Shown: positions 1 through 64,000, counted from the first letter of the stretch. The stretch: 64,000 bases of DNA from Actinomycetota bacterium (GCA_963169225.1 CAUJDH010000088.1:22718-86717), one strand, 5' to 3'. A program made the numbers and translations. The notes: a model not told the origin generated them from the sequence alone.

Positions 1-680
1 CCGTCTGCGTAGGTGGCTATTTCTTCTGCCTGCGCCGGTGTCGAGACCCCAAGACCGACACAAATCGGCTTCTCGGTGTGGGATCGAGTGCGCTCGACGA
101 GCTCCTTGGCATGGTGCGAAACTGTCGAACGCGCCCCGGTAACTCCCATCGTCGATGCCGCATAAACGAATCCTGAACAGACATCGGACACGATTCCGAG
201 TCGCTCTTGGGTAGAGGATGGCGCAACCAAAAAAACCCGGTCAATATCGTTCTCATCAGTGGCTGAGATCCACTCCCCTGCTTCTTCAGGGGTCAAGTCA
301 GGCGTAATGACACCACTACCACCTGCTTGATGTAGGGCACTGGCAAACCGTTGCTGACCAAACTTCAGGATGGGATTCCAATAGGACATGACCAAGGTCG
401 GAGCACCAGCCTGTGCAACACCTTCTACAACCTTCAATACACCGTCGGTGTTGATCCCATTGTGCAGTGCTTGTTCGACTGCCTGTTCAATAACAGGGCC
501 ATCCATGAGCGGATCGCTATACGGCAGTCCGATCTCGACAATGTCGACGCCGTTTTCGACCATCGAACGGATGATCGTGATTGAGTCCTCGAGAGTAGGA
601 AAGCCCGCTGGGAAGTAGCCTATGAGAGCAGCGCGGCCTTCAGCCTTGGTCTGTGCAAAAACATCCGCCATCTTAGTCAT
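1..680 (-). CDS. trpA: Tryptophan synthase alpha chain (C-terminus outside window)
   Basis: The minus frame is open to the window edge, so it is absent from the ORF track. My translation [28 protein letters not shown]...[18 protein letters not shown]...VMSYWNPI is TrpA-like. The start is ATG 680, overlapping the trpB stop, or ATG 671. Confidence 0.9.
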
Positions 681-1938
681 GGGTGCCGCCTTCAGTTGGC
701 AATCCGAACCAACGCGCGGCCGTAGCAACATCCTTATCGCCACGCCCTGAGAGGTTCACCAAGATCGTGGCCTCGGGACCCAATTCGCGACCAAGCTTGA
801 GCGCACCCGCGATTGCGTGGGCTGACTCTAGCGCGGGGAGGATTCCCTCGGTCTTGGACAGCAGTTCAAAAGCCTCCATCGCCTCGGAATCCGTAATGGC
901 CTCGTAGCGGGCTCGCTTGGTATCAAGCAAATACGCGTGCTCGGGGCCAACGGATGGGTAGTCCAGGCCTGCGCTGATCGAGTGCGACGGAATTGTCTGG
1001 CCATAGTCGTCCTGCATTACATAGGACCTACCGCCGTGAAGTACCCCAGGTGAACCACCAGTGAGAGTCGCCGAGTGACGGCCAGTCTCGATACCGTCGC
1101 CGCCTGCCTCGTATCCGACAAGCTGGACTGGATCATTGCGGAACGCGTGGAAAATACCGATAGCGTTTGAACCGCCACCAATACATGCAGCAATAGCCGT
1201 CGGCAGACTTCCTGTTCGTTCGAGAATCTGCTCACGGGCCTCGTCACCGATCACCTCGTGGAATGAACGAACCATATGCGGGAACGGCGCCGGACCAGCC
1301 ACTGTTCCTAATACGTAGTGGGTGTTCTCCACATTGGTCACCCAATCACGCATAGCTTCGTTGATCGCATCTTTGAGGGTTTGGCTGCCGGCCTCAACCG
1401 CGATGACTTCTGCCCCAAGTAGCTTCATACGGGCAACATTGAGAGCTTGACGCTCAGTGTCCTCTTTGCCCATGTAGACGACGCATTCGAGCCCCAAGAG
1501 AGCGGCGGCGGTTGCAGTTGCAACCCCATGCTGACCCGCGCCGGTCTCCGCAATGACCCGCGTCTTACCCATTCGCTGAGTGAGGAGCGCTTGCCCTAAG
1601 ACATTGTTGATTTTGTGGGAACCCGTATGGTTCAAATCTTCGCGTTTGAGGAAGATTCGTGCTCCGCCGGCATGTTCCGAGAGCCGTGTGGCCTCCGTCA
1701 ATGGACTTGGTCTGCCAGAGTAGTTGCGGTTTAGGTCATCAAGCTGTTCTCGGAAAGCTGGATCGATCCAGGCTTTGTTGAATTCCTCAGATAGTTGATC
1801 CAAGGCCGCCATAAGCGCCTCTGGAACGAACTGTCCGCCATAGTCGCCGAACTTTCCTCTTTCGTCCGGTACCTCGACATTTGGTACTGCGACGTCCGGC
1901 AGCTCGGTCTCTTTATTGGGTGTGCTGTCTTCTGCCAT
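673..1938 (-). CDS. trpB: Tryptophan synthase beta chain
   Basis: The ORF contains the PLP motif region HTGSHKINN and GGGSNAIG. I trimmed the start to ATG 1938 (MAEDSTPNK), 1 nt after the trpC stop at 1940-1942. Confidence 0.95.
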
Positions 1939-1939
1939 A

Positions 1940-2749
1940 TCAAGTCCTCGACTGTTTGACAGAAGGATGTGCACCCGCAGTCACGAGGTCATGGCAAGCT
2001 TGGCGCGGGTCATCACCTGTTACGAGTGCTTCTCCCACGAGCACGGCATCTGCACCATATGAGGCATATTCGACGAGATCACGCGGACCCCGAATCCCAG
2101 ACTCAGCCACGAGGATGATCTCTTGCGGCACAAGCGGCGCAAGCCTGGCGAACACATCGCGGTCAACCTCTAGTGTCTTCAAATTGCGCGCATTCACCCC
2201 GATGATCCTGGCATTCGCATCAATGGCTCGCTGCAATTCTGGCTCATCATGCACCTCGACCAAAACATGGATGCCAATGGATTCAGCACGTTCAATCAAC
2301 GACACGAGTTCTTCATCATTTAGCGCAGCAACAATCAAAAGCGCGAGATCGGCTCCAGCCGCTCGCGCTTCCCACAGTTGGTAAGACGTGACAATAAAGT
2401 CCTTACGAAGCACCGGAATTTCTACGCTGTTGCGCACAAGCTTGAGGTCATCTAAGCTTCCGCCGAATCGACGCTCTTCAGTGAGAACCGAAATACAGGA
2501 AGCACCACCGGCCTCGTAGGCCTTGGCCAGCTCTGCTGGGTCTGGGATCTCAGCGAGTTCACCTTTGCTCGGGCTCTTACGCTTCACTTCAGCTATAACC
2601 GTGACACCTTCGCCGCGCAAAATAGTGGGGAGATCCAAGGCAGGTTCACGCTCAGCGGCAAGCTCTTTGATTTCGTCTAGCGAAACTTCGGCCTGCCGTA
2701 CTGCGAGGTCCTCTCGTGCGCCTTGCACGATCTCGTCTAATACGGTCAT
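1940..2749 (-). CDS. trpC: Indole-3-glycerol phosphate synthase
   Basis: This 269 aa ORF has typical TrpC blocks ([33 protein letters not shown]) and lies directly upstream of trpB. Confidence 0.95.
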
Positions 2750-2775
2750 TAGTCAAGCCTAGATCACGTGGATTT

Positions 2776-3324
2776 CTAGCCGATTCCCGAACCTAGAAAT
2801 GGCACAAAAGGAAAATTACGAGCCACGGTAAAAGCAATCAATCCAATGAGAAGAGTCCACATCAAAGCCCGCTGATTAATCGAGATTCCGACCGTTCGTA
2901 ACGAACCCAATGTATTGCTGAATAACGCAGGCGGTTCATTTGGTGAACCCAAGAACTTGCGGGCAATTGCTGCCGCTATCGCAATAAGAACCAAGGGCAG
3001 CACTAGTAGTACAAATAGGTTTTGGTCTGCTGCAGCGCCGAGGTTTCCGTTCATGAGTTCATGGACGCAGCGCAGTCCGCCACAGCCAGGACAGTCGATC
3101 CCGAATAATGCTTGTGTTGGGCACAGTGGATACACCCCTGAATTAGATGGATTCACCATTCCAATGAATCCGGCTGCCCCAAGAATTGCACCGAAACCAA
3201 CCAGTGGCCCTAACGCGTTTGACCACCCACGACGCTGCCCACCAGAGACATCAACATTAGCGACCTGGGTGTTCGATTGGGCGTGATCGTGTAGTTCCGA
3301 TTCCACCCACCCAGTATCTCGCAT
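2776..3324 (-). CDS. DUF2752-like membrane protein (CPGCGG motif)
   Basis: This 182 aa ORF has hydrophobic segments and the motif CPTQALFGIDCPGCGGLRC, which I recall as typical of DUF2752. It abuts the upstream CD225-like gene. Confidence 0.6.
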   Translation of the reverse strand: MRDTGWVESELHDHAQSNTQVANVDVSGGQRRGWSNALGPLVGFGAILGAAGFIGMVNPSNSGVYPLCPTQALFGIDCPGCGGLRCVHELMNGNLGAAADQNLFVLLVLPLVLIAIAAAIARKFLGSPNEPPALFSNTLGSLRTVGISINQRALMWTLLIGLIAFTVARNFPFVPFLGSGIG

Positions 3325-3648
3325 TTAAGCCCCTGAGACGAAACCAGACTCAAATAAAGAGCCCAGCCTGCCAGTGGCGATAAGGAACACCATCGTGAGC
3401 GCCCATAAGAAAATTGTGATGATCAACCATGTACGGGCACGTTTCGATGCCTTGGCCGCAGCCACTTGATTACCGGAGTTCCAAAATGCATTGACCTGTG
3501 CGGCAAAGTAGACCGCTACCACGCCTGTGGGAGAGAAGCACAGAATCGTCGAAACAATTGCTGGCGCAAGCCAAGATGCCGGAACAGCTCGTACAGCTAC
3601 TCGAGGCTGCTGGGCCGCAGCATTCGGATCAGGTGCATAGTTGCTCAC
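3325..3648 (-). CDS. CD225/dispanin-like small membrane protein
   Basis: This 107 aa ORF has two hydrophobic helices flanking AAQVNAFWNSGNQVAAAKASKRARTW, the pattern of actinobacterial CD225-family proteins. Confidence 0.55.
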   Translation of the reverse strand: MSNYAPDPNAAAQQPRVAVRAVPASWLAPAIVSTILCFSPTGVVAVYFAAQVNAFWNSGNQVAAAKASKRARTWLIITIFLWALTMVFLIATGRLGSLFESGFVSGA

Positions 3649-3675
3649 CCCAAAACCCTACGGCACCTTTGCTCG

Positions 3676-5088
3676 TCACATGAATCGTGACACGAGGATC
3701 GTAAATTGCGCCCCACCCTCGGGTGCGGTACCAGCTTGAGCTGTTCCCCCCAACCGCGCCGCTAGACGACCGACCAGCGCTAGTCCGACTCCGGTTCCAG
3801 ACTTTCGAACACCTTCGTATCTGGCATAGAGCTCACCGGGCTCGAAAGCGACTTGGGTATCAGACTCAGTTAGTCCCGGCCCGGAATCCCTGACCTCGAT
3901 GGCGACTTGGCCCTGAGCAACTGGTCGAAGAGCCAGAACAATCTCGCCACCCTGCGGTGTCGTACGCAAGGCGTTCTCGCACAGATTGTCGATCACTTGT
4001 CTAATGCGCATTGGGTCGGTTCGGCCTGGAATCAGGTCTGTGGTCGGTTCGAACTTGAATTCCACACCGTTAGATTGGCAACGTTCCACCCACACATCAT
4101 TTGCAGCAGCGGCCAGTTCGACAAAATCGATCTCGGTCGGCTTGATCTGAAACTCGACTGCATCGAGTCTTGCTAAGTCCATGAGATCTGACACCAAACG
4201 ATTCAGACGGGTCGACTCTTCATGAATCAATTCGGCGGTACGTCCAACATCATCAGGCGGCACTACGCCATCGGAGATCGCCTCCGAAAAACCCTGTACA
4301 GCCGTCAGTGGGGTACGGAACTCATGAGAGATAGACAACAAAAACTCTCGCTGCCGACCTTCACTGATTGCGAGATCAGACTGAAGCGAATTCAACGCTC
4401 CAGATAGTTCGGCAAGTTCAGGTGGTTCCACTATGTCCAAAACAGTATCCCGGTCACCTTGACCAATTCGGTGCGCCGCCGTAGCCGCTTGTTTGAGACC
4501 TGAAGTCAGGCGACGTGAAAGCCAAATACCCACCAATAGCGCAATGGCCACACCCACTATCAAGGCAAGACCGATCCGCAGCAGAATCTGATTCGAAAAC
4601 TGGTTGACGGTATTTGTCGGTTTCGTGAACACCAGAACTCCACCATTGACCAAACCCCTGGCGGCAACTAGTAATTCTCCACTGTCAGTTTCAATATCCT
4701 TGTTGACAGGTTGATAGACCTCGAGCGCCAGCATGTCGTCTGGGCTCAACAGCGCATAGTTGACTTCACCCGGACGTAAATACTGAACGCTGACGTTTTG
4801 CGCTCGAAGCGTGTTTACCAGCCTCGTGGGAACCTGAACGTCATGCTCCCCTAGGCCCTTATCAACGGATTCAACCGTTGCGTGAGCAAGCTCGCTAAGC
4901 TGCGCTTGGGCCTGATGCTGGAGCGAATCACGAATCATAGGGTAAGAAACCCCAAACGCAATAAATACACCCACAACCGTTGAGAACACGATTGCCGCCA
5001 TTAATCGCGCAGCGAGCGGCAGACTTCGAAAACGGTCAGTCAGGCTCGGTGCTGGTTCAATCTTCGACATGACGACCGACTTGGCCAA
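3676..5088 (-). CDS. Sensor histidine kinase (HAMP-HisKA-HATPase)
   Basis: The ORF has an H-box SHEFRTPLT, an N-box NLCENALR and G-boxes DSGPGL / GTGVGLALV, plus two N-terminal TM segments. The track start is TTG at 5088, with an alternative ATG at 5070. Confidence 0.9.
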   Translation of the reverse strand: MAKSVVMSKIEPAPSLTDRFRSLPLAARLMAAIVFSTVVGVFIAFGVSYPMIRDSLQHQAQAQLSELAHATVESVDKGLGEHDVQVPTRLVNTLRAQNVSVQYLRPGEVNYALLSPDDMLALEVYQPVNKDIETDSGELLVAARGLVNGGVLVFTKPTNTVNQFSNQILLRIGLALIVGVAIALLVGIWLSRRLTSGLKQAATAAHRIGQGDRDTVLDIVEPPELAELSGALNSLQSDLAISEGRQREFLLSISHEFRTPLTAVQGFSEAISDGVVPPDDVGRTAELIHEESTRLNRLVSDLMDLARLDAVEFQIKPTEIDFVELAAAANDVWVERCQSNGVEFKFEPTTDLIPGRTDPMRIRQVIDNLCENALRTTPQGGEIVLALRPVAQGQVAIEVRDSGPGLTESDTQVAFEPGELYARYEGVRKSGTGVGLALVGRLAARLGGTAQAGTAPEGGAQFTILVSRFM

Positions 5089-5090
5089 AT

Positions 5091-5780
5091 CTATTCGGGA
5101 ACTTCAGCTGAATAGCCGACGCCTCGTACCGTGCGGATTAAGTCTGGTTCACCCAGTTTGGCACGCAGCTGCGCAATATGAACATCAACTGTCCGAGAAC
5201 CAACTGCAGAGGAATATCCCCATACTTCGACCATGAGTTGATCTCGACTAAAGACCTTATTTGGCTGAGATACCAAGTACAACAAGAGGTCAAATTCGGT
5301 GGCAGTAAGTGGCACTTCTACACCGGCAATAGTGCAATGGCGAGTCTGCGGATCAATAGACACACGTTCAAACTCGACAAGCTCGGTCTGCTCAACTGCC
5401 GGACCATGACGACGCAAGACTGCCTTTACCCGCGCCACAACCTCACGCGGGCTAAATGGTTTGGTTATGTAGTCATCGGCCCCCATCTCAAGCCCGAGGA
5501 CACGGTCGATCTCGTCGTCACGTGCTGTACAGAACAGGACCGGAGTTGAATTGTTTTGCGCACGTAAGCGTTTGCAAATCTCCGTGCCGTCGAAACCAGG
5601 TAAGCCGACGTCTAAAAGCGCTGCAACTGGCTTAAGTTCGAGGATAGAGGAGAGTCCAGATGGCCCATCTGGAGCAACATGAACCTCAAAGCCCTCACGC
5701 GTCAGATAAAGCCGCAGGATGTCGGCAATATTTGCCTCATCCTCAACGACTACGACTAGTCCACGAGCCTCGACACTCAT
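5091..5780 (-). CDS. OmpR/PhoB-family response regulator
   Basis: The ORF has a receiver domain (VVVVEDE...LLDVGLPGFDG...KPF) and a winged-helix C-terminus (TEFDLLLYL...RTVDVHIAQLRAKL). It sits directly upstream of the kinase. Confidence 0.92.
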   Translation of the reverse strand: MSVEARGLVVVVEDEANIADILRLYLTREGFEVHVAPDGPSGLSSILELKPVAALLDVGLPGFDGTEICKRLRAQNNSTPVLFCTARDDEIDRVLGLEMGADDYITKPFSPREVVARVKAVLRRHGPAVEQTELVEFERVSIDPQTRHCTIAGVEVPLTATEFDLLLYLVSQPNKVFSRDQLMVEVWGYSSAVGSRTVDVHIAQLRAKLGEPDLIRTVRGVGYSAEVPE

Positions 5781-5791
5781 ATGAACCAGAG

Positions 5792-6046
5792 CTAGCTTCG
5801 CTTAGGGTACTGACCAAATCCCATCATGGCCATAACTTTTCCGGCGACAACCCCAACGATCACTAGGATCACTCCGAGCCAGAAGATTGGCATCGCGCCA
5901 ACTGCAAGACCCCAGGCCCCGATAGCGGAAGCGACGATCATGATGATGACGGCAGTCCAAGCTGCAGGAGTGTTGCCATCGTGCGGATCACGCATCTGAG
6001 CTTCAAGTTCCTTCTGTCGCTCTGCGCTCTGCTGTTCAGTTTCCAT
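5792..6046 (-). CDS. Small membrane protein, HGxxPAAW-like
   Basis: This 84 aa ORF carries the motif HDGNTPAAW followed by two hydrophobic helices. The family assignment is from memory. Confidence 0.5.
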   Translation of the reverse strand: METEQQSAERQKELEAQMRDPHDGNTPAAWTAVIIMIVASAIGAWGLAVGAMPIFWLGVILVIVGVVAGKVMAMMGFGQYPKRS

Positions 6047-6116
6047 ATCAACACTCCTGGCTGTGATCTGTATAAGTCGTTTCGGCCAATTCGTAACTGT
6101 TCACGACCTTAGCGAA

Positions 6117-6125
6117 AATATACCA
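6117..6125 (-). promoter_or_regulatory. Candidate extended -10 element (TGgTATATT) for the small-protein/two-component operon
   Basis: The minus-sense sequence TGGTATATT lies about 70 nt upstream of ATG 6046 in the only sizeable (169 nt) AT-richer gap in this block. I found no convincing -35. Confidence 0.3.
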
Positions 6126-6215
6126 ATCTCGCGGACCAAAATCGTTCCGCGTCTGTCTGGAATGTTCATTTCTGGCAAATATCGCTGCTCAACATTACTT
6201 TTGGTGCCAAAACTC

Positions 6216-6767
6216 CTAATAAACCGTTGGATCCTCACCTGCATCTAGAGCATCCCAATCTGACTTTTCCACAGGCTTTCTCGAGTTCGATTGTTTGGCC
6301 GACAAGGTTGCCCAGTCCTTGCTCCACAACAATATGGAAGCACCTGCCAAAGCCGCCGCAAGTCCGAACAGGAACATTAGCCAGACGAATGGATAAGTCT
6401 CCACAACAACTGATTGATAGTTGGACGAACCTTGGCGCCCCTCTTGTACGGACGCAACCGCATCACTGAGGTAGAACGCAATAGGTGCGATAAGGATTGC
6501 AGCACCACAAAAGATCAGCACAACTCCGAGTACGCGCCGAACACGCGCCCCGAAAGCAAAGAAAGCAATCGCACAAGCGACCACTAACCAGGCTGCTCCG
6601 AACGACACCGGATACAAAGTGGCACCAGTTCGGGCTGTTTCTACCGTTGGCATCTGAGGTTCATAGATTGTCGCGGTAACCCACGGTTGGCTCAAGAGCC
6701 AGATGGCGCCAAAGCCACCAACCAGCAAAAGAACTATGGAAGCCTTCATAGATTTGAGAAGGCTCAT
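6216..6767 (-). CDS. Trp-operon-associated membrane protein (Trp_oprn_chp-like)
   Basis: This 183 aa ORF has four hydrophobic segments, and its ATG overlaps the trpE stop (ATGA at 6764-6767). Its position matches the conserved actinobacterial membrane gene after trpE. Confidence 0.65.
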   Translation of the reverse strand: MSLLKSMKASIVLLLVGGFGAIWLLSQPWVTATIYEPQMPTVETARTGATLYPVSFGAAWLVVACAIAFFAFGARVRRVLGVVLIFCGAAILIAPIAFYLSDAVASVQEGRQGSSNYQSVVVETYPFVWLMFLFGLAAALAGASILLWSKDWATLSAKQSNSRKPVEKSDWDALDAGEDPTVY

Positions 6768-8428
6768 TTGCTGTCTCCTTGCGTTTCTTGTGCAGAGTCA
6801 TCCGTAGTCCGAGTGGGTTCAAGTTCAGAGGCAAGAGCGATTGCCCGGAATACGGCAGCTGCCTTGTTCTGACATTCCTCGTACTCGGTCTGTGGATCCG
6901 AATCGGCCACAAGGCCAGCTCCCGCCTGCACATATGCTTTGCCGTCTGACACCACGGCAGTACGAATCGCGATAGCAGCATCCATGTCTCCGGCAAAGTC
7001 GAAGTAACCGACACAACCGGCATACAAACCACGGCGGGTAGATTCGAGTTCTTCAATGATCTCCATTGCACGGACTTTCGGTGCGCCAGACAGCGTTCCT
7101 GCCGGATGAGTCGCACGCAGAAGATCGTAGGCGTTGAGTCCCGGCAGCAGCTGACTCTCGACCGTTGAGACGATGTGCATGACGTGGGAATAACGCTCAA
7201 TGTTCATAAACTCAGTGACCTCAACCGAACCGGGTTTGCTTACCCGACCAAGATCGTTACGACCCAGATCAACGAGCATGAGGTGTTCTGCCCGCTCTTT
7301 TGTGTCTGCCATCAGATCTTCAGCAAGCGCATCGTCCTCCGCTTTATCTTTGGACCTGGGCCTCGTTCCTGCAATCGGGTGCAGCATGACGCCACCAGCA
7401 GCAAGCTTGACCAGAGCCTCCGGGCTCGACCCGACAACAGCGAAAGCCTCTGTGGCACGTCCGGAAGCCTCAAAGTGATCAGGCTCGGGTATCCGGAAGA
7501 GATACATATACGGACTCGGATTGAGTTCGCGTAAAGCCCGGTAGATCTCCAAGGGGTCAGCATCGGTGTCGCATTCGAATCGCTGCGACAACACCACTTG
7601 GAAGGCATCCCCAGCACGAATGTACTCGCGAACAGCCTCAACTCCTCCCTTGTATCCCTCTGGAGTTGCGGTGCTTCGGATCTCTAGCTCAGCACCTAGC
7701 TCTGGAGTGACTGGCAGGTGGGCTTCTGGCACTTCAACTGTTCGCGCCAAATCGGCTTCCATACTGTCGAGCCGATTGACCGCTAATTCGTACTGTGCGG
7801 CCAGTTCCGATTCATTCCAGGAAGCGTCCACAAACACATTGGCAACGAGGTAGATCGCACCTTCCTCGTGATCGAGAACGGCCAAATCCGACACCAGCAA
7901 TAGCGCGAACTCAGGCCGCTGTTTGTCATCGACGGTGTCTACAGGTAGACGCTCCCATCGACGGACGATGTCATAGGCCAGATAGCCCACTAAGCCAGAA
8001 GTGAGAGGTGGCAATTGTTCAATACGCGTCGAATGGAACCCATCGAGTACCTGACCGAGAGTGTCTAGGTCTTCGCCATTGGCGTCAATGCCTGCGGGAA
8101 TGTCACCAACCCATTGAGCTTTGCCCTCGCACTCAGTGAGCATGGCTTGACAATTAACTCCGACGAATGAGTATCGCGACCATTTACGGCCATGTTCCGC
8201 CGACTCCAATAAGAACGTGCCGGGGCGATTATGCGCCAATTGGACATAGGCAGCCACGGGAGAAGCGCCGGGCAATGAGGTAGCGGTGTCGAGTCTACGA
8301 ACAACCGGAGTCACTCGTCGCTGTGCGGCAGCTGCAGCGAATTCTTCGCTAGTTGGCAATGTAAGCGTGGTAACTGCACCGCTAGTTTGCGTAGGCTCGA
8401 AGCCTCCATAGGGATTTGATTCAGGCAT
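6764..8428 (-). CDS. trpE: Anthranilate synthase component I
   Basis: The ORF has TrpE blocks ([49 protein letters not shown]-like GCVGYFD). I trimmed the track ORF to ATG 8428 (MPESNPYGG), because the upstream extension overlaps hisI. Confidence 0.95.
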
Positions 8429-8834
8429 TTGACGAACCTTCGCCAGAATTGCTCTCGGCCTGTTCGATCTCGACCGAAGCCGTGTCAAAACAAGAATCCA
8501 GACCGGTGTGACAGGCAGGTCCCTGTTGATCAACTTGCAGCAGAATACTGTCACCATCACAATCAACCGAGACACTCTTGACTGTTTGACGATTGCCGGA
8601 TGTCTCACCCTTGACCCAGAGTTCTTGGCGAGAACGCGACCAATAAGTCGCATCCCCAGAGTCGAGGGTGAGGGCCAGAGCGTCACGATTCATCCACGCA
8701 AGCATGAGCACCCGACCGGTCGCGGCGCTTTGTGCAACGACTGGAACCAATCCTTGATCGTTAAAGACCACTTGCTCTAAGAGAGTTGCTTGAGTATCCG
8801 CCGACTTTGCCATAACCGTATTGTGCCAGGTCAC
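8421..8834 (-). CDS. hisI: Phosphoribosyl-AMP cyclohydrolase
   Basis: The ORF has the motifs [25 protein letters not shown] and CDGDSILL...ACHTG. The track start is GTG 8834, with an alternative ATG at 8813. Confidence 0.9.
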
Positions 8835-8857
8835 CGATTAGCGCGATACTGTAAAGC

Positions 8858-9535
8858 ATGGCGTCACCACAAGATCTTCTTGATAACCGCTGGGCCAAAG
8901 CTGAACGGCAGTCGCTATGTGACCTGCTTCTTGAGTATGGCCCTGATGCCCCTACGCTCTGCGGAGACTGGAATACGCATCAACTAGCCGGCCATCTAGT
9001 GGCACGTGAGTCGCGGCCTGACGCCGCTATCGGCATCACCTTCTCACCCATGGCTAGTTGGACAGCCAAAGTTGAGGAACAGTATTCACAACGCCCCTAT
9101 ACGGAACTCGTCGAGAAGGTCCGGAACGGCCCACCCATTTGGTCACCGTTCAAATTTCCCACTGCGGACCGAATCGCCAATACCGAGGAGTATTTCGTTC
9201 ATCTTGAGGATGTCCGACGCGCACAGCCCGACTGGGAACCACGCGACCTGGATCCCGCATTTTCCAACTACCTATGGGAACTCACCCAGCAACGCGGGCG
9301 CATGATGTTCCGCAAGAGTCCGGTCGGGGTAATAGTGGAGCGCACCGACGGCGCAGGCGGCGAAAAGCAGGTCAAGTCAGCGGACTCCACTGGGAACCTT
9401 GGCACGGTGCGAATCAAGGGACCGGCTCAGGAACTCGTACTCTATTCGTTTGGGCGCAAGGCGCATGCCAACGTTGTAATCGAGGGCGAGCCAGCCGATA
9501 TCGAGGCTTTTGGCCAGACAGATCTCTCTGTCTAA
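8858..9535 (+). CDS. DinB/mycothiol-dependent maleylpyruvate-isomerase-like protein (TIGR03085-like)
   Basis: This is a 225 aa plus-strand ORF. The N-terminal [36 protein letters not shown] resembles the actinobacterial MDMPI_N/DinB fold. The family assignment is from memory. Confidence 0.6.
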
Positions 9536-10302
9536 CGAACAATAAATTCCTGTTCGCGTAGAGCGTCTTTAACTTGGGCGATGCTGAGCTCACCAAAATG
9601 AAACACACTTGCCGCCAGAACCGCATCAACGCCAGCCGCAGCAGCGCGCGGGAAGTCCTCAACCTTGCCTGCTCCCCCACTAGCGATGAGCGGGACCGAG
9701 ACTCTGTCACGAATCTGTTGGATAAGTTCGATGTCGAAGCCGTCTTTAGTGCCGTCGGCATCCATAGAATTCAGCAGGATCTCGCCAACTCCAAGTTCAA
9801 CTGCCTTCTCTACCCACTCAAATGCATCGATACCTGTACCTTTGCGGCCACCATGAGTCGTGACCTCAAAACCTGACGGGGTTGTCGTACCCTCTTGGCA
9901 ACGGCGGACATCAGCCGACAGCACGATGCATTGGGATCCGAATCGCTCGGCGGCTTCACGTAAAAACTCGGGCCGGGCAATAGCCGCGGTATTGATACTC
10001 ACCTTGTCTGCGCCTGCGCGTAGAAGTTGGTCGATATCGTCTACTGTGCGAACTCCACCGCCAACCGTCAATGGAATGAACACTTGCTCTGCGGTTTGGC
10101 GTACCACGTCATAGGTGGTTGACCGGCCAGAACTACTTGCACTGATGTCTAGGAACACAAGCTCGTCGGCACCGGCAGCGTCATAAGCCTTAGCTAGTTC
10201 TACCGGATCTCCCGCATCACGCAGGTCCACAAAGTTAACACCCTTGACTACCCGACCCTCGTCAACGTCGAGGCACGGGATAACGCGAAGGGCAAGCGAC
10301 AC
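9532..10302 (-). CDS. hisF: Imidazole glycerol phosphate synthase cyclase subunit
   Basis: This 256 aa ORF has the motifs [18 protein letters not shown] and PLTVGGGVR...SGGAG. Confidence 0.95.
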
Positions 10303-11069
10303 TAGGCCTCATCCTCAACTGGCGGCGGGAATTGCATTGCATTAATTCGGGGGGCAACTGCAGCCAAAGCCTCAGGCAAGGTGAATGCCTGAGCATAGAG
10401 GGCCTTACCGATGATGACCCCCTCGATTCCTTCGTGTTCGATCTCAGCGAGTTGGTGCAAATCCTCGAGCTTGGCGATTCCGCCGCTTGCCACCACCGGC
10501 GCATTAGTTGCCTGGCACACTTCGCGAAGCAAGTGAATATTGGGGCCCTGCAAGGTACCGTCTTTGCGCACATCAGTGACCACATATCGCGAGCATCCAT
10601 CCGCGTTGAGACGGTCGATCGTTGCGAAAAGTTCACCGCCATCCTTAGTCCAGCCTCGGGCCGCAAGCGTAGTGCCTCGAACATCTAGGCCGATCGCCAC
10701 TTTGTCGCCGTATTCTCCGATGATGCGTGAGCACCATTCTGGATTCTCGAGCGCGGCAGTGCCGATGTTGACCCGAGTACATCCGGTGGCTAGTGCCGCC
10801 TCAAGCGAAGCGTCGTCCCGGATTCCACCAGACATCTCAACCTTGATATCTAGTTTGCCAACGACTTCCGCGAGCAGTTCGCGGTTATCGCCACGTCCAA
10901 AGGCTGCATCGAGATCCACCAGGTGGATCCACTCAGCGCCTTGGCTTTGCCAATCAAGCGCAGCTTGTAAGGGGTCACCGTAGTCGGTCTCGGATCCGGC
11001 TTCACCTTGAACGAGGCGAACGGCTTTGGCATCGGCAACATCAACTGCGGGCAAAAGTTCCAGGGTCAC
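10302..11069 (-). CDS. priA: ProFAR isomerase, probably the dual-substrate HisA/TrpF type (PriA)
   Basis: This is a 255 aa (beta-alpha)8 HisA homolog (LLPAVDV...[15 protein letters not shown]...VASGGI). No trpF is present in the adjoining trp genes. The start is GTG at 11069. Confidence 0.85.
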
Positions 11070-11097
11070 AATTATCCAGTCTACTTAGGGTTCTGGT

Positions 11098-11715
11098 TTA
11101 GATCGAAGCTACCCAATTGGTGAGTAGCTGTAGGCCAGCATCGCCGGACTTCTCGGGGTGGAATTGGGTAGCGGCAAGCGCGCCCGATTCGATCGCGGCG
11201 ACGAAGGTCTCGCCGTAGTTGGCAGTTGTCACAGCGAATCTTCCGGGGTCGATACCGTCGGCTTTGACCCCGTAACTGTGCACGAAATAGAAGCGCTGAT
11301 CCTCAATGCCTGCGAAGAGTCTGGACTTCTGGTCCGCTTGCACGGTGTTCCATCCCATGTGCGGAACGACAGGAGCTTCCAGCGCCTCAACTACTCCTGA
11401 CAAAAACCCGCAACCAGGTGAATCCACGCCATGCTCGACTCCCCGATCGAACAGGATTTGCATCCCCACACAGATTCCAAGCACAGGGCGATCGGACTCT
11501 AGGAAAGAGTCGATCACTCGCCTACCGTCAACAGCTTCTAGTCCTGCCATACAAGCTGCGAAGGCACCAACACCTGGCACCACAAGAGCATCTTGTTCTA
11601 AAGCCTCGTCAACGTCCGAAGTCACAACAACGCTCGCGCCGACCCGTTCAAGCGCCTTATAAGCCGAGCGAATATTGCCCGAGCCATAGTCGAGCAGCGC
11701 CACACGTTGTGCCAT
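11098..11715 (-). CDS. hisH: Imidazole glycerol phosphate synthase glutaminase subunit
   Basis: The ORF has the motifs VALLDYGSGNIRSA, GICVGMQIL and FVHSY. I trimmed the start to ATG 11715, which is preceded by AGAGGA. Confidence 0.95.
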   Translation of the reverse strand: MAQRVALLDYGSGNIRSAYKALERVGASVVVTSDVDEALEQDALVVPGVGAFAACMAGLEAVDGRRVIDSFLESDRPVLGICVGMQILFDRGVEHGVDSPGCGFLSGVVEALEAPVVPHMGWNTVQADQKSRLFAGIEDQRFYFVHSYGVKADGIDPGRFAVTTANYGETFVAAIESGALAATQFHPEKSGDAGLQLLTNWVASI

Positions 11716-11756
11716 GGGATTCCTCTTCTTCAGCGTTGGATTAGCCAGGTGTCTTG

Positions 11757-11912
11757 CTAGCCCCACCAGGCAATAGCGCCACCAAGAGCGAGCACTGCAG
11801 CTATGCCGCAACCGATTGCGAACATGATCTGCTTATTGCGTGCAAACGAAATGACACCGCCGAGGAACAGGCCCGCCACAAAGAGCATGAAGATTGCCAT
11901 AAAGCTACTCAT
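11757..11912 (-). CDS. Candidate 51-aa two-helix membrane peptide inside the his operon
   Basis: This ORF is below the track length cutoff. My translation is MSSFMAIFMLFVAGLFLGGVISFARNKQIMFAIGCGIAAVLALGGAIAWWG*. Its ATG overlaps the hisB stop (ATGA at 11909-11912), and it ends 41 nt before hisH. Confidence 0.4.
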   Translation of the reverse strand: MSSFMAIFMLFVAGLFLGGVISFARNKQIMFAIGCGIAAVLALGGAIAWWG

Positions 11913-12502
11913 GCAGACAACGTGCCTTTCGTGCTCGGCACGCCGATGACTGAGTCATCGAACTTGACGGCCTCTCGCATTGCCCGCGCCACTGACTTGA
12001 ACTGCGACTCCACGATGTGGTGAGCATTGCGACCTGTGATGACTCGAATGTGGAGACAAATGTCTGCCGATGCCACAATTGACTCCCAAATGTGGCGCGT
12101 CAACGTGGTGTCGTAGGTGCCGATCAATTCAACTAGCTCCGGCTCTTCATGAACCAGATAAGGGCGCCCCGACAAGTCGACAGCCGATTGCACAAGCGAC
12201 TCATCGAGGGGAACTAGAGCGTCACCAAAACGTTTAATGCCGGCCTTATCACCTAAAGCCTCTTTGAGTGCGGCACCGAACGCTAGTGAGGTGTCCTCGA
12301 CCGTGTGGTGTGAATCAACCTCGAGATCGCCATCAGTCTTGATCTTCAAATCGAATCCACCGTGTTTGCCCAGTTGGCTCATCATGTGGTCGTAAAACGG
12401 CACGCCAGTGTCGACCTCGACTTGACCAGTGCCATCGATGTCTAGTTCCAGGAGCACACTGCTCTCTTTGGTCGTGCGCTCAATCTTTGCCGTACGGCTC
12501 AT
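11909..12502 (-). CDS. hisB: Imidazoleglycerol-phosphate dehydratase
   Basis: The ORF has the motifs IERTTKES, DSHHTVED and NAHHIVES. I trimmed the start to ATG 12502, which is preceded by GGAGGAATC. Confidence 0.95.
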   Translation of the reverse strand: MSRTAKIERTTKESSVLLELDIDGTGQVEVDTGVPFYDHMMSQLGKHGGFDLKIKTDGDLEVDSHHTVEDTSLAFGAALKEALGDKAGIKRFGDALVPLDESLVQSAVDLSGRPYLVHEEPELVELIGTYDTTLTRHIWESIVASADICLHIRVITGRNAHHIVESQFKSVARAMREAVKFDDSVIGVPSTKGTLSA

Positions 12503-12522
12503 GATTCCTCCGCTGTAGTGCG

Positions 12523-13635
12523 TCAGTTTGTCGGCGCTAGCTTTGCTAGTGCATCCACAAACGCGCTTGTCTCTTCTATTGTCCCTGCTGTCACACGTAG
12601 GCAACCAGGCAGCCCAACATCACGCACCAAAATGCCTTGATCTAACAACGTCTGCCAGGCCGAGCTTGGATCCTCGAAACCTTCGATGAGCACAAAGTTG
12701 GCATCAGACGGCACTGGCTGGAAGCCACTTACTCTAGCTGCCTCGAAAATGCGATCGCGCTGCACTTTGAGTTCTTCCACTGCTCGGAGTTGGGCCTCAA
12801 CGTGACGAAGCGCAGCGATTCCGACTGCTTGAGTCACTGCCGACAGGTGGTACGGCAACCGCACGCGTTTGATGACCTCGATCACCGCCGGGTCTGCCAC
12901 GCAGTAGCCGATCCTGGCACCGGCGTAGGCGAAGGCTTTACTCATGGTTCGCGAGACGATCAGGCGTGGCCGCTTTGGTAACAGAGTGACCGCGCTGTCT
13001 TGGTGTGAGAACTCCACATAAGCTTCATCGACTATGAGTACACCTGTGTCGGTCTCAACGATTGCGTCGTAGATTGTGGCGATGTCCTCAAGCGGTGTCG
13101 ATGTGCCAGTCGGATTATTAGGTGAGCACACGAAAACGACCGCCGGCCGCTTCGATCGAATCTCGCTGACTGCTTCCTCAATCGGAATGCCATAATTGCC
13201 ATCGCGCGTAATTGACAGGTAGTCAGTCTGCGTTCCACGCGAAATGATCTTGTGCATCGAATATGTGGGCTCGAAGCCCAGCGCCAAACGACCCGCGCCA
13301 CCAAAAACTTGCAGCAACTGTTGCAGGACCTCATTGCTGCCGTTGGCAACCCAGACGTTGTCTACCTCAATCAACTGGCCCGGAATCGCTGATTGTTGCG
13401 TTATGTACTCCGCCAAGGCCGTACGCAATTCGATTGCGTCCCTGTCTGGGTAACGGTTCAAGGTCGTTGCAGCCTGGGCTACAAGCTCACTAATTTCCGC
13501 CACCAATTCTTCTGCTGGCGGAGACGGATTCTCGTTAGTGTTGATCTGAACGGCGACATCCAACATAGGTGCGCCGTACTCGGCCACACCCTTCAGGTCT
13601 TCGCGGATCGGTAAGTCATTTGGGTCAATGCTCAC
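12523..13635 (-). CDS. hisC: Histidinol-phosphate aminotransferase
   Basis: This is a 370 aa class-II aminotransferase ([26 protein letters not shown]). Its start overlaps the hisD stop. Confidence 0.95.
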
Positions 13636-14966
13636 AACGACTCTCCCGAATCTGAGAATCGGATCGACACTGCACGAGCGTGCGCAGGCAAATCTTCTGC
13701 CTCAGCCAGAGTTTCCACAACCGGGGCCACCTCCTGCAACGCAGTCTTGTCGTAGTCGATGAACTGCACAAGCTTGATGAAGTGCCCCACATTCAGTCCT
13801 GAGGAGTGACAGGCGCATCCCATGGTTGGCAGAACGTGGTTGGAGCCCGCACAGTAGTCGCCTAGAGACACCGGCGCGAACGAACCAACGAACACCGCTC
13901 CAGCGTTACGGATCTGACCTGCTAGCTCGGCAGCGTTTACGACCTGAATCTCGAGGTGCTCTGCTCCGTAGAGATTGGCCAATTCGACTGCCTGATCGAG
14001 GTCACGCACCATTACGATGGCGCTCTGCTGGCCACTAAGTGAAGCAGTGACACGCTCCTGGTGTTTAGTCTGAGCAACTTGAGCCTCAACTGCGGCACTT
14101 ACTTTCTCGGCGAGTTCTTTTGAATCAGTCACGAGTACGGCTGACGCGAGTTCGTCGTGTTCAGCCTGACTAATTAAATCGGCAGCCACGAACTCGGGAT
14201 TCGCCGAATCGTCAGCAATGATCATGATCTCTGTGGGGCCCGCCTCCGAGTCTATGCCGACCTCACCTTGAAGCAGTCGCTTCGCCGTCGCCACATAGAG
14301 ATTGCCTGGCCCCGTAACAACGTTGACAGGAACACCGAACTCGTCAGGAGCAGGCTCGGTCACTCCGCTCGATCCCAAGGCCAACCAGGCAATTGCTTGA
14401 GCACCACCGGTCGCATAAACCTCCTCGACACCGAGAATTCCCGCTGCCGCAAGAATCGTCGGGTGCGGCCAACCGCCATTATCTGGCTGCGGTGGCGATG
14501 CGACGGCAATGGAACCGACTCCAGCGATCTGGGCGGGCACCACGTTCATCACTACGCTGCTCGGGTACACGGCAGCACCGCCTGGAACGTAGAGACCCAC
14601 TCGGTCAACAGGAACGTGTTTGCCGGTAACTCGACCCCCTGCACCAAACTCAGTTGAGTGATCGGTTGGGAGTTGCTGAGAATGAACTTGTCGCACCCTG
14701 CTGATGGCAACATCCAGCGCAGCGCGGATTTCAGGATCCAAAGACGCGACGGCTTCATCGATCACCTCTTGGGGAACACGTAAGGTCGCGGGTCGCACTC
14801 TGTCGAATTGCTCACCCAACTCAAGAACTGCCGCAGCCCCGCGCTGTCTCACCGACTCGATAATCGCAGACACGGCCTCCTCAGCGCTGTCTACGCTGAT
14901 ATCGGGGCGCGGCAAATCGGAAGCAACCAAAGTTGGCTTCGAGGTTAGATCAACTGTGCGAATCAC
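13632..14966 (-). CDS. hisD: Histidinol dehydrogenase
   Basis: This 444 aa ORF has the motifs [21 protein letters not shown] and [13 protein letters not shown]. The start is GTG. Confidence 0.95.
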
Positions 14967-15051
14967 GCTTCTATCGTACGTTTGATGAACGCAAGGTGAA
15001 ACTCCACAGGCTCGCTATGCACAGAAACGTCAAGAAAGCTAACGTTCAGGT

Positions 15052-15546
15052 ATGGCCAAGAAGCGCAGTGTCGACACTCCGGCGACAAGAATCCTCAAAG
15101 AAGCTAACTGTGCGTTCGTTATTCACAACTATGAGTCCGATGACGAGGCCACCTCATTTGGCGCTGAAGCAGCCGATGGTATTGGCGTATCGCGAGACCG
15201 GGTATACAGCACGGTGCTAGCTCGCGCAGATAAGAAGACCATCGTCGCAATCTTGCCTGTGTCAGCCGAACTCGACTACGAGGTCTTGGCAGCAGCGGTT
15301 GGCGCTTCTGGTGCGACGGCGGCTGACGAGGCCAGAGTCGCCAAGATCACTGGCTACGAACTCGACGCCGTTAGCCCGTTGGGATTCAAGAAGAAGCGGG
15401 CTACCGTGATCGACACGTCCGCCCTGGATTTCAAAACAATTTTCATTTCAGCTGGAAGACACGGATTCGAAGTCGAAGTATCACCCACCGATCTCATCGA
15501 CTTGCTACATGCTCGCACTGCTCCGATTGCTCGGTTCTACTCCTAG
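15052..15546 (+). CDS. ybaK: YbaK/EbsC-type aminoacyl-tRNA deacylase
   Basis: This 164 aa ORF shows the YbaK-like layout (TPATRILKEA...H.Y...) and the C-terminal block VSPLG...ISAGRHGFEVEVSP. Confidence 0.75.
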   Translation: MAKKRSVDTPATRILKEANCAFVIHNYESDDEATSFGAEAADGIGVSRDRVYSTVLARADKKTIVAILPVSAELDYEVLAAAVGASGATAADEARVAKITGYELDAVSPLGFKKKRATVIDTSALDFKTIFISAGRHGFEVEVSPTDLIDLLHARTAPIARFYS

Positions 15547-16097
15547 GCATGAGGTACAGGCGGGTATGCCGGAATTTTTTTGAGTTCCTTACTCAAGCCA
15601 CGTGATTTACGCCAGCAAATAAGTGCGACTAACACGGCAGCCCAGAACGGCCATACGAAGAACACCCCTGTGGCATTGATCTCGAGCGCGGCATCAGTGG
15701 TTTCACCGACTGCGAGCTGAGTTGGGTCTGAATTTCCCATATTTCCCAAAAACGACCCGATGAGGTACATCGCGAGAGTACCTAATGCCGACCCAATCAG
15801 AACGCCAAAAAGGGTCGGAAGCGGATTAACGAACGCAATCTTGTAGACCACGAAGACGAGAATCAAGGCGCACAAGAATGCGATCAGCATAAACAGCATG
15901 TCTGCACCGATGGGTGCACTGGACATGGGGTCGAACGACACTCTGTCCCCTTCGACACCGGTAATTTGCGACCGTGGTGCACCATAACCCCACACGATGC
16001 CAGCAATGGCACCTAAGAAGATTCCCAGTTGCGACAGGTAGAAGACTTCTAGAAAAAACCTGCGCCTAGGTGAGGTTTCAGTCTCCGTACTAGACAT
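15543..16097 (-). CDS. Hypothetical integral membrane protein
   Basis: This 184 aa ORF has four or five hydrophobic segments. Its start overlaps the dnaE stop by 8 nt. I recognise no family. Confidence 0.5.
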   Translation of the reverse strand: MSSTETETSPRRRFFLEVFYLSQLGIFLGAIAGIVWGYGAPRSQITGVEGDRVSFDPMSSAPIGADMLFMLIAFLCALILVFVVYKIAFVNPLPTLFGVLIGSALGTLAMYLIGSFLGNMGNSDPTQLAVGETTDAALEINATGVFFVWPFWAAVLVALICWRKSRGLSKELKKIPAYPPVPHA

Positions 16098-19000
16098 GAG
16101 ACTCGTTAGAGCTTGTAGTCGGCAAACAAGCTGGCCCCAATAACGCTTTGAGATCAGCGAACAGGGACGGTGTCGGACTTACGCGCAGCTGGTCAGGCAA
16201 TCTTACTGTTGTGATCTTGCCACTGTTATTGACCTTCAGCTGCACCTCTGCCACACCTGGATGAGTCGACAGCACGCCTTTGAGTTCATCCACCACCGGA
16301 CCCACAACGCGACTAGAGGTCAGATTGATGACCACTGGTCCCTGGTGACGGGTTTGCTCCAGATCCAGCGGAGAAACCTCTTGGGCGATGAACTTGGTTT
16401 CTTCGTCCTCACTCTTGTCTAGACGACCCTTGACCAGTACGACCGCGTCCTCACGCAGATTCATACCGACTTTTTGGTAGGCCTTGGGAAACACCATGAT
16501 GTTGACGCGAGAATCCAGGTCTTCAAGCTCAACCATTGCCCATTGGTCGCCGCGCTTAGTGACCTTGCGCTGCACAGAGGTGATCAAGCCGCCAATCTTG
16601 AACATCCGTCCGCTCTCGACATCATCGCCAAGCAATGATGAGATCGGCTGCTCCACTGCACTTCTTAGAGCTACTTCAACACCATTGAGCGGGTGATCCG
16701 ATACATAGAGTCCGAGCATGTCTCGCTCATTGGCCAAGAGCACACTCTTGGGCCATTCAGATGCCTGAGTATCAATGGTGATGCCTAGTCCAAGCTCGCC
16801 GTCTTCGGCTGCACCCGAATCTCCACCGAATAGGTCGAACTGGCCAGCTGCCTGGGAGCGTTTGAGATCCGTCATGGACTCAACAGCCTCAATATGAATG
16901 TCTGAAAGAGCCCGGCGCGACACCCCAAACGAATCAAAGGCACCAGCCTTGATGAGGGATTCAATCACCCGCTTATTGCAGGCTGCAATCTCGATCTTGT
17001 CGAGGAAGTCTTTAAAGTCGACGAAAGCGCCTTTAGATTCTCGAGTCTGAACAATTGACTCGACCACATTCGCACCCACATTGCGCACAGCAGTCATACC
17101 GAAACGGATCTTGTCGCCAGTTGCCGCGAAGTTGGCTTGCGACTCGTTGACGTCCGGTTGGAGTACCTGGATGCCCATACGTCGGCATTCGTTGAGGTAG
17201 ATCGCGCTCTTGTCTTTGTCATCCTTAGTACTGGTTAGCAGTGCCGCCATGAACTCTGCCGGATAGTTGGCCTTGAGGTACGCAGTCCAGTATGAAACAA
17301 GTCCATAGCCCGCCGTATGCGCTTTATTGAAGGCATAGTCCGAGAACGGAACGAGGATCTTCCACAGTGTCTGGACGGCGTCTTCAGAGTAGCCATTGGC
17401 AATCATGCCGCCTCGGAACGGAATGTATTCCTTGTCCAGGATCTCTTTCTTTTTCTTACCCATGGCTCGGCGGAGCAAATCTGCACTACCGAGCGAATAT
17501 CCAGCCAAGACCTGCGCAATAGCCATGACCTGCTCTTGGTACACGATCAAGCCGTAGGTGTCACCCAAGATCTCGTCTAGCGGTTCGGCAAGTTCGGGAT
17601 GAATAGGTTCAACTGGCTTGCGACCGTTCTTTCGGTCCGCATAGTCATTGTGAGCGTTAGCGCCCATCGGACCCGGGCGATACAGCGCCAGCACAGCAGA
17701 AATGTCTTCGAAGTTGTCTGGAGCCATAGATTTGAGCAAAGCTCGCATCGGTCCACCGTCAAGCTGAAAAACCCCTAGAGTGTCACCACGTGAGAGCAGC
17801 TCATAAGTCGGCTCATCCTCAAGTGGCAGATCCTCAAGAACAATGTCCTTACCGGTGTTGATCTTGATCGCCTCTAGACAATCGTCCAATACCGTGAGGT
17901 TGCGAAGACCGAGGAAGTCCATCTTGAGTAGGCCGAGGTTCTCGCATGCACCCATATCGAACTGAGTAATAACGGAACCATCTTGTTCACGACGCCAAAT
18001 AGGAACAACATCAAGCAATGGTTCTTTACAGAGGATCACGCCAGCCGCGTGAACACCTGGCTGGCGTTTAAGTCCCTCAATCCCCTTGGCAGTATCGACC
18101 ACTTGCCGAACATCCGACTCAGCTTCGTAGAGAGCTCGGAACTCACTGCCCTCTTTGTACCTTGCGTGCTCTTTATTAAAGAGCTCGTTTAGCGGCACAT
18201 CTTTACCCATCACCGCTGCCGGCATAGCTTTGTTGATCTTGTCTCCGAGCGCATAAGGCATATTGAGTGCCCTAGCCGAGTCTTTGATTGCAGCCTTTGC
18301 CTTGATCGAACCGTAAGTAACGATCTGGGCAACGTGGTCTGAACCATACTTCTCGGTTGCGTAGCGAATCATGTCGCTTCGGCGGCGCTCATCGAAGTCC
18401 ATATCGATATCTGGCATCGAGATTCGCTCGGGATTCAAGAACCGCTCAAAAAGTAGACCGTGTCGGATCGGATCAAGTTCAGTAATGCCAAGTGCATAAG
18501 CAACCAGTGATCCAGCCGCAGAGCCACGGCCTGGACCCACCCGAATTCCTTGATCATGCGCGTACTGCACCAAGTCGGCGGTCACCAAGAAGTAGCCCGG
18601 GAAACCCATCTTGCACATAACATCGACCTCGTAGGCCGCTTGTTTGCGGTGCTCTTCAGGCACTTCGTTGTTGAACCGTCGATTCAGCCCACGCTCAACT
18701 TCTTTGACAAGCCAACTCTCCTCTGACTCACCGGCCGGAACCGGGAACACAGGCATGAGATCCGCGCCTTCGTTGAACTCGACATTGCAACGCTCGGCGA
18801 TCGCCAGAGTGTTGTCACAGGCTTCGGGAAGCTCACTCCATAGGCGACGCATCTCTTCGGCAGATTTGAGATAGAACTGGTCACCCGTAAATCGGAATCG
18901 CTTTGGGTCGTCGACTGTTGCCCTAGTACCAATGCAGAGCAAGACATCGTGCGACTCGTGATCTTCCTGACGCACATAGTGCAGATCGTTGGTCGCGATG

Positions 19001-19680
19001 AGCGGTAATCCCAAGTCTCGGGCAATCTTGAGCAGATCTTCACGATAGGCGCGCTCGACAGCGATGTTGTGATCCATTAGTTCGCAGTAAAAATTGTCAG
19101 GACCGAGGATGTCACGAAAATCCGCTGCTGCTTCGCGAGCCCGGTCGTAGTTTCCTGCAAGCAACCATCGATTCACCTCGCCCGAAGGGCAACCAGTTGT
19201 CGCGATGATGCCTTTGCCGTACTGCTGCAACAACTCTCGGTCGAATCGCGGTTTGTGGTAGAAGCCCTCTAAGCTCGCCAGGCTTGATAGCCGAAACAGG
19301 TTGTGCATACCCTCGGTTGTCTCCGAGAGCAGCGTCATGTGGGTGTAGGCCTCGCGACCGATGTTGCCGCCGGATTCACCAATCTCATTGGTTCCTTCGT
19401 CGTAACCACCACCGAAATCGAACCTTGAACGCTCGTGCCGACCTTGAGGCGCGTAGTAGCCTTCCATTCCAATGATTGCTTTGACACCGGAATCTTTGCC
19501 GCGTTTCCAAAAGTCATAGGCCCCGTACAAGTTGCCATGGTCGGTCATGGCAACCGCAGGCATTCCCAATCGCGCAGCCTCGTCGAACAGATCGCCTAGG
19601 CGCGCGGCGCCATCGAGCATGGAATATTCAGTGTGGACGTGCAAATGCACAAATTGGTCTTTTGCATTAGACGTTGCCAT
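16090..19680 (-). CDS. dnaE: DNA polymerase III alpha subunit
   Basis: The ORF has a PHP domain (HLHVHTEYSMLDG), a polymerase core (PDIDMDF, GLLKMDFLGLRNL) and an OB-fold. I trimmed the start to ATG 19680, which is preceded by GGGAGGAGG. Confidence 0.97.
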   Translation of the reverse strand: MATSNAKDQFVHLHVHTEYSMLDGAARLGDLFDEAARLGMPAVAMTDHGNLYGAYDFWKRGKDSGVKAIIGMEGYYAPQGRHERSRFDFGGGYDEGTNEIGESGGNIGREAYTHMTLLSETTEGMHNLFRLSSLASLEGFYHKPRFDRELLQQYGKGIIATTGCPSGEVNRWLLAGNYDRAREAAADFRDILGPDNFYCELMDHNIAVERAYREDLLKIARDLGLPLIATNDLHYVRQEDHESHDVLLCIGTRATVDDPKRFRFTGDQFYLKSAEEMRRLWSELPEACDNTLAIAERCNVEFNEGADLMPVFPVPAGESEESWLVKEVERGLNRRFNNEVPEEHRKQAAYEVDVMCKMGFPGYFLVTADLVQYAHDQGIRVGPGRGSAAGSLVAYALGITELDPIRHGLLFERFLNPERISMPDIDMDFDERRRSDMIRYATEKYGSDHVAQIVTYGSIKAKAAIKDSARALNMPYALGDKINKAMPAAVMGKDVPLNELFNKEHARYKEGSEFRALYEAESDVRQVVDTAKGIEGLKRQPGVHAAGVILCKEPLLDVVPIWRREQDGSVITQFDMGACENLGLLKMDFLGLRNLTVLDDCLEAIKINTGKDIVLEDLPLEDEPTYELLSRGDTLGVFQLDGGPMRALLKSMAPDNFEDISAVLALYRPGPMGANAHNDYADRKNGRKPVEPIHPELAEPLDEILGDTYGLIVYQEQVMAIAQVLAGYSLGSADLLRRAMGKKKKEILDKEYIPFRGGMIANGYSEDAVQTLWKILVPFSDYAFNKAHTAGYGLVSYWTAYLKANYPAEFMAALLTSTKDDKDKSAIYLNECRRMGIQVLQPDVNESQANFAATGDKIRFGMTAVRNVGANVVESIVQTRESKGAFVDFKDFLDKIEIAACNKRVIESLIKAGAFDSFGVSRRALSDIHIEAVESMTDLKRSQAAGQFDLFGGDSGAAEDGELGLGITIDTQASEWPKSVLLANERDMLGLYVSDHPLNGVEVALRSAVEQPISSLLGDDVESGRMFKIGGLITSVQRKVTKRGDQWAMVELEDLDSRVNIMVFPKAYQKVGMNLREDAVVLVKGRLDKSEDEETKFIAQEVSPLDLEQTRHQGPVVINLTSSRVVGPVVDELKGVLSTHPGVAEVQLKVNNSGKITTVRLPDQLRVSPTPSLFADLKALLGPACLPTTSSNESHV

Positions 19681-19767
19681 CGAAACTGAATCCTCCTCCC
19701 CAATTACCTGCCCCACAAATTGCGAGATTCCAGCCTAACCCCGCGGATGGAATTCTTTGCGCAGAAA

Positions 19768-20727
19768 CTACAGTCCTTCGCGCAGTGTCTCCAGAGACTG
19801 CACTAGGTCAGCGGGATAGTCGCTACTGAAACTCACCCATTCATCAGTTCCAGGATGTCTGAAACCCAACTCAACCGCGTGCAGCCATTGGCGTTCCAGA
19901 CGGAGTCTTTTAGCCAATACGGGGTCGGCACCATAAGTCAGGTCACCACAACAAGGGTGCTTGGTCGCCGACATATGCACCCGAATCTGGTGGGTCCGAC
20001 CCGTCTCCAAATGAATGTCCAAGAGCGAGGCATAAGCAAACGCCTCAAGCGTCTCGTAGTGAGTGATGCTAGCTTTGCCATCGTTGACAACCGCGAACCG
20101 ATAGTCATGGTCAGGATGCCTGCCAATAGGTGCGTCGATCGTGCCCGCACTTGGTTCAGGGTGACCCTGCACAAGCGCGTGGTACTTCTTCTCGACCTCA
20201 CGAGATCGGAACTGCTCTTTGAGTGAGCTGTAGGCCCGGTCTGATTTTGCTACCACCATGAGTCCGCTGGTTCCAACATCTAGTCGGTGCACGATTCCCT
20301 CACGCTCGGCGGCACCGATTCCAGCTACTCGAATCCCAGCTAGCGATAACGCGCCAGTAACAGTTGGACCGCGCCAACCTGGGCTCGCATGCGCTGCCAT
20401 TCCGACTGGCTTATCGACGACAACAATGTCCTCGTCTTGAAACAGGATTGGCAATTCAAGTTCTGGAACCGCTTCTAATTCGGCGTCTTCGTCAGCCGCT
20501 TCAAGCTCCACCAAAACCTGCACGACTGCCTCACGTTTGAGGACTTCAGAACGCTTGCCCACTTTGCCGTCGACAAGTACCCGTTGATCGCCAATCACAT
20601 TGGCGGCTTGAGTGCGCGAGATCCCCAAAAGCCTAGAAAGAGCGACATCCAGACGTTCGCCTGCGAGGTCAGACTCGACGACGTGCTCCTCCATCACAGT
20701 CTCTTCCGGAACGGTGTGCTCACTCAT
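19768..20727 (-). CDS. rluD: RluA-family 23S rRNA pseudouridine synthase
   Basis: The ORF has an S4-like N-terminus and catalytic HRLDVGTSGLMVVAK. I trimmed the start to ATG 20727, which overlaps the lspA stop. Confidence 0.9.
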   Translation of the reverse strand: MSEHTVPEETVMEEHVVESDLAGERLDVALSRLLGISRTQAANVIGDQRVLVDGKVGKRSEVLKREAVVQVLVELEAADEDAELEAVPELELPILFQDEDIVVVDKPVGMAAHASPGWRGPTVTGALSLAGIRVAGIGAAEREGIVHRLDVGTSGLMVVAKSDRAYSSLKEQFRSREVEKKYHALVQGHPEPSAGTIDAPIGRHPDHDYRFAVVNDGKASITHYETLEAFAYASLLDIHLETGRTHQIRVHMSATKHPCCGDLTYGADPVLAKRLRLERQWLHAVELGFRHPGTDEWVSFSSDYPADLVQSLETLREGL

Positions 20728-21265
20728 TTGTGCCGCCTCGGGTTCCGTCCAAGTGAATGCCACGAACCGCCAGGATCACAATCCCTATCGCTGAGAAAGT
20801 GATGGCAATATCGGCCACATTGAAAATCCCAAAAGGCGGCATCTGAATGTAGTCCACGACGTGCCCACGAAAGATCCCCGGCGAGCGGAAGATTCGATCC
20901 GTGAGGTTACCCAGTGCTCCACCGAGCAGACCACCTAGGGCAAGTGCCCAGCCCAACGAACCCAACTTCCTCGCAGATCGCACGATCACAATGACCACAG
21001 CACAAGCCACGAGGCTGAACACGATGGTCATACCGGTGCCGATAGAGAAAGCTGCACCTGGATTACGGATGAAATTGAGTTGAAGGAATTGCCCGACAAT
21101 TTGGATCGGTGGTCGCCCCTCAAGAAAGGTGACTGCGATCAATTTGCCGATCTGATCGAGAAATAGAACGACCACTGCCAGACCGAAAGTAATAGCGACA
21201 TAAGGAATGCCTTGCCAGGTTTTACTCATTTGCCCGCTATCGCTGACAGAAACCTGGTCACTCAC
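20720..21265 (-). CDS. lspA: Lipoprotein signal peptidase II
   Basis: The ORF has the motifs NPGAAFS, GALGNLTDR and FNVAD plus four TM helices. The start is GTG 21265 or ATG 21229. Confidence 0.9.
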   Translation of the reverse strand: MSDQVSVSDSGQMSKTWQGIPYVAITFGLAVVVLFLDQIGKLIAVTFLEGRPPIQIVGQFLQLNFIRNPGAAFSIGTGMTIVFSLVACAVVIVIVRSARKLGSLGWALALGGLLGGALGNLTDRIFRSPGIFRGHVVDYIQMPPFGIFNVADIAITFSAIGIVILAVRGIHLDGTRGGTNE

Positions 21266-21310
21266 GTTACGAGACTACGCCATGTTGTTGTTCAGCACAG
21301 GCGGAGCCAA

Positions 21311-21715
21311 CTACATACGCTCTTCGCGTTCCTTGCATTTGATGCACAGGGTCGCACGCGGGAATGCACGCAAACGCGCTTTGACAATTGCCCCACCACA
21401 AGACTCGCAGATGCCATAACTACCATCATCGATTTTGGCTAAGGCCTTCTCGACTTGGTCCATAAGGTCACGCGCATTGTCGGCAATTGACATCTCTTGC
21501 TCACGCTCAAACGTCTTGCTGCCCGCATCCGCTACGTCATCACCGGCGCCATCGCCCGAGTCACTCACAAGTTGAGCGATATCCGATTCGGTAGTCGCGA
21601 GTTCTTCTTGGAGACGCTCGTACTCTTCCTGCAGCTCCTTCTTGATCGCATTGAGCTCGGTCTTCGTCCACTTAGCGCTAGCGGCCGAGGATGAGGTGCT
21701 CTTCTTGGCAGGCAT
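21311..21715 (-). CDS. DksA/TraR-family C4 zinc-finger protein
   Basis: This 134 aa ORF has a coiled-coil N-terminus and CESCGGAIVKARLRAFPRATLCIKC (CxxC-x17-CxxC). Confidence 0.8.
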   Translation of the reverse strand: MPAKKSTSSSAASAKWTKTELNAIKKELQEEYERLQEELATTESDIAQLVSDSGDGAGDDVADAGSKTFEREQEMSIADNARDLMDQVEKALAKIDDGSYGICESCGGAIVKARLRAFPRATLCIKCKEREERM

Positions 21716-21818
21716 TTGTTCTCCAGTCTTATTGGTGTTGCCTGGACATTATGGCCCACGGAACAAAGAATCAACCCGACATACACCTCTATTTGTTCGA
21801 CATCGGTAAACTCATGGT

Positions 21819-24800
21819 GTGTCTGAACCCGTCCGTGACCCCGAACCCAGCCTAGATTCGACCTCGTCGTACCGCTTGGTGGCACCAAAGATTGACCTGC
21901 CCCAAATGGAGCGTGAAGTCCTGGAATTTTGGGAACAAAACGACATTTTCGGCAAAACTCTGACTCAGAGCGAAGGCAAACCCAAATGGGTCTTCTACGA
22001 AGGCCCCCCGACCGCCAACGGAAACCCAGGCGCCCACCACGTAGAAGCTCGAGTTTTCAAAGACGTATTCCCCCGCTACAAGACCATGCAGGGTCACTTT
22101 GTGCCCCGTAAAGCTGGCTGGGATTGTCATGGTTTGCCAGTCGAGCTAGCAGTAGAAAAGCAGCTTGGATTCAACGGTAAGCCAGATATCGAAGAATACG
22201 GAATCGCCGAATTCAACGAAAAATGTCGCGAATCGGTACTCAGCCATGTGGACGAGTTTGAAGAGATGACTCGTCGTATGGGCTACTGGGTTGATATGGA
22301 TTCGGCCTACTGGACCATGGATGCTGACTACATCCAAAGCGTGTGGTGGTCACTGAAGAAGATCTTTGATGCAGGTCTACTGGTCGAGGACCAACGTGTT
22401 GCGCCTTACTGCCCTAGGTGCGGAACTGGTCTTTCTGATCACGAGGTGGCTCAGGGATACGAGGATATCGTCGATCCCTCGATCTATGTACGATTCCCGC
22501 TGACTTCGGGTGCAGTGGTGGAGCGCCATCCTGGCGCGACCATGCTGGTGTGGACGACCACGCCATGGACCTTGGTTTCTAATACGGCCGTGGCGGTGAA
22601 TCCTGAGGCTGAATACGCAGTCGTTCGTCAACAAGATTCGGACGAGACGTATGTAGTCGCAACCAATTTGGTCGAACAAGTGCTCGGTGATGGTTCTGAG
22701 ATCCTTGAAACCTTCCCTGGCACCGAACTTGAACGAGCCCAATATGAGCGGCCATTCGACTTGATCGAAATTCCTGACTCGCACTTCGTGTTGCTCGCCG
22801 ACTACGTCACGATCGATGATGGAACCGGACTGGTTCATCAGGCGCCAGCATTCGGTGCTGATGACCTTGCAGCTTGCCGAGAGTACGGACTGCCGGTGGT
22901 GAACCCCATTGCCGCCGATGGCACCTTCAAATCTGACGTTCCGCTAGTCGCAGGAAAATTCTTCAAGGATGCCGATGCCACCCTGGTTGAGGATCTTGAG
23001 TCTCGCGGAAAGATGTTCCGGCTACGTGAATACGAACACTCCTATCCTCACTGCTGGCGTTGCCATACGCCGCTCATGTACTACGCACAACCATCGTGGT
23101 ACATCCGCACTACACAGATCAAAGACCGACTGATCGCCGAGAACGAGAAGACCAACTGGTTCCCGGAGACCATCAAACACGGACGCTTTGGTGACTGGCT
23201 CAACAACAACATCGACTGGGCGCTCTCGCGCAATCGCTACTGGGGAACTCCCCTGCCAATCTGGCGCTGTCCTGAAGGTCATCTCACAGCAGTTGGCTCG
23301 ATGGAGGAACTTAGCCAGCTAGCAGGCACTGACGTATCGACCACTGACCCACACCGCCCGTTTGTCGACGACATCACCATCGCGTGCGCTGAATGTGGCG
23401 AGACAGCCAATCGAGTACCCGAGGTCATCGACTGCTGGTACGACTCCGGTGCAATGCCCTTTGCTCAATTCGGCTATCCGCGCAATAACGTCGAAGAATT
23501 TGAGACCAGTTATCCCGCAGACTTTATTTGCGAGGCAATCGACCAAACACGCGGCTGGTTCTACACGCTGCTAGCTGTTGGTGAACTAGCGAATGGGGCG
23601 TCGCCCTATAAGAACGTTCTGTGCCTAGGACACATCCTTGACGAAAAAGGCGAGAAGATGTCTAAGCACAAAGGAAATGTGCTCGAACCGATTCCTCTGA
23701 TGGAAGACCACGGAGCCGATGCCTTGCGTTGGTTCATGGTGGCCTCAGGTTCTGCTTGGCAGGCGCGCCGCCTTGGTCATCAAGCAATCGTCGAGACGGT
23801 GCGCAAGACACTTCTTACCTACTGGAATACGGCGTCGTTCCTGTCGCTCTACGGACGAATTGCCGAATTTGATCCTTTGAATTCAGGCGCCGCTGCGCCT
23901 AGCGAACGTCAGTCACTCGACCGTTGGGCACTGGCATTGACCAACCAACTGATCATTGACGTAACCTCTGCCATGGATGAGTTCAACACTCAGTCTGTCG
24001 GTCGGCTGCTAACTGACTACGTCGATGACTTGTCGAATTGGTACGTTCGCCGTTCCCGCCGACGCTTCTGGGATGGCGAACCGAATGCGCTCGCCACGCT
24101 TCATGAATGTATGACAACACTGACATTGTTGATGGCACCGCTCACTCCGTTCATTACCGAACGCGTGTGGTCAGATCTGTTCCACTCGACTGATCCTTCG
24201 CTGCCTCCTTCGGTTCATATGGCCACCTGGCCTGAAGCGGACGCCCGACTGCTTGACAGAGACTTACTCACTCAGGTTGATCTGGTCAGGCGTGTAGTTG
24301 ACCTTGGTCGCACAGCCCGCTCCGAATCCCAAGTCAAGACGCGCCAACCCTTGGGTCGAGCATTAATCTCAGCTGCCGGATGGCAGAAGCTTCCGCAAGA
24401 TTTGGTGGAAGAGACCAAATCCGAACTCAACGTTCTCGCACTCGAGCCGTTGGATGTCTCGGACTCCGAGCTACTGAGTATTACCGTGAAGCCGAACTTC
24501 CGCGAACTTGGCAAGCGCTTCGCCAAGCAGACTCCGTTGGTGGCCAAGGCAATCACGGAGGCAGATCCAGCCGAGTTGGCAGACAAGCTTCGTGCGCACG
24601 GAGCAGCTGAAGTAGCCGTCGATGGAGCCGACCACCAAATCACTCCTGAGGATGTCAGTATCACTGAATCACCCAAGGAGGGTTGGGCCGTCGCCCAAGA
24701 GTCGGGCGAAGCCGTAGCTCTCGACCTTGAGATCAACGACGAACTTGCGCAGCTGGGTGTCGCACGTGATCTTGTTCGTGAGGTTCAAGAAGCGCGAAAG

Positions 24801-25001
24801 AACAACGGGTTCGAAGTCACCGACCGAATCTCGATCACCTGGAGTTCTTCCAATGACCAGGTGCGTGCAGCTATGGCCAATCACGGCGGCTCAATTGCTG
24901 ATGATGTGTTGGCTACCTCTGTCGAAGAGGTCGACTCCGCGGTCGACCTGGCACAGTCGTCCGAGAATCTGAACTTCAGCTATACCCTCGAGCGTCAATA
25001 G
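21819..25001 (+). CDS. ileS: Isoleucine--tRNA ligase (type 2)
   Basis: This 1060 aa ORF has a HIGH-region PTANGNPGAHHVEAR and KMSKHKGN. The N-terminal YRLVAPKIDLPQMEREVLEFW matches the Streptomyces-type N-terminus. The only in-frame start upstream of YR is GTG 21819. Confidence 0.95.
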   Translation: MSEPVRDPEPSLDSTSSYRLVAPKIDLPQMEREVLEFWEQNDIFGKTLTQSEGKPKWVFYEGPPTANGNPGAHHVEARVFKDVFPRYKTMQGHFVPRKAGWDCHGLPVELAVEKQLGFNGKPDIEEYGIAEFNEKCRESVLSHVDEFEEMTRRMGYWVDMDSAYWTMDADYIQSVWWSLKKIFDAGLLVEDQRVAPYCPRCGTGLSDHEVAQGYEDIVDPSIYVRFPLTSGAVVERHPGATMLVWTTTPWTLVSNTAVAVNPEAEYAVVRQQDSDETYVVATNLVEQVLGDGSEILETFPGTELERAQYERPFDLIEIPDSHFVLLADYVTIDDGTGLVHQAPAFGADDLAACREYGLPVVNPIAADGTFKSDVPLVAGKFFKDADATLVEDLESRGKMFRLREYEHSYPHCWRCHTPLMYYAQPSWYIRTTQIKDRLIAENEKTNWFPETIKHGRFGDWLNNNIDWALSRNRYWGTPLPIWRCPEGHLTAVGSMEELSQLAGTDVSTTDPHRPFVDDITIACAECGETANRVPEVIDCWYDSGAMPFAQFGYPRNNVEEFETSYPADFICEAIDQTRGWFYTLLAVGELANGASPYKNVLCLGHILDEKGEKMSKHKGNVLEPIPLMEDHGADALRWFMVASGSAWQARRLGHQAIVETVRKTLLTYWNTASFLSLYGRIAEFDPLNSGAAAPSERQSLDRWALALTNQLIIDVTSAMDEFNTQSVGRLLTDYVDDLSNWYVRRSRRRFWDGEPNALATLHECMTTLTLLMAPLTPFITERVWSDLFHSTDPSLPPSVHMATWPEADARLLDRDLLTQVDLVRRVVDLGRTARSESQVKTRQPLGRALISAAGWQKLPQDLVEETKSELNVLALEPLDVSDSELLSITVKPNFRELGKRFAKQTPLVAKAITEADPAELADKLRAHGAAEVAVDGADHQITPEDVSITESPKEGWAVAQESGEAVALDLEINDELAQLGVARDLVREVQEARKNNGFEVTDRISITWSSSNDQVRAAMANHGGSIADDVLATSVEEVDSAVDLAQSSENLNFSYTLERQ

Positions 25002-25017
25002 CTGCCTAGCAAGATCC

Positions 25018-25308
25018 CTAAATCGGGAGCGCTAGTGCTACCGCAATCAGCACTTGGATCCCAAGGATCAACACCAGGAACGATAAGTCGAGTGCAATCG
25101 AGCCAATCTTCAGCGGTGGAATGATCCTGCGCAGAAACTTCAGCGGCGGATCAGTCAAGGTGTAGACAACCTCGGCTATAACCAGGATCGGACCTTTTGG
25201 TTTCCAGTCAGGGGAAAGTAACTGCACCAAATCAATCACGAAGCGTGCTAGCAGAACCAAGAAGTAGAGCCACAGAATCGTGGCTAAGATCTCGCCCACT
25301 CCGGTCAA
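25018..25308 (-). CDS. yggT: YggT-family membrane protein
   Basis: This 96 aa ORF has the motifs LLARFVIDLV and TDPPLKFLRRIIPPL. It occupies the canonical position after sepF. Confidence 0.8.
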   Translation of the reverse strand: MTGVGEILATILWLYFLVLLARFVIDLVQLLSPDWKPKGPILVIAEVVYTLTDPPLKFLRRIIPPLKIGSIALDLSFLVLILGIQVLIAVALALPI

Positions 25309-25334
25309 CGCTGAAACCCTGCTTGCTTAGAGTC

Positions 25335-25952
25335 TTAGGCGCGTGCGGCCATGCTGTCGCGGAGGCGAGCACGTGCATCTTCAGCACTTACCTCGAGATC
25401 AGCTGGAGTCAGCATGAACACCTTATTGCTCACACGCTCGATGGAACCGCGAACACCAAAGACCAAGCCTGCAGCAAAGTCAACGAGACGCTTGGCGTCT
25501 GCATCGTCAAGCTCGGTCAGATCCATGATCACGGGAACGCCACCGCGGAATTCCTCACCGATGCGACGAGCATCGTTGTAGGACTGCGGCTGAAGGGTAG
25601 TGATGCGCTTAGGGTCTGCGTCGCGACCAGCGGCACGCGAACGTGGGCGGCTCGCGGCTGGATGTGCACCTGCAGCAGGAACGGCATCCAAGACAGTGGT
25701 CTCGTTGCGCCAATCACGCGACGCTGCAGCTGGCTCGCGTGGAGCACGCTCGCTCACGCTGACATAGTCATTGCCCTGGGCTGGACTACTTGGACGCTCG
25801 TAGGAGCGAAGTGGACGGGATGACTCTTCTGCCTTTTCACGGGAAGCGGGTGCCTCATCGTAATCCGACTCGAAGTCATCGTAAAAGTCGTCGTATCGGT
25901 CATCCTCAACAAGGCCGAGGTAGACCGCCATCTTCTTCATTGTTCCCGCCAT
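25335..25952 (-). CDS. sepF: Cell division protein SepF
   Basis: The ORF has the N-terminus [18 protein letters not shown], a disordered linker and a C-terminal SepF core ([29 protein letters not shown]). Confidence 0.9.
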
Positions 25953-26028
25953 CTGAATTCCCCTTAGAACTTTTCTTACGTTGTTTCGCTCGGTATAGAC
26001 CGTCTATTTTTGTCGTTCAAGTTTGAGG

Positions 26029-26781
26029 TTACCTGAGGGATTCACGTTGCCCTAGCACCGCCGCGCCAAGCCGAACGTGTGTTGCTCCGAACTTGATTGC
26101 AAGTTCAAAATCTGAACTCATCCCTGCTGACATCATGCCTGCTTCTGGGTGATTCTGCAGCAACTTTTGGTGAATCTTGGCAAGCTTTTCGAACGACTGT
26201 GCCGGATCTGCACCCAACGGCGCTACCGCCATGACGCCACCCAGATTTAGCGAGTCCGACTGAGCAATAACATCGGCCAGTTCAGACACAGAATCTGGTT
26301 GCGCGCCTCCCCGGTCTTGGGGTGCATCTGGGTCCAAATTGACTTGAATCAGACAACTAATAGCATCGATGCCTTTGTTAGTAGCCGACTTATCAAGAGC
26401 CCTCGCCAGCTTGGGCCGATCAACGGACTCAACGACTCTCGCGTACCTAACAATTGAGTTTGTTTTGTTGGTCTGAGCCTGACCCACAAAGTGCCATGTG
26501 ACATCGTCGCCCGCATCGGCGAACTCAGCGAATGTTGCCGCTTTTGGAGCTGCTTCTTGATCACGGTTCTCGGCAAAGTCTTTGACTCCCAAACGGTAAA
26601 GCCGGACCACATCATCAACCGGATACGTCTTGGTGACCACAGTGAGCGACACTTCACTCGGATCCCGACCTATCGCTTGTGCCGCGACCTTGATCTGGTC
26701 ACGAATCGCGTTCAAGTTGTCTGCGAGTTCAGCACTGCGGTCATCATTCTGACGCTCAAGGTCGTTCATAGCTTCTATCAT
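26029..26781 (-). CDS. yggS: YggS-family pyridoxal-phosphate homeostasis protein
   Basis: This 250 aa ORF has the motifs VTKTYP, FAENR, WHFVGQAQTNK and SAGMSSDFE. Confidence 0.9.
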   Translation of the reverse strand: MIEAMNDLERQNDDRSAELADNLNAIRDQIKVAAQAIGRDPSEVSLTVVTKTYPVDDVVRLYRLGVKDFAENRDQEAAPKAATFAEFADAGDDVTWHFVGQAQTNKTNSIVRYARVVESVDRPKLARALDKSATNKGIDAISCLIQVNLDPDAPQDRGGAQPDSVSELADVIAQSDSLNLGGVMAVAPLGADPAQSFEKLAKIHQKLLQNHPEAGMMSAGMSSDFELAIKFGATHVRLGAAVLGQRESLR

Positions 26782-27569
26782 GCTGGTGCCTTCCTCAGCA
26801 CAATCGCAGCACCCTGGCGTCCGGTTGTCCCATCACGTCGATACGAGAAGTGGCGGGTGGATTCACTGGTGCACTCCCCCGACGATATCGCCACAACACC
26901 CAGTTCTGACAGCTGCGATACGGCTCCTAGAGCGATGTCGATGCCGTATTTGCCGCGGCTCTCGAACACCGCACTAGGGGCCACAGCCGCTACTTGGGCA
27001 GCCCTCTCTGAGTCCACCTCGTAGCACTGTCCGCAGATACTGGGTCCTATATGTGCCTGAATCGACTCGGGGGCAGCTCCTTGGCTACACATCTGGTGCA
27101 CCGAGGCCGACAGAATGCCTTTGACTAGACCCTGCCAGCCAGAGTGTGCAATAGCGACAACTCCAGACTCGATATCAGCGAACGTCACAACAGCGCAATC
27201 CGCTCCGAGTCCCAGTAAAGCCAAATCAGGAACCGTGGTGACAAGCCCGTCGACTCCCTCAATAACACCTTCCTCAGATGTTTCGACACAGGCGACATTG
27301 GCGCTGTGCGCGGCACCGATTGCAACCAGGCCAGCTTGCGCACCACCGATCGCTTGCACAAGCACGGAGCGATTCTGTTCGACCTGTGAATGGTCATCCC
27401 CCACATGAGTAGCCAGATTCAGAGTGTCAAAAGGGGGACGACTATCACCCTGATTGGGCGCTCCGTCCAATGTAACCGGACCGTCTTGATTGAAGGCAAC
27501 ACAAAAACGGTCAGTGAACGCCCATTGGGCTGTATAGCCCGAGCGCCACTGACCGCTTATGTGAGAGAT
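26778..27569 (-). CDS. pgeF: PgeF/YfiH-family (DUF152) peptidoglycan editing factor; start codon uncertain (ATC 27569 proposed; TTG 27470 in track)
   Basis: The ORF has the motifs PPFDTLNLATHVGDD, ADCAVV, AHSGWQG, IGPSICGQCYEV and SYRRDG. The same frame stays open upstream to TGA 27600-27602 and encodes a conserved-looking N-terminus (ISHISGQWRSGYTAQWAFTDR) with no ATG, GTG or TTG. Confidence 0.8.
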   Translation of the reverse strand: MSHISGQWRSGYTAQWAFTDRFCVAFNQDGPVTLDGAPNQGDSRPPFDTLNLATHVGDDHSQVEQNRSVLVQAIGGAQAGLVAIGAAHSANVACVETSEEGVIEGVDGLVTTVPDLALLGLGADCAVVTFADIESGVVAIAHSGWQGLVKGILSASVHQMCSQGAAPESIQAHIGPSICGQCYEVDSERAAQVAAVAPSAVFESRGKYGIDIALGAVSQLSELGVVAISSGECTSESTRHFSYRRDGTTGRQGAAIVLRKAPA

Positions 27570-27586
27570 CTTTGCTCCTACTTGCC

Positions 27587-28819
27587 TTACTTGAGGAAGT
27601 CAGGAACGTCGAGGTCCTCTTGACGACCTGCTGGCTCGTCAAACGCAATGGTGCGTGAGGTTGGCGACAGCGGACGGCCAACCTCAGCCTTGCGCTCAGA
27701 TGAGGTGAGATCGATCGTGGCGGGTGCGCCTGCGGAAACCGACTCGGTCACCCTCTCGAACTTCTCAGCCTCAACCTTGACCTCAGTGGCCTGGGTGGCT
27801 GGCTTCTCGGCAGTCAAACCTGGCTTGCCCAGCAGTGCGCGACCGGTTGCAGTGGTCTTGCGTGGCTGTGGTGTTCCACCGTCAAATCCAGCGGCGATCA
27901 CCGTGACGCGAACCTCGTCACCCAAGGTGTCGTCGATGACGGTACCGAAGATGATGTTGGCCTCTGGGTGAACAGCCTCGGCGACCATACGAGCGGCTTC
28001 GTTGATCTCGAAGAGACCGACATCGGAGCCACCGGCAACCGAGATCAGAACGCCACGAGCGCCCTCGATGCTTGCCTCGAGCAATGGCGAGTTGATAGCC
28101 ATCTCTGCGGCACCCATCGAACGATCTTCGCCACGAGCTGAACCGATACCCATGAGGGCTGATCCGGCGTTACCCATAACGCTCTTGACATCTGCGAAGT
28201 CAAGGTTGATCAGACCAGGTGTAGTGATCAGGTCGGTGATACCGGATACACCCTGCAGGAGGATGTGATCGGCCTGACGGAAGGCATCGATCATCGAGAT
28301 GTTGCGATCGGTCAACGAGAGCAGACGATCGTTCGGGATGACGATGAGAGTGTCGACCTCTTCGCGAAGTGACTCGATGCCGCTCTCGGCCTGGGTTCCA
28401 CGACGACGACCTTCGAAACCGAATGGACGGGTGACGACACCGATCGTCAGCGCACCGAGGGTGCGAGCAATCTTGGCAACTACTGGGGCTGCACCGGTTC
28501 CGGTTCCGCCTCCCTCGCCAGCTGTAACGAAGACCATGTCGGCACCGCGAAGCACCTCTTCGATCTCGTTCTGATGATCCTCAGCTGCACGACGGCCAAC
28601 CTCGGGATCTGCGCCAGCACCGAGACCGCGAGTTAGTTCACGTCCGATGTCGAGCTTGACATCAGCATCGCTCATAAGGAGCTGCTGAGCATCAGTGTTG
28701 ATGGCGATGAATTCAACGCCCTTGAGTCCGATTTCGATCATGCGGTTGACGGCGTTAACTCCGCCGCCACCGACACCAACGACTTTGATAACTGCTAGGT
28801 AATTCTGCGGGGCTGCCAC
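27587..28819 (-). CDS. ftsZ: Cell division GTPase FtsZ
   Basis: The ORF has the motifs [22 protein letters not shown] and [13 protein letters not shown] and a C-terminal DVPDFLK. I trimmed the start to GTG 28819 (MAAPQNY), which is preceded by GAGAGGA. Confidence 0.97.
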
Positions 28820-28849
28820 GAGTAGTCCTCTCGTTAAGTTTCTGCCCGG

Positions 28850-28879
28850 GAATGGGCACTTCGGTTGTCTTGCCCATTC
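28850..28879 (-). other. Perfect 9-bp stem / 12-nt loop hairpin in the ftsZ leader
   Basis: GAATGGGCA (28850-28858) pairs with TGCCCATTC (28871-28879). The hairpin lies 31-60 nt upstream of the ftsZ GTG. Confidence 0.35.
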
Positions 28880-29121
28880 GGGCGCTGTATCGCTGGGACG
28901 ACTTGCTTCAAACAGGTTCGCCACAGTGACCTGAACGTTTGGGGAAGGTCGAGAGAAAGCCGGAACCCCCATCACTCAATTAGAGTCAAGCTCTACTTGA
29001 GACTTAGATCACGGCTTCCCACCGACAAAAGAAACATTAGAGTGGTCTATCAACGTCAGCAAGCAACTTGGCCGAATTGGTAGCAACTTTTCTCGAACTC
29101 ACCTAAGCGTCAAGTTGAGGT

Positions 29122-29418
29122 TTAGGCTTCTGTTTCAGGTTCTGAACCAAGCGGAACTGGAGGCTTTACCAGGGCCCAAGTAGTAAAGAATGCCGCAACT
29201 ACTAGCATTCCGATTCCCGCCCACAGATTGATATTGACATTTACGGACTTGGCTACGTCCGCTTCCCCGACCACGATCCCCATCCCTGTGACAACAATGC
29301 CGAAAATCAGCATGAGAGCAGCGATATAAGTACGCAGGTCGAGCAGCCGCGCTTCAGTCATGGTCATGCGCACAGGTTCTTCTACATGTGTATCTTCGGT
29401 ATCAGTTTGTTGATTCAT
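29122..29418 (-). CDS. Small two-TM membrane protein coupled to the symporter gene
   Basis: This ORF immediately follows the symporter stop at 29431. I chose ATG 29418, preceded by GGGAG; the track GTG is at 29430. It has two hydrophobic helices and I recognise no family. Confidence 0.5.
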   Translation of the reverse strand: MNQQTDTEDTHVEEPVRMTMTEARLLDLRTYIAALMLIFGIVVTGMGIVVGEADVAKSVNVNINLWAGIGMLVVAAFFTTWALVKPPVPLGSEPETEA

Positions 29419-29430
29419 CTGTGCTCCCAC

Positions 29431-31116
29431 CTATATGAACATGAATGGTATGTACATGGCCATTGCTAAACCAATAGCTCCGGCACCCAACACGACTGGA
29501 CGTTTGTACCAAGGTTCTACGCCACCTTCATCGCTCTCTTCAAGCGGGTTCTCCATGCCCTTGACGAGACCCGTCAGCTCGGACAGCTTCTTAGGTTCAG
29601 TGAACTTGGTGACGACGACCGAGACAATCAGGTCGGCCGCAGCAGCTACGATTCCCATCCACATGGCCTGTTGAAATGAGGAACGGAAGAGGTCCGGGTT
29701 TACTAGTGCGTAGACCCATACGCAAGCCGCCGCCGAGGTACCTGACAGTAGACCCCAGAATCCCGCCCATGGAGTCATCCGACGCCAGAACATGCCAAGG
29801 ATGAAGGTGATGAATACGGGCGCTTGAAAGAAGGAAAATAGGGTCTGCAGATACTCATTGATGTTGTTAAATGCCGAAGCTATAAACGCAGTGGCAATGC
29901 CGATAAGGACACCAATCAAGGTGACGAGTCGACCAAATTTGAGGTAATAGCCATCGGGACGGTCTTTGACGATATACGTCTGCCAGATGTCATAGGTGAA
30001 TACTGTGTTGAAACTCGATACGTTCGCTGCCATACCGGCCATAAATGCGGCCACCAAGCCCGTTACTGCTACTCCGAGCACGCCGCTGGGAAGTAGGTTC
30101 TCGACCAAAAGTGGGATCGCGTTCGTATAGGACATGTCCGGGTCATCGGTCTTGCCGATCTGCGGGATCAAGAGTGCAGCGCAGATTCCGGGAAGAATCA
30201 CGAGAAACGGAATAAAAATCTTGGGGTATGCGCCGATGATGGGTGCGCGGCGGGCTGAGTTCAAATTCTTGGCAGCCAAGGCGCGCTGGACTTCAGCGAA
30301 GTTCGTAGTCCAGTAGCCAAAGGACAAGATGAACGCCTGACCCATGATGATGCCAATCCAATCGCCGATAGGGTTCGGCTGAGCGGCGTTGAGTTCGGTA
30401 CCTGCCCATGGATGAGTCCAATAAGTGGGATAACTCGAGAGTCGTTCGATGACCTCTCCAGGGCCACCTACCGCTATTACTGCAATCACGGCAAGCGGAA
30501 TCAAGCCGACAATGATTACGAAGAACTGCAGAACCTCGTTATAAATCGCACCTGTAAGACCTCCGGTAATGACATAGGCCAGGACCAGAGCAGCTGCCAC
30601 ACACACCGACAGCGGCAACTCCCATCCCAAAAGTGCGCGCAAAACGATAGCCAATGAGTACAGGTTCACTCCGGCGATCAAGACTGCAGACAGAGCAAAC
30701 GACGCGGCATTTAGTGCGTGAGTGGGCTTGTTATACCGCAGACGCAGGTATTCGGGAACGGACCGTACTTTGGATCCGTAGTAGAACGGCATCATTACCA
30801 CGCCGAGGAAAACCATGGCTGGGATCGCACCGATCCAGTAGTAGTGCACACTGGCGGCACCAAACTGGGCGCCGTTGGCGGCGAAACCCAGAATCTCGAT
30901 GGCTCCCAGGTTCGCAGAAATAAACGCCAAACCCGCGATCCATGCAGGTATAGATCGGCCGCTGAGGAAGAAGTCCAAGCTCGACTTGACCTTACGCCGG
31001 ACCATGAATCCGATGAACAGGACAAAAGCAAAGTAGGTCAACAAAAGGGCATAGTCGATCGGCTTCATATCCAACCGAACGTTTACCGCGAGTTGCTGGA
31101 CGAGCGTTTGACTCAC
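29431..31116 (-). CDS. Sodium:solute symporter family (SSF/SGLT-like) transporter
   Basis: This 561 aa ORF has about 13-14 TM segments. The N-terminal signature is FFLSGRSIPAWIAGLAFISANLGAIEILG. Confidence 0.88.
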   Translation of the reverse strand: MSQTLVQQLAVNVRLDMKPIDYALLLTYFAFVLFIGFMVRRKVKSSLDFFLSGRSIPAWIAGLAFISANLGAIEILGFAANGAQFGAASVHYYWIGAIPAMVFLGVVMMPFYYGSKVRSVPEYLRLRYNKPTHALNAASFALSAVLIAGVNLYSLAIVLRALLGWELPLSVCVAAALVLAYVITGGLTGAIYNEVLQFFVIIVGLIPLAVIAVIAVGGPGEVIERLSSYPTYWTHPWAGTELNAAQPNPIGDWIGIIMGQAFILSFGYWTTNFAEVQRALAAKNLNSARRAPIIGAYPKIFIPFLVILPGICAALLIPQIGKTDDPDMSYTNAIPLLVENLLPSGVLGVAVTGLVAAFMAGMAANVSSFNTVFTYDIWQTYIVKDRPDGYYLKFGRLVTLIGVLIGIATAFIASAFNNINEYLQTLFSFFQAPVFITFILGMFWRRMTPWAGFWGLLSGTSAAACVWVYALVNPDLFRSSFQQAMWMGIVAAAADLIVSVVVTKFTEPKKLSELTGLVKGMENPLEESDEGGVEPWYKRPVVLGAGAIGLAMAMYIPFMFI

Positions 31117-31164
31117 AAAGAGGATTCTTGCGCTTTTAGGCGCATTTTTGCGCTTTTTATTGCG

Positions 31165-32115
31165 TTATGGCAATAAGTACGGCTCGCCGGTGCGGCGGGG
31201 CGTATTTGACTCTGGACTAGACGAATCGGGGCTGTTTGAGTCACTCGAAGCTGGATCGGAAGTTGCGCTAGCACTAGGGGAAGTGCTCGGATCTGGCGAA
31301 GGAGAGCAATCAGTATTTTCTGTGTTCTCCGTACTCTCGACATCCTCAGTGCTCTCCGCACCCTCCGCGCACTTCTCGTCTGTCTCTTTCTTTGCTTTCG
31401 GCGGCTTAGCTGGTCGCGGTTCCACCGCGGCGACAGTTGGCAGGCGAGGGTTCCTCACATCAAACCAATACATGCCTTTTTGTTTCAAGAGGATGCGCAG
31501 GACCTGCCCTTTGAGCTCTGAGTCCTCTGCGGTTCCCCAAACAATCGTCTCGTTGTCGTCGGTAAGTAACCTCACGGCATTGGGATCATTTGCTTTAGCA
31601 GTGGTCACTCGCTTTTTGAGCCAATCGGGAATAGCACCTAAAACCTGAGCACCGGCTGTGCGGCCGTGATTGGTAAACGGCGGTTTAACCGAAGCCTCCA
31701 AAGTAGGCAGGTCTGGAAGCTTCTTGGTGGTTCGAAACGCCTGACCGGTGGAGTCGATGATCTCCCACTCCTGAGCCCCTATTTCGACCTTGGCTACTGG
31801 CTTACGTTCTACGACCTTGATCACAACAGTATTTGGCCAGGATCTCGAAACCTGCACAGAAGCTACAGTCGGCACATCCTGAACCCGCGCGGCAACCTCA
31901 TTCTCGTTGATCTTCACGAGCGGAGTTCCAGGTTCCAAGTTCGCGGCCTGACGCACTTTGTCCGCTTGACGTCCAGTCGTACCTTCGACCTCAATCTGAC
32001 TTAGTGCAGCAACCGGTGACAGCGATCCAAAAAACAGGGCCGCGACCAGCACTAGCACTCCCCCAACGATGGCGAGGTAGCGCTTCTTTTTAAGCTGGTC
32101 TGGAATCGTGATCAT
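31165..32115 (-). CDS. ftsQ: Cell division protein FtsQ with long acidic Ser/Pro/Thr-rich C-terminal tail
   Basis: The ORF has a single N-terminal TM, a POTRA-like region (IEVEGTTGRQADKVRQAANL) and an FtsQ core. It sits after murC. The last ~80 aa are low complexity. Confidence 0.85.
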   Translation of the reverse strand: MITIPDQLKKKRYLAIVGGVLVLVAALFFGSLSPVAALSQIEVEGTTGRQADKVRQAANLEPGTPLVKINENEVAARVQDVPTVASVQVSRSWPNTVVIKVVERKPVAKVEIGAQEWEIIDSTGQAFRTTKKLPDLPTLEASVKPPFTNHGRTAGAQVLGAIPDWLKKRVTTAKANDPNAVRLLTDDNETIVWGTAEDSELKGQVLRILLKQKGMYWFDVRNPRLPTVAAVEPRPAKPPKAKKETDEKCAEGAESTEDVESTENTENTDCSPSPDPSTSPSASATSDPASSDSNSPDSSSPESNTPRRTGEPYLLP

Positions 32116-32117
32116 GG

Positions 32118-33554
32118 CTAGACCCGCTCGCCCAATGGTGTGAATTCGACACCTTGTGTTCGTTTCTGTAGCAGATCGAGGATCTCAGGACCCATCATCG
32201 AAATGTCGCCCGCGCCAAGCGTCATGATCAGATCTCCAGGTCGCGCATTCCTGACTAGCGCAGCTGGCACTTTGGACCAGGACGGTTCAAAAGTCACAAA
32301 CTCAGCGTCAAGCGGAACGTTAGAAGCCATCACTTGGCCACTCGCACCTGGAATAGGTTCTTCACCCGGCGCAAACACTTCGAGCACTACGACTTCGTCG
32401 GCTAGACCTAAGGCCTGACCAAACTCCTTACTGAACAGTGCTGTGCGGTAGTAATGGTGAGCTTGGAACGCCACAATCACACGCCCATCGCCGACCATAT
32501 CGCGGGCAGCGTGGAGGGTTGCCTCGATCTCAGTCGGATGATGTGCGTAGTCGTCATAGACGAATATGCCATCGACCTCGCCACGGAACTCAAATCGGCG
32601 CCGGGTTCCAGAGAAAGCCTCTAAACCACGAACCAACTCCTGGATGTTGAATCCAAGGCCTGCCCCACACACCAATGCAGCTGTCGCATTGAGTGCATTA
32701 TGCCGACCGGGAACGTGCAGCTGAATTGGTGGCGTCTTGACCCCATTGAGTGCCACTTCGAATTGCCATCCTCGGCCAGTCTGTTCCAGCACTGTCAAAC
32801 GGTTGTCAGCTTCCTCCGACTCACCGTAGGTACGTACGTCCAAGCCGCGAGCACGCGAGCGTTCCGCGAGAGCGGCTCCGCCAGGATCATCAATGCAAAT
32901 GACAGCAAATCCCCCACGAGAACAAAGATCAGCAACGAATTCGTCGAACCCTGCCTCGATAGCCTCGAAGTCTCCCCAATGATCCAGATGGTCTGCCTCG
33001 ACGTTTGTCACGATGCCTGCGAAAGCACCCAGCTCTTTGAACGTGCCGTCGCTTTCGTCTGCCTCAGCAATGAAGTAGTCGCCGGATCCCAAGTAGGCGT
33101 TCGATCCAGACTCGTTGAGCTCGCTTCCAATGACAAATGAAGGATCCGCACCACACTGCTGCAAAGCCACAGTGAGCATGGACGTGGTCGTGGTTTTGCC
33201 GTGGGTACCCGAAACCGCCACACCTTGAGAATCAGCCATAACGGCAGCCAATCCTTCGGCGCGCTGCCACACCTCAAGGCCGCGTTCGCGTGCCGCTGCG
33301 ATCTCCGGGTTATCTTGCGGAATTGCAGTGGACGCGAGGACGATCTTGGCATCTCCTAGGTTGTCTGCACTATGTCCAACCTCGACCCGGGCCCCCAGCG
33401 CTTGAAGCGCAGCAAGGCGACGAGAATCCTTGGCATCCGAACCGGAGACCTCAACTCCTTGGGCTAAGAGGATCCGTGCGATTCCAGACATGCCTGCACC
33501 ACCGATACCCACTACGTGCACCGGACCGCTTGCCGCCAGATTTGACTTCGTCAC
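32118..33554 (-). CDS. murC: UDP-N-acetylmuramate--L-alanine ligase
   Basis: This 478 aa ORF has the motifs VHVVGIGGAGMSGIA and GTHGKTTTTSM. Confidence 0.95.
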   Translation of the reverse strand: MTKSNLAASGPVHVVGIGGAGMSGIARILLAQGVEVSGSDAKDSRRLAALQALGARVEVGHSADNLGDAKIVLASTAIPQDNPEIAAARERGLEVWQRAEGLAAVMADSQGVAVSGTHGKTTTTSMLTVALQQCGADPSFVIGSELNESGSNAYLGSGDYFIAEADESDGTFKELGAFAGIVTNVEADHLDHWGDFEAIEAGFDEFVADLCSRGGFAVICIDDPGGAALAERSRARGLDVRTYGESEEADNRLTVLEQTGRGWQFEVALNGVKTPPIQLHVPGRHNALNATAALVCGAGLGFNIQELVRGLEAFSGTRRRFEFRGEVDGIFVYDDYAHHPTEIEATLHAARDMVGDGRVIVAFQAHHYYRTALFSKEFGQALGLADEVVVLEVFAPGEEPIPGASGQVMASNVPLDAEFVTFEPSWSKVPAALVRNARPGDLIMTLGAGDISMMGPEILDLLQKRTQGVEFTPLGERV

Positions 33555-34648
33555 TGCTTACTCCCCTCTTGACTTGCTCGAGCTTTATAGACGAGTTCGG
33601 CCAGTCTCTGGCCTGCGTCCCGCACCCCTTGCCCATACATTGCTTCTGACATCGTATTGAGCTGAGCTGGGTTGAACAAAGCACCATCGATGATTTCGCC
33701 CAAAGTGTCTGCCGATACGTCAGTGTCGTCCAGAATCACAGCGCCTCCGGCGTCAACGAGTGGCTTGGCATTAAGCGCTTGCTCACCGTTCCCCACGGCG
33801 TAGGGAATGAAGCACGAAGGAAGCCCAACAGCAGCAAGTTCGGCGCACGTCATGGCTCCGGAACGACTGACAGCAAAATCGGCAGCCGCATAGGCTAGGT
33901 CCATCCGGTCAATGTAGGACAGAGGTACGTAGTAGCGGGCTTGCTCACTACTGACCGGCACGATCTGATCCTCATTGTTCATCCCCACGCTGTGGAGCAC
34001 CTGCCCACCAGCCTTGATGATCCGAGGGACAAGCTGGCCGATTGCCTCATTGATGCGTCTGGCACCTTGCGATCCGCCAAACACCAAGAGCACTGGTCGA
34101 TCTAGCGCTAACCCCCAGTGGTGCCTGGCTTGCTGTTGAATCCCAGCACGATCGAGTTCGGCGATGCTTTGTCGAAGCGGGATACCCAACGCCTCGGCGC
34201 CTTTGAGTGATCCCGGATTGGCCTCCGCCTTGAACGGCGTATAGCGAGCCCCTAGCTTATTGGCGATGCCTGCTTTGGCATTAGCTTCATGGATCACGAT
34301 GGGGATCCGCCCCTTTGCACCCAGATAGGCAGGAATCGAGACGTAACCTCCGAAGCCCACGACCACGTCGATATCTCGCTGATCGATCAGCTCACGGACA
34401 GAATCTCTCGCTGCCCGCATACGTTTGGGTAGCCTAAATAAGTCAGCATTTGGCTTACGCGGAAGCGGTACTGCATCGACCAAGGCTAATTCGTATCCAC
34501 GTTCCGGAACCAGTTTTCCCTCAAGACCGCGTGCACTGCCCAACATGAGGATTTCCTGGGAGGGATCGTTGGCGACAAGGACATCAGCAAGGTTGAGAGC
34601 TGGTTCAATATGGCCTGCGGTTCCACCACCTGCCAGCAAGATTGTCAC
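33551..34648 (-). CDS. murG: Undecaprenyldiphospho-muramoylpentapeptide beta-N-acetylglucosaminyltransferase
   Basis: This 365 aa ORF has the motifs GGGTAGHIEPAL, FGGSQGA and RSGAMTCAELAAVG. Confidence 0.95.
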   Translation of the reverse strand: MTILLAGGGTAGHIEPALNLADVLVANDPSQEILMLGSARGLEGKLVPERGYELALVDAVPLPRKPNADLFRLPKRMRAARDSVRELIDQRDIDVVVGFGGYVSIPAYLGAKGRIPIVIHEANAKAGIANKLGARYTPFKAEANPGSLKGAEALGIPLRQSIAELDRAGIQQQARHHWGLALDRPVLLVFGGSQGARRINEAIGQLVPRIIKAGGQVLHSVGMNNEDQIVPVSSEQARYYVPLSYIDRMDLAYAAADFAVSRSGAMTCAELAAVGLPSCFIPYAVGNGEQALNAKPLVDAGGAVILDDTDVSADTLGEIIDGALFNPAQLNTMSEAMYGQGVRDAGQRLAELVYKARASQEGSKQ

Positions 34649-36150
34649 TTCCTGGTTCCTGCTTTCGTACTACGAGAACGCCTGCGTCGCGACTCTGGCT
34701 TAGGATGCCTGGATTCAGCCTTTGCACGCCCAGTTGTCTCGCCACCGCGGCGTCTCTTCTTAGACGCCGCACTCTTTGGCTTCCAACCACGTTTAGCTGC
34801 AGCGCGTTGCCGCTCTTTACGTTCTCGTGCTGGAATTCCGAACCGTACCCGACGATCATGACGTTCAGCGGCTTTCTTCTCTTCGATGTAGGCGGCTGCC
34901 TGCGGTTCTGCACGAGCAAAGGCCAGAATCATTCCGAAGGCACCCAAGGTCACAGCTAGCGACGATCCACCATTAGACACGAGTGGTAGTGGAACACCGG
35001 CGATAGGAAGTGCACCGAGAACCGCGCCCACATTCATCAGGGCCTGAGCAATAATCCACAGCCCAACGCCCGCAGTTGCCAGCTGGATAAAACGATCAGA
35101 AGACCGCATCGCGATTCGAATGACGAAGAAAGTAATAGTTCCGAACAGAGCCAATGTGCTCAAGGTGCCAACGATTCCGAGTTCTTCGCCCAGCACCGCC
35201 AAAATAAAGTCGGTCTGTGCCTCTGGCAAGAATCCCCATTTTTCGCGGCTACCGCCGAGACCAACGCCCCACCAACCCCCGGTGGCCAGCGCATAGTGAC
35301 CGTGAATGATCTGCCAACCCGCGCCAGTGGGGTCGCTTCCCGGATCAAGCCAGGTCATGAATCGCTGCATTCGATAAGGCGCAGCGATAGAGAGCATGAG
35401 GATCGCGATCAATACCATTGCGCCCATCGCGGTGAACACCTTTGCTGGCGCACCGGCGACAAACAACATGCCGGCCATAATCGCCATGAGAATCATGGCA
35501 GTACCGAGGTCACCCTCGAGAACGATAAGCACGATCATAAGGCCCGTGACCGGCGCAAATGGAATGAGCAGTGAACGCCAGCCCGCAATTTTGTCGTGCC
35601 GGTCGGTGAGAAGTTTGGCCGCCCACACCACCATCGCGAACTTGGCGAACTCACTAGGTTGCAGTCGGAACGGACCGCCAAGCTCGATCCAGTTTCGCTG
35701 ACCGTGGACACCAGAACCGATGCCTGGAACAAGCACCAGCACCAAGAGCGCGAACGACACGATCATGGCGACGCCGGCAAACTTCCGATAAATCTGCGAA
35801 TCGAGTCGTGAAGCGAACAACATCAAGCCGAAACCTAAAGCTGCAACGATCGCCTGTTTGATGAAGATGACGTAGCCGTTGCCGTCGTTCTGTTGGTATG
35901 ACAGCACATTCGAGGCTGAGAGCACCATAACCAGTCCGAGTACTACGAGAATCGTAATAGCGGAGAACAGGAATCCGTAATCAGCTAGCGGGTGGTCTAC
36001 CGCTTTCTTGATGGCGGCTCGAATGGGTGAAGTCTTGCGCTTCCGACGCGCTGTCGCGTCGTCTGAAGCTCCGTCGACGGAGACTTGAACATCTTGCTCA
36101 GTGTCATGCTCAACGCGCACGCTAGGTTTGCGCAAGTCTACGTACCCCAT
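34645..36150 (-). CDS. ftsW: SEDS-family peptidoglycan polymerase FtsW with basic C-terminal tail
   Basis: The ORF has a 10-TM SEDS core (QPSEFAK, TDFILAVLGEELG, PLPLVSNGGSS). I trimmed the start to ATG 36150, which is preceded by GGGGAGGTG and follows the murD stop at 36174. Confidence 0.92.
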   Translation of the reverse strand: MGYVDLRKPSVRVEHDTEQDVQVSVDGASDDATARRKRKTSPIRAAIKKAVDHPLADYGFLFSAITILVVLGLVMVLSASNVLSYQQNDGNGYVIFIKQAIVAALGFGLMLFASRLDSQIYRKFAGVAMIVSFALLVLVLVPGIGSGVHGQRNWIELGGPFRLQPSEFAKFAMVVWAAKLLTDRHDKIAGWRSLLIPFAPVTGLMIVLIVLEGDLGTAMILMAIMAGMLFVAGAPAKVFTAMGAMVLIAILMLSIAAPYRMQRFMTWLDPGSDPTGAGWQIIHGHYALATGGWWGVGLGGSREKWGFLPEAQTDFILAVLGEELGIVGTLSTLALFGTITFFVIRIAMRSSDRFIQLATAGVGLWIIAQALMNVGAVLGALPIAGVPLPLVSNGGSSLAVTLGAFGMILAFARAEPQAAAYIEEKKAAERHDRRVRFGIPARERKERQRAAAKRGWKPKSAASKKRRRGGETTGRAKAESRHPKPESRRRRSRSTKAGTRK

Positions 36151-36173
36151 GACACCTCCCCAAACAACCCAAA

Positions 36174-37595
36174 TCAGTCTTCGTCGGCCAGTCCCCTGAC
36201 TGCCTCTGCGAACACCTCGCCACGGTGTGAGAAGTTCTTGAACATATCCCACGACGCGCAACCAGGTGCGAGCAAGACCGTGTCGCCAGCTTGAGCTTGT
36301 TCTCGCGCAATCTCGACAACTTGGTCTATCGCACTAGTTTCCGTCGTGGACACCTCAAATACGGGTACTTGAGGCGCGTGTCGCTCAAGCGCTTGCCTAA
36401 TAACTTCGCGGTCTTTACCTAGTAATACAACGGCTCGAAGCCGATTCTGCTCCGCCTGAACCAAATCATCGAATTCTTGGCCCTTGGCAAGGCCTCCAGC
36501 TATCCATACGACAGAGTCATAGCCCGCGATGCTTGTTTGGGCCGCATGGGTGTTGGTGGCTTTGGAATCATCCACATATTCCACACCACCGAGGGTGCGA
36601 ACATGTTGAATTCGGTGTGGTGCAGGCTCAAAGTCGCGTAGGCCTTGACCTACCGCACCTGGCTCAACCCCCGCTGCACGCGCTAGGGCTGCCGCAAATA
36701 GCGCGTTCTCTACGTTATGGACTCCTGGCGGGCGAACATCCTCAACTGGAGCAAGTTCTTGAGCAGCGCGGACTCGGTCGGTAATAAAGGCACGATCCAC
36801 CAGAATATCGTCGACAACACCGAGCATCGAGATCGCAGGAATCCCCCGGGTGACACCGATCGCGCGCGCCCCCTCGATGACTTCGGCCTCCTCCACCATG
36901 CGCAAGGTGGTCTCATCGTTTTCGTTATAGACACATGCCACTCGCGTATTGGTGAATGCACGCGACTTAGCCGCGACGTAGGCCTCCATGGATCCAAAGT
37001 GATCGATGTGGTCGTCGGCAACGTTCAAACACGCGACCGCGAGCGGCTCGGCCGAATACAAGAACGGCAGTTGCGGCGCGCCCACCTCAATAGCAAAGAC
37101 ATCGAACTCTTCAGGGGAATTGACCGCCTCAACGAGGCTTACTCCGATATTGCCAACTGCGGCCGTGCGTAAACCACCTGCTCGCAACATTGACTCCAAC
37201 ATGAGCGTTGTTGTTGTCTTGCCGTTGGTTCCGGTGACAAACAACCAATCGGGTCCATCAAGACCACCTTGCAGTTGCCACGCCAGCTCAAGCTCGCCCC
37301 ATACGGGTATGTCGCGTTCTTGGGCTTGAGCAATGATCGGTGCGCTAGGACGAAGCCCTGGTGATACCACGAGAAGTTCAGCATCTTCACTAAGCTGCAA
37401 AGCTTGTCCAATGCGAGGCCTCGCACCAAGGATCTCCAGAATCGTCGCTCGCTCTTTGAGCGTCTCTGAGTCACCTTCATCGAGCAAGCTGACCGTAGCC
37501 CCGTGCTGCATCAAGGCATCAGCACAAGCGAATCCGGCTACCCCCAGTCCGACGACGTCGACAGTGAGGCCCTGAAATTTCACCCTTTGACCCAT
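36174..37595 (-). CDS. murD: UDP-N-acetylmuramoylalanine--D-glutamate ligase
   Basis: The ORF has the motifs VVGLGVAGFA and VTGTNGKTTT. The start is ATG 37595 or GTG 37583, the latter giving a GTGA overlap with the mraY stop. Confidence 0.93.
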   Translation of the reverse strand: MGQRVKFQGLTVDVVGLGVAGFACADALMQHGATVSLLDEGDSETLKERATILEILGARPRIGQALQLSEDAELLVVSPGLRPSAPIIAQAQERDIPVWGELELAWQLQGGLDGPDWLFVTGTNGKTTTTLMLESMLRAGGLRTAAVGNIGVSLVEAVNSPEEFDVFAIEVGAPQLPFLYSAEPLAVACLNVADDHIDHFGSMEAYVAAKSRAFTNTRVACVYNENDETTLRMVEEAEVIEGARAIGVTRGIPAISMLGVVDDILVDRAFITDRVRAAQELAPVEDVRPPGVHNVENALFAAALARAAGVEPGAVGQGLRDFEPAPHRIQHVRTLGGVEYVDDSKATNTHAAQTSIAGYDSVVWIAGGLAKGQEFDDLVQAEQNRLRAVVLLGKDREVIRQALERHAPQVPVFEVSTTETSAIDQVVEIAREQAQAGDTVLLAPGCASWDMFKNFSHRGEVFAEAVRGLADED

Positions 37596-38647
37596 TCCGC
37601 ATAGAAGAGACCGAGGCCGAGCACAACACAAGCACCTTGGATGATCCAGAATCGGACCACGATTTTGACTTCACTCCAACCCTTCATCTCAAAGTGGTGA
37701 TGAAGCGGTGCCATGAGGAACATCCGTTTGCCTCGCAGCTTGTAGGAGCCGACTTGGCCGATCACAGACAAAGTAATGATGAGGAACAGTCCACCTAGGA
37801 AGATCAGCAATAGCTCGGTACGGCTCAGGATCGCGAGAGCCGCAATTGCGCCACCGATCGCCAACGATCCGGTGTCACCCATAAAGATTGCCGCCGGTGA
37901 GGTATTCCACCATAGGAAGCCGATACAGGCTCCCGCCATGGCGCTGGCGAATACCGCCAAGTCGAGGGGGTCCCTGACGCCGTAACAACCTGCGAAGATG
38001 TCAAACGCGCAGCTCTGGCCGTACTGCCAAATCGAGATGACGGTATAGGCGCCGAAAGTGAGTACCGCGGCTCCGGTTGCTAGGCCGTCAAGACCGTCGG
38101 TCAGGTTCACGGCATTGGTCGTTGCCGTGACGAGCAACCAAATCCAAATGAGGAACAGGACCATTGGCAACACAAGCGGGGTGTCTCGCACAAACGAAAT
38201 AGCCTGCGAAGCCGGTGTGATGCCATCGGCGTCTGGGAATCTGGTTGCCAAAAAAGCGAACGAGATCGCAAAGAACGCCTGGCCGATCAGCTTGGTACGT
38301 GCCCGAATTCCCTGGGCGCGCTGACGGAAGATCTTGAGGTAGTCGTCCGCGAATCCGATCAGACCCAAACCGAGCATCAAATACATAGCCAAAACAACCG
38401 AACCGCTTGGCGCCCGACCTGACACTAGATGCGAAACCGCATAGCCGATCACCACAGCCAAAATGATGGCGACACCACCCATTGACGGGGTGCCGTGTTT
38501 GGCCTCGTGTTCCGGGTACGGCTCATCGGCCGTCGACACTCGGATCGCCTGCGAGTAGCCATGCTTACGCAAATACTTCATGAGCACTGGCGTGCCAAAA
38601 AGGGCAACTAACAACGCCACCGCACCAGAAATAAGTACGAAGATCAT
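37580..38647 (-). CDS. mraY: Phospho-N-acetylmuramoyl-pentapeptide transferase
   Basis: This 355 aa ORF has the motifs KHGTPSMGG, NAVNLTDGLDGLA and APLHHHFE. Confidence 0.96.
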   Translation of the reverse strand: MIFVLISGAVALLVALFGTPVLMKYLRKHGYSQAIRVSTADEPYPEHEAKHGTPSMGGVAIILAVVIGYAVSHLVSGRAPSGSVVLAMYLMLGLGLIGFADDYLKIFRQRAQGIRARTKLIGQAFFAISFAFLATRFPDADGITPASQAISFVRDTPLVLPMVLFLIWIWLLVTATTNAVNLTDGLDGLATGAAVLTFGAYTVISIWQYGQSCAFDIFAGCYGVRDPLDLAVFASAMAGACIGFLWWNTSPAAIFMGDTGSLAIGGAIAALAILSRTELLLIFLGGLFLIITLSVIGQVGSYKLRGKRMFLMAPLHHHFEMKGWSEVKIVVRFWIIQGACVVLGLGLFYAEWVKG

Positions 38648-38683
38648 GTCTGCTGTTGCTCCCTGGGTCTATCTGCGTGGAAT

Positions 38684-40150
38684 CTAGTTATGCGCTTCCA
38701 AAAGCGCAGTTACCAGTTGGTCCAAACCTGCGGCTCTGGATGCCTTGACGAACACTACGTCATTGGACTGAAGGTGCTGGCCAAGAATCTGTTCCGCGTC
38801 ATCGATCGTATCGGCAAAACGGGATTCTCCATTGTAGAAACCCTCCGCGGCTGCAGCCAGAAACATGGGGCGAGCAGACTGCCCAACGACAATCAAGTTG
38901 TCGATTCCAAGTCGCACCACTGCCCTACCCACTTCATCGTGCGCCATGACACTGTCATCCCCAAGTTCGCGCATCTCGCCGAGCACAGCCCAGGTCGTTC
39001 GGCCACGACCGGCTTGGGCGAGACCTTTGAGACCAGCAAGCATAGATTCCACATTGGCGTTATAAGAATCGTCGATCACGGTGAGCCCATCGGCCGCCTC
39101 AAGAATGTTCATGCGCCCTGGACTTAGATTCTCGGCGTCATTTAGTGACTGGGCGATCTGTTCTGGATCGATTCCTGCCGCGATAGCAGCCGCGGCAGCA
39201 GCAGCCGAGTTCAGTGCATTATGTGCGCCAGCAAGTTTCAGTTTGATGTCCAGCGAGGCTCCGTCAGGCATTTGCTCACTCACCTGCGCCGCTATTTCTA
39301 GCTGAAAACTGGGCCTAGCCAACTCATCGAGGTCGACATTAGCGACACCAACGTCAGCGACACTCGACGATCCGAAGCTGATGACTCGTCCAGGCGCTAC
39401 CTCAGCCATAGCTTTCACACGAGGATCATCGTCATTGAGTATTGCAATTCCGTCCGGCCCGAGTGCTTCGATCAGTTCCTGTTTTGCCTGCTGAGTCCCC
39501 TCTATGGACCCGAACTCACCGGCATGAGCCGAACCAACGTTGAGCACCACGCCAATATTGGGTCGCGCGATCTCGGTCAGAGTACGAATGTGACCCAGTC
39601 CCCTGGCACCCATCTCAAGGATCAAGTAGCGCGTTTCACGGTCAACTTGGAGGACTGTCATGGGTAGCCCGATTTCGTTGTTAAACGAACCGGGAGGTGC
39701 AATCGTTGAACCGTGAGGAGCAAACACCTGTGCCATCAGATCCTTGACACTTGTCTTGCCGCTAGAGCCCGTCACCGCCACCACCTCGACCTGCGGAGCG
39801 AGACTTAGTACCAAATTTGCGATCCGACCCAATGCCTGCAAGGTGTCGTCTACGACGAAAACCGTCACGGTGTCGGGCATGTCTTGCAAGGCCTCATCAG
39901 TAGCAAATGCCTTGGCTACAACCAGCGCTACCGCACCGCTCTCTATTGCATTTGAGACAAAATCGTGGCCGTCATGAGTTTCGCCAACCAAAGCGATGTA
40001 CAAATCTCCGGGAGTAATTTTTCGAGAGTCATGAACGATTTGGCCGGTCAATTCAGAGTCTTGGCTTACCGGCCCACCAGTCGGCCGTGAGGTTCCCCAA
40101 TCCGAGGCATCGACGGCCTCGGCGATTTGACTGAATGTTACGGGGATCAT
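38684..40150 (-). CDS. murF: UDP-N-acetylmuramoyl-tripeptide--D-alanyl-D-alanine ligase
   Basis: This 488 aa ORF has the motifs VTGSSGKTS and DDSYNAN. It sits between murE and mraY. Confidence 0.95.
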   Translation of the reverse strand: MIPVTFSQIAEAVDASDWGTSRPTGGPVSQDSELTGQIVHDSRKITPGDLYIALVGETHDGHDFVSNAIESGAVALVVAKAFATDEALQDMPDTVTVFVVDDTLQALGRIANLVLSLAPQVEVVAVTGSSGKTSVKDLMAQVFAPHGSTIAPPGSFNNEIGLPMTVLQVDRETRYLILEMGARGLGHIRTLTEIARPNIGVVLNVGSAHAGEFGSIEGTQQAKQELIEALGPDGIAILNDDDPRVKAMAEVAPGRVISFGSSSVADVGVANVDLDELARPSFQLEIAAQVSEQMPDGASLDIKLKLAGAHNALNSAAAAAAAIAAGIDPEQIAQSLNDAENLSPGRMNILEAADGLTVIDDSYNANVESMLAGLKGLAQAGRGRTTWAVLGEMRELGDDSVMAHDEVGRAVVRLGIDNLIVVGQSARPMFLAAAAEGFYNGESRFADTIDDAEQILGQHLQSNDVVFVKASRAAGLDQLVTALLEAHN

Positions 40151-40161
40151 CGCAACTTAGT

Positions 40162-41796
40162 TTAGTCCCCAGTCTTAGCGCTTTTTGCCAGTAACTCGCG
40201 ATCATCCATAGGAAGAATTTCGCCGTTAACCTCTTGACCTTGTTCATGACCTTTGCCGAGTGCTACAACCACATCGCCGGTTTGAGCAAGCGACACTGCA
40301 TGCGCGATTGCCGCTCGCCGGTCGCCGATCTCCTCAACGATCGTGGCCCGGTAGTTCTGGCTCAAAGCCTCGATGCCGTCCATTATTTGACTGCGAATGT
40401 CTGCTGGGTCTTCGGACCGCGGATTGTCGTCAGTGATGATGGCAATATCTGCCAATTGCACCGCCAATTGACCCATTGTCGGCCGCTTGCTCGGATCGCG
40501 ATCTCCACCGCATCCCAGAACGCAAATGACCCGGCCTCCGGTTGCGGCAGCCAGCTCACCAACACTCCCCAACGCACTCGCTACGGCGTCGGGTGTATGC
40601 GCATAGTCCACCAACATCGTGAAGTCTTGTCCGGCATCCACGGACTCCATCCGGCCAGGAGCGCCTTGACTAGATGACACTGCTTTGGTTGCCACGTAAA
40701 CCGTCGTGGGATCCACAAACGAAACATCCTCAAGGTTGGCTAAAACCCACGAAGTCACGGCAATTGCCGCCGTCGCGTTCGCCACGTTGTACCGCCCGAA
40801 CAGCCCTGTTCCTGCGAGGAATGGGCTGGCGACATCTATTTCTTCCTCAGGATCGTACAGCTTGAACTTCAAGCCATTCGGGGTCAAACTCAGATCGTTC
40901 GCTGTCCACGTGGGTGCATTCTCTCTACTCCACTTGGTCTCTTGTAGGCCCTCAACTACATAAGCCTCAGCGGGGATCGTTACTTGCTCCAGTAGCTTGA
41001 CACCCCATTGGTCGTCGGCGCAGATAACGGCCCGCTTTGCACGCTCTATGCTGAACAGCTTGGACTTGGCTGCAAAATAGTTTTCTTGTGTTCCATGGAA
41101 ATCTAAGTGATCAAGGCCAAGGTTGGTGAAAACAGCGAGATCAAATACGATCGAGTCCGCTCGGCCCAGCTCCAAAGCATGACTCGATACTTCGAGAACT
41201 GCCGCCTTGGCCCCTTGGTCACGCATAAACGCCAGAAGAGCCTGCAAGTCACTTGCCTCTGGAGTTGTACGTGCCGAGGCTGCACTCCAATCCCCCACCC
41301 TGGTAGCGATCGTGCCAACCAAACCAGTCAACACACCAAGGCTGTTCAGCGCACCTTCGATCAGCATGGCTGTCGTCGTCTTGCCGTCAGTACCCGTGAT
41401 ACCAATCATTTGCAAAGCACGTGCCGGATAGTCGTAAACCCAAGCAGCCACAGGACCTAATGCAGCACGCGGATCATCAACGACGAGGGTCGGAACGCCA
41501 ACCACTTGTTCGTTCTCGGAAGCCAATTGGTTGATTAACTCTTGCCCGTGCTCATCGGTCAGTACCGCATGAGCTCCGTTGGCGACAGCTTCGACGACGA
41601 ACTGAGCGCCGTGAAAGTTAGCGCCAGGTAGCGCTGCATAAAGATTGCCTGCCTGAACACGCCTTGAGTCGTGTGTGACGCCTCGAATCCATTCTTCACC
41701 GAATTCGACTTTGAGGTCGAGCAGCTGACCGAGTCCAGCAAGTGGCAACTGCTTTGCCTGCGGATTTAGTTCTGCGTCAGATAATTGCGGAGCCAA
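40162..41796 (-). CDS. murE: UDP-N-acetylmuramoyl-L-alanyl-D-glutamate--2,6-diaminopimelate (or L-Lys) ligase
   Basis: This 544 aa ORF has the motifs ITGTDGKTTT and VDYAHTPDA. The start is TTG at 41796. I cannot tell the substrate (DAP or Lys) by eye. Confidence 0.93.
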   Translation of the reverse strand: MAPQLSDAELNPQAKQLPLAGLGQLLDLKVEFGEEWIRGVTHDSRRVQAGNLYAALPGANFHGAQFVVEAVANGAHAVLTDEHGQELINQLASENEQVVGVPTLVVDDPRAALGPVAAWVYDYPARALQMIGITGTDGKTTTAMLIEGALNSLGVLTGLVGTIATRVGDWSAASARTTPEASDLQALLAFMRDQGAKAAVLEVSSHALELGRADSIVFDLAVFTNLGLDHLDFHGTQENYFAAKSKLFSIERAKRAVICADDQWGVKLLEQVTIPAEAYVVEGLQETKWSRENAPTWTANDLSLTPNGLKFKLYDPEEEIDVASPFLAGTGLFGRYNVANATAAIAVTSWVLANLEDVSFVDPTTVYVATKAVSSSQGAPGRMESVDAGQDFTMLVDYAHTPDAVASALGSVGELAAATGGRVICVLGCGGDRDPSKRPTMGQLAVQLADIAIITDDNPRSEDPADIRSQIMDGIEALSQNYRATIVEEIGDRRAAIAHAVSLAQTGDVVVALGKGHEQGQEVNGEILPMDDRELLAKSAKTGD

Positions 41797-41799
41797 GGA

Positions 41800-43749
41800 C
41801 TACCGCCAATTCCAGGGGCCGCCCTTTGAAGACTTGCTCGTATGACGCTGTAGAACTGGCGCAGGTTCGGCAATCGGCGATACTCGCTCGTTCTTGAGAA
41901 CTTGAGCCATGATCTCCTTGAATACCGGACCACCCGTGGTACTACCGAAGTGGTTGCCACCCTTTGGATTAATGGTGGTAACCGCCATCACGTACTGAGG
42001 ATCCGTCGCAGGAGCAAGACCAGCGAAGGAGGCTACATATCCGTTGTAACGACCCACCTTCTCGTCATATCGGTGAGCGGTACCAGTCTTGCCTGCCACG
42101 CGGTAACCGGGAATGTTCGCAATCGGCGCGGTACCTGTTTCTTGTACGACGCCTTCCATCATTTCGATCACTTGCTTGGCTGTCGATTCACTTACTACTC
42201 GTTCACCTTCGGCTATCGGCGCTTGTTCTACCGTGCCATCAGGACGGGTAATCGAGTCGATAATACGAGGAGTCATCTTGACGCCCATATTGCCGATGGT
42301 GGCAAAGACATCAGCCATCTGGACTACGTTGGCAGAGATACCCTGTCCGAATGTAATGGTGGGAAAAGAAGTGGGCGAGTACTGATCGAGCGGCAAAACT
42401 ATGCCCGGGTTCTCTAGTGGCAGTCCAAGACCCGAAGGCTTGCCGAGGCCGAACTTCTCATGATATTCACGCAGTTTCTCTGGGCCTACAGTCTCACCAA
42501 TTTGAATTGTGCCGATGTTGCTGGAGTGAGCGAGGACGCCCGCTGTCGTCAGCTGGTAATCAGGGTGATCCTGGTCATCCGAGAAATTTGTCCCACCACG
42601 CGGCAATCGATTGGGAACGTCGAACACCGTGGACTTGTCGACTTTACCCTCTTCAATCGCAGCCGAAACTGTGATCACCTTGGCGGTCGAACCAGGCTCG
42701 AAAGCGAGTTCAACGGGTAGATCACGTAAGTTTTCGGCCTTACGGTTCTTATCGCCTGGGTCGTCGGTCGGGCTTTGTGCGAGCGCCAAGACATTGCCCG
42801 TCTTGACTTCCATAATCACCGCAACCATGGAATCTGCGTCGAGCACTTCACGCTGCTTCTCAAGCGCAGACTGAGTAGCCCATTGCATATCTCGATCAAT
42901 GGTCAAGGTGTAGCTTGAACCGGGTTGACTGGCCTTCTCTCGAGCTGTGCCAGTTGGAATCTGCTTCCCCGACGCACTTTGCTCATAGGTTTTGTATCCG
43001 TCTTCACCTGACAGATGGTTATCAAGCATCTGCTCCAGGCCGGAGACACCCTGGTATCCGCCACCCTCTCGATCATCCTTGAGGTTGGTGTGGCCCAAGA
43101 AGTTCGCGCCAAGCGCACCGGAAGGATACGTGCGTACCGAAGCAGAGCGACTCAGGATTCCTGGAAGACCTTTCTTTCCGGAACCTGCCTTAGCAGCTTC
43201 CGCAGCTTGCTGATCAGGCGTCATAAGTGATCGGACCTGTTGCCACTTTTCTTCAGGGACAGCGCGCGCGATGTACGCAAAACGACTAGGGCCGCTGGCC
43301 AACTGAACTGGCTTGAGTCGCTCCTTGAGTGCGTCTTCTTTAGTGTCGAGAATCTTAGAAAGCTCACGAGCATAGAAGTTGATATCGGTAACCAGTGTCG
43401 GATCGACAGTGATATCGCGTCCAGGAACAGAAAGTGCCAGCGGTGTGCCGTTGCGGTCGTAGATTCGTCCGCGTTCAGCTGGCTGCGCAACTGTGACAGT
43501 ACGCATGCCCTTGGCTTCGGACGCCAATGCGTCACCTCGCACTAGTTGGAGGTCAACGAGCCTGGCAGCAAACAGAGAAAAAACAACCATGGCACCGATC
43601 AGAAGCGCACGAATCCGGCCTTTACCATCACTGAGTTTGAAGGGTGCTCGCAAGCGTTCCCAGTAGGACTTAGGTCTTTCGGACACGGTCGACTCATCGC
43701 GACTAGGAGTTGGTCCTGGTCGGTAGTCGTGCGAGTCTCTGTTCCCCAT
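41800..43749 (-). CDS. ftsI: Division-specific class B penicillin-binding protein (FtsI/PBP)
   Basis: This 649 aa ORF has an N-terminal TM, a dimerisation domain and a transpeptidase domain with STAK (EPGSTAKV), HSSN and KTGT motifs. Confidence 0.93.
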   Translation of the reverse strand: MGNRDSHDYRPGPTPSRDESTVSERPKSYWERLRAPFKLSDGKGRIRALLIGAMVVFSLFAARLVDLQLVRGDALASEAKGMRTVTVAQPAERGRIYDRNGTPLALSVPGRDITVDPTLVTDINFYARELSKILDTKEDALKERLKPVQLASGPSRFAYIARAVPEEKWQQVRSLMTPDQQAAEAAKAGSGKKGLPGILSRSASVRTYPSGALGANFLGHTNLKDDREGGGYQGVSGLEQMLDNHLSGEDGYKTYEQSASGKQIPTGTAREKASQPGSSYTLTIDRDMQWATQSALEKQREVLDADSMVAVIMEVKTGNVLALAQSPTDDPGDKNRKAENLRDLPVELAFEPGSTAKVITVSAAIEEGKVDKSTVFDVPNRLPRGGTNFSDDQDHPDYQLTTAGVLAHSSNIGTIQIGETVGPEKLREYHEKFGLGKPSGLGLPLENPGIVLPLDQYSPTSFPTITFGQGISANVVQMADVFATIGNMGVKMTPRIIDSITRPDGTVEQAPIAEGERVVSESTAKQVIEMMEGVVQETGTAPIANIPGYRVAGKTGTAHRYDEKVGRYNGYVASFAGLAPATDPQYVMAVTTINPKGGNHFGSTTGGPVFKEIMAQVLKNERVSPIAEPAPVLQRHTSKSSKGGPWNWR

Positions 43750-43770
43750 GCCCTGCTCTATCGTTGTTTG

Positions 43771-44616
43771 TTAGTTGTCGAGAAGCCCCAAAGGTCGAAG
43801 TCCAGAACCGTTATTTGATTCCCCAGCGCCGGCCTCAGTTTTGAGGAAGCCAGTTGCTGGATCTACCGTTCCTGGAGCGACAGAAGCGTCACTGGACGCC
43901 ACTCGCTCTTCGGCCTTCTCTTTCTTCTTTTTCTTCTTTGTGGCGTAAGACATAGGAATTTGGGCCACCTCTGCTTCACCCGTTATCGTCTTTGAATTCA
44001 AATCGATGAACGCTGAAGTTCCGGCAGCAACCATCCCCATGGCCTTAGCTTTATTCTCAAGGCCAACTGGTGATTCGACCTCGGAAAGTTTGTTGCTTAA
44101 CATCTGCTCTTGAAGAGCTAAATCTCGCATATTGTCGCGTGCATTTTGCAGCTCGAAAGTGCCCGCAGCTAGTGACGTGTTGATCACAAGCAGCAAAGCC
44201 AGTACCCCAGTTAGCGCACCAACCATCGTCAGGAAGAATGCACGGTTTCCCAGCCTGACCTTCCGACCGGCGAGTACCACTTGCACTGGCGAGGTCTTGG
44301 CCCATTCCGGGAGCCGAAGAGTGTCAACGAGCGATCCGATTGAGGACGGAGCCAGTGCCGAAGAGTTTGCCTTACCTGCAACTAGGGTGCCATCTCCGGC
44401 AGCCTCAAATCTTGCTTGGAGACGTGCCTCACGACGAGTATGCGGCCTAAGTTCGGCAGTACCAGCAGCCTGCGTGCTGGCAGTAGAGTTGCGACCGGCG
44501 CGGACAGTTCGAACGCGCTTAGTTGGCCGAGAGGGTCGCTTCGAAGCTATTCCCGCGGCAGCATCAAGTGCGCGACGGGCACTATTGCCCAGCACATCTT
44601 GTGTATGTGCGCTCAT
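43771..44616 (-). CDS. ftsL: FtsL-like bitopic division protein with long basic N-terminal extension
   Basis: This 281 aa ORF sits between rsmH and ftsI. A single TM (FFLTMVGALTGVLALLLVI) is followed by a coiled-coil-like LQNARDNMRDLALQEQMLSNKLSEVE. Confidence 0.6.
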   Translation of the reverse strand: MSAHTQDVLGNSARRALDAAAGIASKRPSRPTKRVRTVRAGRNSTASTQAAGTAELRPHTRREARLQARFEAAGDGTLVAGKANSSALAPSSIGSLVDTLRLPEWAKTSPVQVVLAGRKVRLGNRAFFLTMVGALTGVLALLLVINTSLAAGTFELQNARDNMRDLALQEQMLSNKLSEVESPVGLENKAKAMGMVAAGTSAFIDLNSKTITGEAEVAQIPMSYATKKKKKKEKAEERVASSDASVAPGTVDPATGFLKTEAGAGESNNGSGLRPLGLLDN

Positions 44617-45560
44617 GCTGCCTCCCTCAGAACCTCGACTGCGCGTAGCTTCGCCGACATGGCGCGCCTATTGCCCCCAATTTCTTCTTTAGACGCTACC
44701 TCGCTACCCCGGGTCAAGAGGCGTAAGTAGGGCCGCGAGTCGTCAGGAATAACAGGAAGCCCGTGTGGGACATCTGCGGTCGATCCGGCCGCAAAACGGC
44801 GCTTCACGATCCGATCCTCTAGTGAGTGATACGAAAGGACAATCATCCTTCCCCCAATCCTCAAATGGTCAATACCAGCTTGCAATGCGTTGTCGAGTTC
44901 CACGAGTTCTTGATTGACTTCGATTCTGAGCGCTTGGAACGTGCGCTTGGAGGGGTTTCCTCCCTTTCGTCTTGCAGGTGCGGGGATCGCAACATCAATG
45001 ACTTCAACGAGTTCACCGGTGGTAGTCAGCGGTTTGATTTGGCGGCGCCGAACTAGCTCACTGACGATCCGCTTGGCATTCTTCTCTTCGCCGTATTCGC
45101 GCAGGATGCGAACGAGATCCCCTGGCGCATAAGTGTTGACCACCGTTGCAGCCGTAAGCTCGTCTTCTTGATTCATGCGCATATCGAGCGGGGCATCTGC
45201 GTTGTAACTAAATCCACGAGCACGCTGGTCGAGCTGCATGCTCGACACACCCAGATCGAACAGGATCGCATCGACTTTGCCTGCGCCCTGGCTATCGATC
45301 ACTTGACCGATGTCTTCGTGCTTGGCGTGTACCAGTTCAATTCGGTCCGAGAATGGTGCGAGGCGCTCGGCTGCTAGTTCCAGCGCGTTAGTGTCACGAT
45401 CGATTCCGATCAACTGCAGATCGGGAAACCGGGTGAGCATGGCTTCGGCATGACCGCCGAGTCCAAGCGTGGCATCTACATAGACCGCATCGGACTGCTC
45501 GACGGAGGGAGCGAAGAGTTCGACACAACGCTCCAGCAAAACTGGCGTATGCAGTGTCAT
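44613..45560 (-). CDS. rsmH: 16S rRNA (cytosine1402-N4)-methyltransferase
   Basis: This 315 aa ORF has the motifs HTPVLL, DATLGLGGH, FDLGVSSMQLD and SYHSLEDR. An SD GGGAGGAGGG lies upstream. Confidence 0.96.
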   Translation of the reverse strand: MTLHTPVLLERCVELFAPSVEQSDAVYVDATLGLGGHAEAMLTRFPDLQLIGIDRDTNALELAAERLAPFSDRIELVHAKHEDIGQVIDSQGAGKVDAILFDLGVSSMQLDQRARGFSYNADAPLDMRMNQEDELTAATVVNTYAPGDLVRILREYGEEKNAKRIVSELVRRRQIKPLTTTGELVEVIDVAIPAPARRKGGNPSKRTFQALRIEVNQELVELDNALQAGIDHLRIGGRMIVLSYHSLEDRIVKRRFAAGSTADVPHGLPVIPDDSRPYLRLLTRGSEVASKEEIGGNRRAMSAKLRAVEVLREAA

Positions 45561-45701
45561 CTGACCCTCCTCCCGATCGTTCTATGTGCGGTTGTGTTGC
45601 TTGCGTTTACTTTGGTGTGCCGGTGGTTTGCCGCTTCAGGTCCCCGCCCGCATCCGCTCTTTCGAGTCGACGCCTCCGACGACGGGGAAGTTCGCCGGGG
45701 T

Positions 45702-45725
45702 CCGCAACCGGGGAAGTAGTTGCGG
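45702..45725 (-). other. 7-bp stem / 10-nt loop hairpin within the 245-nt mraZ-rsmH spacer
   Basis: CCGCAAC (45702-45708) pairs with GTTGCGG (45719-45725). The spacer is G/C-run rich and contains no credible ORF. Confidence 0.3.
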
Positions 45726-45805
45726 TGCACGTCCGAATGCCGTTCTTTATTCGTGGGGCGGGAAGGGGCCTGAGGTTACAAACCGCCTTGGCTTGCCTTC
45801 TTGGT

Positions 45806-46237
45806 TTAGAAGACTCCTGGCACCACCTCCTCCGAGAGCTCGGCATAGGCCTGCTCTTGTGCATCCAGATACGTTTGCCACGCTTCTGGATTCCAGATCT
45901 CGAGCGTTGCGTGGTTACCAACAACCACACACTCCTTTTCAAGTCCGGCATACTCGCGCAGTTGAGTGGGAATCCCGATGCGTCCCTGCTTATCAGGGAA
46001 TTCGCTCGAGGCTCCCGAGAACAGTACGCGCGAGTAAGCCCTAGCGTTCTTGTCGGTCCGAGAGGCTTCTCGAACGCGACTTGCATACTGTTCAAACTCA
46101 GAAGTTGGCCACACGATGACAGAACGATCCTGCCCCTTCGTGAGTACAACTCCTCCCGCCAATTCATCACGGAACTTAGAAGGGAGCACCATACGTCCTT
46201 TGAGATCCATCTTCGGTTGATGAGTTCCTAAGAACAT
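45806..46237 (-). CDS. mraZ: Transcriptional regulator MraZ
   Basis: This is a 143 aa ORF after trimming to ATG 46237 (MFLGTHQPKMDLKGRMVLPSKFR), which is preceded by GGGAGGTG. It has a duplicated SpoVT/AbrB-like layout. Confidence 0.95.
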   Translation of the reverse strand: MFLGTHQPKMDLKGRMVLPSKFRDELAGGVVLTKGQDRSVIVWPTSEFEQYASRVREASRTDKNARAYSRVLFSGASSEFPDKQGRIGIPTQLREYAGLEKECVVVGNHATLEIWNPEAWQTYLDAQEQAYAELSEEVVPGVF

Positions 46238-46355
46238 GTGCTTCACCTCCCTTACCCGTGTCCAGATGACATTCCTTGTCGTCCGCCGCGTTTTCGGCCG
46301 ACCGTTCAAGGTGCTCGGTATATGTCACCTAGTTTTAAGTGTTGCACAGGATTCC

Positions 46356-46382
46356 CCACTTTGCACCACTCTCCTCCACTTT
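46356..46382 (-). promoter_or_regulatory. Three direct heptamer boxes (AAAGTGG / AGAGTGG / AAAGTGG) at exact 10-bp phasing: probable MraZ operator
   Basis: The plus strand has ccacttt at 46356, ccactct at 46366 and ccacttt at 46376. The boxes lie 119-145 nt upstream of the mraZ ATG. They match the published MraZ direct-repeat logic (AAAGTG[G/T] boxes or GTGGG repeats with a 10-bp period). Confidence 0.65.
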
Positions 46383-46634
46383 CGACGTCAAATTAGGGAA
46401 ACTTGAGGATTTTTTGGTTATTAAGTGGGTTTTTTCGAGATTCTGGGCGAAAAAATATGACAAATCGGACACCAATGCCAAGAGGTCACCGAAGGCTTGT
46501 TATGGGCTTGAATATCTGAAGGGCCATACTCCCCCAAGTTGGGCAAGCCGGACCTAGTGCTAATCCAAGTGCTGGAGTAATATCGACTTGCACCGATTAC
46601 TTGAGCTTGATTCGAAGCCCAGTTATCAGCGTTT

Positions 46635-46708
46635 GCCCTCGTAACCCAATTGGCAGAGGTAGGCGACTCAAAATCGTCCCAGTGTGAGTTCGAGTCTCAC
46701 CGAGGGCA
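46635..46708 (+). tRNA. 74-nt class-I cloverleaf tRNA with anticodon CAA (nominally tRNA-Leu), discriminator A, no encoded CCA
   Basis: The acceptor stem is GCCCTCG/CGAGGGC, a perfect 7 bp. The D arm is ACC(C)-AATTGGCAG-(A)GGT with G18G19. The anticodon arm is GGCGA-CTCAAAA-TCGTC, with anticodon CAA at 46669-46671. The variable loop is CCAGT, only 5 nt. The T arm is GTGAG-TTCGAGT-CTCAC. Confidence 0.85.
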
Positions 46709-46713
46709 CACAT

Positions 46714-48135
46714 TCAACGGCGTACTTTGATTGCACTCGTGGCTGGCTTGCTGTAGCCCACGGAATTGTACGCCTGTACTCGTACTCGATAGTTCACGTA
46801 CTTAGAGGCAACTTCACCGCGTACGCTTCTCTTGCAATGCGAGTTCTTCAAAAGGAACGAGCGAGAGAGATTGATCTTATGAGTGCTCTTTCCTACCTTC
46901 TTGGAATAGAAATTCTTTGAACACCCTTTGACATTGACCCGAACCCGATAGCCATTGACTGGCCTTGTAGTTGTGCTCTTGGCAGCAGTCCAACGAACAA
47001 CAAACTTGCGAGCCGTCGACTTACCTGTGGTCTTCACCTTCTTGGGTGCAGTCGGCACTTTTTTGTTTGATGGCGGCGGGGTTGGCGGATACTTGAACTC
47101 CACCCATAGCGATCCAAAGTCTTCTGATACGTCAGCTACTCTGCGGGTGAGAGCTACCGTCGAACCGCTTGTGGCATAGGTAATTGAGGGAAGCTGTGCA
47201 ACTGCGGTATCTGCGCCTGAACCACCATCGTCAATAAAACCACTCGGTTCAGGGTTGGGACGCGTTCCACCGACATCCAACGTCCCTGCCGAAGTCGCAC
47301 CATAACCGGCACCAACTCCGACGCCGGTGTCAGTCGTACTTGCCGCCTTCACCACTCCACCGGTAATCGACACAGTCCCACCACCTGCATCGGCGCCGCC
47401 CCCAATACCAGCACCGCCGTTATCACCAGTTGCGTTAACTGTGCCGCCAGAAATTGAAACCTCGGTACTACCTCCACTCGAAGTCTCTCCCCAACCGGAA
47501 CCGATACCGGCGCTACCCCAGCCACCAATTGCGTTCACTGTGCCACCAGTAATTGTCACCAGTCCAGCTTCAGCGCCGTTGCTGCCACCGATGCCAGCTC
47601 CATAGTCGCCACCAGTTGCATTGACGGTACCTCCAGTGATCGTGATCTTACTGCCACCAGCACCTCCGTCACCACCGCCAATCGCCGGGAACTCACTGCC
47701 TCCGATGACCGTGATGGCACCATTCTTAATAGTGATATGGCCGTTTCTCCAGCTCGAGCCACCAATCCCGGCCTGGTAGTCGGATACATCGTCAATAAGG
47801 AGTGAACCGTTGTGAGCAGAACTCTTGTCGTCGATAGTAAGACTGTCACCTGGCTCAACGCCAATACCTGAGGGAACCTGAAGGTTTTGGCCGTTGAGAT
47901 CGATCGTTACCGCGTCGCCGTTTCTGGAATCCAGACGGTCATCGATGGTATAGCCAGCGGTGACTCGGATCGTGTCGCCATCAGCCGCAGTTGAGTCCCA
48001 ACAGGTTTCAAACTGAGTTGGGTTATTCGCATTACATATGGATGCGGCCTGTGCGGGCGTACCCGCTAGGACTCCGGCGACCAAGGCCAACGATGCACTG
48101 GCACCAACAATTCCGCGGACTCGAAGACTCGACAT
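46714..48135 (-). CDS. Secreted Gly-rich beta-helix-like repeat protein with basic C-terminal FN3-like domain
   Basis: The ORF has a signal peptide MSSLRVRGIVGASASLALVAGVLAGTPAQA|AS; I chose start ATG 48135 after GGAAGG, while the track start is 48159. It has five or six repeats of type (I/V)TI(T/S)GGTVNA(T/I)GG..GAGIGG and a PPTPPPS linker. The Lys/Arg-rich C-terminus (RKFVVRWTAA...VNGYRVRV...YRVRVQAYNSVGYS) is FN3-like. I saw no LPXTG motif. Confidence 0.8.
   Translation of the reverse strand: MSSLRVRGIVGASASLALVAGVLAGTPAQAASICNANNPTQFETCWDSTAADGDTIRVTAGYTIDDRLDSRNGDAVTIDLNGQNLQVPSGIGVEPGDSLTIDDKSSAHNGSLLIDDVSDYQAGIGGSSWRNGHITIKNGAITVIGGSEFPAIGGGDGGAGGSKITITGGTVNATGGDYGAGIGGSNGAEAGLVTITGGTVNAIGGWGSAGIGSGWGETSSGGSTEVSISGGTVNATGDNGGAGIGGGADAGGGTVSITGGVVKAASTTDTGVGVGAGYGATSAGTLDVGGTRPNPEPSGFIDDGGSGADTAVAQLPSITYATSGSTVALTRRVADVSEDFGSLWVEFKYPPTPPPSNKKVPTAPKKVKTTGKSTARKFVVRWTAAKSTTTRPVNGYRVRVNVKGCSKNFYSKKVGKSTHKINLSRSFLLKNSHCKRSVRGEVASKYVNYRVRVQAYNSVGYSKPATSAIKVRR
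47275..47811 (-). repeat. In-frame degenerate coding repeats (about 22-30 aa period) of the Gly-rich protein
   Basis: The protein-level repeats are HITIKNGAITVIGGSEFPAIGGG, KITITGGTVNATGGDYGAGIGGS, LVTITGGTVNAIGGWGSAGIGSG, EVSISGGTVNATGDNGGAGIGGG and TVSITGGVVKAAS...GVGVGAG. Confidence 0.7.
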
Positions 48136-48278
48136 GTTCATCCTTCCGACTGACAGCATGCGTCACTCACTGCAAGAAGCAAAGGTCAGCAAGTACAACC
48201 TGACCATCGGAGACTCTAGGTCTTTGCCATAGCGCAAGACAACACGAGAAAATGTTTAGCCGCCGATTAGGGAAAGAA

Positions 48279-48304
48279 TGAACCAGATGGTTCACAACCG
48301 TTGT
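48279..48304. promoter_or_regulatory. Two abutting perfect palindromes (TGAACCA-ga-TGGTTCA and ACAAC-c-GTTGT) upstream of the Gly-repeat protein gene
   Basis: 48279-48294 is a 7-2-7 inverted repeat whose loop is too short for an RNA hairpin, which makes it operator-like. 48294-48304 is a 5-1-5 palindrome. Both lie about 145-170 nt upstream of start 48135 and downstream of the nirK stop. Confidence 0.3.
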
Positions 48305-48380
48305 CTTTACCGGCAGAGACTCGTAGGGAACGCAAGAGAGACTGAGAGCCTCTCCGTCAGCGTCCGCAAAGAGACCCGCA

Positions 48381-51035
48381 CTATTCGCTTGCGTGCAAGA
48401 TTCCGTGAGCACCTTTCTCGGCGTCAGACATTATGTGGGTCACGAACGGATAGTTGCCAGCCTCAGGAATCTTCAGTTCGACATAGCCTCCTTGTGCCGG
48501 CTGCATGGCCATTGCTTGAGCACCGCCTGAACCCTTGCCATCCAACAAAAAGGCACCCTCAAACCACACTCGATCAAACTGTCCACCGACCACATGGAAA
48601 GAACTCGGACGGTTGGGGCCAGCATCCAGTACCCAGAAACGTACGCGATCTCCAACCTTGGCTTGCAATGGACGGAAGTCGTACTGCATGGGGAAACCAT
48701 TGAAAGTAACTAGACTCGGTTGACCTGCCAAAACCTTTGCAGCGTCTGCCGTGCCACCTTGTGATCCCAAGTAAACCTCAGATTGAACTAGCACAAACTC
48801 CCGGTCGACTTTGGGGAGATCGGGCGGATCAATGATCACTGCTCCAAACATTCCATTGGCGATGTGAACTGACATAGGCATAGTCGAGCAGTGGTACATC
48901 CAGATGCCAGCACGATTTGCGGTGAACGTGTAGGTAAGACTCTCACCCGGTGGAATAGTGCGCATCGGCTTGTCCGGCGCCAAGGCTCCGGCATGGAAGT
49001 CGATCGAATGACCGATCGTGCCATCGTTCACCAGCGTCACAATGAACTTGTCACCGACTTTTCCACGCAGAGTTGGCCCTGGCACCTCACCGCCAAAAGT
49101 CCAACGCATCTGCCGAATCCCTGGTGCGACCTCCTGTTCGGTTTCACTCACCTTCAGTCGAACTCGATGTACCTTCTCTTTGGTTGTTGCGGGCAGAACA
49201 GCGCTACGCGCTTTGAAATCAGCCCCAGGATCGTTCATGATCCTTTGAAGCGCTTGTGAATCGAGGTCTACAGAATCAGACCCACCCTCAGACTTATCAC
49301 TCCCATGTACATGTTGGTCATGGGCGGAACTTGAGTGGCCGACATTTGCAGAGGTAAGGTCAGGGTTCGCGTTCGGACCTGTGGCAACAATGCGCAACAC
49401 CATACCCATTTGTCGATGGCCTGCGACAGAGCACCAGCCATCCATGTCCCGACCAACAACTCCAACGTCGATAGTGGCCGATTCACCAGGCTTTAACTTG
49501 CCAGTGGTCTGACCGGATTCGAGAACCAAGTCATGAACATCGTCACCCGTATTCTCCAAATTAATGATCAAGTTGTTTCCGGCTGGAACCTGGATCTCAT
49601 CGGGAGTAAACCGCATTCCTTGAATCTTCAAGTTTGCGGTAGTCGTCTGGCCAGTGGGAGCAACACCAGCAGAAATGCTCACATTAGAGCCCGTACCCAA
49701 ACCCAGTGCGGCAGGATCGACTGCACCGCCGACGGCAACAGCAAGGATCACCACCGATAGTCCAACAATCACCGAGCCTCCCAGATGAGCCGGAGACTTG
49801 ACCTCCGCCCTCGTACCTCGACTGGAGGCTGCCGACTCTGCTTGCACCGACTCTGGTGGCTTACCCATCGCCCTAATCAACAGCGGCAGCGTCCACGCTA
49901 GCGATACCAGGACCACTACCGAAGCGACGACTCGAATTACGCTCGGCACAGGGAGTACACAGACCACCAGCGCACCATTAGCTGCTACGACTCGAGCTAC
50001 TCCACCCCGATTTGTAACCCGATGGCGCCATCGCATGGCTGCTGGCCCTCCCCCGGTCATGGTCGGCAACAAGAAGCTCAGTGAACCCAGGAGCACCTGA
50101 ACAACACATCCAACGATTACTGCCGCGCTCAACGATCCAGCACTCTCTGCGACAGCAACCCAATCCGAGGATGTTGCCACAATTGCACCAAGAGCAAGGA
50201 TGCCAATTCCCATCCAGATGACAGAAGCGAGAACGGTCAAGGTGGCAAAGTCCACTGGCGGCCTTTTGATCATTGCTCGAACAAAAGGACCTGCTAGTAC
50301 CGCGAGACCCGCGAAGTACAAAACCAACCCCAAGACAACCAGTACTTGAATACCCACGATGAAGCCGGCGGTAGTCAATACCGAACCCGCGATAAGCAGC
50401 GGCAGTGCCCCGATTCCAGCTCGTTGGGCCTGGTCATCAATCAGAGTGCGCAAAATCGTCGGCCAAAAGGTGATTAGCGTCCCCAAAATGGCAAGTCCGA
50501 TCCAACCTAGAAGAGCTCCCACAGCATGCGCGAGAATGACTTGTTCGTGACTCAAAGGTCCATGACCTTGGGACAGTTGAACGCCAAGTACGACCACACC
50601 AACGAACAAGATTCCAGCCGCCGCGTAGTAGTAGACCGACACGAAGAACCTAGACACGAGCGCTTTGCGCATGCGCACCAACATCGATACCACGTGCCAA
50701 ACGACGGCAGTAACCAGCAAAAGCGCACCAGCTATCACTGCAGCCGAGAACTGCGCGACGACACCAACAATGACTGCAATGACACCGAAATTCAAGAGAA
50801 CCAGTCGTGCTACACGGGTCCTGACCGGTGTGTCAGGAAGCCGCAAAAGTGAGGTGGCAAAATGATCGCTCCAGATCAGGATTGCGTTGGTTGCAGCTCC
50901 TAGCAGCATCAAGTGAACCAAGAGCCAATGAGAACTGGGGAGATTTCGATGAAAAATGCTGACCAATACAGTTGCTGCCATCCAGAAAATAACGATTGCA
51001 CCCATTCGGCGATGCCAAGTTGCACGACTAATCAT
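48381..51035 (-). CDS. nirK: Membrane-anchored three-module copper nitrite reductase: polytopic His-bearing membrane domain + cupredoxin + NirK core
   Basis: The ORF is 884 aa. Residues 1-440 have about a dozen hydrophobic segments. Residues ~465-552 form a cupredoxin with candidate T1Cu ligands H501 (DDVHDL) and C535/H540/M545 (WCSVAGHRQMGM). A His-rich linker GHSSSAHDQHVHGSD follows. Residues ~620-884 form a NirK core with GHSIDFHAG (T1 His, catalytic Asp, T2 His), YHCSTMPMSVHIANGM (T2 His, T1 Cys, His, Met), SFHVVGGQ (catalytic His) and FVTHIMSDAEKGA (T2 His). Confidence 0.88.
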   Translation of the reverse strand: MISRATWHRRMGAIVIFWMAATVLVSIFHRNLPSSHWLLVHLMLLGAATNAILIWSDHFATSLLRLPDTPVRTRVARLVLLNFGVIAVIVGVVAQFSAAVIAGALLLVTAVVWHVVSMLVRMRKALVSRFFVSVYYYAAAGILFVGVVVLGVQLSQGHGPLSHEQVILAHAVGALLGWIGLAILGTLITFWPTILRTLIDDQAQRAGIGALPLLIAGSVLTTAGFIVGIQVLVVLGLVLYFAGLAVLAGPFVRAMIKRPPVDFATLTVLASVIWMGIGILALGAIVATSSDWVAVAESAGSLSAAVIVGCVVQVLLGSLSFLLPTMTGGGPAAMRWRHRVTNRGGVARVVAANGALVVCVLPVPSVIRVVASVVVLVSLAWTLPLLIRAMGKPPESVQAESAASSRGTRAEVKSPAHLGGSVIVGLSVVILAVAVGGAVDPAALGLGTGSNVSISAGVAPTGQTTTANLKIQGMRFTPDEIQVPAGNNLIINLENTGDDVHDLVLESGQTTGKLKPGESATIDVGVVGRDMDGWCSVAGHRQMGMVLRIVATGPNANPDLTSANVGHSSSAHDQHVHGSDKSEGGSDSVDLDSQALQRIMNDPGADFKARSAVLPATTKEKVHRVRLKVSETEQEVAPGIRQMRWTFGGEVPGPTLRGKVGDKFIVTLVNDGTIGHSIDFHAGALAPDKPMRTIPPGESLTYTFTANRAGIWMYHCSTMPMSVHIANGMFGAVIIDPPDLPKVDREFVLVQSEVYLGSQGGTADAAKVLAGQPSLVTFNGFPMQYDFRPLQAKVGDRVRFWVLDAGPNRPSSFHVVGGQFDRVWFEGAFLLDGKGSGGAQAMAMQPAQGGYVELKIPEAGNYPFVTHIMSDAEKGAHGILHASE

Positions 51036-52278
51036 GACTTCCCCTCTCAGTCTGACTTTCGCGATCTGGATCCTTTCCTACAAGTGGCAACAGCGTTGGA
51101 GCACCGACCGACCCAGTGGGCACCACCGAATCTCGCTCATACTTACTATGCGACCGCAGACCATCGGCCTGGGCCCCAAGCACCACTGACCCCACTGCCA
51201 CAACCAGGAAAAGCATCATGGCGAAGACATTCGTTGCACCGCCAACCTGCCAAGCCCACGTGATTGATCTGAGATCTCCAACAAATACCCGAAGAATCAA
51301 TGACGCTTGCAAAATGATCAATGGGATCCACATAACTGCTCGATACGGCAATGGCCTACCCAAAACCGCGGGCAAGATGATCGGCGCATGTCCGAGCACC
51401 ATAGACAAAGCAAAGCCAATAAACACGGCATGAATCGTGAGGTCGTAGAGTCCTGCCGAACTGTCGGGGTCAATCGCAACCCACATGACACCGGCGAAGG
51501 CAAGCCAGATGTACCCACTGAGCAAACAAGCGGCCGTATATCGTGGCAGCCCCGAACTCCTAATGGTCTTCATTGCAATGTCGTACCGCAAAAGCCAACC
51601 CACTAACGCTAGTAGCGAACACCCGAAGATCACCAATCCCACCGTGTGCCACAAAAGCGAACCTGCAGCACCGACGGCCGTCGCAACCGCAAAGCTGAGT
51701 GCCCACGATTCTGCCCGCGGCGACCCAATATTCAACCGCGCCAGGTCAAGACGTTCACCAACGATGGTCAAGACTATGAAGCCACAGAGCCACGGCACTA
51801 TGAGTTCCGTGGCTGTTCCCCCAAGCCACAAGCATGCAGCACCCACAGCAAGCACTGCACCAAGAATTTGGACACTAAGTGCGGTATTGGGAACGCGCTT
51901 CCAAGCCAGTCGATAACACTCGACTAGGCCCAAGCTTCCAATTAGCTGAAGCGCCTCCCCTACTTGTTGCGGTAAGTCCGTCAACAGCAAGATGGCACCC
52001 AGACCAAATCCGACAGGTGCGATAAAGGCCCATGGTTTTCGCACCGCAACCGCGCGTTCCAGCGAAATAAGCGTGCCAAGGAATCCAAATACCATCAGTT
52101 GGGCATGTAGGAGTTCAAGATTGTTGCCAACAAGCGGCGCTTCGAACCCAAGCAAGATAAGGCCGAAGTTCATGCCCACTATCAGACTGATTCCCCCTAA
52201 AACCAAGAGCGCATATCGAACACCCATAACTCGACTACGTTGGGATCCCACTGTTGAGCGCTGCGCCTGTTGGTTCAT
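51028..52278 (-). CDS. Polytopic membrane protein, NnrS-like (tentative), paralogous-looking to the NirK N-terminal domain
   Basis: This 416 aa ORF has about 12 hydrophobic segments. LLHAQLMVFGFLGTLI resembles the NnrS HAHEMLFGF block, which I recall from memory. There is a second His block, TIHAVFIGFALSMVLGHAPIILPAVLGRPL. Its stop overlaps the nirK start by 8 nt. Confidence 0.55.
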   Translation of the reverse strand: MNQQAQRSTVGSQRSRVMGVRYALLVLGGISLIVGMNFGLILLGFEAPLVGNNLELLHAQLMVFGFLGTLISLERAVAVRKPWAFIAPVGFGLGAILLLTDLPQQVGEALQLIGSLGLVECYRLAWKRVPNTALSVQILGAVLAVGAACLWLGGTATELIVPWLCGFIVLTIVGERLDLARLNIGSPRAESWALSFAVATAVGAAGSLLWHTVGLVIFGCSLLALVGWLLRYDIAMKTIRSSGLPRYTAACLLSGYIWLAFAGVMWVAIDPDSSAGLYDLTIHAVFIGFALSMVLGHAPIILPAVLGRPLPYRAVMWIPLIILQASLILRVFVGDLRSITWAWQVGGATNVFAMMLFLVVAVGSVVLGAQADGLRSHSKYERDSVVPTGSVGAPTLLPLVGKDPDRESQTERGSHD

Positions 52279-52318
52279 GCTGTCCTCTCAGTCCTTATGA
52301 GGTGATCCCACTGTTGAC

Positions 52319-52996
52319 TTACATAACGAGCCGACAAGCTCCCGGTTCCGAAAATGGATGCAATTCGGCGGAATCTGTTTCAGCGCCGAAAGACTCCATG
52401 ACGCCCTGGACCAACCCGAGGTGTGCCGCACACACCACTTCGGGGTATTTGCGAGCGACATCAAGAAGTGGACAGCGGGTAAGAGCAGCCGATGTGCTCC
52501 GACTGTTTGCTTGAGGAGCAAATCCCAAGTGATCCAGAATTTCTACCACCCGCTTACGCGCTTGGCTTTTTTTCGTAGAACCGCGACGCGCCACCATGTC
52601 TTTACCCCATGCACGGCCCGCCTCAATAGCCTCAGCTCGGGGATCTTTTGAATTTGTCGCCATATAGGAAGCCAGTGCTCCGGCAAGACCAGCAAATTCC
52701 CTAACTCGCGGGTCATGTTCAGTCTGCAAATCAGATGCCTTGAACTGCCATGACGGTCTACCTCGACCGATCGGCGTCGACCGCACCCGATCTACCAGGC
52801 CAAGGTCAACGAGTGCATCTAAATGTTCTCGCACCGTGTTGTGGTGAAGTCCGGTCTGCGCAGCGATACTGGCAGCAGTTTCGCTCGACTGAGAAGCTTG
52901 CAACACTTCTAAGATTCGAGCTCGTGGCATCGAGATCGACCGAGGTGCCAGTCGGACAGGCCCAGGGCCCAGAGGTATGTCCTGATTATTTTTCAC
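52319..52996 (-). CDS. ArsR/SufR-like winged-helix regulator with C-terminal Cys/His motif
   Basis: The HTH region is RARILEVLQASQSSETAASIAAQTGLHHNTVREHLDALVDLGLVDR. The C-terminus is TRCPLLDVARKYPEVVCAAHLGLVQG...HPFSEPGACRL. I chose start GTG 52996, exactly 7 nt after a TACGGT -10, which would make the transcript leaderless. Alternative starts are ATG 52930 and the track start at 53065. Confidence 0.75.
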   Translation of the reverse strand: MKNNQDIPLGPGPVRLAPRSISMPRARILEVLQASQSSETAASIAAQTGLHHNTVREHLDALVDLGLVDRVRSTPIGRGRPSWQFKASDLQTEHDPRVREFAGLAGALASYMATNSKDPRAEAIEAGRAWGKDMVARRGSTKKSQARKRVVEILDHLGFAPQANSRSTSAALTRCPLLDVARKYPEVVCAAHLGLVQGVMESFGAETDSAELHPFSEPGACRLVM

Positions 52997-53003
52997 GGAG
53001 TTA

Positions 53004-53032
53004 ACCGTATAAAACCAATGCAAGGTAGTCAA
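53004..53032 (-). promoter_or_regulatory. Candidate promoter TTGACT-17 nt-TACGGT for the regulator/NnrS-like/nirK operon
   Basis: In minus sense the -35 TTGACT is at 53032-53027 and the -10 TACGGT (TAnnnT) is at 53009-53004. GTG 52996 begins 7 nt downstream. Confidence 0.35.
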
Positions 53033-53134
53033 CAAGCGCCCTACTGTTTCACCGACCAAAGACAATCAATGGATCGGTACAACCGGCTCAAGACCTGTGT
53101 TGTATGGCGTCAATCGCTAATAAGACCCAGCCAT

Positions 53135-53548
53135 CTAGTCAATAACGATGTGCTCTTTAACTTCCGCAATCTTTGACAAAAGCCCATTAACGAATCGGCC
53201 AGAATCATCGGTTGAGAGATCGGAAGCCAACTCGACGGCTTCTGAAATCGCCACGCCATCTGGCACATCGTCGGCCCATATGAGTTCCCAGGTGCCAATA
53301 CGCAGCACATTGCGATCAACTCGAGGCATACGTGCCACCGACCAACCAGAGGAATACGTCTCCATCAACTCATCAATTCGCTCGCGGTTGTCCACTACGC
53401 CATTGACGATCTCCGCGGTGTACGGGTTGATTTCAAAATCTGCGCGACCTTCCAGCGCCGTCAACGAATCAAGTGCCGATGTCCCGCGAACATCCGATTC
53501 AAATAACACGTCAAGTGCGCGCTTACGCGCCTTGGACCTTGCACTCAT
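53135..53548 (-). CDS. nusB: Transcription antitermination factor NusB
   Basis: I trimmed the start to ATG 53548 (MSARSKARKRALDVLFESDVRG), which is preceded by GAGAAGG. The gene follows efp. Confidence 0.93.
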   Translation of the reverse strand: MSARSKARKRALDVLFESDVRGTSALDSLTALEGRADFEINPYTAEIVNGVVDNRERIDELMETYSSGWSVARMPRVDRNVLRIGTWELIWADDVPDGVAISEAVELASDLSTDDSGRFVNGLLSKIAEVKEHIVID

Positions 53549-53592
53549 TGGATTACCTTCTCGACCTATGCCTGACCTGAGCAAAACAAGCT

Positions 53593-54156
53593 CTAGGAGG
53601 TAACGCGACTGATGTAGGAACCGTCGCGGGTATCCACTTTGATCTTCTCGCCAACTTCAAGAAACAACGGCACTTGAATCTGAGCGCCTGTCTCCAGTTT
53701 TGCAGGTTTAGTTCCGCCACTGGAACGATCACCTTGCAGACCCGGCTCGGTGTATTCGATCAACAGTTCTACGCTGGCAGGAAGCTCAATATAGAGCGGC
53801 GATCCATCATGAGTCGCGATGTTTGCTTCCTGGTTCTCAAGAAGGTAGTTCGAGGCATCTCCGACCACTGCTTCACTCACAGGAATCTGATCGTAAGTAT
53901 CGGTGTCCATAAAGATGTAGTCAGTACCGTCTTGATACAGGTACTGCATGGTGCGCTTGTCCACATTGGCTGTCTCAACCTTTAGACCAGCGTTGAACGT
54001 CTTGTCGACGACCTTGCCCGAAAGAACGTTCTTGAGCTTGGTGCGCACAAAAGCACCACCCTTGCCTGGCTTGACGTGTTGAAACTCAACAACGGTCCAG
54101 AGCTGGCCGTCCAGGTTGAGGACGGTGCCATTCTTAAGGTCGTTGGTGGTTGCCAC
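53593..54156 (-). CDS. efp: Elongation factor P
   Basis: This 187 aa ORF has the sequence [44 protein letters not shown]. Confidence 0.97.
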
Positions 54157-54214
54157 TGGCGTACTCCAGACTTGTGGGGATCAAATTGAGCAAAATCAGG
54201 TTAACGATCCTAGT

Positions 54215-55228
54215 TTAGCCCACGCGTTTGAGACTTCGATCAACGTCGGTGAAGATCACAAGCTCACCATCGATCAGCGCGCAGGTGTCTTCGATCCGAA
54301 TGCCCCCACTACCCTCTACGTATAGGCCCGGTTCGATAGTGAACACACTGCGCTCCTCCAACACATCGACACTATTAGGGATGAGAAACGGGTACTCATG
54401 AATATCGAGACCCACTCCGTGCCCAAGACCGTGTAGAAACTGGTCAGCCACATCTTGGCCCAATAGATAGTCACGTGCCACGGCGTCAAGCTCAGCCCCA
54501 ATCAGGCCGGGTCGAACTGCCCGCTTGGCCGCTTCAGAGGCAGACAAAACCTGAGCATGCAATTCAAGTTGCCAATCCTCTGGCTCGGCGCCCACTATGA
54601 ACGATCGAGTGCAATCTGCGTTGTAACCGTCGACGCGCGCGCCGAAATCAATCTTGAGCAAGTCGCCCGCCAGGAGTTTGCTACTAGTTGGAGCATGGTG
54701 CGGGATGGCTGAGTTCGGCCCCGCCGCGACGATAGTCGCGAAGGCTCGATCCTCTGCCCCCAGCTTTGCCATTTCAAGTTCCAGCATCCGGGCGAGTTCC
54801 ACCTCGGTAAGGCCGATCCGGATCTGCGGCAAAAGGTTGGTGAGGCCTTCAACCGAAATCTCACAAGCTTGCCGAATCAACACGAGCTCATCGTCATCTT
54901 TGATCGCTCTGGCGCGAGCTACTGCTTCCGGTTGAGCTACCGGCTCTGGTGCAACCTGCACCAACTCAGTAAATCGCTCGAACGCAGCTTCTCGAACCTT
55001 GCTATCTATAACAAGTTCGAAATTGCCATCTAGTGCACGTGCCTGAGCGGCATACCTATTGTCCGTAGCAAGCACCAAATGTGAAGGACTAAGGATCGCC
55101 ACTGCGTTGCTGGAATTGAGCCCGGTTAACCAACGGATATCGGCTGGCTGATCAAGCAACAAAGGAGCAATCTCGTTCTCATCATCTAGCAATGCCAGCA
55201 GTCGCTGTCGACGATCTTCCATAGACAT
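54215..55228 (-). CDS. pepQ: M24-family Xaa-Pro aminopeptidase/dipeptidase
   Basis: This 337 aa ORF has metal-ligand blocks DFGARVDGYNADCTRSF, HGLGHGVGLDIHE and EPGLY...GIRIEDT. Confidence 0.8.
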   Translation of the reverse strand: MSMEDRRQRLLALLDDENEIAPLLLDQPADIRWLTGLNSSNAVAILSPSHLVLATDNRYAAQARALDGNFELVIDSKVREAAFERFTELVQVAPEPVAQPEAVARARAIKDDDELVLIRQACEISVEGLTNLLPQIRIGLTEVELARMLELEMAKLGAEDRAFATIVAAGPNSAIPHHAPTSSKLLAGDLLKIDFGARVDGYNADCTRSFIVGAEPEDWQLELHAQVLSASEAAKRAVRPGLIGAELDAVARDYLLGQDVADQFLHGLGHGVGLDIHEYPFLIPNSVDVLEERSVFTIEPGLYVEGSGGIRIEDTCALIDGELVIFTDVDRSLKRVG

Positions 55229-55242
55229 GCGGACAACTCTCG

Positions 55243-55695
55243 TTATTGCGAGTCAGTCGAGTCAGCAATCAGCCCGACCAAGACATCCAATGCCAATCGG
55301 TAGGAATCCACACCGAAGCCTGCGATCGTTCCGGATGCGACACCCGAGATCACCGAGTTGTGACGGAACTCTTCTCGTGCTGCTGGATTACTCAAATGAA
55401 CCTCGACCAGTGGCGCAGTAAGTTGAGCACACGCATCACGAAGTGCATAGGAGTAGTGAGTGAACGCGGCGGGATTCAAAACGACAGGAGTCGTGGAATC
55501 AGCGGCCGCATGAATCCATGAAATTAGTTCAGCTTCAGAATCCGTTTGTCGAACCTCAACGTCAAAACCGCCGTCAGCACCCCACTTGGTGCATAGCTCA
55601 ACCAATTCGTCGTAGCTCGTAGTGCCGTAGACCGAAGGTTCGCGTATACCAAGGCGCTGGATGTTCGGTCCGTTGAGCACAAGAACCTTCGACAT
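55243..55695 (-). CDS. aroQ: Type II 3-dehydroquinate dehydratase
   Basis: I trimmed the start to ATG 55695 (MSKVLVLNGPNIQRLGIREPSVYG), which is preceded by GAGGAGGTG. The ORF also has NPAAFTHYS and HLSN. Confidence 0.95.
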   Translation of the reverse strand: MSKVLVLNGPNIQRLGIREPSVYGTTSYDELVELCTKWGADGGFDVEVRQTDSEAELISWIHAAADSTTPVVLNPAAFTHYSYALRDACAQLTAPLVEVHLSNPAAREEFRHNSVISGVASGTIAGFGVDSYRLALDVLVGLIADSTDSQ

Positions 55696-55804
55696 CACAC
55701 ACCTCCTCAACGCGGGAAACTTCTCCACAACTCGACCAACTGATTGTGTTGATCATAGTGACTCGGCTCCCCATTGTTCTAGTCCAGCCGTTCTACCTCA
55801 GCTG

Positions 55805-56935
55805 CTAGTTATCGGCACTCACATTGTCGTAGGCAGCAAGCAGCACTGTCGGGTCTGGCCCCTCCAGCACTGTTGTTGACCCAACGCCATCAAGGATGAT
55901 GAAGCGTAGCAAATCACCATGAGTCTTCTTATCGATCTTCATTGCGTCTTCCAACGGTGCCCATTGTCCAGCTGAATAGGTCGTAGGCAAACCAAGCGAC
56001 ATCAGAATAGATCGATGTCGTTCAAGCAAGGACTCATCGATGCGACCAGATAAGGCCGCTAGTTCGGCCGCAAATACCATTCCGACGCTAATAGCCGCAC
56101 CGTGACGCCAGCGGTATTGCTCATTGCGTTCGATGGCGTGACCGAGCGTGTGCCCATAGTTGAGGATCTCTCTACTACGTTTACCAGCAGGGGCACCGTC
56201 GACTGACTCCTTTAAGTCTCCTGCAACAACCTCAGCCTTGACCTGCACTGAGCGGCGCACAAGCTCTGCAATAAGTTCGCCATGAGGATCCAGGGCTGCC
56301 TCAGGGTCCTCTTCGATCAGATCCAGAATCTCTGGATCTGCAATGAAACCACATTTGACGACTTCGGCAAGTCCCGTGACGTATTCAGCGTGTGGCATCG
56401 AACCGAGTGTTTGAAGATCGCAAAAAACTGCTTCCGGCGGATAAAAGCATCCGACCAAGTTTTTGCCTTCGGCGGTGTTTATTCCGGTCTTTCCGCCAAC
56501 CGCAGCATCGACCATGCCCAACACAGTCGTAGGTATCTGGATCAGAGGCACACCACGCAACCAGGTGGCTGCCACGAAGCCAGCCAAGTCCGTTGTAGCT
56601 CCCCCACCGAATCCGATCACAACATCAGTCCGGGTAAAGCCCGACTGACCAAGAACCGACCAACAGTAGGCCGCAACCTCTGCGGTCTTAGCTGCCTCGC
56701 CATCGGGAATCTCAATAGTGATGGGGGCATCGACACTAGTCAGAAGCTGTTCGCGAAAAGCAACGGCCTGATCCCGCAAGGTCGGCGGATGGATCACAGC
56801 TACCCGCACAGCACGTTCGCTGATCGCTTCGACCACTTGGGCGGCCAGATGATCACCGATGACAACGTCGTATTCCTTGTCGCCGCCAACATGCACTACT
56901 TGGGCGGGAGCGTTCACATCACGAGGATTCGTCAT
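55805..56935 (-). CDS. aroB: 3-dehydroquinate synthase
   Basis: This 376 aa ORF has the motifs GFGGGATTDLAGFVAATWLRG, GGKTGIN and NYGHTLGHAIE. Confidence 0.95.
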   Translation of the reverse strand: MTNPRDVNAPAQVVHVGGDKEYDVVIGDHLAAQVVEAISERAVRVAVIHPPTLRDQAVAFREQLLTSVDAPITIEIPDGEAAKTAEVAAYCWSVLGQSGFTRTDVVIGFGGGATTDLAGFVAATWLRGVPLIQIPTTVLGMVDAAVGGKTGINTAEGKNLVGCFYPPEAVFCDLQTLGSMPHAEYVTGLAEVVKCGFIADPEILDLIEEDPEAALDPHGELIAELVRRSVQVKAEVVAGDLKESVDGAPAGKRSREILNYGHTLGHAIERNEQYRWRHGAAISVGMVFAAELAALSGRIDESLLERHRSILMSLGLPTTYSAGQWAPLEDAMKIDKKTHGDLLRFIILDGVGSTTVLEGPDPTVLLAAYDNVSADN

Positions 56936-57447
56936 GCTGAACTCCTAACTAGATCAATAACTCTCTCGATCGTGTCTTCAACCGAATCACCACTGGCGTC
57001 GATTGTCACGCTGGCCACCGATTCATATACCGGACGCCTGGCTTGCAATAATTTGGCCATCTGGCCGCGCACATTGCCCAATAGGACTGGTCGTGGGGCG
57101 CCAAGTCCGGCACGAGTCGAGGCAACATCGGCCGTGACGTCTAGCCACACCACCTTGTGACCTTCGAGAGCCGCTTGAGTCTCAGACCTGAGTACAGCTC
57201 CACCACCAAGCGATAAAACCCCAGCACCATTTTGCAGAGCGTCTCCTACAACCTCGACTTCAAGATCGCGGAATGTTTCTTCGCCATCCTCAATGAAAAT
57301 GTCTTGGATCGACTTACCTGCGCGCTCGGCGATCAGTTCATCAGTATCCGTGAACGCCAATCCGAGTCGGTCGGCAACCGCCGTTCCAACCGTAGTCTTG
57401 CCAGCTCCTGGAGCACCAACCAATACCAACACAACTTGATTACTCAT
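56932..57447 (-). CDS. aroK: Shikimate kinase
   Basis: This 171 aa ORF has a P-loop [18 protein letters not shown] and SLGGGAV. Confidence 0.93.
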
Positions 57448-58622
57448 GAGTAGTTCAAGTTCTCAAGGTACGAAGCTAGGTTCCGCGAAGTCTCTGTCAC
57501 GCTGTCGCCACCGAACTTCTCGAGCACCGCATCAGCCAACACAAGAGCAACCATTGCTTCGGCGACGATTCCTGCCGCTGGCACCGCACAGACATCCGAA
57601 CGCTGATTGTGTGCACGAGCTTCCTCGCCGGTCGCTGTGTCGATTGTGCGCAAAGCTTTGGGAACAGTCGAGATCGGCTTCATGGCCGCACGGACGCGCA
57701 GGATCTCGCCAGTCGACATACCGCCTTCCGTGCCCCCTGAGCGACCGGATACCCGGTGAATCTGTCCATCAGCGTATTCGATTTCGTCATGCGCTAGTGA
57801 GCCTCGTGTACGAGCAAGCTCGAAACCGTCACCGACTTCGACGCCCTTGATGGCCTGGATGCCCATAAGCGCACCGGCCAGCTTGGCATCAAGCCTGCGA
57901 TCCCAGTGCACATGGGATCCGAGCCCAGGCGGCAATCCACGAACCACCACCTCGACCACGCCGCCGAGGGTGTCGCCATCCTTCTTGGCAGCGTCGATCT
58001 CGGCAAGTATCGCCTCGGTCGCTTGCGCATCTGCACAACGAACAGGGTTCTCGTCAATCACTTCACGTTCGTCCCACGATGGCAAGTCTCCAGAAGTCGA
58101 TTCGACTGAACCGATCGACACCACATGGCTAATCAGCGAAATTCCGCCGACCTCTGCCAAGAAGGAGCGAGCGACCCCACCCAATGCCACACGCGCCGCC
58201 GTCTCACGAGCACTCGCACGCTCCAAAATCGGCCGCGAATCGTCATGGTTGTACTTCTGCATCCCAACCAAATCGGCATGACCTGGACGTGGACGTGTCA
58301 GTGGTGCATTGCGCGCAATACCGGCAAGCTCCTCAGGATCGACCGGATCAGGCGACATAACCTGTTCCCATTTAGGCCATTCGCTGTTGCCCACTTGAAT
58401 AGCAATTGGCCCACCTTGGCTCAGCCCATGTCGCACGCCGCCCAGGATCGAAATCTCGTCCTGTTCGAACTTCATGCGGGCACCACGCCCCACACCGAGT
58501 CTGCGTCGACGCAACTCCTCGGCAAGCATGGCACTATCAACTGGCACGCCAGCAGGCAACCCTTCAAGGATTGCAACCAAAGCTGGGCCGTGCGATTCTC
58601 CCGCAGTCAACCAACGAAGCAT
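57444..58622 (-). CDS. aroC: Chorismate synthase
   Basis: This 392 aa ORF has the motifs [23 protein letters not shown] and [14 protein letters not shown]-like [12 protein letters not shown]. Confidence 0.96.
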
Positions 58623-58645
58623 GACTCTATTGTTTCATGTTTTGG

Positions 58646-59110
58646 CTAAACAATGATCATTGGCCACAACAGACCTAGCGCCGCACCAATCGTCATGAAT
58701 GGAGCAAACGGCAATCGAGACCGCAACCCCGAGTGATGGACGGCCATGCGGATCAGCCCGAACAGCGCACCGGCGATAAAAGCAGCATAGAAACCCACAA
58801 TGCTGGCACTTAGGCCAAGCGGACCAAGCATGAGTCCGACGATAGCCGCCAGCTTGACGTCACCCATGCCCATTCCAGTTGGGCTGATCAAAGCCAAAAT
58901 CAGATACGCCGCAAAAAACGCGAGTCCACCGAGCAATCCGGCCACCATGGGAGTCCAGCTGCGCTCGATCACTGACACCGCACTAAGCACAGTGACCATG
59001 ACAACTAAACCGACCACGACTAGGCGGTTGGGTATTCGATACTCACGGATGTCGATAACACTGGCTGCGAGACAGATCCCCAGCCCTAAAAATCCCCCGA
59101 TAATTAGCAC
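58646..59110 (-). CDS. A24-family prepilin peptidase (short, TadV/CpaA-like)
   Basis: This 154 aa ORF has five TM segments and a catalytic-Asp context GMGMGDVKLAAIVG. Confidence 0.75.
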   Translation of the reverse strand: MLIIGGFLGLGICLAASVIDIREYRIPNRLVVVGLVVMVTVLSAVSVIERSWTPMVAGLLGGLAFFAAYLILALISPTGMGMGDVKLAAIVGLMLGPLGLSASIVGFYAAFIAGALFGLIRMAVHHSGLRSRLPFAPFMTIGAALGLLWPMIIV

Positions 59111-59129
59111 AAGATCAACTATAAGTTGA

Positions 59130-59999
59130 TCAACGAATATCGTCTACAGCTATCCCAGAATCAGCGAGCGCCGTGAACATCGCTTCACGAATCGGCTCCA
59201 ACGGACCTTCATAGCCAGTCATCAATCGCACTTGTTCAGCTGCTTGCGCAACGAGCATCGTCAATCCCCCGACCCGGGCCCCGCCGTGCTCCACCCAAGC
59301 CTTGGCAAGCTGGTTTGTTGGTGGATCGTAGACAACATCGACGAGTACCTTGGGGCTCTCCGACACGTGTGCGGCAAGATCCTCTACCCCATTGGCGGGA
59401 ATCGTCGACACCACGATTTGTGAGTCCAGTGCAACCTGGCGCGAATCTTGCAGTGCTACCCCGGCTAACTCGACACCCAAGTCGTTCTTGGCCCAACCAA
59501 CAATCTGTTCGACATTGGCGAGGGTCCTGCCAGCGACCTGGAGTTTAACCTGTGGACTCATGGCTGCGAGTGCCGCGATTGCGGAGCGCGCCGTGGCACC
59601 AGTACCGAGTACGGTCGCACTCTGAACCGGTTCACCAAGATCCACACCTTGGCCACGCCTACCCTGTTCAATTGCGAAAATCATTCCCGCAACATCTGTG
59701 TTGTGAGCAATCCATTCGCCACCGGTCGAAACAAGCGTGTTGGCTCCCCCAGTTCGCTGTGCCATCTCAGACACGTCGGTAGCTAAACGAAGCGCCTCCT
59801 CTTTGAGTGGCATCGTCAATGAGAGTCCTGCCCAGGTGGAGTCCAAACGATCCAAGAATGGCTTCAGCTCAGCAGCCTTCACCTCAAACTTCTCGTACTC
59901 CCAATCCAAGCCCAGTTCCTTATAAGCGGCCTGATGCAGCAGCGGCGACTTGGAGTGCTCAATTGGCGAGCCTAAGACGGCTGCCATACGTACAGTCAT
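59130..59999 (-). CDS. aroE: Shikimate dehydrogenase
   Basis: This 289 aa ORF has the motifs AVLGSPIEHSKSPLLH, NTDVAG and VLGTGATARSA. Confidence 0.9.
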   Translation of the reverse strand: MTVRMAAVLGSPIEHSKSPLLHQAAYKELGLDWEYEKFEVKAAELKPFLDRLDSTWAGLSLTMPLKEEALRLATDVSEMAQRTGGANTLVSTGGEWIAHNTDVAGMIFAIEQGRRGQGVDLGEPVQSATVLGTGATARSAIAALAAMSPQVKLQVAGRTLANVEQIVGWAKNDLGVELAGVALQDSRQVALDSQIVVSTIPANGVEDLAAHVSESPKVLVDVVYDPPTNQLAKAWVEHGGARVGGLTMLVAQAAEQVRLMTGYEGPLEPIREAMFTALADSGIAVDDIR

Positions 60000-60002
60000 A
60001 AG

Positions 60003-61097
60003 CTAATTCTTCTGGTTTTCGAGTGCTGCCCGCAAGTCCTTCTGATCCTCTAGGAAGCGCTCGTAGCTATCTTCGAATCGCATCTCTGTTGTTCCTGGAA
60101 TCGACAAGAAGTACAACCAAGGTCCGTCGGCCGGCGCCAGTGTCGCCTCAAGAGCAAGCTTGCTTGGGCTTCCGATCGGGGTTGGAGGGAATCCCTGACG
60201 CGTATGCGTGTTGTAAGGATGGTCCTTCTTGAGCTGGTCGCCTGTCAGATCAATCTCGCTCGTATCGTGGTAGTAGTTGATCGTCGAGTCCATCTGGAAC
60301 GGCATGTTCTTGTCCATCCGGTTGTACATAACCCTCGAAATCTTCGGGAAATACTCCGGCAAACCCTCTGCCTCGATGATGCTCGCCATGATCAACATGT
60401 CGTACGGCTTGTGACCTTCTGCCTTAGCCTTCGCCTCAAAATCGATCTCCTTGGCAACCCGGTTGAACTCTGTCACCATCCGGGTCAAGATCGACTTGGC
60501 TGTGGCATCCGGGCCAAAGTCGTAAGTGGCCGGGTACAAAAAGCCCTCGACACTCTTGGTTCCCCAACTCGGGACTCCCAAACTCGCAGGGTTCTCAGCC
60601 GCCGATTTGAAACTTGCGACCGGAATGCCCGTGGCCTTCGATGCGGCCTCATAAATCTGGTTCGCACGCATACCCTCTTTAACCACGACCAATCGACTGA
60701 TCAGGTTCGTTGGATCGGTCAAATAGTCGAGTGCTCCCTGCGCGCTCATCTGTTGTTTCATCCGGTAGAAGCCGGCTTGGATTCCAGTTGCGCGCGAATC
60801 CCGACTAGCAGCCTTGACGAATGCCGAGGCAGAAGCAACGACGTCTTTATTCTCGAGCTCGTCGCCAATCGTGGGAATGGCCGCACCCTTTGGTACCTCA
60901 ACCATCACTTCGCCGGTACCAGGACCTGGATAGTCGGGACCACTGTCGCCGAAGTTCTTATAAGCGAACCAACCCGCCGCGACTATCAGAGCAACGATGA
61001 TCACGATGATCGCCACTATCAGTCCGCGTGAACGCTTATGTTCCGGCGACGGTTCGTGCGATTCCTCGCTGGTCATGTTGAGGCCTACGTGACTCAT
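60003..61097 (-). CDS. mltG: Endolytic murein transglycosylase MltG (YceG-like)
   Basis: This 364 aa ORF has an N-terminal TM and the motifs ASIIEAE, YNRMDKNMPFQMDST, YNTH and GFPPTPIGSP. Confidence 0.9.
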   Translation of the reverse strand: MSHVGLNMTSEESHEPSPEHKRSRGLIVAIIVIIVALIVAAGWFAYKNFGDSGPDYPGPGTGEVMVEVPKGAAIPTIGDELENKDVVASASAFVKAASRDSRATGIQAGFYRMKQQMSAQGALDYLTDPTNLISRLVVVKEGMRANQIYEAASKATGIPVASFKSAAENPASLGVPSWGTKSVEGFLYPATYDFGPDATAKSILTRMVTEFNRVAKEIDFEAKAKAEGHKPYDMLIMASIIEAEGLPEYFPKISRVMYNRMDKNMPFQMDSTINYYHDTSEIDLTGDQLKKDHPYNTHTRQGFPPTPIGSPSKLALEATLAPADGPWLYFLSIPGTTEMRFEDSYERFLEDQKDLRAALENQKN

Positions 61098-61591
61098 GGT
61101 CTCCCTAAAATAGTGCCGAGCTGCGCCCCCGTTGATCGCTCAGCATCCAAAGCTGTCTGCAAAATAATGACAGCCGCAGCCTGATCAATCATGGATCTCC
61201 CTTGGCGCGTCGAAATTCCGGCCGAATGAAGATTTTGCTGTGCCTGCACAGTCGACAGCCTTTCGTCTAGCAAAATCACGGGCGTGTCGGGATTCGCTTG
61301 CGCAACTTTTTGCGCAAAATCTCGGGCCAGTTCAGCAGCTTTTCCTTCACGTCCCGACAGCCCCAGTGGATTACCCACCAGCACCTCAAGGACTTCGTAT
61401 TCTGCGATTAGACGCCCGATTTGCTCAATTGGATTCGTGGTGTGCTGCACGCCTTTGCCAGCCTTGGCAGCCGAAGACTTGGTCAGGTGAATCGTCTCTA
61501 CTGGCACCGCCAGAGTGCCTTCAATATCACTTCGAGCCACGCCGATCCGTGCGGCACCGACATCAATACCAAGCCTGACTCCGCGCCTCAA
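61094..61591 (-). CDS. ruvX: YqgF/RuvX putative pre-16S rRNA nuclease
   Basis: This 165 aa ORF has the motifs LGIDVGAARIGVA, LVGNPL and DERLSTV. Confidence 0.9.
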   Translation of the reverse strand: MRRGVRLGIDVGAARIGVARSDIEGTLAVPVETIHLTKSSAAKAGKGVQHTTNPIEQIGRLIAEYEVLEVLVGNPLGLSGREGKAAELARDFAQKVAQANPDTPVILLDERLSTVQAQQNLHSAGISTRQGRSMIDQAAAVIILQTALDAERSTGAQLGTILGRP

Positions 61592-61603
61592 GAGAGAACT
61601 CGC

Positions 61604-64000
61604 TTACGCGCCGAGTGCAGATTTGAGGGCAGATACAGCAGCTTCAAATCCTCGCTCAAGGCCTTGGCTGTTTGATCCACCACCCTGGGCGATATCTGCC
61701 TTGCCGCCGCCTTTGCCATCGACTTCGGCCAAAGTGGCACGCAAAAGATCATTCGCACTTGCTCCACGTTGTTGAGCTAAGTCATTCGCCGCGGCAACAA
61801 CTGACACTTTGTCGCCGTCAACCGCGGCACCCACGAACGCCACCGGAATGTCCGAACGAGCCATGCCTTGTGCGCGCTGCACGATACCTCGGAGTTCTTT
61901 CGCCGATAGATCTTGAGGCAGAGTAAATGTCCAGATCCGTGCATCGCCAACCTCAGTATGGCCGCCAATCAGGTTCGACATATTGGCCGTTACCTTTTCA
62001 GCCTTGAGCTTGTCGACCTCACGTTCAGCATCCTTCAAGCGAGTGACCATGCCGGAGACTCGCTCCACGAGCTCCTCCGGCTTAGTTGCAAGAATGTCGG
62101 TGAGTTGCCCAACCATGTCACGCTCACGCGCCAAGTAGTCATAAGCACTCAAACCAACTACAGCTTCAAGTCGACGCGAGCCTGAACCAACCGAGGCCTC
62201 TGAAGTAATCGCCAAGGGACCAATCTGAGAACTCGAATCAACGTGGGTTCCACCGCAAAGTTCGCGAGACCAAGGGCCACCGATATCGACGACCCGCACT
62301 TCGTCACCATAAGTTTCACCGAACAGTGCCAGAGCACCTTCTTGCCGCGCTTCTTCCAGAGACATGTAGCGAACCGCGACAGGCAAGTCGTCGCGAACAG
62401 CCCTGTTACTGACTTCTTCTACATCGAGTCGTGCTTGCGGCGACAGTGCTTGACCCCATGAGAAGTCCAGTCGCAGATAACCAGGTCGGTTGAACGAACC
62501 GGACTGGGTAGCACTCGGTCCCAGCACCTCTCGTAAAGCAGCATGGACAACGTGAGTACCAGAATGCGCTTGACGTGCGTCACGACGCCAGCTTGGATCA
62601 ACCTTTGCCTCGACTGAGTCTTCAAGTACCAATTCACCATTAGTGACGCGTACTTTGTGGGCCACCAAACCCTTGACCGGCCGTTGAACGTCGAGCACCT
62701 CAACCGCAACACCGTCTCCGACCAAGTGACCGGCATCAGCATGCTGACCACCAGATTCGGCATAGAAAGTTGTACGGTCCAAAATCACTGTCCCGATCTC
62801 GCCGTTGGCTAACGACGGAACAGGTTCACCATCACGCACGATCGCCAACACCTTGGCTTGAGTGTCCAGACCTTCGTACGCCAGCCAATCGGTGGAACCG
62901 TTGGCGTCGAAAATATCGCGGAACACCGTCAAATCAGCGAGTGAAGCCTTACGGTTCTGGGCGTCCTCTTTGGCTCGATGACGTTGGTCGGCCATGAGCT
63001 CCTGGAAGCCAGCTTGATCTACCTCAAGGCCCGCTTCTTCTGCAAGTTCCAAAGTCAGGTCAATAGGAAAGCCGTAGGTGTCGTGCAACTGAAACGCCTT
63101 GGCACCCGGCAGGATTTTGCTGGAGTTCGACTTCTGCTCCTCGACCGCACTATTGAAGATCTGGGTTCCAGATCGCAGAGTTTCAAGAAATGACTTCTCC
63201 TCGTTGGCAGCGATCGTGGCGATTCGATCGTGATCATCGACCAGCTCGGAGTATTGCGGGCCCATAGCGCGAACCACAGCATCGATCAGTTCACGCATTA
63301 CTGGTTCGGTGGCACCGAGCACACGCATCTTAAGTACGACGCGTCGCACGATTCGGCGAAGGACGTAGCCGCGACCTTCGTTTCCTGGAGTCACGCCGTC
63401 GGCAATCATGAAGGCGGCAGTCCGCGCATGGTCAGCTACTACACGTAGGGCAACATCCGACTCTTCACTACTGCCGTACTTCACTTTGGTTATAGCCGAT
63501 GCCTCATCCAAAATGATCTTGGTCGTATCAATCTCGTAGATGTTGTCGACGTTCTGAAGTACGGCTGCCAAGCGCTCTAGACCTGCTCCAGTGTCAATGT
63601 TCTTGGCCGGAAGCGACCGGATGATCTCGAAGTTGTCCTTGCCTGTTCCCTCTCCGCGCTCAGACTCCATAAAGACGAGATTCCAGATCTCCATATAGCG
63701 ATCTTCGTCAGCGATCGGGCCGCCCTCAACGCCATGCTCAGGGCCGCGATCGTAGTAGATCTCGCTACAAGGGCCACAAGGCCCTGGAACACCCATCGAC
63801 CAGAAGTTGTCTGCCATACCTCGACGCTGAATACGTTCAGCAGGAACCTCAGTCTCTTTGAGCCAAATATCGATGCTCTCGTCATCGTCTTCGTAGACCG
63901 TCACCCACAGCCGCTCTTTATCAAGCGCAAAACCACCGTCAGCAATCGGTTTGGTCAACAATTCCCATGCAAATGGAATAGCTTGTGCCTTGAAATAGTC
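61604..64000 (-). CDS. alaS: Alanine--tRNA ligase (N-terminus outside window)
   Basis: The frame is open to the right edge of the window. It has the AlaRS core (FWSMG..GPCGPCSEIYYD), an editing domain (HSGTHVVHAAL; WSRELCGGTHV) and a C-terminal DHHA1-like GGGKADIAQGGG. Confidence 0.95.
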   Translation of the reverse strand, partial: DYFKAQAIPFAWELLTKPIADGGFALDKERLWVTVYEDDDESIDIWLKETEVPAERIQRRGMADNFWSMGVPGPCGPCSEIYYDRGPEHGVEGGPIADEDRYMEIWNLVFMESERGEGTGKDNFEIIRSLPAKNIDTGAGLERLAAVLQNVDNIYEIDTTKIILDEASAITKVKYGSSEESDVALRVVADHARTAAFMIADGVTPGNEGRGYVLRRIVRRVVLKMRVLGATEPVMRELIDAVVRAMGPQYSELVDDHDRIATIAANEEKSFLETLRSGTQIFNSAVEEQKSNSSKILPGAKAFQLHDTYGFPIDLTLELAEEAGLEVDQAGFQELMADQRHRAKEDAQNRKASLADLTVFRDIFDANGSTDWLAYEGLDTQAKVLAIVRDGEPVPSLANGEIGTVILDRTTFYAESGGQHADAGHLVGDGVAVEVLDVQRPVKGLVAHKVRVTNGELVLEDSVEAKVDPSWRRDARQAHSGTHVVHAALREVLGPSATQSGSFNRPGYLRLDFSWGQALSPQARLDVEEVSNRAVRDDLPVAVRYMSLEEARQEGALALFGETYGDEVRVVDIGGPWSRELCGGTHVDSSSQIGPLAITSEASVGSGSRRLEAVVGLSAYDYLARERDMVGQLTDILATKPEELVERVSGMVTRLKDAEREVDKLKAEKVTANMSNLIGGHTEVGDARIWTFTLPQDLSAKELRGIVQRAQGMARSDIPVAFVGAAVDGDKVSVVAAANDLAQQRGASANDLLRATLAEVDGKGGGKADIAQGGGSNSQGLERGFEAAVSALKSALGA

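Follow-up and report, generated by a model that had tools for sequence, protein, structure and literature searches.

A type I tRNA-Leu(CAA) gene with a five-nucleotide variable loop upstream of mraZ in an uncultured actinobacterium

The single tRNA gene found in a 64-kb stretch of actinobacterial DNA (the whole of which is called the window here) belongs, with high confidence, to the chromosome of an uncultured Nanopelagicales-related actinobacterium and encodes a functional type I tRNA-Leu(CAA), charged by LeuRS and decoding UUG as leucine. It is of a kind already documented, an ordinary actinobacterial type I tRNA-Leu(CAA) that gives no sign of recoding. Direct support comes from the gene itself, its fold, its homology, a leucine-type D-arm, purifying selection, and the alignment of UUG with leucine; charging by LeuRS and expression we infer.

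Results

A class I cloverleaf with a leucine anticodon

ARAGORN, proposed as a check by the original prediction that drew attention to this gene, called one tRNA in the window, a tRNA-Leu(caa) at 46635-46709(+). The Rfam family RF00005 covers 46635-46708(+) over its full length (51.1 bits, gathering score 29, E = 5e-8), a score that seems modest to us for a tRNA. The clean 74-nt class I cloverleaf described from sequence in that prediction, with its 7-bp acceptor stem and G18G19, was borne out by ARAGORN, Rfam, and the sequence, and the TTCGAGT T-loop, the CU-CAA-AA anticodon loop, A73, and the 5-nt CCAGT variable region were all correctly read (sequence and Rfam alignment). The features are collected in Table 1.

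No conserved tRNA position is disrupted (U8, A14, G18G19, U33, G53-C61, and UUCGA), both U8:A14 and A15:U48 are present, and CCA is not encoded. One detail had gone undescribed before: the D-stem consists of three Watson-Crick pairs (A10-U25, C11-G24, and C12-G23) plus a C13.A22 mismatch, itself a tRNA-Leu trait, with A10-U25 in place of the usual G10-C25. In the anticodon loop, A36-A37-A38 forms a known MiaA (i6A37) context.

The minimum free energy fold of the single, unconstrained sequence differs from the cloverleaf; the sequence nonetheless folds better than its shuffles (z = –2.8). The cloverleaf is settled despite this fold because comparative data support it. Across an alignment of 14 family members, 98.6% of cells were paired and 17 of 20 pairs showed compensatory double changes, while 0 of 500 shuffles did as well and slid registers came nowhere near.

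Table 1. Positions of the tRNA gene, its parts, and the features on either side, counted from the first nucleotide of the window
Feature	Position	Strand	Evidence
mraZ, 143 aa, first dcw gene, divergent from the tRNA	45806..46237	-	Pfam PF02381, gene call
mraZ promoter-like site, TTGGCA-16-CATATT	46481-46454	-	Promoter scan
21-nt block GCTGGAGTAATATCGACTTGC, invariant between window and sister species amid diverged intergenic DNA	46571..46591	+	Alignment with the sister species (A2)
Type I tRNA-Leu(CAA) gene, class I, 74 nt	46635..46708	+	ARAGORN, Rfam, covariation, sister-species identity
Acceptor stem GCCCUCG/CGAGGGC, 7/7 pairs perfect	46635-46641 with 46701-46707	+	Sequence and Rfam alignment
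U8 and A9	46642-46643	+	
D-arm, loop AAUUGGCAG with G18G19	46644-46660	+	Sequence and Rfam alignment
Anticodon arm, stem GGCGA/UCGUC	46662-46678	+	
Anticodon CAA, reads UUG; loop C32-U33-C34-A35-A36-A37-A38	46669..46671	+	ARAGORN, Rfam
Variable loop CCAGU, exactly 5 nt, extra arm absent	46679-46683	+	Rfam alignment, ARAGORN
T-arm GUGAG-UUCGAGU-CUCAC	46684-46700	+	
Discriminator A73	46708	+	
Beta-helix/fn3 protein gene	46714..48159	-	Pfam; gene end 5 nt from the tRNA 3′ end

UUG codons align with leucine

UUG makes up 66 of the 288 leucine codons (23%) in seven dcw genes of the window, and is thus too frequent to go without a dedicated reader. Its meaning was assessed from tblastn alignments to 80 homologous loci of other bacteria, RsmH-based loci among them and the self-identical contigs L081-L085 left out. 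Leucine occupied 46% of the cells opposite UUG, the highest value among the six leucine codons (range 30% to 46%), and I, V, F, and M were distributed opposite UUG as they were opposite the other leucine codons. At the well-conserved UUG sites, where at least 60% of the homologues agree on one residue, that residue was leucine in 16 of 16 cases. Judged from these alignments, UUG means leucine, with no sign of reassignment. The proposal that the tRNA might miscode or recode UUG is contradicted, because UUG sites align with leucine just as other leucine codons do. A class II tRNA-Leu(CAA), or a UAA tRNA that reads UUG, may be present elsewhere in the genome.

Homologues in Actinomycetota and in phages

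The exact 74-mer is absent from GTDB species representatives, and a blastn search of PLSDB gave only four hits, all from Actinomycetota. ARAGORN identified the Tsukamurella tyrosinosolvens hit (83.8% over 74/74 nt) as a class I tRNA-Leu(CAA), and those from Arthrobacter (77%) and Nocardia farcinica (77.6%) as class I tRNA-Leu(UAA); the remaining hit lies on a Mycobacterium riyadhense plasmid (82.9%) and has an anticodon loop of 8 nt. A probable mycobacterial host contig (L202) carries another type I copy. The homologue search suggested at the outset thus turned up relatives in Tsukamurella, Arthrobacter, Nocardia, this mycobacterial contig, and many phages.

The M. riyadhense copy (Mriy_45176_p1, NZ_OY970457.1 184478-184552; L093:5001-5078) is tRNA-Leu-like, of type I, and 83% identical to the window tRNA. 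It resides on a 472-kb linear plasmid with an integrase ~3 kb off, and an extra A in its anticodon loop (UUCAAAAA, 8 nt) leads ARAGORN to report an anticodon of four bases, ‘caaa’. Either a decaying copy or a tRNA resembling a +1 frameshift suppressor would fit.

In GenBank phages, the annotated features under the matches listed are all tRNA-Leu, from the best match to the weakest. The best single blastn match overall is the tRNA-Leu(UAG) of Lactobacillus phage LpeD, at 84.7%. According to ARAGORN, the phage homologues are class I tRNAs of 73–78 nt with the anticodons UAG, UAA, CAA, CAG, and GAG, and the hosts of the phages so confirmed are Lactobacillus, Rhodococcus, Streptomyces, Acinetobacter, Mycobacterium, and E. 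coli. Members of the 14-sequence alignment have in common the D-arm GUAGCCCAAUUGGCAGAGGC, a variable loop NCAGU, and the T-arm GUGAGUUCGAGUCUCAC, with U8 and A14 invariant in 14/14.

Escherichia phage vB_EcoM_LMP34 (L229:194-270) encodes a 77-nt class I tRNA-Leu(UAG) of the same family, and a 77-nt tRNA-Leu(UAG) of this family recurs in many Felixounavirus genomes from E. coli, Salmonella, Shigella, and Citrobacter. Set against these enterobacterial phage copies is the finding that EcLeuRS did not charge the type I tRNA-Leu of S. coelicolor in vitro (PMC6614811).

One broader reading of this distribution, which we rate as rather unlikely, is that the short-arm tRNA-Leu body is one horizontally mobile family, shared by phages of diverse hosts and by Actinomycetota chromosomes, its hosts comprising Lactobacillus, Acinetobacter, Pseudomonas, E. 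coli/Salmonella, and Actinomycetota. Were it true, Actinomycetota, including the Nanopelagicales-related lineage, would have captured a phage-type tRNA-Leu for UUG or UUA, and many bacterial LeuRS enzymes would accept type I tRNA in vivo, against the generalisation drawn from the EcLeuRS failure. The literature that we searched held no description of the spread of the type I body across phages and actinobacteria.

Genomic context of the tRNA gene

The best named relatives of the window MraZ are Candidatus Nanopelagicales MAGs (64–73% identity), and RsmH finds its best hits in Actinomycetes (Tessaracoccus, Microbacterium, and Demequinaceae among them); the window accordingly belongs to the class Actinomycetes of Actinomycetota. 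A spacer of 397 nt separates mraZ from the tRNA on its upstream side. Motifs GTGGG and CTGGG at ~46425-46447, after the mraZ promoter-like site, seem to resemble MraZ-box repeats. Beyond the beta-helix/fn3 gene lies that of an 884-aa multicopper oxidase, followed by a 416-aa ORF that matches nothing in Pfam and by the gene of an ArsR-type HTH protein. Core genes follow from 53.1 kb, 6.4 kb downstream of the tRNA (nusB, efp, an M24 peptidase gene (pepQ), aroQ, aroB, aroK, and aroC), and the block runs on through a prepilin peptidase gene, aroE, mltG, and alaS. AT skew reaches 0.276 at 50001-52000, over the 416-aa ORF and the 5′ part of the oxidase gene, and does not exceed 0.12 in absolute value elsewhere. 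None of the window ORFs scanned against Pfam was identified as a LeuRS gene.

A sister lineage (MraZ 96% identical; L099-L101) has the tRNA at the same locus. The beta-helix/fn3 gene is absent there and the tRNA abuts the multicopper oxidase gene (L099:1-2172); no other gene at the site is demonstrably variable. Against the Nanopelagicales MAGs (L102-L105), synteny is broken across 46238-53100, and maoC, patatin, DUF3040, and dinB genes stand upstream of mraZ in those genomes. Two Logan contigs of the window's own species (L083 and L085) stop at the tRNA or close to it, pointing to variation between strains or to broken assemblies at this spot.

The original prediction placed the tRNA exactly at the border between the conserved dcw cluster and an accessory segment, and offered an island-borne tRNA as one explanation. 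A border of sorts is real, given the break in synteny with the Nanopelagicales MAGs and the absence of the adjoining gene from the sister lineage, but nothing recognisable as a mobile island lies behind it. Pfam found no integrase, recombinase, or mobile-element family in the 20 ORFs between 41.8 and 64 kb; the 25-nt 3′ end of the tRNA has no repeat in the window at up to 3 mismatches, a span beyond which an island of >17 kb would reach; and GC stays at 0.52–0.57 across the window (0.523–0.544 over 46–54 kb) with no shift. With no mobile family, no 3′-end repeat, and no GC deviation, the “accessory segment” comes to at most four genes, or ~6.4 kb, and the island-borne option is left unsupported, core genes returning so soon. 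The tRNA marks a rearrangement point.

A cell-wall-specific role for the tRNA, suggested by proximity to dcw genes and by analogy with the non-proteinogenic tRNAs of the Fem type, was considered and found unsupported, the adjacency not being kept beyond the sister species.

Type I tRNA-Leu genes as phage attachment sites elsewhere

In T. tyrosinosolvens (NZ_LR134447.1; L092:5001-10074), an integrase and prophage genes start 16 nt 3′ of the homologous tRNA. Mycobacterium phage Wanda contains a 29-nt match to the tRNA 3′ end (L228:2001-2029), ~90 nt from its tyrosine integrase gene, as a putative attP. Omegavirus mycobacteriophages such as Wanda, Optimus, and LittleE carry this 29-nt copy, the integrase distance being that measured in Wanda, and IMG/VR also contains a provirus contig and a 3′-fragment of a type I tRNA-Leu. 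In Mycobacteriales, type I tRNA-Leu(CAA) genes serve as phage integration sites. A further locus considered here is L230:10421-10465.

These data bear on the alternative that the window gene is a supplementary tRNA, recently acquired from a phage or genomic island and lying at the edge of an inserted segment, and not the housekeeping reader of UUG. It would account for the phage origin of the closest match (LpeD), for the great abundance of type I tRNA-Leu in phages and the use of such genes as attachment sites in Actinomycetota, and for the synteny break and the beta-helix gene missing from the sister species. However, chromosomal actinobacterial homologues are equally close (83.8%), the identical tRNA occupies the same locus in the sister species, and a codon as frequent as UUG needs its own reader; the 20 neighbouring ORFs without a mobile-element family, the unrepeated 3′ end, the flat GC of 52–57%, and the return of core genes at 53.1 kb also speak against it. 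We consider a recent acquisition of this kind very unlikely, and regard a resident chromosomal tRNA-Leu(CAA) as the better explanation.

Conservation, selection, and expression signals

Several Logan metagenome contigs that encode the exact RsmH protein carry the same tRNA. Between the window and the sister lineage the tRNA is identical at 74/74 positions, whereas mraZ is 88.9% identical (72% at third codon positions), rsmH 82.9% (60% at third codon positions), and the 100 nt beyond the tRNA 59%; the mraZ-tRNA spacer, 397 nt in the window and 328 nt in the sister lineage, aligns with 252 matches. Because the tRNA is unchanged where flanks and third codon positions retain only 59–72%, the gene is under purifying selection.

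At greater distance the tRNA is missing from this site. It occurs in 0 of the 10 RsmH-based related loci scanned (identity at most 58%), in none of the three loci at 62% identity from an MraZ-based metagenome scan, and not upstream of mraZ in the Nanopelagicales MAG loci (71–73% MraZ identity). Conservation of the locus is therefore demonstrated for the sister species only.

The invariant block upstream of the tRNA includes TAATAT, a –10-like hexamer of the TANNNT type, at 46578-46583, ~50 nt from the gene, and is a possible candidate for the tRNA promoter. A consensus scan of the + strand at the tRNA called no strong sigma-70-type promoter and no intrinsic terminator, and left the TAATAT block uncalled. 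Along with the seemingly modest Rfam score and the unencoded CCA, this is what a non-expressed pseudogene or tRNA-like remnant might look like; but such a remnant would hardly have kept every base in the sister species amid surroundings at 59–72%, with all conserved tRNA positions intact and the TAATAT block preserved upstream, and we judge it extremely improbable.

Leucine identity of the tRNA body

In alignment with E. coli tRNAs, the window D-arm is of the leucine type: its stem has 3 bp, positions 13 and 22 are mismatched, and its loop, AAUUGGYAG, places G18G19. The D-arms of leuX (GCGA-AAUCGGUAG-ACGC) and leuW (GCGA-AAUUGGUAG-ACGC) likewise have a 3-bp stem, the 13.22 mismatch, and the same placement of G18G19, while the Met-type D-arm of metU (GCUC-AGUUGGUUA-GAGC) differs from that of the window tRNA. 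Identity over shared positions falls from leuX (64%) through leuW (58%) and metU (51%) to glnV (38%).

The D-arm signature CCCAATTGGCAGAGG, followed by GTTCGA at class I distance and with the anticodon left free, was then used to scan IMG/VR and gave at least 120 loci. Among the matches listed, 121 of 122 signature tRNAs have leucine anticodons (tag 42, taa 35, caa 34, gag 5, aag 3, and cag 2). The type I body thus goes with leucine irrespective of its anticodon. Bacterial LeuRS does not read the anticodon, so a leucine body combined with varied leucine anticodons is as expected.

On viral contigs, class I tRNA-Leu genes that have the D-arm CCCAAUUGGCAGAGG abound (at least 120 loci in IMG/VR). 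The sole exception to the leucine anticodons is in IMGVR_UViG_3300023284_002263 (L173, minus strand, ~1020-1067), where the anticodon arm of a leucine-type body is abnormal (GCUGA-GUAGCUC-UCAGU) and position 37 holds a pyrimidine; ARAGORN reads the tRNA as Ala(agc). Damage to a tRNA-Leu(UAG) could explain it, or the tRNA may mis-decode.

It is likewise barely credible that the gene is an anticodon mutant of a non-leucine body, of the Met or Ile2 type, which has kept its other identity and would mistranslate or recode UUG. The class I architecture fits such an origin, as does the stem-loop GGCGA-CUCAAAA-UCGUC, which presumably resembles that of E. coli tRNA-Ile2 (GGCGACUCAUAAUCGC), and a human Met-derived tRNA with a CAA anticodon provides a precedent (tRNAscan-SE 2.0 preprint). 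However, the D-arm is of the leucine and not the Met type, leuX is closer than metU, five other anticodons, each a leucine one, occur on the same body within the family, and UUG sites are leucine with no excess of Met or Ile over other leucine codons. The specific case of a U36A mutant of Ile2(CAU) or Met was set aside in view of the D-arm comparison and the leucine-only range of anticodons.

Discussion

The kind of tRNA to which the window gene belongs has been characterized in Streptomyces coelicolor, where tRNA-Leu comprises four class II species and a single type I species, tRNA-Leu(CAA), encoded by SCOt09 (Fan, Huang, Ji & Wang 2019, NAR 47:6369, PMC6614811). Its variable loop has 5 nt, A44C45A46G47C48, and the single LeuRS, ScoLeuRS, leucylates it with a kcat/Km of 6.25 s–1 μM–1, against 14.2 s–1 μM–1 for the type II UAA species (PMC6614811). 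[quoted passage not shown] Attempts to delete the gene failed, so it is apparently essential, and the authors point to 6706 genomic UUG codons (PMC6614811). The CAA tRNA-Leu gene is single in each of six Streptomyces genomes (PMC4932002).

The original prediction considered a class I CAA tRNA anomalous in bacteria, save if such tRNAs proved to be ordinary and LeuRS-charged across the lineage. Because type I tRNA-Leu(CAA) is documented and LeuRS-charged in Streptomyces (PMC6614811), with homologues elsewhere in Actinomycetota and in phages, the premise is outdated. The tRNA reviews that we looked at do not mention the case, which may explain the verdict. Its first option, a leucine tRNA that lost its extra arm, was the right one, in light of the precedent, the homologues, and the leucine-type D-arm.

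By analogy with S. coelicolor (PMC6614811), the transcript would be processed and CCA added post-transcriptionally, and the organism's single LeuRS would then leucylate the tRNA through U8:A14 and a core geometry that includes the 5-nt variable loop. Bacterial LeuRS does not read the anticodon and, in Actinomycetota, does not read the long arm either. The window tRNA keeps the leucine-specific core (U8:A14, A15:U48, the 3-bp D-stem with its 13.22 mismatch, AAUUGGYAG, and A73), a 5-nt loop replacing the long arm, and once charged it would decode the frequent UUG codons as leucine.

The finding has little consequence for genetic-code biology. In Actinomycetota and phages, the combination of class I architecture and a leucine anticodon does not on its own point to recoding, and scans should not treat it as if it did. 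With the window gene, the documented occurrence of type I tRNA-Leu(CAA), so far in Streptomyces, reaches an uncultured lineage of aquatic actinobacteria. The new element lies outside the window gene: the same body is widespread in phage tRNA arrays, including those of phages with non-actinobacterial hosts, and is apparently under-described. This phage type I tRNA-Leu body might serve as an annotation marker, and its spread raises the question of LeuRS specificity in non-actinobacterial hosts.

Compared with the S. coelicolor type I tRNA, the window tRNA comes from the same phylum, Actinomycetota, and shares the CAA anticodon, a 5-nt NCAGY variable loop (ACAGC there, CCAGU here), U8:A14, G18G19, U54:A58, and A73; both have frequent UUG codons to serve. 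The two differ in origin, S. coelicolor representing the Streptomyces order with its higher G+C and the window a Nanopelagicales-related aquatic lineage at ~54% GC, and it is for S. coelicolor alone that charging, LeuRS LSD compatibility, and essentiality are known. Homology to SCOt09 is indirect, running via Tsukamurella and a Streptomyces phage.

Closer in sequence are the type I tRNAs of other Actinomycetota (Tsukamurella CAA, Arthrobacter sp. StoSoilB13 and Nocardia farcinica UAA, and the L202 contig), which are 77–84% identical over their full length and have the same D-arm and T-arm; Tsukamurella also shares the variable loop CCAGU. The window tRNA departs from these copies in having A10-U25 for G10-C25 and in its anticodon stem, which differs by compensatory changes, and no integrase adjoins the window gene, unlike the Tsukamurella copy, where a phage occupies the attachment site.

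The class I tRNA-Leu genes of phages (Lactobacillus Herelleviridae, Mycobacterium cluster C, Streptomyces, Rhodococcus, Acinetobacter, and Pseudomonas phages, and Felixounavirus) have the same body and D-arm signature, are up to 84.7% identical, and carry leucine anticodons only. They are placed in tRNA arrays, often encode CCA, and mostly have UAG or UAA anticodons, whereas the window gene is chromosomal, solitary, and kept in the sister species. E. coli leuX, a class II CAA tRNA, shares the D-arm architecture AAAUYGGUAGA, the 13.22 mismatch, A73, and the T-loop with the window tRNA, and U33 to A38 of its anticodon loop, UUCAAAA, are common to both; it differs by an 8-nt insertion at the variable region relative to type I tRNAs. 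Finally, the human class I CAA gene scores as Met (98.4 vs. 2.6 bits) and is six nucleotides away from a tRNA-Met (tRNAscan-SE 2.0 preprint). Class I architecture and the CAA anticodon are common to it and the window tRNA, but the body of the latter is of the leucine type and belongs to a family with leucine anticodons only.
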